From NCBI GenBank assembly GCA_963765895.1, contig CAVXZB010000078.1, positions 21,447 to 85,446 on the forward strand: DNA of 64,000 bases, read 5' to 3'. The stretch comes from an uncultured Nitrososphaeraceae archaeon (GTDB taxonomy: Archaea; Thermoproteota; Nitrososphaeria; Nitrososphaerales; Nitrososphaeraceae). Shown piece after piece: positions 1-64,000 of the stretch; position 1 is the stretch's first letter; every line of letters begins with the position of its first letter. The notes below the pieces were generated by a model. That model ran no database searches, was not told the origin of the DNA, and worked only from the letters and a program-made list of their open reading frames with translations. A program made the translations under genes and the position numbers.

Positions 1-232
1 TCGGTGATAGTTAATAAGGTATCTGTGCAAACAACATGTCAATATGGATCTCGTTATCTTGACAGTTCTACTAAAGGCGACCCAGGATGAGCGATTCTGA
101 AGTCTGCGAATGCAAGCACACAAAGCTATATCATATGTTTACCACAATTAAGAGTTTGAAAAATGGGGAAGTCACACCAATTGTTTTTTGTCTGGAGTGC
201 GACTGTTCTATATTTAGGAAAGTGGAACAGCA

Positions 233-436
233 TTGAATAGATGCTGTTATTGCGATGATTGTAATGGGATTGCAGATTGGTGCTTCGAAACCACAGAGCA
301 TATCAAGATGTATGCTTGCGATGAACATGTCATGATATTACGAAAGCTGTTGAAAGAAGAAAAATTTGTAATACTGACAATATCTGCTACACCACACTTA
401 CTAAATCCGGATCCGTCATTGTACGGAGACTGTTAG
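233..436 (+). CDS. Small Cys-rich putative zinc-binding protein
   Basis: TTG-start 67 aa ORF with CxxC (CDDC) and CxxH (CDEH) pairs. Confidence 0.4.
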   Translation: MNRCCYCDDCNGIADWCFETTEHIKMYACDEHVMILRKLLKEEKFVILTISATPHLLNPDPSLYGDC

Positions 437-1316
437 AATGTCTAGCAATCTTACCGCTGCCATATGGAAAGGGCAAATGTAAACCTTGTTCCGATTCTTC
501 TGAACTTCATAATTAATACATCAATTGATTAATTGACTGAGGTGTAATGAAGATTATTCCGCATTTCATGCGAAATATCAACGAATTCAATATTCCTGCT
601 GATAATTCACAGGATTATGAAATGCTCTATTTTGGGGGTAAACCTAATCCTTTTGATTGACTATAGATTAGCTTTTGATGTGCTCCCGGCTCAGTCGAAT
701 TATGAATCGAAGTTTTCATTATGAGTCGAAGAGAAGTTGATAAAGGAAGGATAGACATGATGGTTTGGATATCGATGCATTTTATTATAACACCGGTGGA
801 CGAATTAATGATATTTTTAAACCGGCACACAGTGATTCGTATGCGTTTAATATAACTGATAAAACTCGATACAAGTCACCGTAAATCTAACTCTTGACCA
901 GACCTGGCAAGAAAGGATAAAAGAATCACAAATCTTAGATGAATAGAAAATATATCGCTCGAAGAGCTGAATTATATTGATTGAAATAAGCTACGAAGTA
1001 TTGTTATCTGGTCTAGAAAACGCCGACGGCTATGACTTTAAGGATATAGTCATCATATCCCAACCTAATCGTTAACCGAACCACAAACTCAAAAGAATTG
1101 TTCACAACGATTTCGAAATCTGACACATCAATTATGTAGTCGAGACTAGATGTCAATAATCTGAGAGATCATCATTATCGGATGGCATAATTCTAGCCCA
1201 TGAGTAACTATGTCTTCCAGCCAGCTTCAGTTGACAATATTCGCCTCAAAATTCTGATGGCTTTCCTCATTCATTACGCTCAAATCTAATCCTCTAAAAT
1301 GGAAAATGTAAATCGA

Positions 1317-1363
1317 GTAAGATAAGGTAAGGTAAGGTAAGATAAGGTAAGATAAGATAAGAT
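1317..1363. repeat. Pentanucleotide microsatellite (TAAGR)n, about 9 units
   Basis: gtaagataaggtaaggtaaggtaagataaggtaagataagataagat read directly. Confidence 0.9.
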
Positions 1364-1520
1364 TAAATAAAGTCAAACGTCCCAGATTTTATTCTAGAAA
1401 ATTTAAATCCGCTTAACATAATTTTTATTTCTATATATAGACTATTAACCATTTTATCAAATCTATGTGCCAGTAAGTGGGAACAGGTCGCTAAAATTAA
1501 GCCGCAGGTATTTTGACTTA

Positions 1521-2123
1521 TTAATTTTCCTTAAAATTAAAAACTTTTGCCACAAAGATCAAGGACGGTATCATAGTGACTGGGAAAATAACTGCAAGAT
1601 TAAAGTTGACGAATGCCAAAGCTATGGAAATGATGTAAAGTAATGGAATAACACTCAAGCGAGTGTATATCTTTTTCATTATATATTTATCCAATTCCTT
1701 ACTTTGTAAATCCTTAGATATTTCCAGATACCGCCACAGCGATATCAACAGCAACGAATTGACAATTTGTAGGAGCGCTAAGACTGTCACTGCTTGCCAT
1801 GTTCTATATTGTAACTCTGCGACAGTAGTAATTGGCGTTAGTAGTATCAAAACAAAGAAGGTTATTGAGACTAATGTTATGGGCTCGCTCGGGGCTTTTA
1901 GATAATCAAAAAAGTTCATAGAAAAAATCCAGAAAACTGAAATTACCATAAAACTACTTATTAGCCCGTATACATTATAATAAAAATCCTTTAATTCGTC
2001 TTGATTAATTTGACCATTCACTATCGTTGGGGGCACTAAGTTATATGCCAATATCGTAATGGCAACAAGAAGCACAGAGTCGCTAAAACTCTTTAATCGT
2101 TCTGTAGTTAACAGGCTCGACAA
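1521..2123 (-). CDS. TMEM175-family (DUF1211) potassium channel
   Basis: N-terminal RLKSFSDSVLLVAITIL matches the RxxxFSD signature; about 6 hydrophobic helices. Confidence 0.85.
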   Translation of the reverse strand: MSSLLTTERLKSFSDSVLLVAITILAYNLVPPTIVNGQINQDELKDFYYNVYGLISSFMVISVFWIFSMNFFDYLKAPSEPITLVSITFFVLILLTPITTVAELQYRTWQAVTVLALLQIVNSLLLISLWRYLEISKDLQSKELDKYIMKKIYTRLSVIPLLYIISIALAFVNFNLAVIFPVTMIPSLIFVAKVFNFKEN

Positions 2124-2665
2124 TAGATGACTGGAATTGATTGCTATAGCAGCTCGATAATAACATTACCCAATGATTAAATACCATTCTTTCCTGAACT
2201 GTGCGAAGAGAGCTCGACTTAAATTAGGGCTGAATTGCTCCCTTAATCTAATATATAGTGTACGACATCTCCTGATGAATTATGTTAATGTCATTCGGTC
2301 TTCTGGCTGTGGTATTAAATTGATTTTTACATTGCATTTTTCAAAAATAAATAATATTTATTTAAATAGTTCTTTAATACGTCAAACACGGGATTTTATT
2401 AAATTTAATAATAAACACCCAGAGACCACATGAATGCGCATGTACGCATATAATTACTGTAGTCAGCCGATAATTAGAAAGTTTACCGTCTGATTTGTCC
2501 AATTTTAAAATACATTGGCATATAGACAAAATTCATAGAAAGATTATAGATTCTAGATTATTAAATAGAATACTTTCTTTATAGATTATATCTTGACTGT
2601 CGGCTCTTTAGGAGCTGCTATACCTATTCGCTGGATTTAAATATTATAATCCATTCAGAAGGATA

Positions 2666-3223
2666 TTGCAGAAATTAGAAGAAAATCCTCCCTGGCTTCG
2701 AATGTTGCAAATAGTGCTAGGAGGCATTTGCATAATACTTTCCTTGGTTATAATACTATACATAGGACCCGCCGTTTTTTCTATCATAATTATCCTTTCT
2801 ATCATACTCCTTGTAATTGGGATTGAACGGATAGCTATCGGGATAATAAACCCACGATCTGGTCGATCCCGCTTAGTCAGTATTGGAATTGGTTTGCTAA
2901 TAATTGGTGTCTCAATAATTCTAATGCAATTTCCAATATTCACCTTAGCGATCCTAATATTACTTGGTGCTATAGCGCTCTTACTTAGCGGTATTTCGAG
3001 AATAGTCCATGGCATCCGCGGTGGGACCACAGGTCGCTCCAAGGCATTGCAGATTGGGGTGGGCATCTTAAGCATAGGTATATCTATTCTAGTAATGATT
3101 CATCCAGTAAATTTTGGACTGCCGCTGCTAGGTGTCATAATCTCTATTGCATTTCTAGTAAGCGGGATCGAAATGATGGCAGTTGGAATAACTGGCAGAC
3201 CTAGGGATAGAATAATCTCCTGA
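2666..3223 (+). CDS. HdeD/DUF308-family membrane protein
   Basis: Repeated Gly-rich helix hairpins (QIVLGGICIILS / QIGVGILSIGIS, GIERI / GISRI / GIEMM). Confidence 0.8.
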   Translation: MQKLEENPPWLRMLQIVLGGICIILSLVIILYIGPAVFSIIIILSIILLVIGIERIAIGIINPRSGRSRLVSIGIGLLIIGVSIILMQFPIFTLAILILLGAIALLLSGISRIVHGIRGGTTGRSKALQIGVGILSIGISILVMIHPVNFGLPLLGVIISIAFLVSGIEMMAVGITGRPRDRIIS

Positions 3224-3724
3224 TCTGCGGGCAGGCATGATAGAAATGCCAGAACTTTGAATAACGTTTATTCATTTTTTGCCTCGTGATTTTAATTACT
3301 TCTAACAAGCTTCGATTCGAATAAAGTCGGTTTGTAGCAAAAAGCGTGTCCCACACCCAAACCTGAAATACCGTTCATTTAGATTGCTAGTACAAATGTC
3401 CATCATAGGTATGTTAAAAATACCATCTCCTACGATTGAGTCTATGATATAATGCTTTTCATTCGATACTAATACAAAATTGCAATCACTTTCCGAGTAT
3501 AATTAGAAGCCCTTCAATCTAATGGAAAAATTAACGAAAGATGATAGTACTTGCGTAGCGATTCGATTACTACCGTAACCATATATGAGGCTGATTTGAG
3601 ACCTTTCTTTACGTACGAAATATGATCTTGATGATTACAATACTAGCTAAGAGTGAGTGCAGGGTAAGCCACTAGTTTCTAAAGATTTATTATGATCATT
3701 GGTTACTCAGGTAATAATCAACCC

Positions 3725-3862
3725 ATGAAAGCAGTTGGAATTATAGGGATAATACTTATCGCTGTCTTTGTAATAGTTATGTTAATGACATTCGCTTTCC
3801 ATCTGATAGTCTTTAAGCTGCCTCCTCATTACGCGAGACATGGCTATATCAAAGCTAGATAG
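3725..3862 (+). CDS. Small single-pass membrane protein, 45 aa (below the ORF-track cutoff)
   Basis: Hand translation MKAVGIIGIILIAVFVIVMLMTFAFHLIVFKLPPHYARHGYIKAR*. Confidence 0.45.
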   Translation: MKAVGIIGIILIAVFVIVMLMTFAFHLIVFKLPPHYARHGYIKAR

Positions 3863-4509
3863 AAACGAGATTGCTAGTGGTATTTTAGAACAAGCATGGA
3901 CCATTTAACCGAATTATTCATATTTTGTGTATCTTGTCATAGTACCTATGTGATCTTCAAAAACGATGAAACACAAGTCACCGGTAACCCCCCTTCTGTT
4001 GTGCATAAATACAACATAACCAATCTCTATACAAACATACAACAATCCTTTATTAATTAGCTAAATATTGATAACCAATGAGCTCATCTCAAACCCTGTT
4101 CAATAATTGGTCGCGTATCCACTATTAAAGATTCAACACTTACGATCACGTAAACAGACGAGCCGATTTGCACTTGATAAGTGTATACAGAGGGTACCTA
4201 TCTAGGATCCGTTACCATATTTTTAAAAGTGGCTTAAAGAAAAGCCCCACTATCTGAGGGAATCATTATAATGTATATTAGATTCAGCGACATTTTCACA
4301 CCTTGTTTGTTTATTGGTGGAAGCCTTATTAAGTCGGTCTCTGAGGTCACGGCTTGTATACAGTTGTTATAGAATTCCCAATTTGCTATTCTAATATAGT
4401 AGAACCCTTTTGTATTCATTGGCCATGGCATTCCGGCATGTCGATGTCCATTATAAAAAAAGTTGGAAAGTTTTACTTCGCAGTTAGTTTTCTTCCCTGC
4501 TTATGAAAT

Positions 4510-4710
4510 CTAGTTGTGGTGATGGTGGTGATGGTGGTGATGGTGGTGATGGTGGTGATGGTGGTGATGGTGGTGATGGTGGTGATGGTGGTGATGGTTG
4601 TTGTCCGAGTGGGCAAATGCATTGCTGGTTATGATAGGCGTTGTTGCGACGAGCGCTAGCACAACCATGACGGCAGCGACTGCGACAATTAGGGTGATTT
4701 GATTCCTCAA
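4510..4710 (-). CDS. Secreted poly-histidine peptide (signal peptide + HSDNN-H27-N)
   Basis: MRNQ, hydrophobic core, AFA cleavage motif, then 27 consecutive His. TATA-like element about 25 bp upstream; T-tract downstream on the minus strand (about 4455-4461). Confidence 0.75.
   Translation of the reverse strand: MRNQITLIVAVAAVMVVLALVATTPIITSNAFAHSDNNHHHHHHHHHHHHHHHHHHHHHHHHHHHN
4516..4597. repeat. 9-bp tandem repeat (TGGTGGTGA)n encoding the His tract
   Basis: About 9 units; reads CAT CAC CAC on the minus strand. Confidence 0.95.
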
Positions 4711-5630
4711 GTCAATATAGTCTGTGTATCAGAGTATATTAGATTAGACTAACATCGTGAACTTACAAAGTTAATTCAGAGCTTAACCATTTTTCAGGTT
4801 TTGAACATCTGATAGGATCGATATAACAGAATACAAACTTTTCTCTATATTGAAGTCTCTCTATAATTGGTTGAAATGTTAAATACAGAGAATAGTCAGA
4901 ATATGTTTTTAAATAGGAATATTCTAATTCAAGGTAACGCGTTTACGTTACGAATAGGTGCTGACATTTGAGATCTGTGACTAGATTTCGTAGGCTATGA
5001 TGTATCGATGAACCGATTTACTCGCTGAAGCTTCGGATAAAATATTACAGCGATTAAAAATCCTTTTTAAACGCGCAAATTGCAGAATGCAAAGGGATTA
5101 ATGCTCATACACTATTGATACTATGGCCGATATTAAGAACTTAGGGGAGTTTCTGGGATGTCTCAGTCCTTAGGACTAAACTGCTAGCCAGATGCATCTT
5201 TCACTGATGGAATTGCGCTCAATGTGTCTACAAAAATTGAGTAAATATCGGAGATACGACGGCAACTCATAAGATATACGTTTCGTGATTAATCCAAGAG
5301 GCAATTTTTATAACCGGCGCACAGGCAAGTGCCGTTCTCCGTCTCAACAAAGGATTGTTTTAACAGTTTGAGTTTGTACCACAAGTGGACCTTCATGATA
5401 AGGCCGACTTTTGGATAATAGTTGCGAGGGAAGCTTCCTACAAATGTAAGATGGTAATAAGTCTATCCAACTTAGTGACATGCCTAGACTAGTGCCCTAA
5501 TAATGGTTTCAGATCTTCTGTAAGTACAATTGTATGAGATTAAAAATCATATCTCAAAAAAAGAGAATTCTGTGACCTAACATAATTAAATACAAAGTCT
5601 TGTAGTTTAGAGAAGATTAATAAAAGATCA

Positions 5631-6074
5631 GTGGTGTATGATTATATGTCTCTTGTAGAAAACAAGCGAATAGCTAGGGATTTTATTGACGAGATGTTTA
5701 ACAAGGGGAATGTCGAAAATGCAAATCGGTTTGTAACGCCAGACTTCATTTATCACGCCAGGGGTGAGGATGTAATAGGAGTAGACAACTTTAAGGCCTG
5801 CGTAGCAACAGATCACACCACCTTTCGTGACATACATTTCACCTATATAGATGGCATAGCAGAGGGAAAAAAGGTCGCCACAACTTGGATACTGGAGGGC
5901 ATTCAACAACAGGAATTCCGAGGCATACCGGCTACGAATAAAAAATTTGAAACGGTAGGAGTTATCATCTTTCGTTTTGAAGGCCATTTGATTAAGGAGG
6001 GCTGGTCTATCGTCGATGGACTTACACCGGCGATAGAGTTGGGACTTGTTAAGACAAGCTTTAATCCAACATAA
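5631..6074 (+). CDS. SnoaL-like / ester cyclase (NTF2 fold) protein
   Basis: ENKRIAR...FNKGN...AEGKKV...GIPATNKKF...FRFEG pattern. Confidence 0.85.
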   Translation: MVYDYMSLVENKRIARDFIDEMFNKGNVENANRFVTPDFIYHARGEDVIGVDNFKACVATDHTTFRDIHFTYIDGIAEGKKVATTWILEGIQQQEFRGIPATNKKFETVGVIIFRFEGHLIKEGWSIVDGLTPAIELGLVKTSFNPT

Positions 6075-6437
6075 CGACAAATGAGCTAACCATTATCAGC
6101 TCTACAAACTTGGTACTGATTGTTCACGAATATGGAAAGTTTACTGGTAGTATCGACGCATGAGATTCAAGTCTATTAAAATAGAGAAAATAGGCAAATA
6201 CGGTATTGAGCAATTCAACCATATAATATATTTATATTGATCGACGCACAAATCTAATATAAAATTTGTATAATAGTATAATTATTAAATCAAATTCCAG
6301 ATGTGTCACCATTAAAAATACTAATTAGGTCTTTCAACTTCTTAAATTATGAAAAGTATGTAATGAGACATTTAGGTTAACATAGTTAAACTATTTATAT
6401 TAACCTCAGACGCTTAGTAAGTGTAGGCGGACTCAGG

Positions 6438-6917
6438 TTGTTATCCATAGCATCGTTAGGAAAAAAAACTAAAAAATCAACTATGTCTCCGTATCGCGAC
6501 AGAGTCTATATTATCAAAGATATAATACTAAAGTTGGTGGATTATGGCGCCTTGAATCAAACGTCACTTATCAGTTTCTGTGGGCTTAACTTGAAGAAAC
6601 ACAGATCGATATTATTTGAACTCGAACTAAATGAGCTTGTTACCAAATCAGAAACTACTTCTGGTCATAGAACGATTACAGTTTATAGGCCTACGCAGAA
6701 GGGTATAGAATTTTGTAATAAGATAATTGGACCCTATGAGAAAATGTTCCCAAGACAAAGACATCAACTAAGATCCGAAGACATTAGACCAATAGTGATA
6801 GAAAATAGCCAGGAATACCGTGGCATTGCAAATTCAGTAAATGACGATCAGAATAGTTTTACAGAAATAGGCCAACCAACAACGGTTACACTGAAGGAGA
6901 TATCTCCAACCAGATAA
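6438..6917 (+). CDS. Winged helix-turn-helix (HTH_45-like) regulator
   Basis: YRDRVYIIKDII...NQTSLISFCGLN...YRPTQKG; the true start may be ATG 6483. Confidence 0.75.
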   Translation: MLSIASLGKKTKKSTMSPYRDRVYIIKDIILKLVDYGALNQTSLISFCGLNLKKHRSILFELELNELVTKSETTSGHRTITVYRPTQKGIEFCNKIIGPYEKMFPRQRHQLRSEDIRPIVIENSQEYRGIANSVNDDQNSFTEIGQPTTVTLKEISPTR

Positions 6918-7396
6918 ATAGCTAATCGACAGAATGACGTGGTTTGCATATCTTTGGTTTTAAAATTTGAAAAATGTATTTTTATGAATGGCTCCCAGAT
7001 CCTGACTGACTAGGCGCAGGTTTATGCCTAAACAAAATTATTATTATTACTAACATTTTACTTTAGCGCTAACTTTCTGATCACAATTCTGTACGCATAC
7101 GAGGCTTCTTGCCTATTTGGATAATTTGGATATCAAGCCGCTCTAGTTAACTCTTTCCCACCGCTGAATTAGCATACATGCTTTTGACGGGAATAAAGGG
7201 AGAGTCATTATCCATTCGCGGCCTCCATCGTACTTGTTGTTCGGAGTATCCACATTATCTTTTGAGCCGGAATAGAAGATAGTTGCTAAGTAATCAAGGT
7301 TAACGTGCCGTAACATACAATAACAGAAGATGTAAATACGGAAATAATGTTGTTAATTTAAATCGTCAGTGAAGATGAACCGCAGGTCTCATCTTA

Positions 7397-7994
7397 CTAT
7401 TTGCCCGGTGTAACTTCAGGACTATTGATAACTATTCCAGTTTTTGAGATAGTCAGTTCTCCATTTCTTTCTGCACTTAATACTTCGGATGCAGATTTCA
7501 ATATCCTGGGGTTTACATTGGCATTCCACTTTACAAAATTTAATGCATATAATGGACTATACCCTTTTTCTCCAGGTGATGCACTTGAAACACCTAATTG
7601 AAATCCCATAGGAGAGCTACTCTGCTTTATGCCATTAATGAAATCATAACCCTGTTGACGACTAGATTCTGGAGATAATGCTAGAATTGGAGAGAAGTTA
7701 ACCTTGGACCCTGTGGTATTTGTTATTGATGCTGCAATTTGGGGATCTGAAGCGTCAGTTGCTATAAAATATTCAATCTTACCGTTAACATAGCCTCTTG
7801 AAACGGGTATAGATACGGATTTAATTGCATTAAGCTTAGTAGTAACACCTGCGGCATGCTCGGGTACTGTTTGCACCTATTTGCTGTGCAAAAGTATTTT
7901 GTGATAATAGTTGTGGGCCTGACATAACAATTGTTACTATCGACAACACAACTAGAGAGGTTGATATTTCAGAAATCTTTAGTTTGATCTTCAT
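7397..7994 (-). CDS. Secreted thaumarchaeal-type protein, frameshifted near 7862
   Basis: ORF 7397-7876 (GYVNGK..YFIATDASD...GYSPL..V.W). A signal peptide MKIKLKISEISTSLVVLSIVTIVMSG...NTFA starts at ATG 7994 in another frame. Confidence 0.6.
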
Positions 7995-8124
7995 ATTACA
8001 ACATCTTCCGATAAATCGCTATATATGAAAGTTTTTACACCAGATCTAATCTGGACTTTCAAAAAGATTAATATTTCGACGAAAGTCATCTTTGAATTTG
8101 AGCTTGTACTGCGGGGCCTTGTGA

Positions 8125-8412
8125 TTGGAATATCCTCCATTGTGGGTTTGGGCCTTTATCGTAGGCATCATTATTGCAACAAAGCTTGTTTTGAGATGGC
8201 AAGCGACAAAACAGACTGTCAACGATGCCTCAGATAGATACATTTCCAACAATGAGAAAAAGGATTCAACTCTTGATTCGTTAGATAGAAATGCCAGTAC
8301 TAAAGCTAGAAATATCAAGTCTTACAAATATGGTCCGTTTCACCTGTACAGAGGCGGTTTTGATACACGGAAAAAACGACTACGAACGACCACCAAAGAT
8401 CGGCACTACTGA
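8125..8412 (+). CDS. Hypothetical N-terminally anchored membrane protein
   Basis: One TM segment (LWVWAFIVGIIIA) followed by a polar/basic tail. Confidence 0.35.
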   Translation: MEYPPLWVWAFIVGIIIATKLVLRWQATKQTVNDASDRYISNNEKKDSTLDSLDRNASTKARNIKSYKYGPFHLYRGGFDTRKKRLRTTTKDRHY

Positions 8413-8559
8413 TATGTCTCCGGTTTTGCTTGTCCTGCCAAGATGGTAACCAGGGTTTTAACATACAATTGATTAATATTCTAAAATTTATCACTAGTCC
8501 AAGTTAGATCTCGATTTAAATGATATAATCTGGCTCCGCCGGTATGATTTGTCCCCTCG

Positions 8560-8830
8560 GATTAAAGTCGAAGTGTCCGTTATGGAGTTCATTTAATTTC
8601 ATCAATTCCAATAAGGATTCAGAATAACGCCAATATTGTTCCCGTAAAGTCCAGTGATCTCTTGCTGTACAGTTGTTGCATAATCTGCGGATAGCGCAAT
8701 AACAACCATCTGGTCATATCTCCCGGCCTTGTGAAAGAGAGAATTACCTGCAAGTTCATTAATTATAACCCTGTTATCTATTTGATTATTCCCGGTCGTC
8801 TCCAATATACCACTTATTACAAAGCTTTTG
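8560..8830 (-). pseudogene. Fragment of a MacB/FtsX-type ABC permease extracellular domain
   Basis: ETTGNNQIDNRVIIN...GNSLFHKAGRYDQMVVIA...VQQEITGLYGNNIGV; no intact N- or C-terminus. Ends approximate. Confidence 0.5.
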
Positions 8831-9434
8831 GATTGTTGTTCAGTCTTGCCAGTTTTCGAGTCGACGAATGTATTGCTTTATTTTCTATGAAGAATGAAAA
8901 TAGTCTAGTCCTAGAGATAGGCTCGACATACACAGACACTCTAATTTAATCTCGGCCAAGCAATGAATGAAACCAAAAAATGGTCACGGATAGTGGTTAG
9001 CTAAAGTAAACCTGATTTCAGGCGGGATTCTTCCTCTAACTAATCCTGAAAAGCAGCGTTGAGAGTCGAAATAAAAATCTTACGATAAAAAATAGTCAAA
9101 TGCAATGCAGCAAGTTACATAAAAACTAGAGCAACTAGCTACCAGCATTATAGAGCACTTCCTGTCTGACTCTAACATGTATATCGATTTTTTAAGTGGA
9201 GTGTATCATGTGTCATGTAAACTAACCACCGGAGTGAGAAACCACGGCTAATACACAGGTATGATGCCTTGGCCTATTCATCATCGTTTACAAAGTTCTG
9301 GTGCTCAGTTTATTAGTGATTGGTGATATTCTTATGAAATTCATCACTCTATCGAACTCGAACTTACATTAACATGAGTAAGAGTCCTTCTAGGACTCCA
9401 GCTCTTATTGAAGTATACTTGAATCGATGCCTCA

Positions 9435-9668
9435 CTAATTGAGGGGTTCTTTTGTACTTTCCAACTCAGGTAATTCATTTTCATCTGGTTTTTCCATTGC
9501 CTTTCCTTTTCTTTTTCGCAACTTCCTTATATCCCCAAGAATTTCTTTAAACTCCTCTTGAGAAATCTTGGATATTTTGGAATCCCACTCTATTCCATGT
9601 GCTTGCAAAACCTCTTCTGTTACCTCAAGGATGTCCAGTTTAGTATGCTTCTCCTCAGTCGAAAGCAT
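9435..9668 (-). CDS. Hypothetical charged protein
   Basis: 77 aa ATG ORF with natural protein composition. Confidence 0.55.
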   Translation of the reverse strand: MLSTEEKHTKLDILEVTEEVLQAHGIEWDSKISKISQEEFKEILGDIRKLRKRKGKAMEKPDENELPELESTKEPLN

Positions 9669-10206
9669 TTTGTGCTTAGAAAACGGAAAAATGCAAATTC
9701 ACTCATAATCTTATCCCCTACCATGTTACGTCAAAAGGACCTAATAATGTCTTTGTTACTTTAATCAAATAGTGTATTCAATATGAATAATCTCGTCGGG
9801 CTTTTATTCTCGAGTATCTAATTGGAGATGATTAAAGCTCATTGCATAAGCAGTATTGTGTTGTATGTCTCACAGTAATTTTATTTAATCTCTCATAAAG
9901 TTGAAAAATATTTTGAAGACATAGATGTGTCCCGCGTATAATATTCTCGTAGTCTATGAGTCCTAGTACTTTTTGAACCGGTACATTATTTCACTAAAAT
10001 GAAAATTTCCTCATTGTAGCCTTCCTCGTTTTCTTATATTACCTTCTACGGATTGTGAGCAGAAAGTGTATCGAGCGTTAACAGAGGGATTTCGTTTGGA
10101 ATAAGGGGCCCGACTAATAATACCGATAGCGATCTAGGCTTCAATTAGGCAACCTCAGCTGGTAAGACTGATATAGTTTAACGAGAATTATACTATTGAA
10201 GACAAT

Positions 10207-10372
10207 ATGGAACAATTGTCGGATAGAGATAGGGTAAAGAGAGGTGTTAATAGGGGTAGATACAAAACAATCGAATATTCTTGTGGATGTATCTATCAAT
10301 TTGATCACGCAGATCATATTGAAACATATATGCCCAGAACATGAGACTCATCTCATTACTTATCACGGCTGA
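10207..10372 (+). CDS. Small CGC...CxxH zinc-binding protein, one frameshift near 10318
   Basis: MEQLSDRDRVKRGVNRGRYKTIEYSCGCIYQFD continues in another frame as LKHICPEHETHLITYHG*. Confidence 0.5.
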
Positions 10373-10654
10373 AATGCAGTCATACATTTAAACTTGTAAA
10401 GTACTTGGGAAATGAATAAGCCCGTTATTAGTTTATAGAGTTTATAGAGGTAAAAGACAAACAGAACTGCGTCCCACTTTTGTTAATTTAGGCTGTGGAG
10501 ATACTATGAAACAATGTAATCACCCGATATTATCTATCATAAGAGATTTTAAATAAACTAATTATGGATTGAGGCCCAAAACCAGTTGTGAACAAATTAT
10601 TCACGATTAGGAGATCTTCATACTTGAACACCAGAGCACTTGCAGTAGACTAGT

Positions 10655-10843
10655 GTGGTAGTCGCTGTTCTTCTCCTTGCCCTTATATGCATCACGTCGA
10701 TAAATATAGGGCTATATCTTCAGCAGGAAGCGGAACTATTTACATCTAAACCTGTGCTGGGAGACAAGGCTGATAGTGAGCATGACAAAAAAATGAACAT
10801 TCTTCCGTGTGACGCTCAACACGCATGCCAAACTTCAATTTAG
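10655..10843 (+). CDS. Hypothetical small membrane-anchored protein
   Basis: Hydrophobic N-terminus, 62 aa, GTG start. Confidence 0.3.
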   Translation: MVVAVLLLALICITSINIGLYLQQEAELFTSKPVLGDKADSEHDKKMNILPCDAQHACQTSI

Positions 10844-11247
10844 TGATATTTTATGCTCATTATTAGTTCCTGAATAGATTAATTTTAATTCGCTACTTTT
10901 TGTAACCGATTACAGAAACGGCTGAGGATGGGTTTGATCCTGAGGAGTTATTGTACCTGAAACTTACGATGGTAGATATACAAATTGAGGAAAGGCTCTC
11001 TAAGAATAGCATACCCAATTTCATATCATATGTTCCCAAGAGAATATTTTTGATATATAAAGTATTTGACTTCAACATAATTACCATTTATGAATTCCAG
11101 AAATCCCAAACAATGCACGCTATAGTGGATTACTCCAAATGCCAACACCACAAAATCAAGGAATAATCTTTCAAGAATCTGGCTACCACATAACCTAGCA
11201 CAGTAAGTATAAAGAATAAATCAGGATCTGTTATTAGAAATATAAAA

Positions 11248-11628
11248 ATGACAGACAACTTATTTCTCGAACAGCTTGTGGATTACATTGTACTCGCGAT
11301 AGAGGTTATTGCGATTATATTTATCACTGGCATAATTATATACTTCCTATTTATGTTTTCAAAATTATCCGTTGCAAGGATTCTGGGGAAACCAGTTTCA
11401 ACAAACCTTCGTGAGATGATTTATAGATTTTTAGAGAGGGTTTGCTAATCTCCTTAGATTTTGTTATTGCAGCTTGATATTTTAAAGACGATCTTTAGCC
11501 GTTCAATCGATGAATTAGTTACCCTTGCTATCGTAGTAACAATAAGAATACTGTTGAGCTGGTCTCTTTCAAAAGATTTTGAATTATACGAGAAGAGGGA
11601 TAGCGTAGATCCCAAGGCTGCTTTGTGA
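11248..11628 (+). CDS. DUF1622-family membrane protein with two frameshifts
   Basis: Continues across shifts as GLLISLDFVIAA-DILKTI...LAIVVTIRILLSWSL...*, the DUF1622 C-terminal pattern. Confidence 0.75.
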
Positions 11629-12082
11629 GTAGCAGGTCAGTTAAGAATGAAAAATGTTTGTTAACGATCTGAGCCCAACTGAACACGATCCACTCTTCAG
11701 TTTATTGCCCACTTCCTTAGCCGAAATTTTGTCCTTTGCACTTGCCAACAGACTGCAAAAACATCATAGTCTCATGAGAAGTTGGAATTTTAAGGCGCCT
11801 TAATTTTATTATAGCAATTTAATTGTTGCACGAGCTAATATAACGATGGAATGAGTGTATTACATTGTGTTGTACAAATTTCCGAATTGTTACTCGAAGT
11901 ATAACCTAATCCCCACGAGACTCATAAATTGCGCATAGTTAGTGACATCCACGTCCAGGCCCAAGTACTCGTGGTAATAGTTTGGCCCTAAGACAGATTA
12001 TAGAATGTGCGATTATAAATGTAAGAAGACTATAGCAATTGAATGATGAGAGGAATCAGCAGAACGCATCTTAATCCGAAGG

Positions 12083-12812
12083 ATGTTGACATACTGAGAT
12101 AAGGATGGAATTTACAGGATAGCGGGTTTTGTCGGCGAATATGGTATTACGTTTAATCAATTTTTGATTAATGATACAAAGCCAACTCTAATTCATACCG
12201 GGCCACTTGGTATGTATAGTAAGATTGAGGAGAAGGTGAAAGAAGTAATACCTATAGAAAAATTATCATACATAGCTTTTTTACATTTTGAGGCTGATGA
12301 GTGGGGAGGAATGGAGTTTCTCAAAGCATCTAAGGCGAAATTGATTTTGTAGTGACCTTAGTTCCAAATTAAATCTTACCGGATGGAAAATGCCTATAGA
12401 TCATATCTCATTCTGGGAAAACGAATCATTGAAAATAGGCAGAATGACACTTAGGTTCCTAATGACGCCTCACGTACATCACTGGGACAGCATGATGATT
12501 TTCGAAGCTACCTCAAAGTCTCTTTTCACATCAGATCTATTTATACAACCTGGTGTTAATGAGCCCGTTGTATCAAACGATCTCTCAGACCAGATGATAT
12601 CGCTTTACCGAGTTATTGGAATCTTTGCTAATGAGGACCCTGTAAGGAGAACGGCCAAGCGTCTTGCAAACGTTAAGCCGGAGATGATATATCCCATGCA
12701 TGGATCTTGTATTGATAAATCAATGTTTTCAGCATATTTTAACGCAATAATGAAAGATAGGTTCGCATATTCAGGTAAATTACTTGGTCAGCAGTTAGAG
12801 TTTTTGACATAA
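12083..12812 (+). CDS. Metallo-beta-lactamase-fold diiron protein (ODP / FprA N-domain-like), frameshifted near 12348
   Basis: FNQFLI..HTG, HFEADE, TPHVHHWD, SDLF, PMHG motifs spread over ORFs 12164-12352 and 12390-12812. Start approximate. Confidence 0.8.
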
Positions 12813-13062
12813 TCTACCACAACTTTTATAACTACTGGCATTAAGGCTGGTACGCGCAAAAAACGAATCGCAATTGACCATTTTTCCATTATTTAATATT
12901 AACTAGAAACTACTATTTGGTCTCCCAAGTCAGATTCACAACAAATGCCAACATCAATTAATCAAGATCATGTATTCTTTCCTATGTGCATAATAGGTAT
13001 TCCCGTCATCATCAGCCTATTAATATATAGGTGGTGTTCTATCTACAAATATACTAATTGCC

Positions 13063-13794
13063 ATGTCAGATGAGAATGAATTCATATCTGGGAATGAAAA
13101 CGCTGCAAGTTCAAATTCGAACACTGAAGGAGAAGCTACCACCTTTGACGAAGTAGTCGAAGATAGTCCACAAGTACAAGAAAGCTTTGAAATGATATCG
13201 GTAGGACCAGAGAGCCAGGATGTAGACAAAGTGGACGATTCCGATAAGCTCCCGATAGAAGAGCGTATGGAGGAGGTGAGAGTAGATAATGAAAATCTCA
13301 GTGATGACGAATCACTGGTCGAACCTCCAGTCACGAGAACTAGGAAAAGAAGCAATAAAAGAAAGACACGCAAATCGACTGGCACATTAACAGGCAAGAA
13401 TTCTAAAGAAGGGTATTATACCTCAAAACCAGAGGATAAAGCTATTCAAGCCTTCCAAACTCAGATTACTGAACGGTTAAATCTAAATGAACAAAAGCTT
13501 GACAAAGTTATATCTACAATCCGCCCTATTGAAAAGCACATTCACTCGAGTGAAAAGCAAGCCCAACTAAGCAAAGAGATTCAAGTTCAGGTTAGGCAAT
13601 TGCAAAGGCAAGTACGACAAATTGAAAAGATGTCTAAAAACATTTCGACTGAAATAATCAAGAAAGTAAATAAGGAGATCTCGTCCAAAATCCAAAGGAT
13701 GCCAGCAAGAGGCGCTGGTCCAAATAGATCTAAACGAAATGAAAAGGCAAAATCCAGAAAAAGATCCAAAATAAATAAAAGAAAAAAGACGTAG
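13063..13794 (+). CDS. Hypothetical protein: acidic disordered N-terminus, coiled coil, Lys/Arg-rich tail
   Basis: Composition of the 243 aa ORF. Confidence 0.7.
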   Translation: MSDENEFISGNENAASSNSNTEGEATTFDEVVEDSPQVQESFEMISVGPESQDVDKVDDSDKLPIEERMEEVRVDNENLSDDESLVEPPVTRTRKRSNKRKTRKSTGTLTGKNSKEGYYTSKPEDKAIQAFQTQITERLNLNEQKLDKVISTIRPIEKHIHSSEKQAQLSKEIQVQVRQLQRQVRQIEKMSKNISTEIIKKVNKEISSKIQRMPARGAGPNRSKRNEKAKSRKRSKINKRKKT

Positions 13795-13844
13795 ATAAGT
13801 AGTAAGCTGCGATTTGGATTGTCAAGTAAGGCAGTAAACAGAAT

Positions 13845-14189
13845 TTGCAAGTATTTAGGATATCTGCGGTAACACTGTTGATCACTGATATGAAAAGGTC
13901 TTGCAGTTTTTACTCCAGACTGCCAGGGTTCGTTCTTGTGTACGGTGGTAGCTATAACGACCGATTCAGTACCTTCAGGATTGGCGGAATCAAGCCCAGC
14001 ATGTACCTAAATTTGGAATTAATAGCCTCAAAATCAAAGAGTACAAAATACTTAAAGCCTACCAAACTAGTAACTAGAATAATTTTTCATACCCAGGATG
14101 TTGATAAGCTATATCTATACATGCAAAAAAGCAAAACAATCCCAAAATTAATAACTTGTAAGATTCTACAGTACCACAAAATTATTTGA
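13845..14189 (+). pseudogene. C-terminally truncated VOC/glyoxalase protein
   Basis: ISAVTL..DMKRSCSFYS.LPGF..VYG and RIIFHTQDVDKLY match 16767-17237; the WGERYF..PDG segment is missing. Confidence 0.75.
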
Positions 14190-15038
14190 ACGTAATCCTA
14201 AATAAAAATTAACTTCGAGAAAGTATTTAAGGTCTAAATCGAGTCTAGAGCAATCTAACAGGACAAATGAACACTTTATATAGTTTTATCAATCAAAGAG
14301 TTTACTAAATAACGGTCAAAAATGGCAAAAAGTTAGCTGAACTAGTTAACTGCATTGACCCTTACTATCACCCACTCTAATTATAGGTTAATGATCGCCT
14401 CTGTAAATGTATTCCTCTATAATTTTGTTATAGGTCCTGTCGCTTGAGTTGTGACTTTTTTATTTGCTCTTCACACATATAAGTTTCTTTTACTGCTGAC
14501 AAGACTCCTTTTAAAAATTTGTAAAAACCGGTATCGGATCTTAGTTGTACTGATTATTCCGAATATTTTATCGGACATTCCGGGTCTACATATTAGCGCA
14601 AAAAGATTCAGAAAGTGCAGAAATATTTCGCAAAATAGAATCCAGCCTGACTTTTCTCTATATTCCAGACTTGACTTAGACAAGGTGCAGATATATGAAG
14701 CAAGGTAAGTAATTAGAGGAAATAAATCAATCCCTAAGAAATCGTGACAAGCTGAAAGATGATGCTATATCTCAGTGATCAGACAGCGTATAGCACTATC
14801 AATAAGGCTCCAGGAAATTGAAAGAAGACAGCGGCTAATGACATAATATTTCAACATCACATATATGAGATCTTAACTTTGAAGGATCTTAACTTTAGAA
14901 TCTATCTTTGCTCATAGAGAAAATTCTTGCCAATAGACCCTCTCTCCCTTTACCTTAAGTGCTGCTGCTTATTTATCTTGATTAGATTTTCAGCTATTGA
15001 AAGAGGGATTTATTCAGAAATCTAGGAATGTCTAAGTA

Positions 15039-16628
15039 ATGCATGATTCTCACACTGAAGAAGTTATTCTCGCACAATCTTCTGCAATATCTAAACTAAA
15101 GTTCCCATTTCATCTGAAAGCACATCAGCTTGAAGCAGTAGATGCATGGATTTCAAGTGGCTTGCGGGGTTCCATAATATACAGCAGCGGAACTGGTAAA
15201 ACAGAGATAGCATTTGAATGTGCGAGAAGAGCAGCAGACATTATCTCAGTTCCTTCTTCTTCTCCTTCTGACTATCCCATGGCTATCCTCTTATTAGTTC
15301 CGCGCATAGTCTTAATTGCCCAGTATCTCAAAAGGTTGTTAAACTATAGCATACCAGATGATAAGATAGGAGTATACTTTGGGGAACGAAAAGAGATAAG
15401 GGAAATAACAATAAGCACTTATCAAAGTGTAATCTATAACCCTGACCTTGTACGAAGATCGAAGATTATAATCTTTGATGAGGTGCATCTTGTGAGTGAC
15501 ACATCCAAAGTGCTTAGAAAAGTATTTGATATAGCTGTGGAAGACTCTAGTAAGGCCCTTTTAGGCCTTACTGCAACAATAGATGAGCAAGATCCAAGAT
15601 ACAATACAATCATCACAATTCTACCTCCTGTTAAAAAATACATGCTAAAAGAGGCTGTAAAAGAAGGCAGACTAACAAAGCCAGTTGTTATTCCTATGCA
15701 AGTGAAATTCACAGACGAAGAGCAGGAACTTTATGATACATATTCTACAAAAATTAGGAATATCTCTTCACGGTTCAAAAGGTATGATGCAACATCGATG
15801 TCCCTACTTTTAAGAAAAGGTGGGTTTGTAGGAGGACTAGCTAGAGCATGGTTCCTGAATGTAAGAAAGAGAAGAGTCTTGTTAAGTTGTGCTAAAAACA
15901 AAATATCTGAAGCAGTAAATCTGATAGCGAAAAAACATCCGAGTCAGAAGATCATGATCTTCAGTGAAACACTTGACTCTATCAACAAGCTGAAGACCAG
16001 TTTGGAAGGTGAAGGAATAAAATCTATGGTAATAGACAGTACTATAAATTCCATAAAAAGACAGAAAATTCTTTCATCTTGGGGTAAAGACTTCCATGCT
16101 TTGTTATCAGTACATACTCTAGAGATAGGCTATGATGTTCCTGAAGTAGGAATAGAGATAATTTTAGCTACTACCTCAAATATGAATCAAGTGATTCAAA
16201 GAATAGGAAGAGTAGTCAGAGTATATCAGGGAAAGCGTAGAGCATTGATCTATGTAGTGTATATCTCAGAAACTAGAGATGATAGAACTTTGCAAATATT
16301 TAGAGAGGCGATCAAATTTGGTGGAAGAACGACTGTGACTGACGAAGTAGAAGGCGGAACAGGGGAAGAAGAAAAAAGGTGCATAAAGCAAGCTTATAAC
16401 ATACTGGAAGTAAATTCATATGAATCAGTAATTGTAGAAACTGATCGAGAACAAAAATTATATCAAATAAGAAGCAGTAAAGACAAGAACAAATACTACG
16501 AGGTAAATGCAGAAGCAAAAACATGTACTTGTCAGGATTTTAACTTTAGAGGTTTAAAATGCAAGCATATCACAGCGACAGAAATAATAAAGTCCAGACC
16601 AGATGTTCCTCACTTTACGTCTGAATGA
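15039..16628 (+). CDS. SF2 DExH helicase (XPB/Rad25-like) with C-terminal SWIM zinc finger
   Basis: HQ.EA Q-motif, GTGKT, DEVH, TAT, GYDVPE, QRIGR; C-terminal CTCQDF...CKH. Confidence 0.85.
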   Translation: MHDSHTEEVILAQSSAISKLKFPFHLKAHQLEAVDAWISSGLRGSIIYSSGTGKTEIAFECARRAADIISVPSSSPSDYPMAILLLVPRIVLIAQYLKRLLNYSIPDDKIGVYFGERKEIREITISTYQSVIYNPDLVRRSKIIIFDEVHLVSDTSKVLRKVFDIAVEDSSKALLGLTATIDEQDPRYNTIITILPPVKKYMLKEAVKEGRLTKPVVIPMQVKFTDEEQELYDTYSTKIRNISSRFKRYDATSMSLLLRKGGFVGGLARAWFLNVRKRRVLLSCAKNKISEAVNLIAKKHPSQKIMIFSETLDSINKLKTSLEGEGIKSMVIDSTINSIKRQKILSSWGKDFHALLSVHTLEIGYDVPEVGIEIILATTSNMNQVIQRIGRVVRVYQGKRRALIYVVYISETRDDRTLQIFREAIKFGGRTTVTDEVEGGTGEEEKRCIKQAYNILEVNSYESVIVETDREQKLYQIRSSKDKNKYYEVNAEAKTCTCQDFNFRGLKCKHITATEIIKSRPDVPHFTSE

Positions 16629-16766
16629 AATTACATTCTAATATGAGATTGGTGATTCAAGAAAGATTGAGCATAAAATGAAAGACTCAGACGATAATGA
16701 AGATCCCACAAATCACGTTATAGAAGAATAAATTAATTGTGATCATATAATCTATCCCATCCATTC

Positions 16767-17237
16767 TCATGAGTGTCTCAGTTTATAAATCCCCTTACTA
16801 CCAGCAATAGGTTCCGCAAATGAAAGCTGATATCCATCTGGTTCTCTTAAATGAAAATATCTTTCTCCCCATGCAGCATTAGTAGGTTCATTTTCAAACG
16901 ATATTAAATTTGAAATGCTATCGTTATTCTTAAAATAAGAATATAATCTATCCACATCTTCGGTATGAAAGATTATTCGACCAAAGTGTTGTCTTTTCCA
17001 GCCATCATCATTCTCTGCTATATGATTAGGAGGCTCACGATTGTTATTGATTCCCAATTCTAGATTTAGACACATTTTTGATTTATGCTCTTCCTCTTCT
17101 TCAATCTCAAAAGTAGTAAAAGTATCATCAGAAGATCCATAAACTAACTTAAAGCCTGGTACTTGAGAATAAAATCTGCAAGACCTTTCCATATTTTCAA
17201 CTATCAGCGTTACTGCAGAAATTTTGTATATTTTCAT
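16767..17237 (-). CDS. VOC / glyoxalase / bleomycin-resistance family protein
   Basis: ISAVTL.V.NMERS..FY; IIFHTEDVD; WGERYFHLREPDGYQLSF. Confidence 0.9.
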   Translation of the reverse strand: MKIYKISAVTLIVENMERSCRFYSQVPGFKLVYGSSDDTFTTFEIEEEEEHKSKMCLNLELGINNNREPPNHIAENDDGWKRQHFGRIIFHTEDVDRLYSYFKNNDSISNLISFENEPTNAAWGERYFHLREPDGYQLSFAEPIAGSKGIYKLRHS

Positions 17238-17255
17238 AGCGTTATTAGCACATTA

Positions 17256-17471
17256 TTAAGACGATACTATTTTAGATCCTTTTAGTTCTGATTCATTAAT
17301 TAGAAATACAAAGATCTGACCGTTGCACTCAATTACAGATTTTAGAGTATATCCACCATTGGCTAAAAGAGCTTCTATTTCAGCCAGCATTTTCTTTAAA
17401 CTTGCACCATCATCTTTTACAGGATCAGCACTCTTTACGATCATTAGTGGACTTTCATGCCAGTTTGTCAT
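17256..17471 (-). CDS. Hypothetical protein, probably co-transcribed with the VOC gene
   Basis: 71 aa ATG ORF ending 18 bp before the VOC start. Confidence 0.6.
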   Translation of the reverse strand: MTNWHESPLMIVKSADPVKDDGASLKKMLAEIEALLANGGYTLKSVIECNGQIFVFLINESELKGSKIVSS

Positions 17472-17639
17472 TTGTATATTTACAGCTCGACTAAGTTATT
17501 AAATGGTCGTCATGAAAACCTTATTTTGTTATTTTGCAAGCTTATCTCGCTCAAGATGGTTTGTGTATTGATAGTTCAGGATACATCTAAACCTGGTAAT
17601 ATCTGTCTGAATTTTCCTTTGACTAAGACTGCAGAGATG

Positions 17640-17923
17640 GAATGAAACTCCAACATACATTACAAAGATAATCACTGAAATACTAAAATCGACAGAGCAC
17701 ATCACAGACATTCATTTTTGATTTACCCCAAGATAATGTCTACCAGATGAAGGTGCCTCTTGTCGGAAAGCAGCCAACTATGAGTGAAAGTTATTATCTC
17801 TTCTTCAAACCGCTACCAACAGGACACCATAAGATAGAGCTGGAAGTGATACGGGACCCATTGGAAGCAAACGCACCAGTCGAACATGACGTTGCCAAGT
17901 GGGATATCCAGGTAGTTCATTGA
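17640..17923 (+). pseudogene. C-terminal remnant of a thaumarchaeal-type secreted protein
   Basis: Hand translation DNVYQMKVPLVGKQPTMSESYYLFFKPLPTGHHKIELEV...WDIQVVH*, resembling the 'GYW.FLKPLP.G.H.I' family. Start approximate. Confidence 0.5.
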
Positions 17924-18857
17924 CCTCATGATGGGGACAGCATATACTCTTTGATTTTAGATGATTTAACTTCGAACAAATTGCACATCGAGACCAATTT
18001 AACTTTGGTTGTGAAGCAGATAAAGATACTAATACCGACTTTCAGCCAGATGTTGATATAAAGACATCTGATCGTGAGTAAGTTAGTATTGTTACTGAAA
18101 TAGCGTATACTAAGTACGCGAACGCGTTCGAGGCGCGGTGGTCGTCAAGCCATGCATAAAGAGTTTCAAGAGTAATGAAACTCGAATTTGGTTTGAAAGC
18201 TGTTATCAGTTAATGTGGGAGACACGCACTTACGAGCTGTAAAGTCTATGAGAATTCTATCTATATAATGCAGCATTTGGAACGCCTCATGTTAAGTATG
18301 CACTTTAATACATCAAAATGTCACTCTATAAATATAATCTCCCATTTTAGAGAATGTTTATAATCTGGCGCGCCGCACATCTACATTAGAAGTGATTTTC
18401 CGATATACCTATAGGACATGTCAAAATCCGACATTGTCTGATGTGTTAAAACTTTGGCTATAGACTGAATTAATATGCTGGTCCACGTCAGCTAACCACT
18501 ACTATCTATAGATATCAATTTGTAGGATAGACAATGTCGCTTATGGGTGATTAAGATCACTTCAAGTCCTGAAAGTTTTACTTATTAATCGAATCAGGTA
18601 GTCCTGAGTAGGTCTTGGGAATATTTAGCGTTTTTAATAACTCTGATTTATGTGCCTCAGGATTTTTGTACTTGATATGATGCTTTATGGATTCCAGATG
18701 TACGTTCTTTATCTCAGGATGTAACCTGCAGTTAAAATATCCCTGCTTTATAACAATTATTATATAACATGAACTCTCTAAATCGTGGTCAGGGAGTCTC
18801 GCAGGTGGTAAGTTGGATCATCATAAGAGCCGATAGACTCTGGATGTAAGAAGTTTA

Positions 18858-20132
18858 TTATCTTGAAATTGTACTTTTAGTTAACTTATGTGTCTTTATG
18901 TCAAGCTCAAAATTATCTATTCTTTGGGATGAGGCATTCCATGATTCTTGAGGCCGTGGTACTGTATAGTATCCTCCTTTAATAAGATTAGATGTTACTT
19001 CAATATGCAGAAATCCATGACGATTATCACAATAGTTTTCCAATGTCAGGTTATAGCTTGACAAATTTGTTGGAACGTCAAGTCTGTCATCGGGTTCTTG
19101 TTGAGTACATTGTAAATTAGGCAAACCACTAGTACGCTGCATACAAGTCAAATTAGGATAACCGCCAGCACCGGCTACAATATATGGGACTTGATGACCA
19201 TTTGCTTCGTAAGTGAATCGTTGATAGTTATGAACATGTCCAGAAAGAACCATGTCTGCCATTCGGCCAGATTTGTTAAATGCATTTTCAAGATTATCCT
19301 TAATTGCCACACTTCCAGAAGTGAAATTATCCAGGGAGTATGCCGGATGATGTACTGCTACTATTAGTGCTTTGTCAATAGGTGCAGAACCAAGCTCATT
19401 GACAAACCAATCAAATTGTTCTTGATTTATTTTTCCGCCTTCAGGAACATTAGAATATAGACCAATAATATTTACAAAAGGCGTTTCCAGTGTCCAATAA
19501 ACATTTGGCTGAGTCATGGCATCTCTATCTACATCAGCTGCTTCAGGAGTGATTGTGGGAGTCTTGTTGCAAAAATTATTAACAAATGCTTCTAACGATG
19601 TGGGACGAATATTTTCAGGAGTTCTATAATTTACGTCACCATCATGATTACCGGGTACAGCAAAGATCGATGCGGGATAATGAGTGTAAGGCCGATAAAA
19701 TTGCTCAGAGTAATTGTCTGCCTCACCATAGTAGTACACCACATCTCCTAAATGATAAAAAAATGAAGGGCTTGATTGAGAATTGGTTGCATCAAAATCG
19801 CTTTCCATATGCATTTCCACAATATGCTGAGGTACTTCGAATCCAATTCCTCCGGTATCTCCAACAGTATGAAATATGATTCTACCAGTATTCTTAATTT
19901 TATCCATGATTTCTGTCGATAAAACGTTATCTAGTTTGAGATGATAAGGCGGGGATCCTGATGGTGATGGCAAATTCTGAAATTTTTGATTACCGTGTGA
20001 TTTTTGAACCTTTGTTGGAACTAGATCAATTGATTGAGCTCTTGGCCGTGGTTGATAGATAATTCTGCCTGCCAAACCTTTATGCCTGTCAATTATGGAT
20101 TGACTTTTCTTATGTTCACTAATATCAATCAT
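18858..20132 (-). CDS. Calcineurin-like metallophosphoesterase (purple-acid-phosphatase-like)
   Basis: GDTG, GDVVY, GNHD, HHP, GHVH metal-ligand motifs; no signal peptide. Confidence 0.9.
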   Translation of the reverse strand: MIDISEHKKSQSIIDRHKGLAGRIIYQPRPRAQSIDLVPTKVQKSHGNQKFQNLPSPSGSPPYHLKLDNVLSTEIMDKIKNTGRIIFHTVGDTGGIGFEVPQHIVEMHMESDFDATNSQSSPSFFYHLGDVVYYYGEADNYSEQFYRPYTHYPASIFAVPGNHDGDVNYRTPENIRPTSLEAFVNNFCNKTPTITPEAADVDRDAMTQPNVYWTLETPFVNIIGLYSNVPEGGKINQEQFDWFVNELGSAPIDKALIVAVHHPAYSLDNFTSGSVAIKDNLENAFNKSGRMADMVLSGHVHNYQRFTYEANGHQVPYIVAGAGGYPNLTCMQRTSGLPNLQCTQQEPDDRLDVPTNLSSYNLTLENYCDNRHGFLHIEVTSNLIKGGYYTVPRPQESWNASSQRIDNFELDIKTHKLTKSTISR

Positions 20133-20499
20133 ATGCTAACCAAATATCGAGTGTCATAATTAGATAATTGTAATACATATTAGACACATTAGACAAAACC
20201 TTGCTCCTCGTCCTGCCAAGATCGTGGCGCTTTATAACCGGTATCGAACCCGCATACCCACAGGCTTCAAATGAGACACAATAACTTCGATTATATACGC
20301 TGGTGTATTACATCCCACTGAACCCGCTATAAATTTATAATTGTTAAAGTTATGGTATATAAGAATAGAAATTATAAACGCTAGCTTATTGGCTCTGGAG
20401 ACAATGATTATTACTATTAATTTATACTTGAAATCGTATCAACTGGCCTGGATTGAATGCATAGTAATTTAGAACCATAATTATAGTAACATTAAGATC

Positions 20500-20915
20500 G
20501 CTAGAATTCTTTTGTTTTACTAAGGACAGATCTCAAGATGATGTTGAAGATGTTATTATCAGATTTGTGTTATCGCAGAAAGAAAGAATTGTGAAAAAGG
20601 AGATAACTGCAGGTACACTTGGAAATTACGTTAAAGCCCTCAAGTTATTCTGCAGGATGACTCGTATTCAGATAAATTAGGATTAATAGCACATTATCTT
20701 CGGAAGGTGAAACAGTATTCTAACGATAGGATACTAACGTCGAAGAGATAAGAAAACTGATCCAACATCCTGATCGATGCATCAAGCTAATTATATTATT
20801 GTCAGTATCGACAGGAATAAGGGTTGGGACACGAGATTATATGAAATGGAAGCATATCAAGCCAATAAATGATAAGAAAGGGACATTATTGGGACCAAAC
20901 TGATCGTATACCCAG
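20500..20915 (+). pseudogene. Degraded tyrosine integrase (N-terminal half), paralogue of 40632-41939
   Basis: IIRFVLSQKERIVKKEITAGTLGNYVKALKLFC...EEIRKLIQHPDRCIKLII...STGIRVG..DYMKWKHIKPI, broken by stops and shifts. Ends approximate. Confidence 0.85.
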
Positions 20916-20997
20916 ACTAGCCTGTTTGGTTGGGGCTTTGTTTCAGATCGACCGTAGAGCCACAGTTATATTATATTGATAGTCATATTATTATCAA

Positions 20998-21291
20998 TTA
21001 AGATAGCTTTTCAATTATGTTAGCTGCTTCAGCCGTTGAAAATGCCTTGAGTGTTTCAGTACGTATATTGCCTAGACTTCCAGTGCTGAGTAACACTGAT
21101 GCTACTGCCTCATCATTTGGAGCCTCGATTACCGATACCATATCATATCTTCCAATCGTATAATAAAAGCCAAGAGATTTACAACCTGCTTTTTCTAATG
21201 CACTTCCAAAGGATTTAGCTCGTTTTACAGTATCTTTGACATTTTTTATTCCCTGTTCTGCCCAATTTATAAGTACGACATAATTTCGCAT
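20998..21291 (-). CDS. GYD-domain protein
   Basis: YVVLINWAEQG...YYTIGRYDMV..IEAP...GNIRTETLKAF. Confidence 0.9.
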   Translation of the reverse strand: MRNYVVLINWAEQGIKNVKDTVKRAKSFGSALEKAGCKSLGFYYTIGRYDMVSVIEAPNDEAVASVLLSTGSLGNIRTETLKAFSTAEAANIIEKLS

Positions 21292-22525
21292 TGTTATTAT
21301 TCAATAACCATAGAAGTGCGCATGTATATATAGGTACATAATGCTTGTTATAATATTTTATATACTTTTTAGTGTTTTAGAAATTACAATGGAAGCTTCT
21401 AAATTGCGGCACATATTGATTTCATAAAGAATTATTATTAGTTCTCTCATCCATGCTTGAAATTAATATTCATTTTGGGCTTTACATCTTCGTTGTTGGC
21501 TTGATTCAATTTCTTTGACTGTTCGTTTAACAAGATGTTTTAATTCTATATTATTTTATGAATTTAACTTTATTCTAAATTTATGTTCCATTCTTTCTAC
21601 TTTCTTTTTTCTATTAAACCTGATTCGACATTCTCTCTTCAGGTAAAGTAACAAAAATGTATACCAAATGGAGTAGAGTAAGACTCTTCTCTTTCACCAT
21701 ACCAGGTAGCATAATCACACGGAATCATAAAGTATGCAATTAGAACCTTTAAATATAAATAGAAAATAGAGTTGGGTGTTTCTCCTAACAGGATAACAAG
21801 ATTTGGAAATTCCACATTTGGACAGTAAGTTTTGGATATAATGATAGCCCAAAATTCTAGAGTAATCCTTTCCGGGGATTTGGTCTTCAGGTATCGGCAT
21901 ATGACTAACGCAGCAAATAGGTTCATCTACATATTGTCTCCACATAATCGCTAAGTCTTTAGCCAACATTGAATATGTATGATGGATAACAATTTGAAGA
22001 CTTTCAACTCATTGTCACAATTTCTTATGACTTATTGTAACAGATACTATTCAAATATGCCATTGTCGAGGATGACATGGTCTTTGTATACAGTCTTGTT
22101 GTATTATTGCAATGAATTAATACTACAATTTCCGTGAATATAATATAGATTAATTCGATTTTATACTATATAAAGTAATTTTCCTTGATTTGAAGTTTCG
22201 GTTTCTTACTGTTCGTCATAGTCTAACTAGATCGAGCTCATCAATGGCTCCGCCACTAGACTATACCAAACAAATAGAATAGACAAACAAAAAATTAAAG
22301 GGTTATCTAGATGACCTTTACAGTTTATTGAACCGAATCACCATAATAAGAATGGGTTCCTATGTCTTCAATGCAGATATTTAAATCAACTAAATCCTGT
22401 GGTAGATATTGTTTTGCACCACTATTTTCCTTCAATGTTGCTCGCATAGGCCATGTGTCCATCCGCTATACTCCCCGACAGAACCTGAACAAAGCGCTAA
22501 TACAACTATATATCATTAACCCGCC

Positions 22526-23837
22526 TCATTGTTCGACCTCGGGAGGAAATACCTTCTTGACGTATTTTGTAAGACCAATATATTGTATGATTAACGAAAG
22601 GAGAACCACTCCGAAAGTTAAAGTAGCAATCAGGTTTTTCAGATTGCTGCCTTATATCTTCAGCTGGTAAAGTTGCAACTAGTGCCACAGATAGTGCTCC
22701 TCTCATTCCTCCAAGTACAACTATGTGTCTCCAAGTCGATGGAATTTTTTCTCGTGTGAATTTACTAACAATAGACAGTATAGGATATGTAGAGATTACT
22801 CTTGCTAAAAATATAATGCCAAATGCTAAAATTATTAATCCGATGTTTTGACCAATGCTTAAGACATTCATACTCACGCCTAAATAAAGAAATGCTGCAG
22901 AGTTAGCAAGAAAGGCTATGATCTCCCAGAAATTAAACACGGTTGTACGAACTTTGAGGCTCATATATGCTTCACGCTTGACAGTTATATTTCCAAAATA
23001 TAGCCCTGCTACTGCTACAGCAACTAACCCCGACACTCCGAGAGAATTCGCAAGTACGACTGAACCAAATACAGTGGCAATGGTCAAGGCAGTCTCGGAA
23101 AAGGGATCATTCATTAATGAATGCAACTTATTTGTTGTTATCGCAATACTCAAACCCACAGCCGCTCCGCCTAGAAATACAGTTGCAAAGTGTTCCGATT
23201 CACCGATTAGATTCGAAATTCCATCGCCGCTGCCGTTGTTACTGCTCACACCCAGTACCACTGCAAGAATTGATGAGAATACAATTAAGCCAGTAGCGTC
23301 ATTGAAGCTAGCCTCAAATTCCATTAATGTCGAAAGACCTTTAGGAACTCTTAACTTCTTGAATATCTCTATCACTATAGCTGGATCCGTCGGGGAGATT
23401 AGCGCAGCAAAAAGAAACGAGACGGCGAAGCTCAGGCCAGCAACATACATTAGCAGGAAGCCGGCCACAAACGTGGATACGACTACTCCTGCAGTTGCCA
23501 ACAGCAGGGCAGATATTCTAACTGTCTTAAATTGTTTATAATTGACTTTCATCATCGCTTCAAAAATCAATGGAGGGATTACAAAATTTATTATCAACCG
23601 TGGATCTATTCTGAACCCGCTCACATTTACAAAGTCTAAACCTACAAAACTGAGAAAAGAAAGACCAATTCCAAATATTACGAGAACAATTATGTGAGGA
23701 ATTCTTGTTCTGGATGATAATAATGCTGCTGCGAATATCATGGCCAAAAATATAGGGATAAGGTATTGAGATGAGATAAGAATAGCTCCAGAAGTGGATG
23801 GATTAATACTAGGAACAAGAGATGAAATCAATAACAT
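22526..23837 (-). CDS. CPA1 (NhaP-type) Na+/H+ antiporter, frameshifted near 22652
   Basis: PPLIFEA, ISPTDP, EASFNDA, GGMRGALS motifs. The last helix LIATLTFGVVLLSLIIQ lies in another frame ending TGA at 22526. Confidence 0.9.
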
Positions 23838-24362
23838 TCCTAGTATTAGATAATGCAGTCATAAATACTAGCTCCAAAGATATATCATCGGGCCTCATTA
23901 ATCGCATGAATACGAAATTGGAAATCATTGTTAGCCTGAAAATGATTTATCTGGATCAGCACAACCGAAGGGTTCTATTTATCTGAATCTAATCTGAATA
24001 TCCAGATCGGCGACAAAATACAGGTACATAAAGCTTCGCTATAATTTTGTGACCGGTGTAAAGATTCTGGTTGATCTCAGTTATCTTTGCCTACCATCAA
24101 AAATGATTTTTTCAAATTATCCTCCAATCCTATACAAAAGATTTGAACACGTTAGAAACTTATTTGGTATTCGACCAGTGGGTAAGGGTAGAATTTAGAA
24201 TTTAAGACTCTTGCGAATTGTTGATCTACTATGGATCCTTATGTTATTAAACTGATTGGGCATCGCTCTCTAGACTGGGAAATCTATAGGCTGATTTTCC
24301 ATTACGAATCACAATATCGGATCAATAATCTTTTTAACATATCCGCGGATTCGAAATATTGA

Positions 24363-24926
24363 ATGAGCAATTATGGTGGAAGAGGAAGAGAATCTTCAGA
24401 TATTGCTAGGATAAAGACCGAAACTGTTACGTTTAGACTTCCTGTGCCACTTCTTAACGAGCTAAAAAAAGATGCCAAATTAGAGAAGATGAACTTAAAC
24501 GCATTTGTTACGAGGATATTTGCCAATCACGTTGAGTGGGAAAGGTACGAAAGAAAAATGGGTCTGTTGCCAATGACAAAACCATTTCTCAAGGCAGTAA
24601 TCAATCGATTGAACGATGAGGAAATCGTACACCTAGCAGAAAAAATAGAAAAACAAAATTTTAAGAACATATTTACATTTATGAGGGAAAATCACGACGT
24701 TAGCGATTTTATAGAAATTCTACGGAGCTGGCTCACAGTATCGTGGATGGATCATACTATAGTTAACAGAAATGAATCATATTATCTTAATATACAACAT
24801 GACCTTGGGATTAAGTGGTCATTGTATGTCAAGACTTTGGTTTCAGAATTATATCAAGATATCCTAGGGAAAAGAGTAGCAATTGATATTGCAGAAGGCC
24901 TGATTTCATTTATTTTTTCAAAGTAG
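24363..24926 (+). CDS. Ribbon-helix-helix N-domain regulator of a thaumarchaeal conserved family
   Basis: TVTFRLP..LL.EL..DA....NLN; C-terminal QHDLG.KWS. Confidence 0.7.
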   Translation: MSNYGGRGRESSDIARIKTETVTFRLPVPLLNELKKDAKLEKMNLNAFVTRIFANHVEWERYERKMGLLPMTKPFLKAVINRLNDEEIVHLAEKIEKQNFKNIFTFMRENHDVSDFIEILRSWLTVSWMDHTIVNRNESYYLNIQHDLGIKWSLYVKTLVSELYQDILGKRVAIDIAEGLISFIFSK

Positions 24927-25859
24927 TGATTGCATGTAGCAGATTCATATTAGTAAAAATCAGAGTCATTGCTGGCTGCACATCACCATAATGCCCATAT
25001 AACTCCGCTAGCTTGGAATTTAGAATAATCCAACTTCTTGATATCTCTAAAATCCCATTAATTCAATTCTCCCATTGGATTAGATGACACAGTAAAACTG
25101 ACACCTTTTTATAAATAGTTTACAGAATTTTTAATCTTTTCTCAGAAAAACGACATATTCATTAAAAACTGATTTATCCAGAAATATATATTTATTATTC
25201 TACTAGAATTATGTCAAACCTCATGATATAATAGATTAACCGTCATTGCCAATAAAATACCATTTTACAATTGTTATTTGTCGTCTTAATCTACTTAGAT
25301 TTCATTTCAGACACTACTTTTTTCTAGGAGGGAATTACCTACAAATTCTACAAACAAGGAGCATGACAATTTTCCGGCAGCGCTCCAAATATCATCATCT
25401 GGTGTTTTTATGAGTGGGTAGATTATCTAAATATATTTATCTAATCTTTGACCCATATTACTATGTCTTACAAAGTAGACGTCCCTCTTAAATCATTTCA
25501 CCTAGGAATATTTTTCAGATGGCATATATCATCCATGAAATCTACTGTATCTCGTTTGCTACCATTAAACCAGGATCATCTCTGATCTGGCGGAGTTATA
25601 CAGTAACCCATGATTTCAAGGTCAGAATTGGAGTTGTAAAACTCGTACGGTTTGATTATTCGACAAATGAACTCGCTCAGACATCCAGCTACATTGTGAT
25701 AAGAGAGAAGATCCTGGTGCCTAAGATAATTTTCCTAGTATTTTTCAGAAAAGATATAGGCGTTAATTTTATATATTCTTCGCGACTAAAGTATAAGAAA
25801 ATCCTAATCAGAGAGGTGTAAGTGATACGTCATACACAGTTGCTAACAAAAAGCAAGAA

Positions 25860-26118
25860 ATGGCAACAGAAGCCGCTCTTTACAGACATACAAATAGCAG
25901 AAGAATCAAATCCTCAGAAAATGGGTATTTCAACGTAAGTGAAAGTTTGTTAATACCAAATTTCCTGCTTTGTAAAGATTGTTTTTGGTCTGCCTCGGAG
26001 GTTTATCGGTACTAGAATTAGTATGAGTTCTGCGTGTCCAGCCTGTGGTCATGAAGGGGTGATATGTATGCCTATTTGTGGAATCGGCGTGATCAAGTTA
26101 GGCGATCGGAAAAATTGA
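25860..26118 (+). CDS. Small zinc-ribbon protein (LCxxCFWxAS...CPxC), frameshifted near 26005
   Basis: MATEAA...FLLCKDCFWSAS, then in another frame ACPACGHEGVICMPI...*. Confidence 0.6.
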
Positions 26119-26738
26119 CATAATTGATTCGCTAGCTAGCCTAGTTTAATAAGTTAGGAGCCGTGTGTGTTGGAATTCAATCTTTGATACAAAGTTGCCT
26201 TATAAGATAGACATTTCTTACTATCTATCTCGGATTGGGTCTTAATTGATACAAGTATTCAAAGCTAGGTCTTAATAATTATCTCAGACTTACCTACTTA
26301 ATTCCATGTTTAGCCTTACTATAATACCTAACCAGTTAGCTAGATATTGCCTCAGCGTCACAGTAGAGACTGATATAAAATTGGCGATTGTGCTAAAATA
26401 ATGCATAGTCGGCTGCCCTTAAATCTGTGAATCTCCTGAATGACTATCTAATACAAAATGCAACATTTAATCAGGTTGCACATAAGACACGAGGTAAAAT
26501 TCAGATTTAACATTGTCGTTACCCAGATAGGAATTTAGATTAACGAATATTCCTGTTATATCTAAACATGACTTCGATCCTCTGACTATCTGATGAGTGT
26601 TCCTTCTAAAGAATGAGTCGCGCAACTGAAAGAAAACCAGTATAAATGATCAAGTGATATCGCGCGTAATATTACTTTGTAACACATTGAAAACTTTGAG
26701 CTTAATTAAGATTGGCGTTAAAAGATAATAGAAAGTTC

Positions 26739-26876
26739 ATGTCATCAACAACACACAAGAACATTTTATGCCCATATTGTCAGTCAAAATTTAAAGACAA
26801 GACCGAATTATCCAAACACATAGACAGAATACATACAGGTTTAGGGTTACTAGAAGGAGATAGACGTCAGTGTTAA
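26739..26876 (+). CDS. C2H2 zinc-finger microprotein, 45 aa (not in ORF track)
   Basis: MSSTTHKNILCPYCQSKFKDKTELSKHIDRIHTGLGLLEGDRRQC*: C-x2-C-x3-F-x5-L-x2-H-x4-H. Confidence 0.8.
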   Translation: MSSTTHKNILCPYCQSKFKDKTELSKHIDRIHTGLGLLEGDRRQC

Positions 26877-27478
26877 ATGTATCACAAGTACTATTCCACA
26901 GCTGATTAACAAAAAGATGTGATTCATTCCCCTTCTCCTAGATCTAATAATATTTTCAAATTGATTTTACTAAATCATGCATGTACTAATCAGTTAAGAC
27001 ATTTTATTGAAATTGAAGCGATACAATAAAAACTAAACTGCCTGCAATCCAAGTAAATATGTGCATCGCGTACACATCATTGGCGGACCAATTTGGCTAG
27101 CCATTTGAAGTTACTAGCTACAAAGTTATTAGATTTTATGTTCTGAAAGCTAGTATCAGCATACTTATATCTTATTGACTTGTACTTCATATTCCTGTTG
27201 AGTTTTGTCGAGTAATCCAAGCGCTCGATTACAACAAATACTAAATATATTAAATAAGATAATAATAGACAAGAAAATTTATTTTATAATAGACTTCAAA
27301 TCTGGAGTTCAGTTAGACTTCTTAATTACTGAATCAGCAAGGTAGACGAATAAATAACCATTGCGATATACATTGGACATAATCATGACAATATTGTTTC
27401 CGGTAACCCATTGTCATTGTCGTGACCATTCTTTTCTAAAAGTGGTCAATAATAATAAGTATTTCTATATATTATTAG

Positions 27479-28066
27479 ATGACAACGATAGTTGGGCTCA
27501 GAACCAAGTATGGCGTTATACTTGGTTCTGACAGAAGAGCAAGTAAAGGGTTCTTTATAGGATCCAAAATAACCCAAAAAATAACACGAATGGATGATAC
27601 ACTAGCTGTTGCTGTTGCAGGGCAGCTGTCAGACGCAGAACACATCATCAAAGTTGCTAAAGGTGAGCGAAAATTGATAGAACTACGTAGGGGATTTCCT
27701 CTAACAGTTAAGGAATCCTCAAGGTTGATTGCCAACTTGGCATATTCTGGTCTTAAGAACTACCAACCATACTTTGTAGAGTTGATAGTCGCAGGAGTTG
27801 ATAGTGAGGGCGGGCATGTCTATGTGGCCGACATGAGTGGCGCCATAACCAGTGAGGACTTCGCCGCGTCAGGCTCTGGAGCTCCAGTTGCTTATGGTGT
27901 GCTTGAAAATCTATATCAGAGTGAAATGACTAACGAGCAGGCAAAGCAGATTGCGGAAAAAGCGGTATCTGCTGCAATGGAGAGAGATCCTGGTTCAGGG
28001 AACGGAATCGATGCTTTGGTCATTCCAAATGTAATGCAGCTTCCGCAACAGGAGCATGTGAATTAG
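27479..28066 (+). CDS. psmB: 20S proteasome beta subunit paralogue without propeptide
   Basis: M-T1TIVG, D17, K33, AG, SGSG, RDPGSG; in-frame TAG immediately before the ATG. Confidence 0.93.
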   Translation: MTTIVGLRTKYGVILGSDRRASKGFFIGSKITQKITRMDDTLAVAVAGQLSDAEHIIKVAKGERKLIELRRGFPLTVKESSRLIANLAYSGLKNYQPYFVELIVAGVDSEGGHVYVADMSGAITSEDFAASGSGAPVAYGVLENLYQSEMTNEQAKQIAEKAVSAAMERDPGSGNGIDALVIPNVMQLPQQEHVN

Positions 28067-28068
28067 AA

Positions 28069-28755
28069 ATGTCAGAAATTGGTGGCTCAGCAGTTAGTAA
28101 CAATACCAGATATCCCTACTATTATGGTCCAGAAGGACGACTGGTATTAGTAGACAGCGCGTTAGAAGCTGTAAGCAGAGGGTCAACTACCATTGGTATA
28201 AAAACACGAGATTTTGCACTGATTTCGAGTCATATTAAACCAACTAAGGCGCTGGTCGAGCCTGCTGAAAAGATCTTTACCATAGATCAGCATATTGGTG
28301 CTACTGGTTCTGGATATATTGGCGATATACTACAATTAATAGATGAGATTAGGATAGCAGCCCAAAGGCATCGCCTTTCTTATGAAAGCCCGATAGATAT
28401 CAATTCCCTTGCAAAGTACCTTAGCTCCTACTTACATAACTATACAATCTACGCTGTAAGACCACAGGCCGCCTCTATAATAATTTCTGGATTGGATCAA
28501 ACAGGTATTCAGTTGTACCAAGTTGACCCTAGCGGGACTTATTTTCGTGGATCTGGCTTTGCTATAGGTCATTACTCTGATATTGCCTTAGATGTGCTCC
28601 AACGAGAGTACAATCCCGATTTGAGTATCGATGAAGCAATCGCACTTGGCAATAAAGCAATGGAAAGAGCATTGGACGAAGGACCGCTTGTAGAAACTGG
28701 CATAGTGACTGTTAAGGACGGGGTATTCAGGAAGCTTACTAACACCCAAAGCTAA
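28069..28755 (+). CDS. psmA: 20S proteasome alpha subunit paralogue with divergent gate
   Basis: PEGRL..V..A.EAV.RGST.IG, EKIF.ID.HI, SG..GD, VRP, DPSG, AIG; starts 2 bp after the beta stop. Confidence 0.92.
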   Translation: MSEIGGSAVSNNTRYPYYYGPEGRLVLVDSALEAVSRGSTTIGIKTRDFALISSHIKPTKALVEPAEKIFTIDQHIGATGSGYIGDILQLIDEIRIAAQRHRLSYESPIDINSLAKYLSSYLHNYTIYAVRPQAASIIISGLDQTGIQLYQVDPSGTYFRGSGFAIGHYSDIALDVLQREYNPDLSIDEAIALGNKAMERALDEGPLVETGIVTVKDGVFRKLTNTQS

Positions 28756-29240
28756 ATTAGGCAAGCACTGTCCAGTCATGCTGAAAAGAACGTTCATAGA
28801 GTAGCAATGCCCTACTGTTTTTTTCGTACCTTTAAAGTAGCTTCTACTATTTGCTCAGTGATATCTAATTCCGGAGCACTCCAAAAGAGACCAGCATAAC
28901 CTCGACGTTGATAAAATTTCCAGATTTGTGTTGCCCACACAAATTCGATCTAGCCTCATAACATGTTTTCTAGAAACTAAAATAGATCTATGTCGTATTG
29001 CTCGTTCAATTGTAATAGTAGACCTATTTGCTGGTTAAGGACGCCATTTACTTAATTAGTATAAAAAACTCCGATAGCAAAGTTAAGATAAAGACGTGAC
29101 TTCTTTTCTTAGGCTACACCTTCTAATGTACAGTTCGGCATGCCATTTAAGATAGCAGGTTCTTCAGAACAATATGTTTTCATGCTAGAAGACAAACGCT
29201 TACAATACTTAAAATACTCTCTAAAGCTATATATTTACAT

Positions 29241-29579
29241 ATGAATTTCGGACTCTATTCAAATAAGGCTAGAGAAATATCTTTTGAAAGTCATTTATCA
29301 TCTTTGGAGCAGGAACCCAAACAAATACTACTCGAAATCCGCGACTTCGTGAAATCACTCGGTAGCAATGTCATCGAAGAGATAAGGCCACACAGAATAG
29401 TCTACGCTAAGTCTTTAACCTTCAGGACTTTCTTGGATATCCAACCAAGAAACAACGCCTTGGTCATATCGATAAGAAATAGTAGAACCGAACCTGCTTC
29501 AGTTAACACTATTCAAAGCCCACTTCAGTCGGCTGATATTAAAACTCAAATTGCAGTTGCATATAATTCGATTAAGTGA
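29241..29579 (+). CDS. DUF5655-like (YjbR/DUF1801-type fold) protein
   Basis: EIRDFVKSLG.NV.EE.....I.Y.K...F..I.P...; ends AYN. Confidence 0.55.
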   Translation: MNFGLYSNKAREISFESHLSSLEQEPKQILLEIRDFVKSLGSNVIEEIRPHRIVYAKSLTFRTFLDIQPRNNALVISIRNSRTEPASVNTIQSPLQSADIKTQIAVAYNSIK

Positions 29580-29747
29580 CCGATATCTAAGCAATTTGCT
29601 TCAGTAATACAGAACAAGTAATTGCTAAACTACTACTGCGGAATTTGACTTATTTGGAAAATCATAATTGTACTCTATGAAGACTTTGCTGTTGGTGCAT
29701 TAGGCTCTCTGATAAAGATTCGTAATTTAGTCAAGAAATATGAGAAT

Positions 29748-30716
29748 ATGGTCGCTTTGGATGAGATTAACCTTGATATTTTTGATAACGAAGTGTTTGG
29801 GCTTTTGGGACCTAATGGTGCAGGAAAAACTACTCTCATCCATATTCTTGCCACGCTGCTAAAGCCTACGTACGGCACTGCTCTTGTAAATGGCTTCGAT
29901 ACTGTTAAAGATTCTTCAAAAGTTAGGTCAAGTATAGGGATTGTCTTTCAGGCTCCCAGTAGCGACGACATGCTCACGGCGTACGAGAATCTGAAGTTAC
30001 ATTCTTTGCTCTATGGTGTTCCTCAACACATAAGAGAAAAGAGAATTCTGGAAGTACTAGAATTGGTAGGGCTTACCGATAGGAAAGACCATCAAGTAAG
30101 AAAATACTCGGGTGGTATGAGAAGGAGGTTGGAACTTGCTAGGGGTCTCCTTCATAAACCTAAGGTAATGTTTCTTGATGAACCAACATTAGGCCTAGAC
30201 CCGAAAAGCAGAGGAATAATGTGGGATTATATTAAGGGATTAGTACAATATGAGAAAATTACATTGGTAATGACTACACACTATATGGAAGAAGCTGACG
30301 TACTATGCGACAGAATAGGATTTATCAATAGGGGAAAAATAATTGCACTGGATTCGCCAGAGAGGCTTAAGGAAAATGTAGGAGGAGAGATTATTGAGAT
30401 CGAATTAACAGATAAGGGTAGTCAAGACAGAATTATAGAGGATATTAGAAAGATATTGAAACAATTCAGATTTGTACGTAAGGTGGAATTCGACAAGGAG
30501 AGTGGGGTGGCCGCTATCCATGTAGATGATGCATCACATAATTTAATCCCGATCCTTAGAACAGTAATTAAAGACAACGATATTGGACGTGTAGATTTGA
30601 GAAGACCAACGTTAAATGATGTCTTCCTCAGGTTCACTGGAAAAAACATCTTGGAAAATGATTCACCGGAGGGAGGCTTCATGGAAAAATATGCTCGATA
30701 TACTGAAAATAAGTAG
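29748..30716 (+). CDS. ABC transporter ATP-binding subunit (DrrA/NodI type)
   Basis: GPNGAGKT, YSGGM, FLDEPT, TTH, C-terminal PTLNDVFL. The reading frame is open some way upstream of this ATG. Confidence 0.93.
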   Translation: MVALDEINLDIFDNEVFGLLGPNGAGKTTLIHILATLLKPTYGTALVNGFDTVKDSSKVRSSIGIVFQAPSSDDMLTAYENLKLHSLLYGVPQHIREKRILEVLELVGLTDRKDHQVRKYSGGMRRRLELARGLLHKPKVMFLDEPTLGLDPKSRGIMWDYIKGLVQYEKITLVMTTHYMEEADVLCDRIGFINRGKIIALDSPERLKENVGGEIIEIELTDKGSQDRIIEDIRKILKQFRFVRKVEFDKESGVAAIHVDDASHNLIPILRTVIKDNDIGRVDLRRPTLNDVFLRFTGKNILENDSPEGGFMEKYARYTENK

Positions 30717-31250
30717 GAAATTCTAACAAACGGTAATTGTCATCTGTTTTCCTCAATTTCACCTAACCCAATTTATCTATGGCTCAAATTAATTTCTGGA
30801 TTAACATTACTGTTTTAGAGTAAACAGCTGGCGAATATATTATAGCGTTTTTGGGATTGCGTTAGACGATTCAAACATTTCTTAGTCGTCGCACTATGTT
30901 AGGTCATTTTCAGTTGATCCACAACGCTCGAACGGCACAAGAAAAACGAATGTTCTCAAAATTAGACGCAAAGAGATAAAATAGAAATTCCAAATCTGCA
31001 GCCGCCACCATTAGAATCATACGATCAAGGTATTCCCTTCCGAATTTGGAATATATTCTTGGGGAAAAGAATTTAGGATTAAAAAATACGTTACAATTCG
31101 CACAAGAAAAGAATGTATAATTTCACTAGTTACTGTATTACTGGGCGGATGTTTAGTACTTTCCTTTTATAGATTTGCAGAACTAGGTAAATAGTAAAAA
31201 TCTAGCTTAGAATGTATTAGGATTTGGTATGTTGCACAGTTGGCAAAAAC

Positions 31251-31541
31251 TTAGGCGCGTGCATTAATAGTTCTCTTGCCAAAGGTGTTTTGAACTACCA
31301 ACTCTCCCATTCGATTATAAACTTCCAAGTAATGCATTCCTTTGGGAGTTGTCTTGAAAGACCTTTCACCTTCAATATATTCCAAAAGATCATTTTCAAT
31401 AAGAATTTTCAAATATTCTCTTAAAAGATTATACGATAAGTATGTCCTGAACTGAATTTCAGTTATCCTTATGACGTTTCCGTTAGCACATTCCAAAATT
31501 GCTCCTATTATCTCTGTCCTGGATCTATGTACAGGTTTCAT
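31251..31541 (-). CDS. Winged helix-turn-helix (HTH_45) regulator
   Basis: RSRTEII..IL...T.I.....LSY..L.EYL..L....LL......F.TT.KG. Confidence 0.85.
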   Translation of the reverse strand: MKPVHRSRTEIIGAILECANGNVIRITEIQFRTYLSYNLLREYLKILIENDLLEYIEGERSFKTTPKGMHYLEVYNRMGELVVQNTFGKRTINARA

Positions 31542-33023
31542 TTCTAGTTATAATAGAGAATAACTTCTCCTTATTTAATTCTAATTCATGTTAAATAGTA
31601 TAGATTAGATCAAAAGAAACTACTATAACACTTTTATAGAATATTTATCTTGTACCTTATATGATTATCTTAATAAAAACGAAGGCTCACATCACACTGT
31701 GTACTTGTGAATGTCATTGAATATTTGATATTAGCTACATAAGGTAAACCACCTGGAATTGACGGTACAATCCAGATCTTGTCGCCTTGCGTATCTTCCC
31801 AGAACAGTTAGTCTACAGGACGCCGTGTCCAGCTAATAAGTGCAGGCCAGCATGCACACGTACGGTTACGGACATACATTAATCGGGTATAGCTTTCTTT
31901 TCTTCCTGATAATCAAAATTTGATATGCCTAAAAAATTTGTTTCGCTAATGAAATGTATAAGAGCATTCGCTCAGAACACTATTCAATAATTCTTATTAA
32001 GAAGATACGACATGATTGCTATTGTTATTCCGTTTCGTGGTAACGTCCAGAAAGAATTACCTTCAATTCTCCAAGAGATATCTACATCTGGTAACTATAA
32101 ATGCGGATCCTCAAGGCCAAACTTGGAAGAAGATAGAAAAACTAGAAAAAAATTGATAACTAATTCTGCCGTTATATCAGAATGAAATAACTGTTTTGAA
32201 GAGAAGGGACTGGCATATCCAACTGTTAAGGATCGGCATTCGTATCGTATGGGGTGTCGGTCCCATACCAATGGTCCCAAACATATTTGCAACGTCCGCA
32301 ATCATTTAACCTACCTTGTTTACGTATCTCGCAATCTAAAAAATGTCGATAATCTTCATCAATTGGATATTTATATTTCTCTAATCTTGGTATGAACATT
32401 AGTCGTAATAATATTCGCAGGACTTTCTTAAAAAATATTGCTTGAATAATCTTATCACGTTGCGCCAAAGCCGGACATATCAAGACCGTCACATACGACA
32501 GCTTTAAAGATAGAGAAGACTTGCAGCTAGCCCATAAAATTATCATACTAACTAAATTAAAGTTAGAAAATTTGAAGGCGCATCATCACTATTATTGTTT
32601 TATTAATCCTTCCATTCTCGATAACAACTTGAAAGTAGGAAATGATAAAAATATGGGTCTGTCCGGTCCGGCCTCTGAATACCAGACGGGTATAAATTCA
32701 ATTTAAGTCTAAGCGAGGCTCTAATAAAACTCCTGATATTCTATATCTTACAAATGATAATTATTTTTAGACCTGAGTCCTATAGTCGCGTATTGTCTTG
32801 GTTCTTCACAATTCAATATTAGTTCACGTTACCATTAGTTGAGGTTTTTTCATATCCTTCAAGGAAGCAAATTCCAAATTTTTATAAAATTAAAAATATC
32901 AAATGGTATCACATAGTACAATTGGAATTTGGAATTTCGAAGCGAAGTCAACCCTACCTTTAGAATTTAGTGGCGTGAGACTCTGCTCTCCATAGGTATG
33001 TCCCAGGTTCTAGCATTTATTAA

Positions 33024-33365
33024 TTGCGTGACTCCAATAATGAAGATAATAATTTGTACACTATGTCATTTCATGTTATTAGTATCATCGCGATTTTCAG
33101 TGCTGCGATAATTCCCTTATATATCAGTATTAGGATTAAGGGCGGTAATAAATATGGAATTAGAACTTTAACAATTGTTTTAACACTGTTTATTGTGATA
33201 CACGGTCTTTATCACCTCGCTGAGCTATTGGGATATCATATGTTAGGAGAGGGATTCCTTGAGCCGTTATCCGTCGTGATCCTAATTGTGTTTGGCATCA
33301 TCATGATACGGATTCTATATCCGAGTTCTATACTTACAAAAAAGCTGAGAGGTGGATCTAGATAG
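33024..33365 (+). CDS. Small 3-TM membrane protein
   Basis: Three hydrophobic segments, HGLYH motif; likely start ATG 33063. Confidence 0.7.
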   Translation: MRDSNNEDNNLYTMSFHVISIIAIFSAAIIPLYISIRIKGGNKYGIRTLTIVLTLFIVIHGLYHLAELLGYHMLGEGFLEPLSVVILIVFGIIMIRILYPSSILTKKLRGGSR

Positions 33366-33691
33366 TAGCTATCGAATCGGCTGAGGACATTTCAAATAAT
33401 TTAACCCTTCCCCTTTTAGTTATTGCCCTTGGCATATTTTTCTGGATAGTAATTAAATCGAGAAGTATTAGGAATTTTCAATCTCAAATTTCGATATTTA
33501 TTATTATTTGGATTATGGGCGAAATCACGAACGTTTTGCAACAAAACGGTCTGTTTATTACTCAAAATTTTGAGGAGATCGGGTTGGAAATTCACGTTGC
33601 CGCCATGGTTTTTTTTAGCGTCCTTCTATGGTTCAGGTTTTATTACTATTACAAATCCCAAAGGCGACTCGCTGATAACTTTGAGATATAA
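33362..33691 (+). CDS. Second small 3-TM membrane protein, apparent ATA start (not in ORF track)
   Basis: Open frame IVAIESAEDISNNLTLPLLVIALGIFFW...WIMGE...IHVAAM...* overlapping the upstream TAG and preceded by a GAGGTG SD. Confidence 0.7.
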   Translation: MVAIESAEDISNNLTLPLLVIALGIFFWIVIKSRSIRNFQSQISIFIIIWIMGEITNVLQQNGLFITQNFEEIGLEIHVAAMVFFSVLLWFRFYYYYKSQRRLADNFEI

Positions 33692-33733
33692 CAGTTAGCT
33701 TTGTAATCTATTTCAACCGCTCAAATTTTTCAT

Positions 33734-34087
33734 TCAATGGAGGGATAGTAATTTTTCAGTTACATTTTCCATCGGATCAATATTATACTCTGCGTATACG
33801 ACAATATTATCATATTCATAATTAATTCTAAGTGATTTGAACACACTTCTAAACAAAGTGAACTTCTTTCCCTCCTCAGTAATTTCGTTCCTAGTCGATA
33901 TAAGAAGTCTCTTATCTAGAAGCCACTTAATTTTTCTATAAGCAGTAGTATGAGGAATATTGCACTCTCTAATCACTTCATTTACTGATCTCTCCCTAAC
34001 TAACGCGCAATCCAAAATCTTGACAATCTCCCGGTCAGCCAGCGCGGCTAATACGGACTGTCTTACTTGGGCACTCAGGAAGCTCAT
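33734..34087 (-). CDS. ArsR-like winged-helix regulator
   Basis: LAALAD....IL......S..E.....IP.TTAYRKI..L....LL.......GKK. Confidence 0.8.
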   Translation of the reverse strand: MSFLSAQVRQSVLAALADREIVKILDCALVRERSVNEVIRECNIPHTTAYRKIKWLLDKRLLISTRNEITEEGKKFTLFRSVFKSLRINYEYDNIVVYAEYNIDPMENVTEKLLSLH

Positions 34088-34562
34088 TCCGTCTCTATAA
34101 ATGTCTATATTAGAATATCTAACTTATTAACTTAATTATCAAGACTGGCTTAGCACATTAAAAATATGATCTGAAAATCTTATAGGAGGACAGTCATCAT
34201 ACTTGATATTACTAAATGCCTGTCAATGATGTCAATAGTATCTGATTGCCTAAGATAACACCTGGCGGCGACTTGATTTACAGTTAAAATTAGGAGATGA
34301 ATTGGTTATGGTGAGGAACCTAAATGCCCGTAATTTAGTATACTCATACAGGTTGGTGTGTCCAAGGTTTACAAATATGGAATATAGAAAGAGTTCTACT
34401 CATTATTGAATTCATCAGACATAATCAATATAAAGCCTATATTTAGTCTCAGATGGCAAATTCATAAAGTAGTCACAGCGATCAGGGGCTCTAACCAATG
34501 CAGGCGGAATCCTTGAAATTCCTAAATACTCAATTTTCAATTGTCCTCTATAAGCGATCTAC

Positions 34563-35166
34563 CTACGAATGAACAAATCTAATGCTTTTGTCTCCAGCTT
34601 TTCTCAAAAACTTTTTTATATCAACAATTATATCGCAGAATCTCTTCGAGGAACCCCCTTGAAATACACTATAATTTCTCAGATGTGGAATTTGTAGTGG
34701 TCGGGCAGAAATTAACCAGATGTTATCGATTTCAGGCTGAATCGATTTAAGCTGTGAAATTTTTTTTATACTCTCAGGCTCGCGGATGATAGCAATAACT
34801 ACTGCCTTCTGAGGATTTTTCATCAAGCATCGTACATTTGGAATAGCTAAATCGATTTTTAGCTTTTTATTAACCTCAATCTTTCTTGCAGAAGGCAAGG
34901 TCGAGGCAGTAAGCATGAAATGTAAAAGAGCCTCGCAGAGATCTCAGTACCAAATTATCAGCAATTTCGATTTTTGAGGTGTTTCGCAGCCTTGACAGGC
35001 AAGTGTCCATAATAATCTGTAGATATTTTCTTGAAGCTTGAAGATCGGAACTTACAAGGTCTTTTTGAATATTTTGTTTGCCAAGTTCATCTATTACACT
35101 ATATAGAGACTGTACAAGATCTACTTTAACTGACATCTTGTCTGGATCTATTGATGGTATATTCAC
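34563..35166 (-). CDS. Conserved hypothetical protein split by a frameshift near 34945
   Basis: ORFs 34876-35166 and 34563-34916 join via LCEALLHFMLTASTLPSARK. Confidence 0.6.
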
Positions 35167-35369
35167 GCATTAGCATATATGCATTATCCGGAAATATATT
35201 GGTAATACGCAGAATCGTTTAATTTAATGCTCATGGGTCACATTTACATAGGCAGGTTGATGCGACCTATATTGACCAATCGAACAAATATATGGTCTTA
35301 AAATTAAGAATGATTATGATTAGGAACCTAACTTTGGGTTATTTTTTGATTGCTAGGGAACGATAGCTC

Positions 35370-36122
35370 ATGGACATTGTAACCGATGAACTGCCCGCGG
35401 GTTCCTTATTCGACCAAATCCGTGCGAGAGTAAGAAAAACATTGAAAAATGGGGTCCAACTTGACATGTCAACCCAAGAAAGCAGGAAACTGTTGAGAAG
35501 ACACGTGAACTCGAAAACAAACTTCGTCTTCCTATTTGTAGATATCAATAATTCAACCCAAATGAGTCTCTCAATGCAAGAAGACAGGTTTGCTCTGTTG
35601 ATTCAGGTATTCGCTCAAGAGATAAGCGTTGTCGTTTCTGGTTACGGCGGATATGTGTTTAAATACGTAGGAGATGCAGTTATAGTGTTATTTCCAGCAG
35701 GGCACGATCCAAGTAAGGCTTGCGTCAATGCAATGAGCTGTTCTAAGACTATACTTGATATTATTCGAAACATCATATCCCCAATTTTTGAAGAAATGAG
35801 TTTACCTGATATTAAGGTAAGAATCGGCATCGATTATGGGGAAGTTTTGGTAGTTGTATATGGAAAGGATGTTCAAAAAGCGCATATCGACATCTTGGGT
35901 TCCGCAATTAACATAGCATCAAAAATTGCTTCTATAACCCAAGCTAATCAAATATTAGTGGGCGAGTCAGTTTATAATATATTAGGCCAATCAAAGAATG
36001 AGAGAATTTATCTCAATAATGTGGTACCTCTACGTGAGATAACGCTTGATACTGCTAAATGGAATTACCCTTCTTATCTGAACGTCGGGAGCGTCTACAG
36101 GGTGTATGAATATACTTGTTAA
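35370..36122 (+). CDS. Class III adenylate/guanylate cyclase
   Basis: FVDINNST, KYVGD, RIGIDYG, DILGSAINIASK; the K/D pair suggests ATP specificity. Confidence 0.9.
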   Translation: MDIVTDELPAGSLFDQIRARVRKTLKNGVQLDMSTQESRKLLRRHVNSKTNFVFLFVDINNSTQMSLSMQEDRFALLIQVFAQEISVVVSGYGGYVFKYVGDAVIVLFPAGHDPSKACVNAMSCSKTILDIIRNIISPIFEEMSLPDIKVRIGIDYGEVLVVVYGKDVQKAHIDILGSAINIASKIASITQANQILVGESVYNILGQSKNERIYLNNVVPLREITLDTAKWNYPSYLNVGSVYRVYEYTC

Positions 36123-36266
36123 AAAAAATTAGATGAACTATCCTGATGAAATATTGATGACGTATATATGGACAAGCAAAGTCGAGGCAATAATTAGTAG
36201 TCCTACAGGAGATCAAATTGGAAAATTCCTGAAAGGTCTTTATAGCGCAGACATAGATCTACAACA

Positions 36267-36473
36267 TTGCCAGTTCAGAAGAGCACTATGTTATTTTTAG
36301 TTATAATTGCAGGCTCAGCGGGTATATTCGGTTTATTTATGTCATCATTGCACTCCTCATTTTTTTTCCTTTTATTGTCAGTGCCTAATTTCGTAATTGC
36401 CTCCTTTTTTGGCTACAAGTATTACTCATTCAACAAAGCCTCGACGTACAAATCTACTCATCATGGTAAATAA
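36267..36473 (+). CDS. Small two-TM membrane protein
   Basis: Two hydrophobic segments. Confidence 0.45.
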   Translation: MPVQKSTMLFLVIIAGSAGIFGLFMSSLHSSFFFLLLSVPNFVIASFFGYKYYSFNKASTYKSTHHGK

Positions 36474-37204
36474 TTTTCTTTACCATGGAAACTCGAGCCG
36501 ATAATCAGGGACTACCTAATAGTCATAATTCTAATCAGCATGATTAATCAACCCTATCTATGGAATTAGGTTATGGTCGTAAGTAAGCTAGACCAGTCTA
36601 GGACAGTCTTTCTATTCATGTCTGGTTGAGAAAAAATTAATTTTAATTATATATTCCAGCCCCAGATAGGGGATGCCCAAGCAGGGAGATGAACTCAGAC
36701 ACACCTTACTTCTCTCTTTACGCAATCAGTTCTAGTGTCAGTCTTTAAATTAGGGGTTTCCAAAAACCTTTGAATATTATGCCTCAACTAGCTCTGAAAA
36801 TAAAGATCGCTTTATTTTCCATCTATGTCAAACAGAGCTATCTTTGATTTAACGTTTGTAGATCTGATTAGAATCTCCTCCTAGTTTGCTCTCTAACCAA
36901 ACCGTTTAGTAACCGTTTCCTAGCAGACAGCTGAGATACTATTTGCGATCATAACTCGATACTAGGTATCCAAATCAATAGCCCTTTTATCCCTCCTGTA
37001 CTGTTATATGATGAGTGAAAGTAATTACTAGGTAGTATTAAACGAGTTATAGTTGAATGACTCTCATTCTTGCTAACGCGGTCTAAGCCAGGTGGAAAAT
37101 TTTTCATGGATCCTCTTGACCAGGATCATTTATATATTAGGCGAATTTAAATAACAGGAATTTCTAGCCGATACATATTTTCCATTTCAAAAGATACATA
37201 GGAT

Positions 37205-37480
37205 TTAGGTTAAAGTAGGAGTCAACTTCTCCTTTCTCGCCATATATAATAAGACTAGACCAAATAACAAGAGGACTAGAGCAAGACCTTGGGCCCCGCC
37301 ATTAGGTATGGTGAGCAGGTAAATGATGGAAAATATAATACTTGCAACGGCCTGGATAGCGTACTTTAACGATTCAGCCAAATTTATTTTTCTTGCAATA
37401 TAACCTATCGCAAAGATTACTGCAGTAGGATAAATAGTAAGTAAAATGAATTCATCTATATCAATTCCATTGTGTGTCAA
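37205..37480 (-). CDS. Small 3-TM membrane protein
   Basis: Three TM segments, NGGAQG loop, basic tail. Confidence 0.65.
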   Translation of the reverse strand: MTHNGIDIDEFILLTIYPTAVIFAIGYIARKINLAESLKYAIQAVASIIFSIIYLLTIPNGGAQGLALVLLLFGLVLLYMARKEKLTPTLT

Positions 37481-37972
37481 TTTGGTACGAACTAAATAAC
37501 TAGTCGTATAATAAAATACTTTACTTTGATTAAATAAGTGGTATATGAACCAGCTTAATTATTTGAATTACTCTATCATAATGATAAACAAAGTCTATTA
37601 TCCATGTTTCATCAAACAGTAACAAAGGTATCATACGATTTTGTATTCGGCTAATTTTTAGAGTTAGGTAAATTCTCGGGATTGTATCATTCTTTACGTA
37701 TCTGTCAAGGCAGCAAAAAGAGGTAAAATGTTTTATATCGTCGAGCATAATAACACCAACTTAATTCAGTATTTCTGATTTTGTATCGGCCTGACGGTTT
37801 TCATGATGTGTAGTACAGCCTTAAAACACAAGTAAATGTAAATATAGATCATAATAAGCATTAAATGAATACTCAAGTGAATAATCTCTAAGATTCTATA
37901 AAATTTGTTGTAGCAGCTCCTCCCTCCCTCTCTGAAGCGGGTTATATGCTATAATAATTAGCAGAATGAACT

Positions 37973-38218
37973 TTGGATATGCAGAGGAAGAAACCCTCGG
38001 TATACGTCCGACTTGATACTTTCCAGGTAGAGGGAGTGAATGATATCGAAATGGAAAGAGGTCCAAGACTGATACACCGCCGGCTACAATGTCCTCGTTG
38101 TCATGTTATAATGACCTCATCGTCAGAATTTGATAGATTGGACTATTTATGCAAACAATGTAGTTTCTTAGTCCATCTACCCAGAAAATGGGCTGAAAAG
38201 TACCTTCGTTTACACTAG
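37973..38218 (+). CDS. Small zinc-ribbon protein
   Basis: CPRC...YLCKQC. Confidence 0.55.
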   Translation: MDMQRKKPSVYVRLDTFQVEGVNDIEMERGPRLIHRRLQCPRCHVIMTSSSEFDRLDYLCKQCSFLVHLPRKWAEKYLRLH

Positions 38219-39171
38219 TTTACATAAAAAGCACCACAGGAGAATTCGAAAGTACGCTTTAACTCCTCCAAAAGAGGCATATCAAATGATGGCTACAGAT
38301 TGGTTAGATAATGCAGCATGTTCATTCATCGGTGTAGGCAGTGGACATAACCGGATGGTTATGTCGCTACCTTGTTCTTTCATAAAATAAATGACCCCCG
38401 TGTGAAGCGAACAATTTTCTGTATACCATTGTATACATTAACTACGAATTAGTCATTTGAGTTGTCGCTATCAGGATTAGGGCACACGGGCTTCACGGCC
38501 ACGTCAGCTGGTAAAGAATCCTTCTAGAAGTTATATTAGATTTCGAATGATTAGCCCCATTAGTTCTCGTATTTCCGCATCTTTCAGATATTACTTCACG
38601 CATCGATTTGTCTGTTCCCTTTTTGTATCAGTCGTAGCCCGAGCACGGAATCAGTATAGTGAGGATCCCGTTCGAACAGCTAAATTAAAATGATGAATTA
38701 GTATTAAATCAAACGCCTGTATGGGTATGCGCTACTAGGATCCAAACCTGCCCTGCAGGGATATTCGTTGTTGTGACGTATTGTAATTCTTTAAATTGCG
38801 CCAGTAAATTCAATCTAACCTGTTAGATGTATCATCGTACTGCTACTTTCAGTTGGTGTTACCGCAACTTTCAAACGCATTAACCATAGGAATTTATACT
38901 TTGTCATCCCTGGATTAGCAATTTAAAGACAAGACGTAACATAGTAGGATTTCATACATCTAACTAATATCTATCAAGTTATTACTTTCACCATATATGG
39001 AAACTGTACTGATCTTACAAAATGTGATCTATAACAAATTGCGTAACGATTTGTATGCTTTATGCTCATCTCGCTGTATTTCCTACTATAAAGAGACCAA
39101 TTGGCAAATGTTACAAAAACAAATTATTTAGCTTTATAGATTACATCATAGGGTATTAGAATATGCTAAAT

Positions 39172-39690
39172 TCAATACTCAATATCAATTTCTATCGCTA
39201 TACCAGCCTCAATTAAAGAACGAGCATTTTCAAATGGCAATATTGTCACATCTTCACCAAGAAATGGCCCATAACGTATCATATCTACTCCCAAGAATTG
39301 CCCAAAGGGTTTGACAAATCTTATCGCCACTTTTTTTGAACGTATTTTCTCCGACAGCATCTCCATCATCAATGCCCTGCCTTTAAGCATACTTGACAGG
39401 ATGATATCTTGTCTTTTCTCATATTCGGTTTTTGCATCCAGAATGTATTTCTCCTCCTCTGTGAGTCTAGAATAGTCTAAAGTATGGGTCAATTTGGATG
39501 ATGAAACGTTGTTGCTAATAGAGTAAAAAATCTTGTTCCTACGGATATCAAACAATAGCTTACCGGCCAAGGAGATGAGTTCAATTAATCTGTCTGTAAC
39601 ATCTTTTTCCAAACCATCAGAAATATTATTCATCAGCCTCGCCAAACTTGTTGCAATCCTCCTGTAAGTATCGAGAGGAATTGCCTGCAA
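39172..39690 (-). CDS. GINS complex subunit (Gins51/Psf1-like, A-B domain order)
   Basis: R..KI in the helical A domain; C-terminal IRFVK...FLGVD...YGPF..EDV..LP.ENA..LI..G.A. Frame stays open about 90 bp upstream. Confidence 0.8.
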   Translation of the reverse strand: MQAIPLDTYRRIATSLARLMNNISDGLEKDVTDRLIELISLAGKLLFDIRRNKIFYSISNNVSSSKLTHTLDYSRLTEEEKYILDAKTEYEKRQDIILSSMLKGRALMMEMLSEKIRSKKVAIRFVKPFGQFLGVDMIRYGPFLGEDVTILPFENARSLIEAGIAIEIDIEY

Positions 39691-40457
39691 TTCATCAACT
39701 TGATGTTCCTTAATTACAAGGCTACAAACATCACCAAGTGTGAGTAGGACTTCGCCACCCCCCTTTTCGGTGTTTTGTTATTTGTTAAGTCTAATTTAAT
39801 TTCTCACCACTTGACTGACTATCTTACCTTTACCCGTAAATGTATATCACCTTATTAAAAGATTGAATTGCGAGCAATGTAAGCATGAATAGGCATATCC
39901 AAATAGCCTTGAACTAAAAGAAGTCACTCCGCATTCATTTTCATAAGTTATGAGTCATATATAAGATGGATTCGTGTATATTCGGTAGTCCTAAGAATAT
40001 ATGCGGATCAATATTCTCATTTCTTGACCTCAAGAACCTTCCAGAGAAACTGCCTATAATTATTTTGCGTTATTATTATTGTTATCATGATCAAAATATG
40101 CCATTGTGAGTACATCGTGTGCTTTCCAGGTACTCGCCGTCAAATGACGACATATGCCATCGGTCTGTTTAAAAATCTAAGAGTCGGGACTATAGACAAA
40201 TTTAACCAGTATGTTATGGATTTGGGGGAAAATCAATGTATCTGCGGATATACCTGTTAATTTCTAGAATTTTCTATCGTTTATATTTTGAACGTTAAGG
40301 ATTAAAATGAAGGTCGTCTAAATGATTCCTGGTTTCCGAAGTTGAACTGCTAGCAAGAACCGCAAATTCCAACTCGGGGTGCGATTAATAATTGTTAAGA
40401 AAGGGGGCAATTCTAAAGAAGTTATTGCGATTCAAATATTGCTCCGAATTGTGTACG

Positions 40458-40464
40458 TTTAAAA
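40458..40464 (+). promoter_or_regulatory. TATA box for tRNA-Pro
   Basis: TTTAAAA about 30 bp before the tRNA 5' end. Confidence 0.55.
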
Positions 40465-40489
40465 GAGGTATTATGAATTTCCTTATCGA

Positions 40490-40582
40490 GGGGCTATCGT
40501 CTAGCTTGGTCAAGGATACCATCTCTATTAGGGTATAGGCCTGGGGCGCTGGCGGTCGTGGGTTCGAATCCCACTGGCCCCA
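40490..40582 (+). tRNA. tRNA-Pro: tRNA-Pro(GGG) with a 17-nt intron at non-canonical position 29/30 (40522-40538)
   Basis: Acceptor GGGGCTA/TGGCCCC-A; anticodon stem CCA^GC/GCTGG around CT-GGG-GC; T arm GTGGG-TTCGAAT-CCCAC; CCA not encoded. Confidence 0.93.
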
Positions 40583-40631
40583 TACCAAACTTGTCATATT
40601 ATTAGGCACCACTATAATACATTATATAGGG

Positions 40632-41939
40632 ATGGCAGACACAACATTTGCGAATTCGGTAGCCCAGTCGCAAAGCGCCATATTAGATTCCTCTTCCAAT
40701 TATTACTCACTATTCAAGTTTTCTATTAGATCAGAAGTAACACGAAAATATTATGAAAGAAGAGTCAGATACTTCCTAGACTTCATCAAATTTGAAGTCG
40801 ATGAGGCCAATATGGAATATCGTTGTAATTCTTTTGCGCGTAAGGCAAATAATGAATTAAGATGGGTAATAGAGCATATAATAAAATTCTTGCAATTTCA
40901 GAAAACTAGAGTCGAAAATCGCGATATCACTGCTGCAACATTACGCAATTACGTAAAATCTCTAAAATCATTTTGTGAGATTTGTGAAATGACTATTCCT
41001 TGGAAGAAAATAACAAGAGGCTTACCCAGAGGAAGACAGTCATCAACCGACAGGGCACCCACAATTGATGAAATTCGTAAATTGCTTGACTACCCTGACA
41101 GAAGAATAAAACCAATTATTTTCATCATGATCTCTTCGGGTATTCGACTTGGCGCGTGGGATCTTTTACAGTGGGGAAATGTTGAGCCCATTCTGAACAA
41201 AAATGGTGGCATTGAGGGAGCAAAGTTATTGGTCTATGCTGGCGATGTAGAAGAATACTATGCCTTTATCACCCCTGAAGCATACGATTCACTAAAGGAC
41301 TGGATGGATTTTCGTCAAACCTATGGAGAAAAGATAACAACAAAATCGTGGCTAATGCGTGATTTATGGCAAACGACAAACATGAATTATGGTGCAAGGT
41401 GGGGTCTTGCAACCAACCCAAAAAGACTCAAAAGTAGTGGTATTAAGCGACTTCTGGAAAGAGCAATATGGGAGGAGGGAATTCGCCAGCCATTAAAAGA
41501 GGGCACGAAGCGTCATGAATGGAAAGCAGCGCATGGTTTTCGCAAATTTTATAAAACTAGAGCAGAGCAAGTTATGAAACCCATTAACGTAGAAATTACT
41601 ATGGGACATGATATTGGTGTATCGTCTTCCTATTATAAGCCGACTCAAAATGAGGTCTTAGAAGACTATTTGAAGGTAATTTCTTTACTTACGATAGACA
41701 ATGGTAATGTGCTTCAAAACCAGATAAAGGAATTAAATGAAAAAAGCAAGGGTAATGATTATTTAATCAACGCAAAACTTCAAGAAAAAGATGAACAAAT
41801 CAAGGTAATCACAGAACAGTTTTCTGAAATTAAGAACCAAATGGAATCGTTATTATCATCACTAAGTTCGATGAATGAAACTGAAAAATCCAATTTTGCA
41901 AAACAACTGTTTAAGGGCGGACTGTACAGAAGAGACTAA
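40632..41939 (+). CDS. int: Tyrosine recombinase / integrase
   Basis: SGIRLG (R), HGFRK (HxxR), MGH, SYY (Y); C-terminal coiled coil; 49 bp after the tRNA. Confidence 0.93.
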   Translation: MADTTFANSVAQSQSAILDSSSNYYSLFKFSIRSEVTRKYYERRVRYFLDFIKFEVDEANMEYRCNSFARKANNELRWVIEHIIKFLQFQKTRVENRDITAATLRNYVKSLKSFCEICEMTIPWKKITRGLPRGRQSSTDRAPTIDEIRKLLDYPDRRIKPIIFIMISSGIRLGAWDLLQWGNVEPILNKNGGIEGAKLLVYAGDVEEYYAFITPEAYDSLKDWMDFRQTYGEKITTKSWLMRDLWQTTNMNYGARWGLATNPKRLKSSGIKRLLERAIWEEGIRQPLKEGTKRHEWKAAHGFRKFYKTRAEQVMKPINVEITMGHDIGVSSSYYKPTQNEVLEDYLKVISLLTIDNGNVLQNQIKELNEKSKGNDYLINAKLQEKDEQIKVITEQFSEIKNQMESLLSSLSSMNETEKSNFAKQLFKGGLYRRD

Positions 41940-42688
41940 TTAAACAAGATATTTTCTGAAACTTCTGCTTTAATCTTTGATAACGACAATGAATGCATTC
42001 ATCAAATTTGCCAAATTTAAAAAATAGTACGCTCTCTCCACTCATGATGACAGTTTTTGTATAAACTACTATCCCGAGTATTATCTTTTACCCATTCCTT
42101 AAAATATTTTTTCTTGTCTTTTTCTAACATTTCAAACAGCCTTGGATAAACATTCATTAAAGATTCGGATAAATTATTAAGTTCGTTTTTGGCATTTGCC
42201 TGCGTGTTAGCATAAGAGGTTCTGAATGACCTTCGAAACTGGTAAAAGATATCCTGCCAAATGATACCGTGAAATATATTCCTTATTAATTCTTCAGTCT
42301 TGGCAAGTTCTATATCTTCGCCATAGGCAATACTACTTTCTATCATGACGTATGTTATCAACGCCCCTATCACATTAGCAAATCCAAAAAGGGAATTGCC
42401 AAGTGGATTTTTATTTTTGAATTTGAAGTCACTCGCGTTGGGTGCTAGGCTTATCATAATTTTCTTGCTTCCTATGTATTCTCTTAGGATGGAACCGATA
42501 TAATCAGGAATGAAGTAACTAAAAACAAAGTCGTCGTCAAATTCTGGGTAGTACATATTGTTTAACTTATAGATTTTATGTTCCGAAAATAACTCTTTTA
42601 AAATATTATGGACCGAGGGTTTAGTCAACTTAAGTTTCTCTATTATCTCTTTTTGTCTAGTACCTGCAGTCCAATTTTTTTTCAACAA
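41940..42688 (-). CDS. HTH-containing regulator with C-terminal CxH...CxxC, frameshifted near 42020
   Basis: RQKEIIEKLKLTKPSVHNILKEL helix-turn-helix; CHHEW continues in another frame as FGKFDECIHCRY. Both ends approximate. Confidence 0.6.
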
Positions 42689-42828
42689 TTCTAAAACTCT
42701 TGCTTTATTTAATTCTCCTCTTGGATGTGTATAACGACGCGGTTTTTCTCCCAGTTTACCTTTACCTTTTTACAAAAAAAGTAAAGGTTCTTGGCCATTT
42801 AAATTATGAATCTAACAAGTGTTAAAGT

Positions 42829-43041
42829 ATGCATAACACGCATAGGGAATTGACAACAATTTCTGTTTCACAGAAAAATTATCTGATTTTGAAGGAACTC
42901 GGAAACACTGGCGATTCGTTTAATGATGTACTGTCAAGGATATTAGAAGACATAATTTACTTAAAAGAAGATCAGAATTCTGATACCCAATATAATTCGC
43001 ACTCAAAGAAACCCAGAGGCAGCAAAACAAATGACAAATGA
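42829..43041 (+). CDS. Ribbon-helix-helix / antitoxin-like DNA-binding protein
   Basis: TTISVS..NY..LK.LG..GDSFNDVL.R; TTTAAAT about 25 bp upstream (leaderless). Confidence 0.8.
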   Translation: MHNTHRELTTISVSQKNYLILKELGNTGDSFNDVLSRILEDIIYLKEDQNSDTQYNSHSKKPRGSKTNDK

Positions 43042-43297
43042 CCATAATTATTTCACCCTCAATCGAAGATTAGAAAAATCAACAGGAGATATCTCTTGTT
43101 TAAAGATAGAGACTGTGAACAGGTGTCTAACAGATAATTGCAATGACTGTACCGGTTCGTATAGAAATGATTTGTTAAAATATAGAATAATTTGTCACTG
43201 TCAGTGTCATAAAAAAGAGCAGGCGTTAGAGGTGGCCCCAAATTCCGCAACTAACGCCAACACAGTAAAATCACATAAGGAAAGACGCCTTACATGA
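43031..43297 (+). CDS. Cys-rich zinc-binding protein
   Basis: C....C..C.G........ICHCQCH; overlaps the upstream gene. Confidence 0.7.
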   Translation: MTNDHNYFTLNRRLEKSTGDISCLKIETVNRCLTDNCNDCTGSYRNDLLKYRIICHCQCHKKEQALEVAPNSATNANTVKSHKERRLT

Positions 43298-43420
43298 CCA
43301 GTAATATATCTCTCGGTGAGTTAGATAAAGATTTTCGAATCGCTATGGAGTATACGAAGCAGAAAATATATTTTCAGAAGGCAAAGCGAAAGTCTTCCCT
43401 CCTGGGGGTCTTAATGGTTA

Positions 43421-45862
43421 ATGGTCGATAAGTGCGAGGACATTGACGACGACGAGGAACTGACACTAGCGAAATACATCGTTAGTTTATCAGCCAAAGA
43501 CAAGGAGTTGATAAGTGATGTGTCCGTAGACATTGGTGAATTACTTCTGTTCCAAATTGATGACTTTGATGATCTGATTAACAGACCGCGCACTGATCTT
43601 AACCAACAGCAACAGAGTAGAAGGGTTGAAATCATTAGGCAGATAAGCAATCTGCAGGCTTGTGAACGAGTACAAAATGAAGGCCGTACACACCCTGACA
43701 ACTACAATTTCAAAGTTGGCAGTGGTAATGGCAATAATCATGAGATTATAGAACTACAATTAAGTCCAGCATTAAAACAGTCAGAAATTGTTACTAGATT
43801 TGTTCTCTACACACGCAATAAAACCTTAGAATTATTACTCAATCATAAATATGAGAGTAAAACAGTAATTTTTCCAGTTGACATAGTCAAAGCCAGTTTT
43901 AATTGGACTAAATTCACCGACGACTTTGAAACTAAACTGAAGAACAAAGGTATTGGGCAGGAACATGTAACGATGCTTGCCGACAGTCTTGATGAGAATT
44001 GGAAGAAGATTTTCGATTCACTACATAAAGATAATGAGGACTCCGACTCTTCGGACGAGTGTAAAAGCGTCGCTCAAATAGCACTAAGCCTCGCCGAAGA
44101 GCATTGTTCTGAATTGTTCCTAGATCAGTATGGAACTCCACATGCCGCATTAAAGATTGGTGGACATGTCGAAACGCTTCGCCTCAAAGACTCTAGGTTC
44201 AAGAATTGGTTATGCAGAACATACTACCTTTCTGAAGACAAGATATTGAATTCTGAGAGTGTGACTAATGTACTGAACATATTAAAAGCCAAAGCAGAGT
44301 TTGAAGGTGCTACAAGAACTTTGGATTTGCGTGTGACAAGTGCACAAGACGAGCCTTTTACAATCTACTATGATTTGAGTAACAAAGAGTGGCAGGTCGT
44401 AAAGATCACACCTGAAGGCTGGAGTATAGAACCTAGTCCTATTATATTTAGAAGATACAAGAGCCAACAGCCGCAGGTTTATCCTTCCAGGAAATACTCA
44501 CCAGATGTCTTTGACAAGTTCATGGATTTGATGAATATCAAAAATAGAGACGAAAGACAGGTATCGAAGGGCTATATCGTGGATCTATTTTATCCAGGAA
44601 TTCCAAAGCCTATCTCGGTAGTTGTGGCTGAGCAAGGAAGCGCAAAAACAACGGAGCATCGATTAGAAAAGAAGTTGATTGATCCATGTATCACAAAGAC
44701 GTTAAGTCTTCCACGAGATAAAACAGAAATGGTACAGATGTTGGCACATAATTATGTTACCTACTTTGATAACGTGTCTAGGATTACGGATTGGCAAAGT
44801 GACATGCTTTGTCGAGCTCGCTACAGGAGACGGCTTTTCCAAAAGAGAAGCTATTCACAGACGATGAGGACATAATATATGATTTTAGACGGGCGACAGG
44901 ACTTAACGGGATTAACATAATAGGCTTGAGGGCCGATCTGCTTGACAGATCTATTTTAAGAAAACGTGAGCGTATTGCGAAGGAGAGTCGCCGCAAGGAG
45001 CAAGTTATAGAGGCAGAATTTGAGGCCTTAAGGCCAGACCTATTAGGATATATTTTTGACATACTGGTCAAGGTTTTGCGAGTTAAAAGTAACGGCGGCA
45101 TCAAGATCGAAGGTCTTCCTCGGATGGCGGACTTTGCCGAAATAGCCGAGATTGCGTCTAGGTGCATGGGCTATGACGATGGAGAATTTTTGAAAGCCTA
45201 TGATAAGAACATTGAGCTACAATCGGAAGAAGCAATTGGTGAAAACCTTCTTTCAAGCACGATTGTAAGGTTTATGCAAGATAAAAGTGAATGGACTGGT
45301 ACTGCAACAGAGTTGCTCTCAGTTTTAGAAGCAGTAGCAGCAGAGGAACTTAAGATAAACGTAGCATCTAATAGGCAATGGCCCAAGGCAGCTAATGTAC
45401 TGAAGTGGTCGGCTCAAAGAAGTCAAGACTAACCTTCGGGAGATCGGCATTATAATAGATAATGAGGCTGCCAGGGATCCAAATACTAGGATCAAGACCA
45501 TTTCGATATGCAAAGGTAAGGATAGCCGGAAACAATCGTTCGGATCGCTCGAATCGTTCGCAGACGAAAATCACTCTCAAAACACTAGCGATATTCCGAA
45601 CGATAGCAATCAAACCGAACCATCACATCGTTCAGAAATAGAGCAATCGTTCGAAGAAAACGATCAAAATCGTGCTCAAAATGTGGCTCCGAACGATCCG
45701 AATGATTCGAACGATACATTCCGTAGTTCGGAAGACGGTAACCCTAGTTATGCAGGTGCAGAAGTTGGGGCAGAGATTAGACAGGAACTGACAAGGATGC
45801 AGAATAGAATAGATGAGAGGAGCAAAGATGAAAATGAGTCCGACAGAAATGGGAGGACATGA
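43421..45862 (+). CDS. Replication protein with SF3-like helicase/ATPase, frameshifts near 44820 and 45402
   Basis: Walker A AEQGSAKT, Walker B YFDN, LCRA-TGDGFSKRKLFTD, LNGI, DLLDRS, PRMADF, WPK; third segment GRLKEVKTNLREIGI...* ends at 45862. Confidence 0.75.
45535..45715. repeat. Iteron-like octamer array ATCGTTCG in opposed orientations (putative origin)
   Basis: Forward triplet at 45535, 45544, 45553; reverse triplet at 45690, 45699, 45708; single copies at 45597(rev), 45627, 45646. Confidence 0.75.
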
Positions 45863-46259
45863 TAACAACTTGGTTTACCAGACCAAGAAAAAGCAGGTAC
45901 TAACAGATTCAATCCTGAATATTCAGACCGGCTTACATGGCTTGTACCAGCAGGTAGGAGACGTCGCAAAGAAAGTCAATGACTTGCATATATCTGTACA
46001 AGCTAGGCAGTGGCTACCAGCCACAGCAGAACTACAGCAAGAACTAAATGACATAATGTATTCACTTGAGGCCTCGATTTATTTTCAACTAATCATCGAT
46101 CTGGTATGTTACGAGTTGGCGTCGAATAATATAATAGTATTTGTCATTTGCACACACGAGAGCCTTGTTCCATGTCTCCAAATTCAAATTGATATCCGCA
46201 GACTTGACTTAGCCTGTAAGAAATGTATAGCAATTGTTGGACTACAATTGAACGTATAA
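45813..46259 (+). CDS. Hypothetical helical protein downstream of rep
   Basis: ORF overlapping the rep 3' end; likely start ATG 45849; the C-terminal part may be read-through. Confidence 0.4.
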   Translation: MRGAKMKMSPTEMGGHDNNLVYQTKKKQVLTDSILNIQTGLHGLYQQVGDVAKKVNDLHISVQARQWLPATAELQQELNDIMYSLEASIYFQLIIDLVCYELASNNIIVFVICTHESLVPCLQIQIDIRRLDLACKKCIAIVGLQLNV

Positions 46260-46417
46260 TAACACCTACAGTTGAACATAACACGGGCCTATCGTGGTAA
46301 CACTAGTAGACAGATGAATATAGATGATGATGTATGGAAGCACTATGGACACATTATGATAACAAATGATAACACTGCTTTATGCCTAAGAATTAATTAA
46401 TTTATGTTATAGAAAGT

Positions 46418-47530
46418 ATGAATTCACTGAACAGACAGGAAACAGAGGATCTGATCGTCGATCTATACTATAATCAAAAGAAGACTTTCCGACAAATACA
46501 GCAAATAGTAAGAAAATCTCCACGGGACATTAAAGTCATTCTGAATAAGGTAGAGCCAGGACGTTCTTCTCTATCCATTCCGGCGCAAGCCTATAGACTG
46601 TTTTCTGAAGGAAAGACTCCAATTGATGTTGCTATTATTTTGAATATAAGAGAACCAGAAGCAACTCAATTTAATTTGGAGTATTGGAAACTAAGTCAGT
46701 TGGGCATTCTTACCCGAATTTATCAAGAGAACAATGGCAACATTTCACCCTTGGCAGAATTACATCAAAAGATGAAGGCTGCTGGTATGAGTGTACAACA
46801 TGTGATTAAACTTCTTTTGATCGCCAATAATGATCTTCGATCAATTGAGCGGAAATGTCAAGATCTCAAAAGAGAGGCCGCAGAAATAACTGCTAAGAAT
46901 TTGGATGGAGCTAGAACCTTTCAGCAACTAAGCAGAGACATATCGGAGGAATACAAGATATTGGAACAGCACCGTACATCTTGTAAGGAGGAGCGCCTTG
47001 AGTTAGCCAGACTGCGATTGCAAAAAGAAAAACTAGACTCGGTTGTTAGACAATTTCAAGATAATGACGACGGTTTTCGTAGAATTAAAGAGTTAGTCAA
47101 AGTAGCAGTTAAACAAAGGTTAAAGAATCATGAGTATATACTGAAAATAGCCTTTCTATCGATTATAGACGCGTGTCGAAATAATCCTGTAGAATTCAAT
47201 ATTCTTTATTACAATTTACCATTAGCTACTAGTGAGATATCGTCACCACAATCCAATCATAACGATAGATACAACTATGGATTATCCATCGATGAAAAGT
47301 TGTCTTACCCATATAGCAACAATAAAGACAATGTTCACATGAGGTTTCTTCGGGATGAGGCAGAAAAATTCTTCAATGCGAAGATAACAGACTTGATGCA
47401 ATTTTATATTACTCGAGTAGAAATGTGTATTTCTGAATCAGTTTTATCTCAATTTACTGAAAAGTCAAATTTAAATTCAGAAATTGTATTAACATCGGAT
47501 ATACACCCAGATGAGAATGAGAAGTCATAA
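46418..47530 (+). CDS. HTH + coiled-coil protein typical of Nitrososphaeraceae islands
   Basis: LIVDLY..KKTFRQI....RKSPRDI..IL; QAYRLFSEGKTPIDVAI.L; long heptad region. Confidence 0.75.
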   Translation: MNSLNRQETEDLIVDLYYNQKKTFRQIQQIVRKSPRDIKVILNKVEPGRSSLSIPAQAYRLFSEGKTPIDVAIILNIREPEATQFNLEYWKLSQLGILTRIYQENNGNISPLAELHQKMKAAGMSVQHVIKLLLIANNDLRSIERKCQDLKREAAEITAKNLDGARTFQQLSRDISEEYKILEQHRTSCKEERLELARLRLQKEKLDSVVRQFQDNDDGFRRIKELVKVAVKQRLKNHEYILKIAFLSIIDACRNNPVEFNILYYNLPLATSEISSPQSNHNDRYNYGLSIDEKLSYPYSNNKDNVHMRFLRDEAEKFFNAKITDLMQFYITRVEMCISESVLSQFTEKSNLNSEIVLTSDIHPDENEKS

Positions 47531-47915
47531 ACCGCCATTTGGAGCGGATATAATAACCATTTTGCTGCCACCGGAGGCGGATTTGTGTTCAAAAAGGTAG
47601 GTTATGTCACCTATTTGATTCTTATAATACCTCCAGATGAACCTTGTAGTTTGGCGCACCAGAATGACCTGATATACCAGCCTGCTTTCTTCACTGCATT
47701 AAACCTGAGTTCTTATCATGAGAATTTCCAGAGTCGCCAGAGTTCATTTTGCTCTTCATATGTCATGATAGACATCCTGCTGCTAGGGCTGGAGACAACC
47801 ACAGAGAAAACTAACATATTAAAAGTAGTGGCAGCAGCTACAACAGCCAAATAATTAGGGCTTATCATTGGTAGAAACCTCGAACAACAAAAGGATATTT
47901 CCTGCTTCTATGTTC

Positions 47916-48470
47916 TCAGACCCAACAGGCTCGTAACTCTACAGATCGACCAACTTTCTGCAATTCTGTATCACGAAGGTCAAACATATTATCCATTTTT
48001 TCCTTTAATTCCTTGTCTGCCTGGAATAATGATTGTGGTGTCTGAGTATCCACGTTATGAACAACGATAGTAGCAGGTTCTGAATTCTCACCCTCACCTC
48101 CACATTCAATCGTAGGTTGAATTATGCTAGACTTTGGAAACTCTATAGTCTTATTGTTAATTGCAGTGATAAACTGAGTTCTGAAGTACGTAATAATTTT
48201 TGATTCAGGTATTTGGTATTCACGTACTATAAAGTCAATAACTTCATTATTTAGTTGGTCTATAGCCCTGTCACTTATCGTATCACGTGAGCATATTACT
48301 GTGGCATCTTTCTTATCTAGATTAACGTAAGACTCAAAATAAGTCATTAATAGGCGCTTTTGTAATAACTCCCTACCTCGTTCTTTTAACTTACCTTCGC
48401 TTAATTGGCGTTGTATTTCTATGGTGTCAAACGAAGAGATAGTCAGTCTTTTTTTCATTTTTTGTATCAT
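47916..48470 (-). CDS. Hypothetical protein
   Basis: 184 aa ATG ORF; no recognised motif. Confidence 0.55.
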   Translation of the reverse strand: MIQKMKKRLTISSFDTIEIQRQLSEGKLKERGRELLQKRLLMTYFESYVNLDKKDATVICSRDTISDRAIDQLNNEVIDFIVREYQIPESKIITYFRTQFITAINNKTIEFPKSSIIQPTIECGGEGENSEPATIVVHNVDTQTPQSLFQADKELKEKMDNMFDLRDTELQKVGRSVELRACWV

Positions 48471-49289
48471 ATCTCAAGTATAATATATTGATAGCTAAAT
48501 CTTCATACTGCTATAGAAGACCTCTGTTCTTGGGTTAGCAACTCTTCAAGTTTCTGCCGCTTCATTCTGTTTACTTCTAACGTCTATTTCAAGTCTTGAT
48601 TGATAACTTCTAGTTCAGCTCAGCGTTTTTGTTACTGTTCTCTTAGATACCGATATCTTCGAGTAGTCACAAAGCGTGCTAAGGAGTTAGTGCGTACCTG
48701 TTTGTATATTACATACTAGATAGTATTGAAATCGTTCGTCTAGCTCGCTGTGGATTAACGAACCCTTTCGAGAATCGTACTATAACTGGAATTATGAACA
48801 AAATGCCACGGAATTAAGATAAATTAGCATTTGTGTCTAGCGGTGATTATATGCATGTGAAATAAATTACAAGTTAACATGATATCGATAGTTTCACAAG
48901 CACATACGAATGCAAAGTCGAGTCTGATTAATGGCATGGGTATGAACTTTTCATCTGCCGTGAGTGGGAGTTGGAGTAGTGTAGTCCTTAAGGAACAGCT
49001 GTACCGTAAGTATACACAAACCATTCGGACCTACATCTGCACTCGGTAATATCGGCCCCCTTTGTTCCCTAATAATTACAAACAACTATGGTTCGAGCAC
49101 AAGTATCCCAAGGAAGATACAATACGTCCAAACAGTGTTGGATAGTCAGAAAACTTTGAATCTGGTGCTGCGATTACAATTTCGTAGATTTTTCCGTTAA
49201 TTATGAAAATTAAATTACAAGCCTTTGTTGCATTTCTCCAGTTGCTGGATCGGAATGTTTACTCATAAATTCAAGTCTTACCATGCATA

Positions 49290-49610
49290 TTGGAATGTTC
49301 TAGTAGACGCAGCAGAACAAGTCTTATACAGGCTGTCTCTTCTGTGATTCATTCGATAAGAAATAATCCAGAGCAGTACATCTCGATAATCCAAAATAAT
49401 TTTTCATCAGTGAGTTATAACTTACCATCTCACCCATTTTATACAGATGATTACCCTACGCAACATTTTGAAACTATACTAGTTAATGATGCTGCAAAAA
49501 TGTATAGCAACTTGGCAAGGAATTTGATAGATGAAATTCTTAGCAGTAATGATATCAGGTCATCATCGCAATCATCATTGCCTTTAATATTATCGTCAGA
49601 TCAAGATTAG
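49290..49610 (+). pseudogene. C-terminal fragment of a 46418-family paralogue
   Basis: AVSSVIHSIRNNPEQY vs AFLSIIDACRNNPVEF; LVNDAAKMY vs LRDEAEKFF. Confidence 0.6.
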
Positions 49611-49695
49611 CATAAACCTAGTTAATAAGTCTAAACTATTATTTTACAAGTATCCACTCTGTCCCTAGTGTGATCTGCTATTCACGAATTGTGCT

Positions 49696-49827
49696 ATGAA
49701 ACCACTAAACAGATAGGAAACAGAAGATCTTATTCTAGACCTGTAATATAATCAAAAGAAGACTTTTCTACAGATACAACAAATAGTAAGAAAATCCCCA
49801 CGTGACATCAAAGTCATTCTGACTAAT
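49696..49827 (+). pseudogene. Nonsense-mutated copy of the 5' end of the 46418 gene
   Basis: MKPLNR*ETEDLILDL*YNQKKTFLQIQQIVRKSPRDIKVIL vs MNSLNRQETEDLIVDLYYNQKKTFRQIQQIVRKSPRDIKVIL. Confidence 0.9.
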
Positions 49828-50552
49828 CTTAAATTTCGTCCGTTTCTCCTTTGCCCTCAGTCTCTTCTCATTTTCTTGTACAGGATGTTGTATCGGAACA
49901 AGTTCATTAATGTTTTTAAATAAAGGAGATGGTTTGTTCAGGACATAATCCAAGAAGATAATGAAAGAAATACTTAAGAGTAATTCACATGGATATGGAT
50001 ACAGATGGATGGCAGAAACTGCCTTTTCATCAATTATAATAACGTATGGTGAACATGTGGCTACTAGAACGTGCCGGCGCTCCAAATACTGGGTCGGGTC
50101 GGTATAATTAACGTAAGCGGTGAAATCCGATCTAATGAGATGGAATTTGGCGAGCATTGATGGGTGTAATGAAAGTTGTGACACGATCGTAGATCCTATA
50201 TTGCATGAAGAAATTTTTTAGGCCCGTGGATTGTTGGCAGTAGTTTAAAGCCTACCGTCTCTCTCTCTATGAAATCTAGCGCCCATATTCTTGTAATTAT
50301 ATGAACCAGGTATTCTCAATAGACAATTCTTAAATGACACGGTGTGGTAATGCTTGAATCTCCTTTACCATTAGATAAGTACCATTCTACAAATCTTAAA
50401 AATAAATTGGAAGGTTCTGTTTGTATTTGCTAAATTCAGACATTTGTTCTAAAATAACGTTTTGAGATTCTGCAGGAGTTATATCTAGAATGGATGTTAC
50501 TGTAGTTGGAGACTCATTGCTTTAAAGGTTCATGCCACGTCGTCACTCAATA

Positions 50553-51833
50553 TCATTGTTTGTTACTACCTGGCTGTGGGCGAGGTTTGGGAAGCAGTGG
50601 AGTGAGTGCCTTGGACATCAGGAAACCTGTTACTGCTCCAATGACAATGACTGGTATGAGGTCGGTTTGTCCTCCGAATAACCCCAGTAGGAGAGCAAGT
50701 GATAAGGGCATCGGGAGGAAAGAACATGGAGCAGTTGCCATGCCTGCAAGTACACCCACACCCTGTGGAATGAAAGTTAGAATCTCTGATAGGGCCTGTC
50801 CTAGCACACCTCCTATAAATAGTAATGGAAAGATTGGACCCCCATCAAAGCCTGTAGCAAATGACGTACCTGTAAGTAACATCTTGACGAGCATCATCAG
50901 CAGTAATATCCCTATGCCATACGCGGCAGGGTTATGAACAATTTGTAGTAATTGGTTCTGGCCAGAGTAAAGTGTCAGTGGAAGAAATGAACCAATCAAG
51001 CCGATAACCAACCCACCTATGATAGCACGCATGACCGGTCTCTTATTAAATCGGCCAAAGACCCGATGCGTAAGTCCGAATACCAGCTTATGCAAAATCC
51101 CAATTGCCCCTGCAATAACTCCCACCAGCAATGCCCAGACCAGGTCGACTAAACGAAGAGAGGCAAAGTCAGGGAAGCTGTATACACCTAAATATGACTG
51201 ATGCAAAATCGCAGTGTAGACACCATAACCAACAGCTGCTGCTATGAGACCAGGGATGAGGTGACGATACCAATTTATCTCCTTGATGAACATGAACTCG
51301 AATGCACCCACTGCCCCAACTACCGGAGAGCCAAAGAAAGCACCAAATGCACCTGCAATGGCACTGTAAGCTAGTACTTGTATGTCGTCTTTCTGAAGCT
51401 TAAGTCGATCGGAGACAAAAGTACCTAATCCACCTGCAAGAAAGGTGAGCGTTCCCTCAGGACCAATTGCCGCACCACTCCATAATGCTATGAATCCATT
51501 AAGAAGTATGCTTGGCAGGTTACGGTAGTTCACGCCACCAGTCTTGGCATACTGACTTTGAGCAACCCCCAGTCCTCCATGCTCCCCAAAGAACTTGATG
51601 GCAAGGCCAATGAAAACACCGCCTACTCCCAACAGAATAAGCGGCCAAAAGTTAATGTTAAATAGGTATATGCTATGCTGCCCAAAGAACTTGACACCCT
51701 GGTTGTAGAGTGTTAGGTATCCAGCGGCTGCAAGAGAGGAAAGAGCACCGATTAACCCTGCGTAGAGCATTAGTCTATAATAACTGCCTTTTAAGGTCGA
51801 TTCTTCTGCGCCACTACTCATCGACATCTCCAT
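50553..51833 (-). CDS. CLC-superfamily channel/transporter (YfeO-like, no CBS domains)
   Basis: GAAIGPEG, FGAFFGSP, GGPIFP; many TM helices. Confidence 0.85.
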   Translation of the reverse strand: MEMSMSSGAEESTLKGSYYRLMLYAGLIGALSSLAAAGYLTLYNQGVKFFGQHSIYLFNINFWPLILLGVGGVFIGLAIKFFGEHGGLGVAQSQYAKTGGVNYRNLPSILLNGFIALWSGAAIGPEGTLTFLAGGLGTFVSDRLKLQKDDIQVLAYSAIAGAFGAFFGSPVVGAVGAFEFMFIKEINWYRHLIPGLIAAAVGYGVYTAILHQSYLGVYSFPDFASLRLVDLVWALLVGVIAGAIGILHKLVFGLTHRVFGRFNKRPVMRAIIGGLVIGLIGSFLPLTLYSGQNQLLQIVHNPAAYGIGILLLMMLVKMLLTGTSFATGFDGGPIFPLLFIGGVLGQALSEILTFIPQGVGVLAGMATAPCSFLPMPLSLALLLGLFGGQTDLIPVIVIGAVTGFLMSKALTPLLPKPRPQPGSNKQ

Positions 51834-52396
51834 CCGCGAGGTTGAGGTCTAAACTTCTACAAATAGAAATAGTCTGATCTGTAGTTTCATTTGAGTAAGG
51901 GGTTTGTGACTGCATTATATGAATCACTCCTTGCTAATCGGAGTTGATAAATATGCCGCTATTATTTTCTATACCTCTCTTTTCTCCAAGCCTTCATTAA
52001 GCGTCTCTACGCTAAGGATTAGAGAACCGTTTGCCAATATTTCGAATGCCGCTAACTTCGTTTTTATGATTGCATCTAATGCCTTTAGGTGAATTTGTAG
52101 CTTTGATTCATTGTTATTATAGATCTTATGTCTCTGCTTTACTCGTAATATAGAAATTGATTTGCTGTTGATACGCATTCAAGAAACGATAAGGAGAAAA
52201 AATTAGTTGATAGCGCAGAAGAGTACATACCTAGTACACTACCATAGTAGAACTAGCATGCAGTACGCTACAGTGTAAAATAAAACCGTAAATACTAGAT
52301 TAAACCTAGAAAATCGAATGTCGAAAGACGAAGTTAATCAGAATTATTGTAAGACTAGACTAAGAGCTTCGTCTCCTACTCGAGGAGGTAATAATA

Positions 52397-53552
52397 TGCT
52401 CTTTCTTACCAAAATCGGTACTAGTAGCAGTACTATCGTCAGGACTAGTAAGCCTTTCATCGGTACACTTCTATCGCAAATGCAGCAACAACAACTACGA
52501 ATCATGTTATCACAGGTGACACACAAAAATATAGGATATTTGAAGGACAGGCACCTACGATGCAACCATCAGATGCTGGCATGCAAACCAATCCAATGCC
52601 AGGAACTTTTGAGTGGTGGTACCTGCAAGGACAATTCACAGACGGTTCAAAAATGCAGATTACCTACGAAGTAAAGCCCTGGATGGACAACAATGGGCCA
52701 CTTCAGCCCTACATTGGTTTATCCATCACGACTCCTAATGGCACGCATTTATTTGGACAAGCGAAAGCAGATGTAAGCCAATTCAATGCTGCACGTAATA
52801 CAATGAACGTAACGATGGGTGACAACTGGGTTCGTGGTGATTTGAACACCGCTAAAATGCACTTTGCAACGACGCAGAATGGAGTTGGGGCTGATCTTGT
52901 TTTCGATAGTGCCGCTCCACCCACAAGATTTGGAGGCAGCGGTATGTGGTTTTTCGACCCATCACTGACACGATTCAGTGCTACGAATGATCCAATGCCC
53001 TTTGCTAAAGTTCATGGTAACTTAACCTTCGGCGGCCAGTCTCACAGTGTACAGGGAACAGGGTATATAGACAAGCAGTGGGGAACAATCAACTGGAACC
53101 AGGCATACGACGGCTGGTACTGGTCAACTGGTCATTATGGTAACTACACTGCAGACATGTTTGTACTGCCCACTTCAGCGGCATTTAACCATCAGCCATC
53201 CAATGATATCTATTTGGCCAAAGGAAATGGACCAAGTAAGGTCTTGGTCGAAACTATGCATGGCGTTACTGCGCACGCATCAGGGGGAAACATAACTGCT
53301 CCTGGAGGAGTACATACATATCCAAAAGTACTGACCTTACAATGGAAGAACGGCACAAACTCAGCTACTCTGACTCTTACTAACCCTTCAATCATTACAG
53401 CAGCAACCCCTGTTATTAATACAAATGCAACCATGTACGGATACCCTCAATATATGCGGTTAGAGGGTACAGGTACGCTTAATGTGCAGTGGAATGGCAG
53501 CAACGAAACAGCAAGCGCCCCTGCCATCTGGGAGGTCGCTTATGCACACTAA
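52397..53552 (+). CDS. Secreted lipocalin-like double-barrel protein (CrtC/AttH/tocopherol-cyclase/Diels-Alderase superfamily); 5' frameshifts
   Basis: FEWWY, GTGYIDKQWG, WYW. GAGGAGGT SD before ATG 52397; signal-like segment ending SIANA is broken by shifts. Intact ORF 52560-53552. Confidence 0.7.
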
Positions 53553-53585
53553 GTAGCGTTTTTTTGCTACACTCACATTTTTTTC
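53553..53585 (+). terminator. Short hairpin and oligo-T terminator
   Basis: GTAGC-gttttttt-GCTAC, then a T7 tract just after the stop. Confidence 0.5.
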
Positions 53586-53928
53586 TCATTTGTACATAAT
53601 TTTGCTACAAGAGAAATTTTGAATTTTGAATTCTCACTAGTCTTTCACGGTTAATATCCCTGGCTCTGAGTCTACATGTGTGCTATTGTTCCTGTCCTCG
53701 CTAACCTTCTTGTTGGTATAAATAATTGTTATAATAGTTGCTACGAAGTAAGGCAGCATTATCCACATTAATTCCCACGTAGGTAATTGATATGTACCTA
53801 TGTGTGCAAGTACAACATTTAGTTATCTTCCAATCTGAACCCATCGATCATCGATCATCGATCATTATTTTGTAACGTTAAATTATACTTATACTTGTCA
53901 AAGACGAAATAATGAGAACTAAGTCGTA

Positions 53929-54207
53929 ATGGGAATACGAAATCCTCCGAATAATCAACTATCATTAAAGATATTTCTGATTTCATTGTCTTTATTGCCC
54001 TTATTGCTGATGTCTTGTGAATTTGATGACACCGATCGGTTAATACCAGCGACAACTGCTCCGTCAATTGATAAATCTAATACAGAAGACAGATGCATTA
54101 GTTACAATAGTGTTGAAAAGACAATTACAATAAGATGTCGTACTAATAATCGCCTGACAGACATTCACAATACCATTCAGGATCGTAAAGTTATAAATAC
54201 ACTATAA
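53929..54207 (+). pseudogene. N-terminal fragment of a secreted beta-helix-type protein
   Basis: Signal/anchor then CISYNSVEKTITIRC....LTDI; truncated. Confidence 0.45.
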
Positions 54208-54740
54208 ATACTGCAGTTATAGATCCTCAAGATAGGTTCGCATTCCACCAATAGAGAGAAAAGGGCAACAGAGACAGTTTTAGAACAGGCAGGAATAATT
54301 GCGAGAGATTGGGCCGTGTAGATCAGCATTAGCTGAGGAAATGTCTTTATTTAGTGTGCGAATATAAATGCCATTTCTAGTTATTGGAGGAGAGAATGAA
54401 ATGGCATGGCGAGTTGAAATCTATGGCATTTTTACAGGACCATCGAGTGCCACGCTATTAAAGTCAAAGACTATTGAAGACAAGTTATGAAGTGCAATTG
54501 ATGTAAGTCAAGTTACTGCACCTTACAAAAAATCATCAAGTTGGCAGAAGCCTACCTAATTCTTATCATAAGAAATTGACCGACTATTTGAAATTTTCCT
54601 TTAGTACCTGTATGATCGGGTGGAATAATTGAGTCAAATTTGTCTTGCATTCCACCGAACCCGGACCAACGACGTGCTAATATTTATTCAAATAATGACT
54701 TGGTTGTTATTATCCCGGGACACGAAATTATGTCAAATTT

Positions 54741-54762
54741 GGTTCACAAACCACTGGCCCCA
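54741..54762 (+). repeat. Degenerate attR (copy of the tRNA-Pro 3' end)
   Basis: GGTTCacaaaCCACTGGCCCCA vs tRNA GGTTCgaatcCCACTGGCCCCA. Confidence 0.7.
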
Positions 54763-54819
54763 ATACGATATCAGTGCTTTTATGTGGATGCCAAGACATA
54801 ATAGGGCAATAGGTAAAGG

Positions 54820-55053
54820 TTGGAACAAAAAGTAGATGAGGTTTTCTTATCAAATTCCCGGATATTGTATCTAGATGCAATGAAATCTCCTCTCACTAGA
54901 TACAAGTACCTAGGAAATTTAGCCACATTAACAGACAGATACATGACACTTTATCACTGTCCTAGGACAGCAGTAGAGAAGGGTGAAGGGAGCCTGGACA
55001 AGGAAATATCTTCGTATATAATGATCGCTTTGATAGTTTCAGATTATCGTTGA
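54820..55053 (+). pseudogene. N-terminal stub of a further integrase
   Basis: YLDAMKSPLTRYKY resembles FKFSIRSEVTRKYY of 40632; similar spacing from the att copy. Confidence 0.5.
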
Positions 55054-55063
55054 TGTTTTTGCA

Positions 55064-55297
55064 TTAGTCTTGGATTAGGTCCTTCCTTTCGACTTCGATA
55101 AGGATGTCTCCCACACTGTCCTCAACTGCAATCAGTTTAACTTTGCCTAATGTTAGGATCGTATCCAGCTCATCCATCTCTATACGGCGCGATGGACTGC
55201 CTTCCCTTCTGGATACCTTTAGTAGGTAACCGTGAGGATAATTCAGAGTCGGTATTCCTCTATCCTTCAGAAATGCCTTGGCTTCCTCTGCGTTCAT
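55064..55297 (-). CDS. Hypothetical protein
   Basis: 77 aa ATG ORF with natural composition. Confidence 0.5.
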   Translation of the reverse strand: MNAEEAKAFLKDRGIPTLNYPHGYLLKVSRREGSPSRRIEMDELDTILTLGKVKLIAVEDSVGDILIEVERKDLIQD

Positions 55298-56166
55298 TTT
55301 TCAGAGGTATCTGGCCGATATCGCTTAAAAATACTACGGACTTGAAATTGCGCATTCCGTTTGTCTGTGCAGTTTGGCATTAATATGATTTCTACGATTT
55401 GGCTTTAGAAGAAAAAGGGATTACTTAGATTCCGTCAAAGTGTCTACGGCTTACTTTAGTTCATGGCTAGGCGTGCCTCTGCTATTTGAGATTTGGTCGA
55501 TAACACCGCTATTCCTAAGCCGTCAGCCACGAATGCGATCACTATTGTGTTTATCCGTCCCACGAACGCACGGAATTAAACTCAAACTTTAAGTTGCTAT
55601 ACTCTTGCGAAAGCTGTAGCTTTTTATTAAGATGTGTATAGTTAATCGATTTCTATTTTATCAGTTCTAGTTTTATATTTAAGCGATAATCTTAGTCGCC
55701 ACGTCTTGGAACTTTACTGGTTGTGGTATTTATAATTGTCTGCGATATAGCAATAAATGTAAGTCTGGTAAGTCGGGTAAAATATTCACCATTTGTACAC
55801 AACACAACATGAAGCGGGACTAGAAGATCTCCGCTGATCTGCCTACCCTACCCTGCCCTACCTCTGTCTGTTCCAAACGCTGTAGTGGTTCCCAATACCA
55901 CGATCAAGATCCAACCCAAGACGGCCATTGCGAAAATGAAAATGGCTAATTCGATCAACCTGTACGCTGCCCCGGACAATTAAAGGTCTGGTCACCGTGC
56001 GTAGAGACAAGAGCAGCGGCCGCAACTAACACAGCCGTCGCTAAATACCTTTGATTTCTTTTTTCCATTAAAAGCTCTTGGCCCAGTGGTTACTAATTAA
56101 ATCATATAACCAATTCATCCTAATTTCAGCAAATAAGAAAAATAACTATAATCGTTAACGATAACT

Positions 56167-56566
<400 letters not shown>

Positions 56567-57010
56567 CCTACGCCAGAGCATCATCATAAAGGAAACAATC
56601 AACCAACATAGATAGCAGGAGGAGAGACAACAGTAATTAAAAAGCACAAAGGACTAAAAAAGATCAAGGAACAACACGATCTCCATCGTAAGGGAGTAGC
56701 GGCTATCTATGCTGCCACTGGATTGCACACAACTTTTGTGACTATCTAAAGGATCGTTTTGATCGTTCAACAATTGAATGGTGCTGCCAACCTGAATTTT
56801 ATATGTTGGTCTTTTCTTTTTCTTTATCTTCTAACTTACGGAATTCACTATAGCTGCGCATTCTTTTATCTTCCTCTTCTCTTCCTTTAGCTTATTTGGG
56901 CCTTCGGCATTATCTCCTTATTTGTCAGTGCTATTACGTACGTTATCAATACACTTCATTCACTTAACTCTTAGGATAGTTATGGCCATTGTCTATAGTT
57001 GTAGTAAAAG

Positions 57011-57361
57011 CTAAACTCTGGTCCCACTTTCCTTATTATGTAGACAGAACTCGCTATATCCACAGGTTTTGCAAGAGCTGAATTTGAAGACAAAATTTGC
57101 GTCCTGATCTTCTATGTTTATTTTTCCTACGTTATTTGGATCATCGGGTGATGAACTCAAAGGCATTGATACTAAAGAAGGATGTCGTATCATATCCGAC
57201 GAGCATTTAGGACATTTGCTTTTAGCATCATCAGGAATTGCAAAACCACTAGCAAACCTGCTTATCTTTGATGAGACAATCTTCCTGCTCTTCTTATCTC
57301 TTGCACGTTTAAAACTTCCTTTGTCTTGAGTTTTCCCTCTACTTCTCCCCATTATTGTCAT
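57011..57361 (-). CDS. Zinc-ribbon protein with basic N-terminus
   Basis: CPKC...M...CKTCGYSEF. Confidence 0.7.
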   Translation of the reverse strand: MTIMGRSRGKTQDKGSFKRARDKKSRKIVSSKISRFASGFAIPDDAKSKCPKCSSDMIRHPSLVSMPLSSSPDDPNNVGKINIEDQDANFVFKFSSCKTCGYSEFCLHNKESGTRV

Positions 57362-57476
57362 TGATTAATAATATGCAAATTAACTGTTCCAATGATAAGT
57401 CAACGTGGTTTAGGACTTATGAAATCATATGCTGCTCCGAATTGATTCTGAAACACTAGATGAAATCGTCCTTACC

Positions 57477-58544
57477 TCAATTTACCTGGTTTTCATCATT
57501 GAAATAAGGCAATACTCTTTTGCTGAAATCCTGGATAAACTTTATTTCATCTGGACTAGTGCTATGAGGATAAAGCGTTGTATAACCTGCGTTGAAGTAT
57601 TCTTCTAATGGCTTAATACAATCTTCTATTGACGTAATTATTAGAGTTGATTGTCTTAACTTTTCATCTGATACTTCATCTTTTGCCTTTTGCTCGAGTT
57701 TCCTTGGATCACTTATGTCTAGATTAAATGCGTCTTCTAGAAGAGAAGCTCTCCAAAATTCTGTGGACTTTAGAGCTTTATCATAATCCTCAGAATATGA
57801 TACTTTTGGTTTTGCTATTTTCTCCAAAGAACCAGGATCTTTTCCTTCCTTAATTGCAACTTTATCGAATATCTCAAATGTTTCATTTGCTTTATCTGGT
57901 TTTGCCAACGTAATTAAACCATCAGTATATTTTGCAGCAGTTTCTATTGCTTGTTCTCCTATTGCTGCCATGTATAATGGTATTTTTCCTGTGGGTGGTG
58001 TGTATAGTTTTGCGTTTTTAACTTTAAAGTATTTGCCATAAAATTCTACAAATCCATTATGATCTTCGTTATTATCCTCTCCTTTTGGTGTAGTTGTTCT
58101 TCCCTGCTTCCATAATCTGCTTATGATTCTAATAGATTCAGTAGTCCTCGCAAGTCTAATATCAGCAGATGGCCAATCAAAACCTGCTGGAACTTCATTC
58201 ATAGCTTCCCCAGAACCTATACCAAGGCCTATCCTACCAGGATAAAGTACATCAAGAGATGCAAATGCTTGAGCAATGATAACAGGATTGTAGCGATAAA
58301 CAGCAGATGTAACTCCTGTTGTAAATTGCATCTTCTTAGTATGCTCAGGAGCAGCCGCTATCCAAACCCAAGTAAAATTTCCATAGCCATTGTCATGCCA
58401 CCAAGGATGGAAATGGTCACTTGTCAAACAGCTATTGAAGCCGCCTCTTTCTGCCTCAGACACAAAGTTGAGCAAATCGTGCATTGAGTATTGTTCCTGA
58501 GATGCCCAATACCCTATAGTGTTATTCTTATTATTATTACTCAT
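57477..58544 (-). CDS. F420-dependent LLM-class oxidoreductase (G6PDH-F420-like)
   Basis: ASQEQ, SDHFHPW, AQAFASL..LYPGR..LG.GSGEAMNE. Confidence 0.9.
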   Translation of the reverse strand: MSNNNKNNTIGYWASQEQYSMHDLLNFVSEAERGGFNSCLTSDHFHPWWHDNGYGNFTWVWIAAAPEHTKKMQFTTGVTSAVYRYNPVIIAQAFASLDVLYPGRIGLGIGSGEAMNEVPAGFDWPSADIRLARTTESIRIISRLWKQGRTTTPKGEDNNEDHNGFVEFYGKYFKVKNAKLYTPPTGKIPLYMAAIGEQAIETAAKYTDGLITLAKPDKANETFEIFDKVAIKEGKDPGSLEKIAKPKVSYSEDYDKALKSTEFWRASLLEDAFNLDISDPRKLEQKAKDEVSDEKLRQSTLIITSIEDCIKPLEEYFNAGYTTLYPHSTSPDEIKFIQDFSKRVLPYFNDENQVN

Positions 58545-58580
58545 ATTCTTGACCTTGATATGTGATTTACTGTCCCTTGC

Positions 58581-58868
58581 TTAGCGCACCTCTGCTTTAT
58601 TTGGTTCCCATAGTGCACATATTCCATGTGATGCTATTTCGCCAGAGCTTTTGTCGTATACATCGACTCCTTCGTCTGTCACTATGGCGCAATGATTTGG
58701 TTTCATAAAGTATATGCAATTATAACAGAAATATCCTGTATGATGATCGGAGTCTTTGAATTCTTCCATTTCCATATATCTAGCTGTTGTTTTGGATAAT
58801 TTTTTGAGTTTTGTTGCTTCTTCTGGTATATTTTGAGTAGAGTTCTTTGACATACCTATATTGATCAC
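58581..58868 (-). CDS. HiPIP-like four-cysteine protein
   Basis: CYNCIYF.....C.IV......I...GICALW; no Tat or Sec signal. Confidence 0.6.
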   Translation of the reverse strand: MINIGMSKNSTQNIPEEATKLKKLSKTTARYMEMEEFKDSDHHTGYFCYNCIYFMKPNHCAIVTDEGVDVYDKSSGEIASHGICALWEPNKAEVR

Positions 58869-58945
58869 ATCTTATATTATAGAGGTTAGTATTCCAAACC
58901 CATTATACTAATTTAGAAAACCTATCTTTTGAAAATTGTTCATCT

Positions 58946-58974
58946 ATGTATGCAATGTATGCAATGTATGCAAT
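58946..58974. repeat. 9-bp tandem repeat (TGTATGCAA)x3
   Basis: Read directly; upstream of the HiPIP-like/F420 pair. Confidence 0.8.
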
Positions 58975-60330
58975 ATGACACATGTAGCAAAAATAACGTA
59001 CTGTGTACAAATGTCCTAGCCTCCCTGAACGATTTATAATCCAACACGGATTATATACCCGTATATATAACATATACGTATTGTCAGCACGTATTACTTC
59101 CATTAGAAGATAGTATAAAAAATAAATTTTATGTGCTATTGACTGAGAAATTCAGACGGAATTTATTCATAAAGATGATCGCTAGTGATCGCTAGTGATA
59201 TCTGCCCATTATCGCCTTATGTTAATAGCATGCCGAGTATTTATGAACTTGATAAGGTTTTTCTATCATAGATTTGCATTTCGATAATAATGTATTTTCA
59301 ATACCATATTCTCCTGATGAATAGTTGTACTATGAACATAAAAGTGCCAACTATATTGCCCATTTGAAGTTTCTAATGAACGCATCGGAACGATTCTTTG
59401 ATGGATGAATAAAAGAGTTGGAACAAGTGTGTAGTTAGCGACTTATAGAAGTATTTATTTCTGATTCGATATCCTCGCAGTTAATTAGAAGGTTATATTT
59501 TTAGGTTTATAAAATGCACTCTCTCTATGCAAGCTTATAAAAAATAGAAGTTGAATCCGCTCCGATACGCGGATATAGTAACATTTTAAGACTAAAGGCG
59601 ATACTATGTCAAGATCTCCATATCCCTACTTTTACTCGTCTATTACCGTATACGGTTAGCATATAGACAACTCGTTGAGCATTTGCAGTGTTATTGTCTG
59701 CCAATCTAGCGATTCTAATACATTCTCTGTATTTGAGCTCAGTTTATCGAATACTAATTTGGCTATAAATTTAGCGACATCTCTTGAAGGGTGTGAATGG
59801 TGAGAAGGGTTTTTCAAGGTTGAGGCAGATAACTTCTTCAAAACCGCCACCGAAGCGGCAGATGAGGACACTCCAGAGGCTACTCTAGATAAAAAAATTA
59901 TTTGAATTATGGACCATAGTCCAGATTTCAAAGCAAGATAATCAAAAACAAGGAAAGAATCAGAGACGGATAAATCAACAACCAAGGACGGAGCGGCTCA
60001 AACTGCAAGTGATCCAGCGCAACAAGCAACGGAGACTGTGACGTAGAGATGGTAGTACCATCATCTTACATTTCCAAAAACCCTAGACCGTACTGGGTCT
60101 ATGATCGCCACATTACCCATTGCAATAACAATATTTTTTTCAAATATTATTTACTCTATTGTTACTATTTTACTCTGGTCTATAATATTGTCTAATACCT
60201 ATGATTTTTTACATGATATCGTTGCTAGATCTTTTTAAATTGATTTTGTACTATAAAAGTCAGCTTACTTATCCGCTTGAGTAGAAAACCTTGCTTATAT
60301 ACTTGATTTGTATCATTTTACTTATCATCC

Positions 60331-62065
60331 TTGACATTCTCTTCTCGTATCAAAATCCCTGAAAAGACAGAGATCGTATACGGTTCAGAAAATGTAATGA
60401 ATACAATATTACAATTTTTATCTAAAGCAAATACAATAAGCTCTTGTGGTGACCATAAAGCTCTTTCACTAACTATTGAAGTTGAAGAATATAGGAAATT
60501 ACTGCTTAACCTTAGAAAAAGGGGCATTAAATTAAGGTACATTACAGATATTACTAAAGACAACGTCAAGTACCTGTAAAGAGCTGATGATGAAGTTTGC
60601 ATATGAGATTAGACACTTGGATGGAATTAAAGCAAACTTTTCTGTTAGTGAAACAGAATACTTGGCTTCTGCAACTTTAGCAGAAGAGGTACAACAACCA
60701 ATTATATCAATACAACAAGTTATCTACAGTAATGTTAAAGACATTGTAGCGCAGCAGAAATATGTATTTGAGAGCTTTTGGAATAAAGCAATTCCGGCTG
60801 AAAACAGAATCAAGGAGATAGAAGAAGGATTTGTTTTGGGGAGTACAGAAGTTATCCAGATCCCATCAAGAACGAAAGAATTATTCGTTGATTTAGTAAA
60901 ATTATCTAAAGAGGAAGTATTGTTATTACTTCCTACGACTAATGCATTTCTTCGTGAACAGCGCTTAGGAATAATACAATTATTAAAAGAAGCGGCGGAA
61001 TGTAATGTAAATGTTAGGATTCTGACCCCAATTAATAACATCATTGAAGAAATTAGAAAAAATATAATGATGGCAGATCAGGCAAACAAATTTTTTGATA
61101 TTCAATCTATTGAAATACCAACTGAAGAAATCAAAGTATGTACGGTCAGTATTCTTGTAGTTGACAGAAAAGGATCCCTAGTAATAGAAAAAATAGATGA
61201 TTCAAAGGAGGATTTTATAGAAGCAATAGGATTAGCAACTTATTCTACAAGTCAACCGACTGTTTTATCATATATTTCTATCTTTGAGAGCCTGTCAAAT
61301 CAAGTAAAGTTATATGAACAGCTAAAAACTCATGGTAAAATGCAAGAAGAGTTTATTAATATTGCAAGTCACGAGCTAAGAACACCTACTCAAGCTGTTC
61401 TAACATATTCTGAGCTATTACGACGACATCCTGAGAAAAAAGAAGATATGATAGAAGCTATATATAGAAATGCCGAAAGACTTCAAAGGCTTACAAATGA
61501 TATCTTAGATGTTACGAGAATTGAAAGCAAGACATTAAAAGTAAACAAAGAGAAATTCAATTTAAGTGATTTGTTATCTAAAGTTATAGAAGACTATAAA
61601 AGTAATATTGAAAAGAACAATAGAAATGTTAGATTATCGTATAGTGAATCAAATAAAGAGACTTCTTTAGTAAATGCGGATAGAGAAAGAATTATTCAAG
61701 TCATCTCTAATCTTCTAAATAATGCTATTAAATTTACTGAAGAAAAAGGAGGAGGAGAAATATATGTCACTGCTGAAGAAAAGGAAAAAGATGATCAAGA
61801 AGTTGTTATTGTTACTATAAAAGATACTGGCGTTGGTATAGATTCTGAAATATTACCTAGACTTTTTACTAAATTTGCTACAAGGTCTCAAACAGGTACA
61901 GGACTTGGGTTATTTATTTGCAAGAGTATAATAGAAACACATGGTGGAAAAATATGGGCTGTAAATAATGCTAATAGTAAAGGAGGAGCTACCTTTGCAT
62001 TCAGCCTACCAATTAGCAAACAACAAGAGCAGCAGCCCATCTTATCTAATAACAGGCATAAATGA
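60331..62065 (+). CDS. Soluble sensor histidine kinase, frameshifted near 60574
   Basis: HELRTP, NLLNNAIKF, DTGVG, LFTKF, GTGLGL. ORFs 60331-60579 and 60587-62065 join as NVKY-CKELM when one C is removed. Confidence 0.92.
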
Positions 62066-62475
62066 TGAACAATAGAATATTACTTGTAGATAATGAGCCC
62101 GATATCGCTTTAGGATTCGAGATGGGCTTAGAAGATAATGGATTTGAAGTTGATTCATTTAACGATCCTCAAATAGCATTATCAGAATTCAGAGCTGGTT
62201 TATACGACCTGTTACTTCTTGATATCAAGATGCCCAATATGAATGGAATTGAGTTTTATCAAAAGATGAAAGAAATAGATAAAAAAGTTAAGGTCTGTTT
62301 TATCACAGCCTCTGAGATATATTATTATAAAGAGACTGCAAAAGAATTATTCCCAATACTAGGTATAAGACGTCTTATTCGAAAACCAATTAAAATAGAG
62401 GATTTAGTAAAAGAGTTGAAGCAAGAATTAGAATTCATTAATAATTATAATAAGAACAACAACAAATATAATTAG
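62062..62475 (+). CDS. Single-domain response regulator receiver
   Basis: LLVDNE, LLDIKMP, ITA, KP; overlaps the kinase stop. Confidence 0.92.
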   Translation: MMNNRILLVDNEPDIALGFEMGLEDNGFEVDSFNDPQIALSEFRAGLYDLLLLDIKMPNMNGIEFYQKMKEIDKKVKVCFITASEIYYYKETAKELFPILGIRRLIRKPIKIEDLVKELKQELEFINNYNKNNNKYN

Positions 62476-62643
62476 TTATACTAACATTACATCTAACAAC
62501 GAGTTGGAGAAATAATTATAATTGCATCTGTTCGAAATAAAATATAAGAAAAACATTATAAAAACATCTGTAGAAAAGGAGTATTATAGACGCTGTGAGA
62601 CTTTTTTCATAAGAGAGTAAATTGAGATATAATAATCTTTAAG

Positions 62644-63066
62644 TTGGATAATTATATGAAATCTTTGCAGAGTAACAGAAATAAAATAAAAGAACATCCA
62701 TATAGGATTTTATTAGTTGATGATGAACCAGATGTAACTTTAGGTTTCGAGATTGGCTTAGAAGATAATGGGTTTATAGTTGATTCATTTAATGATCCCA
62801 TATTAGCATTGTCATCTTTTAAACAAGGCTTGTATTCTTTGGCGCTTTTTGACATCAAAATGCCGAAACTGAATGGATTTGAATTGTATAGAGAAATAAG
62901 AAAAATAGATGATAAGGTTAAGATCTGTTTTATGACTGCATTTGATATACAAAATGAACAATTAAAAGAAGTACTACCTACACTAGATTTAGAAGAACCT
63001 ATTGTTATCAGAAAACCTATTAGAATAGATGACTTGATAGCAAAAATAAAAACAGAACTGTCGTAA
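62644..63066 (+). CDS. Second single-domain response regulator receiver
   Basis: LLVDDE, FDIKMP, MTA, KP. Confidence 0.92.
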   Translation: MDNYMKSLQSNRNKIKEHPYRILLVDDEPDVTLGFEIGLEDNGFIVDSFNDPILALSSFKQGLYSLALFDIKMPKLNGFELYREIRKIDDKVKICFMTAFDIQNEQLKEVLPTLDLEEPIVIRKPIRIDDLIAKIKTELS

Positions 63067-64000
63067 GATCTACAATAAAATATAGAGCATATATGTATCA
63101 AACCAGATCTCACATATCCTAAACTTGTCTCTTGAAGAAAATTGTAACAGGTTTATGATATTCGCATCGATTAATTGTCATTTCTGGCTAGTATGCTCGA
63201 AAAAGAACTTGTAGTCTTTAACAAAAATAAAGATCTACATGATGGTAAAGGAGGCAGGGACAGGGATCAAGAAATGACTAGCAAAGGCACATATAAAAGC
63301 CATATATAACGATAATGGTTTCATATCTACGCAGGAGCTTAAGGAATTAATAGATTCATTGCACGCTGCTCCAGAAGGAACCACTTTATTACATTCAGAC
63401 GCAGAGCAAGTGGCAGTACGCGAAAGCCTTCTGTACAGGTGTTTCCAATAGGAGATATAATTAATTGAATTCGCTCCAATTGTGATACCTTATGTTTTTG
63501 TTGTGCTTTACAACTAATATTACACACCGACTTATACAAAATAGGTATTAACCATTTAACAGATTTTGTAAAAGCAAGATGTATTCCTCATATCGCTATT
63601 GATTTGTAGGACAAGAAATAAAGAAAGTTATATAATGCTGGATGCCGAAAAAATGAATATTGCTTACACAAACTAAAACCCATTATTCTCATCCAATTTC
63701 GGGAAAAGGGATTAGTTCATTTAATTATTCTTATAGTAGCAATGGTGATCGCCTTCATAGTCAGCAACATTTTACTGAGTCTTTTACTCTCTCACTGATC
63801 CCAACTACATACAAAATTAGGGATCAAATTTAGTTAGCATCACAGAAACGGAAGCAAAAGTATCTCTAAAACCACCATATATCAGACAACAGGCCTAATA
63901 GGGAATGAAAGAGAAGGAGAGTAGAAGAGATTGAAGCAAAAAAATTTGGTAATTCTTACCAAGATACTGAGTAAGTACAACAGTTAATTCCCCAAGTGAT

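What the first reader, a model, noticed from the sequence alone, without database searches (positions are those of the whole stretch)
27479..28755. Self-contained alternative 20S proteasome: propeptide-less beta plus gate-rewired alpha in one operon
Seen: beta begins M-T-T-I with a stop directly upstream and no Gly(-1), yet has Thr1, Asp17 and Lys33 at exact canonical spacing plus SGS and RDxxSG; alpha starts 2 bp later. Aligned to Thermoplasma alpha (Y8-D9-R10..P17..Y26), this alpha reads N-T-R..P..S, so Tyr8, Asp9 and Tyr26 of the open-gate YD-P-Y cluster are lost and a YPYYY stretch appears. The EKI lysine (K66 equivalent, HbYX pocket) is kept. Known: archaeal psmA and psmB are normally unlinked with psmA in the exosome/ribosomal superoperon; beta usually matures by autocleavage; activation by Met removal is typical of HslV and Anbu. 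Inference: a second, specialised core particle with no autocatalytic checkpoint and different gating, or subunits that swap into the housekeeping particle.
Basis: partly seen in the sequence, partly recalled or inferred. Interest (0 to 1): 0.85.

Follow-up and report, generated by a model that had tools for sequence, protein, structure and literature searches.

The report
A second proteasome gene pair
This soil ammonia-oxidising archaeon carries, besides its ordinary proteasome genes, an old and well-conserved extra pair of proteasome genes whose catalytic subunit is made without the usual protective leader peptide and which has its own conserved control site, pointing to a separately regulated second protein-degrading machine.

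Summary
Beta (27479-28066) starts M-T-T-I directly after an in-frame TAG. Alpha (28069-28755) starts 2 nt after the beta stop and lacks the Tyr8, Asp9 and Tyr26 equivalents.

The genome also has a housekeeping alpha and two housekeeping betas, so the pair is extra. It is an old paralogue, not a recent duplicate. Orthologous beta-alpha operons occur in 86 of 401 sampled Nitrososphaeria genomes, and also in Caldarchaeum and Methanomethylicia. They form their own clades (alpha 99/91, beta 100/97).

All 71 unique full-length orthologous betas start Met-Thr-Thr and keep every catalytic residue checked. Gate loss in alpha is lineage-specific: it is seen in ammonia oxidisers and Caldarchaeales, while Methanomethylicia largely keep the motif.

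New here:
- A winged-helix regulator gene (X) sits beside the operon in most lineages but is unlinked in this genome.
- An operator, GTGAC-N18-GTCAA (27422-27449), is conserved upstream of beta across the lineages. It recurs before an HtrA-like protease gene and before X in this genome.
- Metatranscriptome contigs span both genes.

Best reading (0.55): a separately regulated, self-contained alternative 20S particle. Assembly and activity are untested. I found no description in seven literature searches.

The parts
27422..27449 (+). Conserved operator-like inverted repeat GTGAC-N18-GTCAA, 57 nt upstream of the beta ATG. It is followed by an AT-rich stretch that may be the TATA box; that assignment is inferred, not shown.
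   Evidence: It is the only match in the 64-kb window, against 0.07 expected from shuffles. The same element with the spacer always 18 nt lies 55-74 nt upstream of the beta start in 30 of 30 ammonia-oxidiser loci. Close variants sit at the same place in Caldarchaeum and Methanomethylicia loci. Genome-wide, only two sites score above 18 with the position matrix: this one and one upstream of an HtrA-like protease gene.
27479..28066 (+). Alternative proteasome beta subunit, 195 aa, made without a propeptide (Met-Thr-Thr start).
   Evidence: ORF and upstream stop. PF00227 156.4 bits. TIGR03634 194.6 bits, below the cut-off of 224. Best solved relatives are archaeal beta chains, 1j2q_H at E 4.6e-37. 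It is 35% identical to this genome's housekeeping beta1 and 28% to beta2. Catalytic residues are invariant in 71 of 71 orthologues. The clade has 100/97 support.
28069..28755 (+). Alternative proteasome alpha subunit, 228 aa. It has a variable Gly/Ser-rich N-terminal tail, R-Y-P-Y-Y-Y-G-P-E-G-R in place of the Y-D-R...S-P-D-G-R region, and Ser at the Tyr26 position.
   Evidence: ORF. PF00227 145.9 bits. TIGR03633 167.7 bits, below the cut-off of 287.35. It is 40% identical to this genome's housekeeping alpha. The AlphaFold2 model has pLDDT 86.7, with residues 1-14 below 50 and an H0 helix at 26-37. Foldseek TM 0.86 to the archaeal alpha chains 1j2p_A and 1pma_A. The clade has 99/91 support. 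Gate and pocket residue table.

Best explanation
The two genes encode the alpha and beta subunits of a second 20S-type core particle, distinct from the housekeeping one. Most likely it is a self-contained alpha7-beta7-beta7-alpha7 barrel. This particle belongs to an old paralogous family found in part of the ammonia-oxidising archaea, in Caldarchaeales and in Methanomethylicia.

How it most likely works:
- The pair is transcribed as one unit from its own promoter. That promoter carries a conserved GTGAC-N18-GTCAA operator, probably bound by the family's linked winged-helix regulator X. In this genome X lies on another contig. The same element precedes an HtrA-like protease gene and X itself, which suggests a small protein-quality-control regulon.
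- Beta is translated as Met-Thr-Thr. Methionine aminopeptidase exposes Thr1, so no autocatalytic propeptide cleavage is needed.
- Alpha supplies the outer ring. It keeps the Lys pocket that receives HbYX tails of AAA unfoldases. In this lineage it has lost the Tyr8/Asp9/Tyr26 cluster that stabilises the ordered open gate, so entry is controlled differently.

Shown: the genes, their conservation, their separate clades, the operator, the linked regulator gene, the presence of a MetAP gene, and the presence of the stretch in RNA libraries.

Inferred: co-assembly, Met removal, activity, the state of the gate, and the binding of X to the operator.
For: The pair is extra and divergent.
- The genome has 5 PF00227 genes, and 3 of them are canonical.
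- Nine other genomes with the pair each have the pair plus 1 housekeeping alpha and 2 housekeeping betas. One of them, G174, has a sixth, weak match.
- Genomes without the pair have 3 PF00227 genes in 4 of 5 cases and 4 in the fifth.
- Both proteins score below the NCBIfam equivalog cut-offs.

The orthologue distribution is bimodal.
- Alpha orthologues occur in 86 of 401 class genomes at E <= 4.5e-77. The next best match is 7.7e-43.
- Beta orthologues occur in 16 of 121 phylum genomes at E <= 2e-62. The next best match is 8.8e-41.
- Named records include Ca. Caldarchaeum, Nitrosomirales, Methanosuratincola and Methanomethylicus.

The two genes behave as a unit.
- They are adjacent with a gap of 0-8 nt or an overlap in every locus with enough flank.
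- The alpha and beta trees show matching groupings.
- Alt-alpha clade support is 99/91 and alt-beta clade support is 100/97. Each clade is separate from the housekeeping clades of the same organisms.

Beta looks catalytically competent and strongly constrained.
- 71 of 71 orthologues keep M-T-T, D17, K33, G47, GSG and RD.
- Alt-beta is 64-67% identical between the window and Caldarchaeum, against 44-45% for housekeeping beta1.
- A type II MetAP gene scores over its cut-off at 282.8 bits.

Alpha keeps its fold and its docking pocket.
- The Lys pocket is kept in 70 of 70 orthologues, Gly19 and Arg20 in 70 of 70, and Pro17 in 69 of 70.
- The model has an alpha-type fold with an H0 helix.
- Cdc48-like ATPases in this genome end in ...YYR and ...FYS.
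- No PAN scores over its cut-off.

The regulatory evidence is as follows.
- X lies directly upstream on the same strand in 41 of 41 loci fetched, and is adjacent in most ammonia-oxidiser loci.
- 84 of the 86 genomes with alt-alpha have X.
- The operator is present in 30 of 30 ammonia-oxidiser loci and in the other lineages.
- In this genome it also lies before an HtrA-like gene and before X.
- In another family (G164), X sits directly before an HtrA-like gene.

Contigs from 4 metatranscriptome libraries of 4 studies, 95-99% alike, cover both genes and bridge the beta-alpha junction without indels inside them.
Against: - No assembly, activity or N-terminal data exist, and nothing here separates a private particle from mixed particles.
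- The housekeeping alpha gene of this assembly carries a 1-nt frameshift near codon 190. If that frameshift is real rather than an assembly error, alt-alpha might have to serve the housekeeping betas.
- The gate change is not family-wide. Methanomethylicia keep Tyr26 in 23 of 23 and Tyr8 in 15 of 23.
- X occurs without the pair in 23 of 315 genomes and is unlinked here, so it is not a dedicated part of the particle.
- The bare palindrome TGAC-N18-GTCA is not enriched genome-wide (53 found, 56 expected). The oriented form has 9 hits against roughly 6.5 expected by my own estimate.
- Binding of X to the operator is inferred only from gene neighbourhood.
- The RNA-library data are contigs. They cannot show a transcript start, a strand or a single transcript, and DNA carry-over cannot be excluded.
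- The tallies include 5 unpublished genomes.
Confidence: 0.55

Rival explanations
1. The two proteins are isoform subunits that enter the housekeeping particle, giving mixed or alternative rings. For example, alt-beta could sit beside or replace beta1/beta2 under housekeeping alpha rings, or alt-alpha could form alternative outer rings. This would resemble immunoproteasome-type exchange rather than a private particle.
For: Archaeal particles built from several paralogues are known. The Sulfolobus 20S combines one alpha with two betas, one of them inactive (passages read). Two Haloferax 20S forms are cited in a review's reference list (seen). This phylum already runs a two-beta housekeeping set in which one beta carries Ala at the Thr1 position. 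All five subunits share one fold. The housekeeping alpha gene of this assembly is frameshifted.
Against: The two genes are always adjacent and tightly coupled. They were found together in all ten genomes where every PF00227 gene was listed. Their trees mirror each other. A subunit that only had to fit an existing partner would not need a co-inherited partner of its own. The two also diverged strongly from the housekeeping set, at 35-40% identity.
Confidence: 0.25
2. Alt-beta works largely on its own as an HslV/Anbu-like homo-oligomeric Ntn hydrolase, or as a non-proteolytic enzyme such as a ligase. In this reading alt-alpha is a regulator or scaffold rather than a classical outer ring.
For: The Met-Thr start without a propeptide is typical of HslV, Anbu and BPH (recalled, from no call). 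Proteasome-fold enzymes with other chemistry exist, for example Connectase (abstract and passages read).
Against: Alt-beta scores only 21 bits with the HslV model, whose cut-off is 157.75, but 194.6 bits with the archaeal beta model. Its best solved relatives are 20S beta chains over the full length. Alt-alpha keeps the alpha-specific H0 helix, the Lys pocket and a TM of 0.86 to 20S alpha chains. All residues of the proteolytic site that were checked are invariant.
Confidence: 0.07
3. The pair is a recent lineage-specific duplicate, a decaying copy, or an assembly artefact with a truncated beta start.
For: The assembly does contain apparent frameshifts elsewhere: the housekeeping alpha and fragmented AAA ATPase reading frames.
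Against: The same start and the same gene order are seen in 71 unique orthologues from three deep lineages. Both clades are well supported and lie outside the housekeeping clades. More than 1000 homologues of 191-215 aa were returned for beta, the best 120 at 77-99% identity. RNA-library contigs show no indel inside the genes.
Confidence: 0.02

Closest known systems
Canonical archaeal 20S proteasome (psmA/psmB; Thermoplasma and Archaeoglobus type)
   Same: It shares the Ntn-hydrolase fold and the alpha and beta subunit types. It has the same catalytic residues (Thr1, Asp17, Lys33, Gly47, Ser and Asp), the alpha H0 helix and the Lys pocket for HbYX tails. The best sequence and fold matches are these proteins.
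   Different: Beta has no propeptide and no Gly(-1). Alpha in this lineage lacks the Tyr8, Asp9 and Tyr26 equivalents. The genes form a tight beta-alpha operon with its own operator and are present in addition to a canonical set. Both score below the equivalog cut-offs and form separate clades.
Multi-paralogue archaeal particles (Sulfolobus alpha + inactive beta + active beta; Haloferax alpha1/alpha2)
   Same: Both involve more than one alpha or beta gene in one archaeon. This genome also has the two-beta housekeeping arrangement, with one Ala1-type beta (Sulfolobus passages).
   Different: Those paralogues are dispersed single genes that enter one particle. Here a complete alpha+beta pair is co-inherited as an operon with a linked regulator across three deep lineages.
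HslV, Anbu and BPH (bacterial proteasome homologues)
   Same: The catalytic subunit is synthesised as Met-Thr... and needs only Met removal (recalled, from no call).
   Different: Those systems have no alpha-type partner. Alt-beta scores 21 bits on the HslV model against a cut-off of 157.75. No Anbu or BPH model was available to test.
Vertebrate immunoproteasome and other conditional core-particle variants
   Same: The concept matches: alternative core subunits under separate transcriptional control alongside a constitutive set (review passages read).
   Different: There, only beta subunits are exchanged inside the same alpha rings. Here both ring types have their own paralogue. No evolutionary relationship is implied.

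Membership tests
20S proteasome beta subunit, archaeal (TIGR03634 / PF00227) | Proteasome Ntn-hydrolase domain over the full length | tested here: met
   PF00227 156.4 bits, covering residues 2-182. Solved beta chains align over 2-182 at E 4e-37.
20S proteasome beta subunit, archaeal (TIGR03634 / PF00227) | Catalytic Thr1, Asp17, Lys33, Gly47, and the Ser and Asp of the GSG and RDxxSG motifs | tested here: met
   Present in the window protein and invariant in 71 of 71 unique orthologues.
20S proteasome beta subunit, archaeal (TIGR03634 / PF00227) | Score at or above the curated equivalog cut-off | tested here: not met
   194.6 bits against a cut-off of 224. The protein is a beta-type paralogue, not the housekeeping equivalog.
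20S proteasome beta subunit, archaeal (TIGR03634 / PF00227) | N-terminal propeptide ending in Gly(-1) and removed autocatalytically | tested here: not met
   A stop codon lies directly before the ATG. M-T-T start in 71 of 71 orthologues. The housekeeping beta1 of the same genome has ...K-K-G before T-T-T.
20S proteasome beta subunit, archaeal (TIGR03634 / PF00227) | Forms the inner heptameric rings of an alpha7-beta7-beta7-alpha7 barrel | not testable with these tools
   No complex prediction was run and no experiment is available.
20S proteasome alpha subunit, archaeal (TIGR03633 / NF003075) | Proteasome domain plus the alpha-specific N-terminal H0 helix | tested here: met
   PF00227 145.9 bits. 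The model has a helix at 26-37 before the core. TM 0.86 and rmsd 1.7 to 1j2p_A.
20S proteasome alpha subunit, archaeal (TIGR03633 / NF003075) | Score at or above the curated cut-off | tested here: not met
   TIGR03633 167.7 bits against 287.35. NF003075 177.8 bits against 219.
20S proteasome alpha subunit, archaeal (TIGR03633 / NF003075) | Gate cluster Tyr8-Asp9-(Arg10)...Pro17...Tyr26 | tested here: not met
   The window protein has N-T-R...P...S. Among ammonia-oxidiser orthologues Tyr8 is 0 of 36, Asp9 is 0 of 36 and Tyr26 is 0 of 36. Housekeeping alphas have all three in 17 of 17.
20S proteasome alpha subunit, archaeal (TIGR03633 / NF003075) | Lys of the inter-subunit pocket that binds HbYX tails (K66 equivalent) | tested here: met
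   Lys in 70 of 70 alt-alphas and 17 of 17 housekeeping alphas.
HslV (TIGR03692) | Match to the HslV model over its cut-off | tested here: not met
   21 bits against a cut-off of 157.75, matching residues 2-58 only.
Anbu / BPH | Family-specific sequence profile; homo-oligomer without an alpha partner | not tested
   The libraries used hold no separate model for either family. The presence of an adjacent alpha-type partner argues against membership.
MarR-type winged-helix transcription regulators (for the linked gene X) | Winged helix-turn-helix domain | tested here: inconclusive
   Most Pfam MarR/MarR_2 hits fall below the cut-offs. One of five orthologues passes (MarR_2 34.3 bits against 27), and this genome's X just passes MarR (24.9 bits against 24.6). 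The model shows a winged-helix fold, with Foldseek hits to MarR-family chains at E >= 2e-3 and TMq about 0.3. No NCBIfam model scores over its cut-off. The C-terminal domain matches nothing.

The most novel reading that the evidence does not exclude
The regulator-beta-alpha module is an ancient, separately switched 'alternative proteasome' that predates the split of Nitrososphaeria, Caldarchaeales and Methanomethylicia. It would be a particle with 14 ready-made active sites and no assembly checkpoint. In the ammonia-oxidiser and Caldarchaeum branch, its gate cannot adopt the canonical ordered open state. It would be turned on together with an HtrA-like protease through one operator as a proteotoxic-stress regulon. 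It might degrade damaged proteins without an ATPase, or with a dedicated Cdc48 paralogue.
Probability: 0.3. Interest if true: 0.8.

Novelty: new variant of a known kind. Interest (0 to 1): 0.65.

Why it matters
Archaeal proteasomes are the textbook simple model: one alpha, one or two betas, and autocatalytic maturation as the safety step.

A complete second alpha+beta set has been kept for a very long time in three lineages of Thermoproteota. One of those lineages is Caldarchaeum, which has the eukaryote-like ubiquitin system. This would show that specialised, separately regulated core particles are not a eukaryotic invention.

It also offers a natural experiment on two long-standing questions. 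One is what the beta propeptide is really needed for. The other is what the YDR/Tyr26 gate cluster does. The family contains both gate-retaining members (Methanomethylicia) and gate-less members (ammonia oxidisers, Caldarchaeales) of the same paralogue.

The conserved operator and the linked regulator make the biology directly testable in cultured soil ammonia oxidisers. The betas are abundant in soil metagenomes: more than 1000 homologues were returned.

Tried and rejected
- **Window neighbourhood.** It gave no functional partner. The neighbours are a metallophosphoesterase, a Na/H exchanger, a small C2H2 ORF, a DUF5655-like ORF and an ABC ATPase, and none is conserved beside the pair elsewhere.
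- **Bacterial-type promoter and terminator scan.** It was uninformative: 10 sites found against 8.6 expected.
- **Recent-duplication reading.** Rejected by the trees.
- **HslV membership.** Rejected.
- **Remnant of X in the window.** A search of the whole assembly in six frames with a profile of X found only the copy on contig C88. No remnant is left upstream of beta in the window.
- **C-terminal domain of X.** Foldseek found no solved relative, only winged-helix hits. The Atlas returned only MarR-like archaeal clusters. NCBIfam returned nothing over a cut-off.
- **Bare palindrome.** TGAC-N18-GTCA is at chance level genome-wide, 53 found against 56 expected. No regulon beyond three sites is claimed.
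- **RNA libraries.** The parts 27062-27385 and 29006-29248 had no cover in the four runs laid. This proves nothing about transcript ends. Contig ends near 27497 in two runs and 27386 in one cannot be read as a transcript start. An adapter-like loose end at 27497 in one run is a library artefact.
- **Complex prediction.** Not run. An alpha-beta pair would pass by likeness to solved 20S structures and could not separate a private particle from a mixed one, and I do not claim that X binds the subunits.
- **Rows left out of the trees.**
  - Sequences under 170 aa were dropped.
  - Redundancy was filtered at 85% identity, keeping 48 of 87 alphas and 64 of 119 betas.
  - 25 of 71 filtered library representatives were used: every third one plus P0121 and P0131, without P0126.
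  - One beta row whose ORF I had started too far upstream was set to be cut to its last 215 residues; the call printed no line confirming the cut.
- **Literature.**
  - Seven full-text searches found no description of this pair, of a naturally propeptide-less archaeal 20S beta, or of the regulator.
  - Passages were also read in PMC7980362, 10.1101/774273, PMC4453063, PMC3082918, PMC13022661, 10.1101/2025.02.13.638070 and PMC6043591, with the same result.
  - Subscription journals and supplementary files were not seen and may hold gene lists that mention these genes.
Full report
**Observation**

The two reading frames are as described. Beta is 27479..28066 (+, 195 aa). It begins M-T-T-I-V-G, and the codon directly before the ATG is TAG, in frame. 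Alpha is 28069..28755 (+, 228 aa), so only 2 nt separate the beta stop from the alpha start.

Both proteins are proteasome-fold proteins (PF00227, 156.4 and 145.9 bits). Their best solved relatives are archaeal 20S beta and alpha chains. Both fall below NCBI's equivalog cut-offs: beta scores 194.6 bits against 224, and alpha 167.7 against 287.35. They are therefore beta-type and alpha-type, but not the housekeeping orthologues.

**The pair is extra**

The window's genome is 4.9 Mb in 88 contigs and 88% complete. It holds five PF00227 genes:
- A canonical alpha with the G-Y-D-R...S-P-D-G-R-L-Y-Q-V-E-Y N-terminus.
- A beta with a propeptide ending K-K-G before T-T-T.
- A second beta with Ala at the Thr1 position.
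- The window pair.

The window beta is 35% identical to housekeeping beta1 and 28% to beta2. The window alpha is 40% identical to the housekeeping alpha.

In this assembly the housekeeping alpha gene has a 1-nt frameshift near codon 190. Several AAA ATPase frames are also fragmented, so I take this as a probable assembly indel, but I could not check reads for it.

**Distribution**

With alpha as query, 401 genomes of the class gave a bimodal result. There were 87 matches in 86 genomes at E <= 4.5e-77 (51-100% identity). The next best match was 7.7e-43, at 41% identity or less, which is the housekeeping alpha.

The carriers are most members of several genera of the window's own family, two genera of the second large family, and parts of two smaller families. 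No orthologue was found in the other 315 genomes, including 0 of 83 in the largest genus.

With beta as query, a sample of 121 genomes of the phylum gave 16 carriers at E <= 2e-62, then a gap to 8.8e-41. Fourteen of those 16 lie outside the class.

A scan of one genome per species with a profile of those outside betas returned 41 loci with names:
- Candidatus Caldarchaeum, 89-98% identical to the query.
- Archaeon HR01.
- Nitrosomirales and other Nitrososphaerales.
- Methanomethylicia (Methanosuratincola, Methanomethylicus and relatives).

The patterns used in that scan were specific, so other lineages may have been missed.

In five genomes of these two outside groups the count is again five PF00227 genes: one housekeeping alpha, two housekeeping betas and the operon. 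The same holds for four of the five class genomes examined; the fifth, G174, has a sixth, weak match. Five non-carriers have three PF00227 genes in four cases and four in one case.

Searching the 1.84-billion-protein representative library with alpha found only 26 proteins at E <= 1e-30. The full-length family members are essentially two clusters at 50% identity (P0121 and P0131). The family is therefore narrow.

**Conservation of the odd features**

In 31 of 31 class loci with a complete 5' end, beta starts M-T-T-I (30 with ATG, 1 with TTG). The sequence upstream of the start is not conserved and often has a stop within a few codons. The same holds in the Caldarchaeum and Methanomethylicia loci, where some starts are GTG or TTG.

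Over 71 unique full-length betas, Met0, Thr1, Thr2, Asp17, Arg19, Lys33, Gly47, the GSG motif and the Arg-Asp of RDxxSG are invariant. An indel hiding a propeptide is thus excluded. RNA-library contigs also show no indel inside the genes.

Alt-beta is better conserved than housekeeping beta1. Identity between the window and Caldarchaeum is 64-67% for alt-beta, against 44-45% for beta1.

Alpha shows a lineage-dependent pattern:

| Position | Housekeeping alphas | Ammonia-oxidiser alt-alphas | Caldarchaeales alt-alphas | Methanomethylicia alt-alphas |
|---|---|---|---|---|
| Tyr8 | 17 of 17 | 0 of 36 | 0 of 11 | Tyr in 15 of 23 |
| Asp9 | 17 of 17 | 0 of 36 | 0 of 11 | Asp or Glu in 19 of 23 |
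| Tyr26 | 17 of 17 | 0 of 36 (Ser 34, Ala 2) | 0 of 11 (Arg 11) | 23 of 23 |

Arg10, Pro17, Gly19, Arg20 and the pocket Lys are kept almost everywhere; Lys is kept in 70 of 70. The tail before the conserved Arg is variable and rich in Gly, Ser and Ala.

In an AlphaFold2 model (pLDDT 86.7) residues 1-14 have confidence below 50. The H0 helix and the core superpose on archaeal alpha chains at TM 0.86.

**Phylogeny**

A careful maximum-likelihood tree was built from 79 alpha rows. These were 48 from loci after an 85% redundancy filter, 25 library representatives and 6 betas as outgroup. It joins the Methanomethylicia operon alphas (100/100) with the ammonia-oxidiser plus Caldarchaeales alt-alphas (100/99) at 99/91. 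This clade is apart from the housekeeping alphas of the same organisms. The backbone is unresolved.

A tree of 70 beta rows gives three clades: Ala1-type beta2 (96/99), alt-beta (100/97) and beta1 (98/96). Their order is unresolved.

The internal groupings of alt-alpha and alt-beta match. The pair is therefore an old paralogue inherited as a unit with many losses, not a recent duplicate.

Clustering the flanks of the 41 named loci showed one further conserved gene, X. It lies directly upstream of beta on the same strand in 41 of 41 loci. X is also adjacent in most class loci. It is convergent downstream in one genus. In the window's genome it lies on another contig (C88:119374-120195, 272 aa).

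X has a MarR-like winged helix with an invariant F-x-G-x-x-R...H-Q...L-x-R-x-L-x-R-L segment. Its C-terminal beta-alpha domain has invariant W...R-W residues and matches nothing solved or named.

Of the 86 genomes with alt-alpha, 84 have X; the two without are 87% and 89% complete. X also occurs in 23 of the 315 genomes without the pair, and two of those matches are weak. In one such genome (G164) X stands directly before an HtrA-like Trypsin_2+PDZ protease gene.

Upstream of beta, 30 of 30 class loci carry GTGAC-N18-GTC[AGT]A. The spacer is always 18 nt, the element lies 55-74 nt before the start codon, and an AT-rich stretch follows it. Caldarchaeum and Methanomethylicia loci carry close variants at the same position.

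In the window the element is 27422-27449. It is the only match in 64 kb, against 0.07 expected.

A position matrix built from the 30 sites finds only two sites above 18 bits in the whole genome. One is the window's. The other is upstream of an HtrA-like protease gene on contig C87.

The oriented pentamer pair occurs 9 times in the genome; I estimate about 6.5 by chance. One further copy lies about 110 nt upstream of X, in X's orientation. The bare palindrome is not enriched (53 found against 56 expected).

The simplest reading is that X is a dimeric regulator of this operator, and that the alternative proteasome, an HtrA-like protease and X itself form a small regulon. Binding is inferred, not shown.

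**Expression**

The stretch occurs in soil and rhizosphere runs, six of them on record as metatranscriptomes. Contigs of four such libraries from four studies, 95-99% alike, cover both genes and bridge the junction. One contig of 1430 nt spans 27386-28815 and one of 1226 nt spans 27497-28722. Being contigs, they show presence in RNA libraries and an intact reading frame. They show neither a single transcript nor a transcript start.

**Mechanism**

Established knowledge, recalled rather than taken from a call:
- Methionine aminopeptidase removes Met before Thr.
- Archaeal 20S particles assemble spontaneously. Passages say active archaeal particles are recovered from E. coli.
- The Tyr8-Asp9-Pro17-Tyr26 cluster stabilises the ordered open gate on activator binding.
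- HbYX tails of AAA unfoldases dock at the Lys66 pocket.

Findings in this genome:
- A type II MetAP is present (282.8 bits, over its cut-off).
- No PAN scores over its cut-off; the best match is 320 bits against 500.
- Several Cdc48-like ATPases are present. Two end in ...Y-Y-R and ...F-Y-S.

I therefore propose an alternative core particle whose 14 beta subunits are active as soon as Met is removed and the rings close. Its alpha ring can still dock HbYX unfoldases. In this lineage it cannot form the canonical open-gate cluster, so gating is either constitutively loose or governed by the Tyr-rich segment and the flexible tail. Its production is switched by X.

The main rival is subunit exchange with the housekeeping particle (0.25).

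**Comparison with what is known, and novelty**

Extra alpha or beta paralogues in archaea are known (Sulfolobus, Haloferax). Met-Thr starts are known in HslV, Anbu and BPH.

Within the library searched (and passages in seven papers) I found no description of the following:
- A complete second alpha+beta operon.
- A naturally propeptide-less beta that is conserved across Caldarchaeales, Methanomethylicia and ammonia oxidisers.
- Its linked regulator and operator.

I file the finding as a new variant of a known kind.

Supplementary files were not seen.

**Caveats**

- There is no biochemical evidence.
- The family's range outside Thermoproteota was not surveyed with a sensitive profile.
- The tallies include five unpublished genomes (G365, G283, G327, G132, G231).
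- Kin are not independent, so the counts describe conservation and are not statistics.

Noticed in passing
L002:1347-2064 (-) = G000 contig C19: The housekeeping proteasome alpha gene of the window's own genome is split by a 1-nt frameshift near codon 190: tblastn frames -1 then -2, and the ORF ends after 200 aa where relatives have 243-248. Several AAA ATPase frames in this assembly are fragmented too, so it is probably an assembly indel. If real, it would leave alt-alpha as the only intact alpha.
   Followed up: partly
L174:5372-6190 (-) = G000 C88; also L133-L173 just upstream of the beta genes: This is a conserved gene family X, with a MarR-like winged helix and a C-terminal domain with no solved or named relative. 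It lies directly upstream of the alternative beta in 41 of 41 named loci but is unlinked in this genome. It is also present in 23 genomes that lack the pair.
   Followed up: yes
L182:2389-2424 and 2798-3478 (+) = G000 C87; L180:5578-7402 (+) = G164: The same GTGAC-N18-GTCAA element lies upstream of an HtrA/DegP-like Trypsin_2+PDZ protease gene in this genome. In a family without the pair, X sits directly before an HtrA-like gene. The N-terminal part of the C87 protease frame may also be broken.
   Followed up: partly
L072 (G004), versus L068 in the same genome: A complete genome from the second large family, without the alt pair, has two alpha genes. One has Y-D-M-T-P-T-M-Y-S-P-D-G-R-I in place of Y-D-R-A-I-T-I-F-S-P-D-G-R-L. 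It branches inside the housekeeping alpha clade with 97/98 support beside P0268. Most genomes of that family gave 4 alpha-type matches. This is a separate, younger alpha duplication.
   Followed up: no
L003:1480-2076 (+) and the beta2-type genes: The second housekeeping beta across the phylum reads P-G-A-T-[AT]-V-G, with Ala where the catalytic Thr1 should be. This fits the inactive structural beta described for Sulfolobus (passages). The housekeeping particle here therefore probably has fewer than 14 active sites.
   Followed up: partly
G000 contigs C14, C52, C87, C23, C84, C48: No PAN scores over its cut-off, but there are at least six Cdc48-like AAA ATPase loci. Their C-termini are ...V-P-Y-Y-R...K-S-F-Y-S (HbYX-like) and twice ...L-S-H-Y-R. 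Whether one paralogue co-occurs with the alt pair was not examined.
   Followed up: no
G293 contigs C262 and C110: One genome (97% complete, 2% contamination) has two alt-alpha matches, at 70 and 71% identity to the window. This is either a duplicated operon or two strains in one bin.
   Followed up: no
P0124: A 495-aa library protein matches the alpha query in two stretches (37% identity, 230 bits). It may be a tandem alpha-alpha fusion. Its origin is unknown.
   Followed up: no
window 25900-27420: About 1.5 kb upstream of beta has no ORF over 56 aa apart from a 54-aa C2H2 zinc-finger ORF (26712-26876, Pfam hits below cut-offs). Relatives carry gene X in this position, so the stretch may mark a rearrangement. 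Two RNA-library contigs lie on 26904-27043.
   Followed up: no
window 35370-36122 (+): A 250-aa protein with an adenylate/guanylate cyclase catalytic domain (PF00211, 60.7 bits). This is uncommon in archaea.
   Followed up: no
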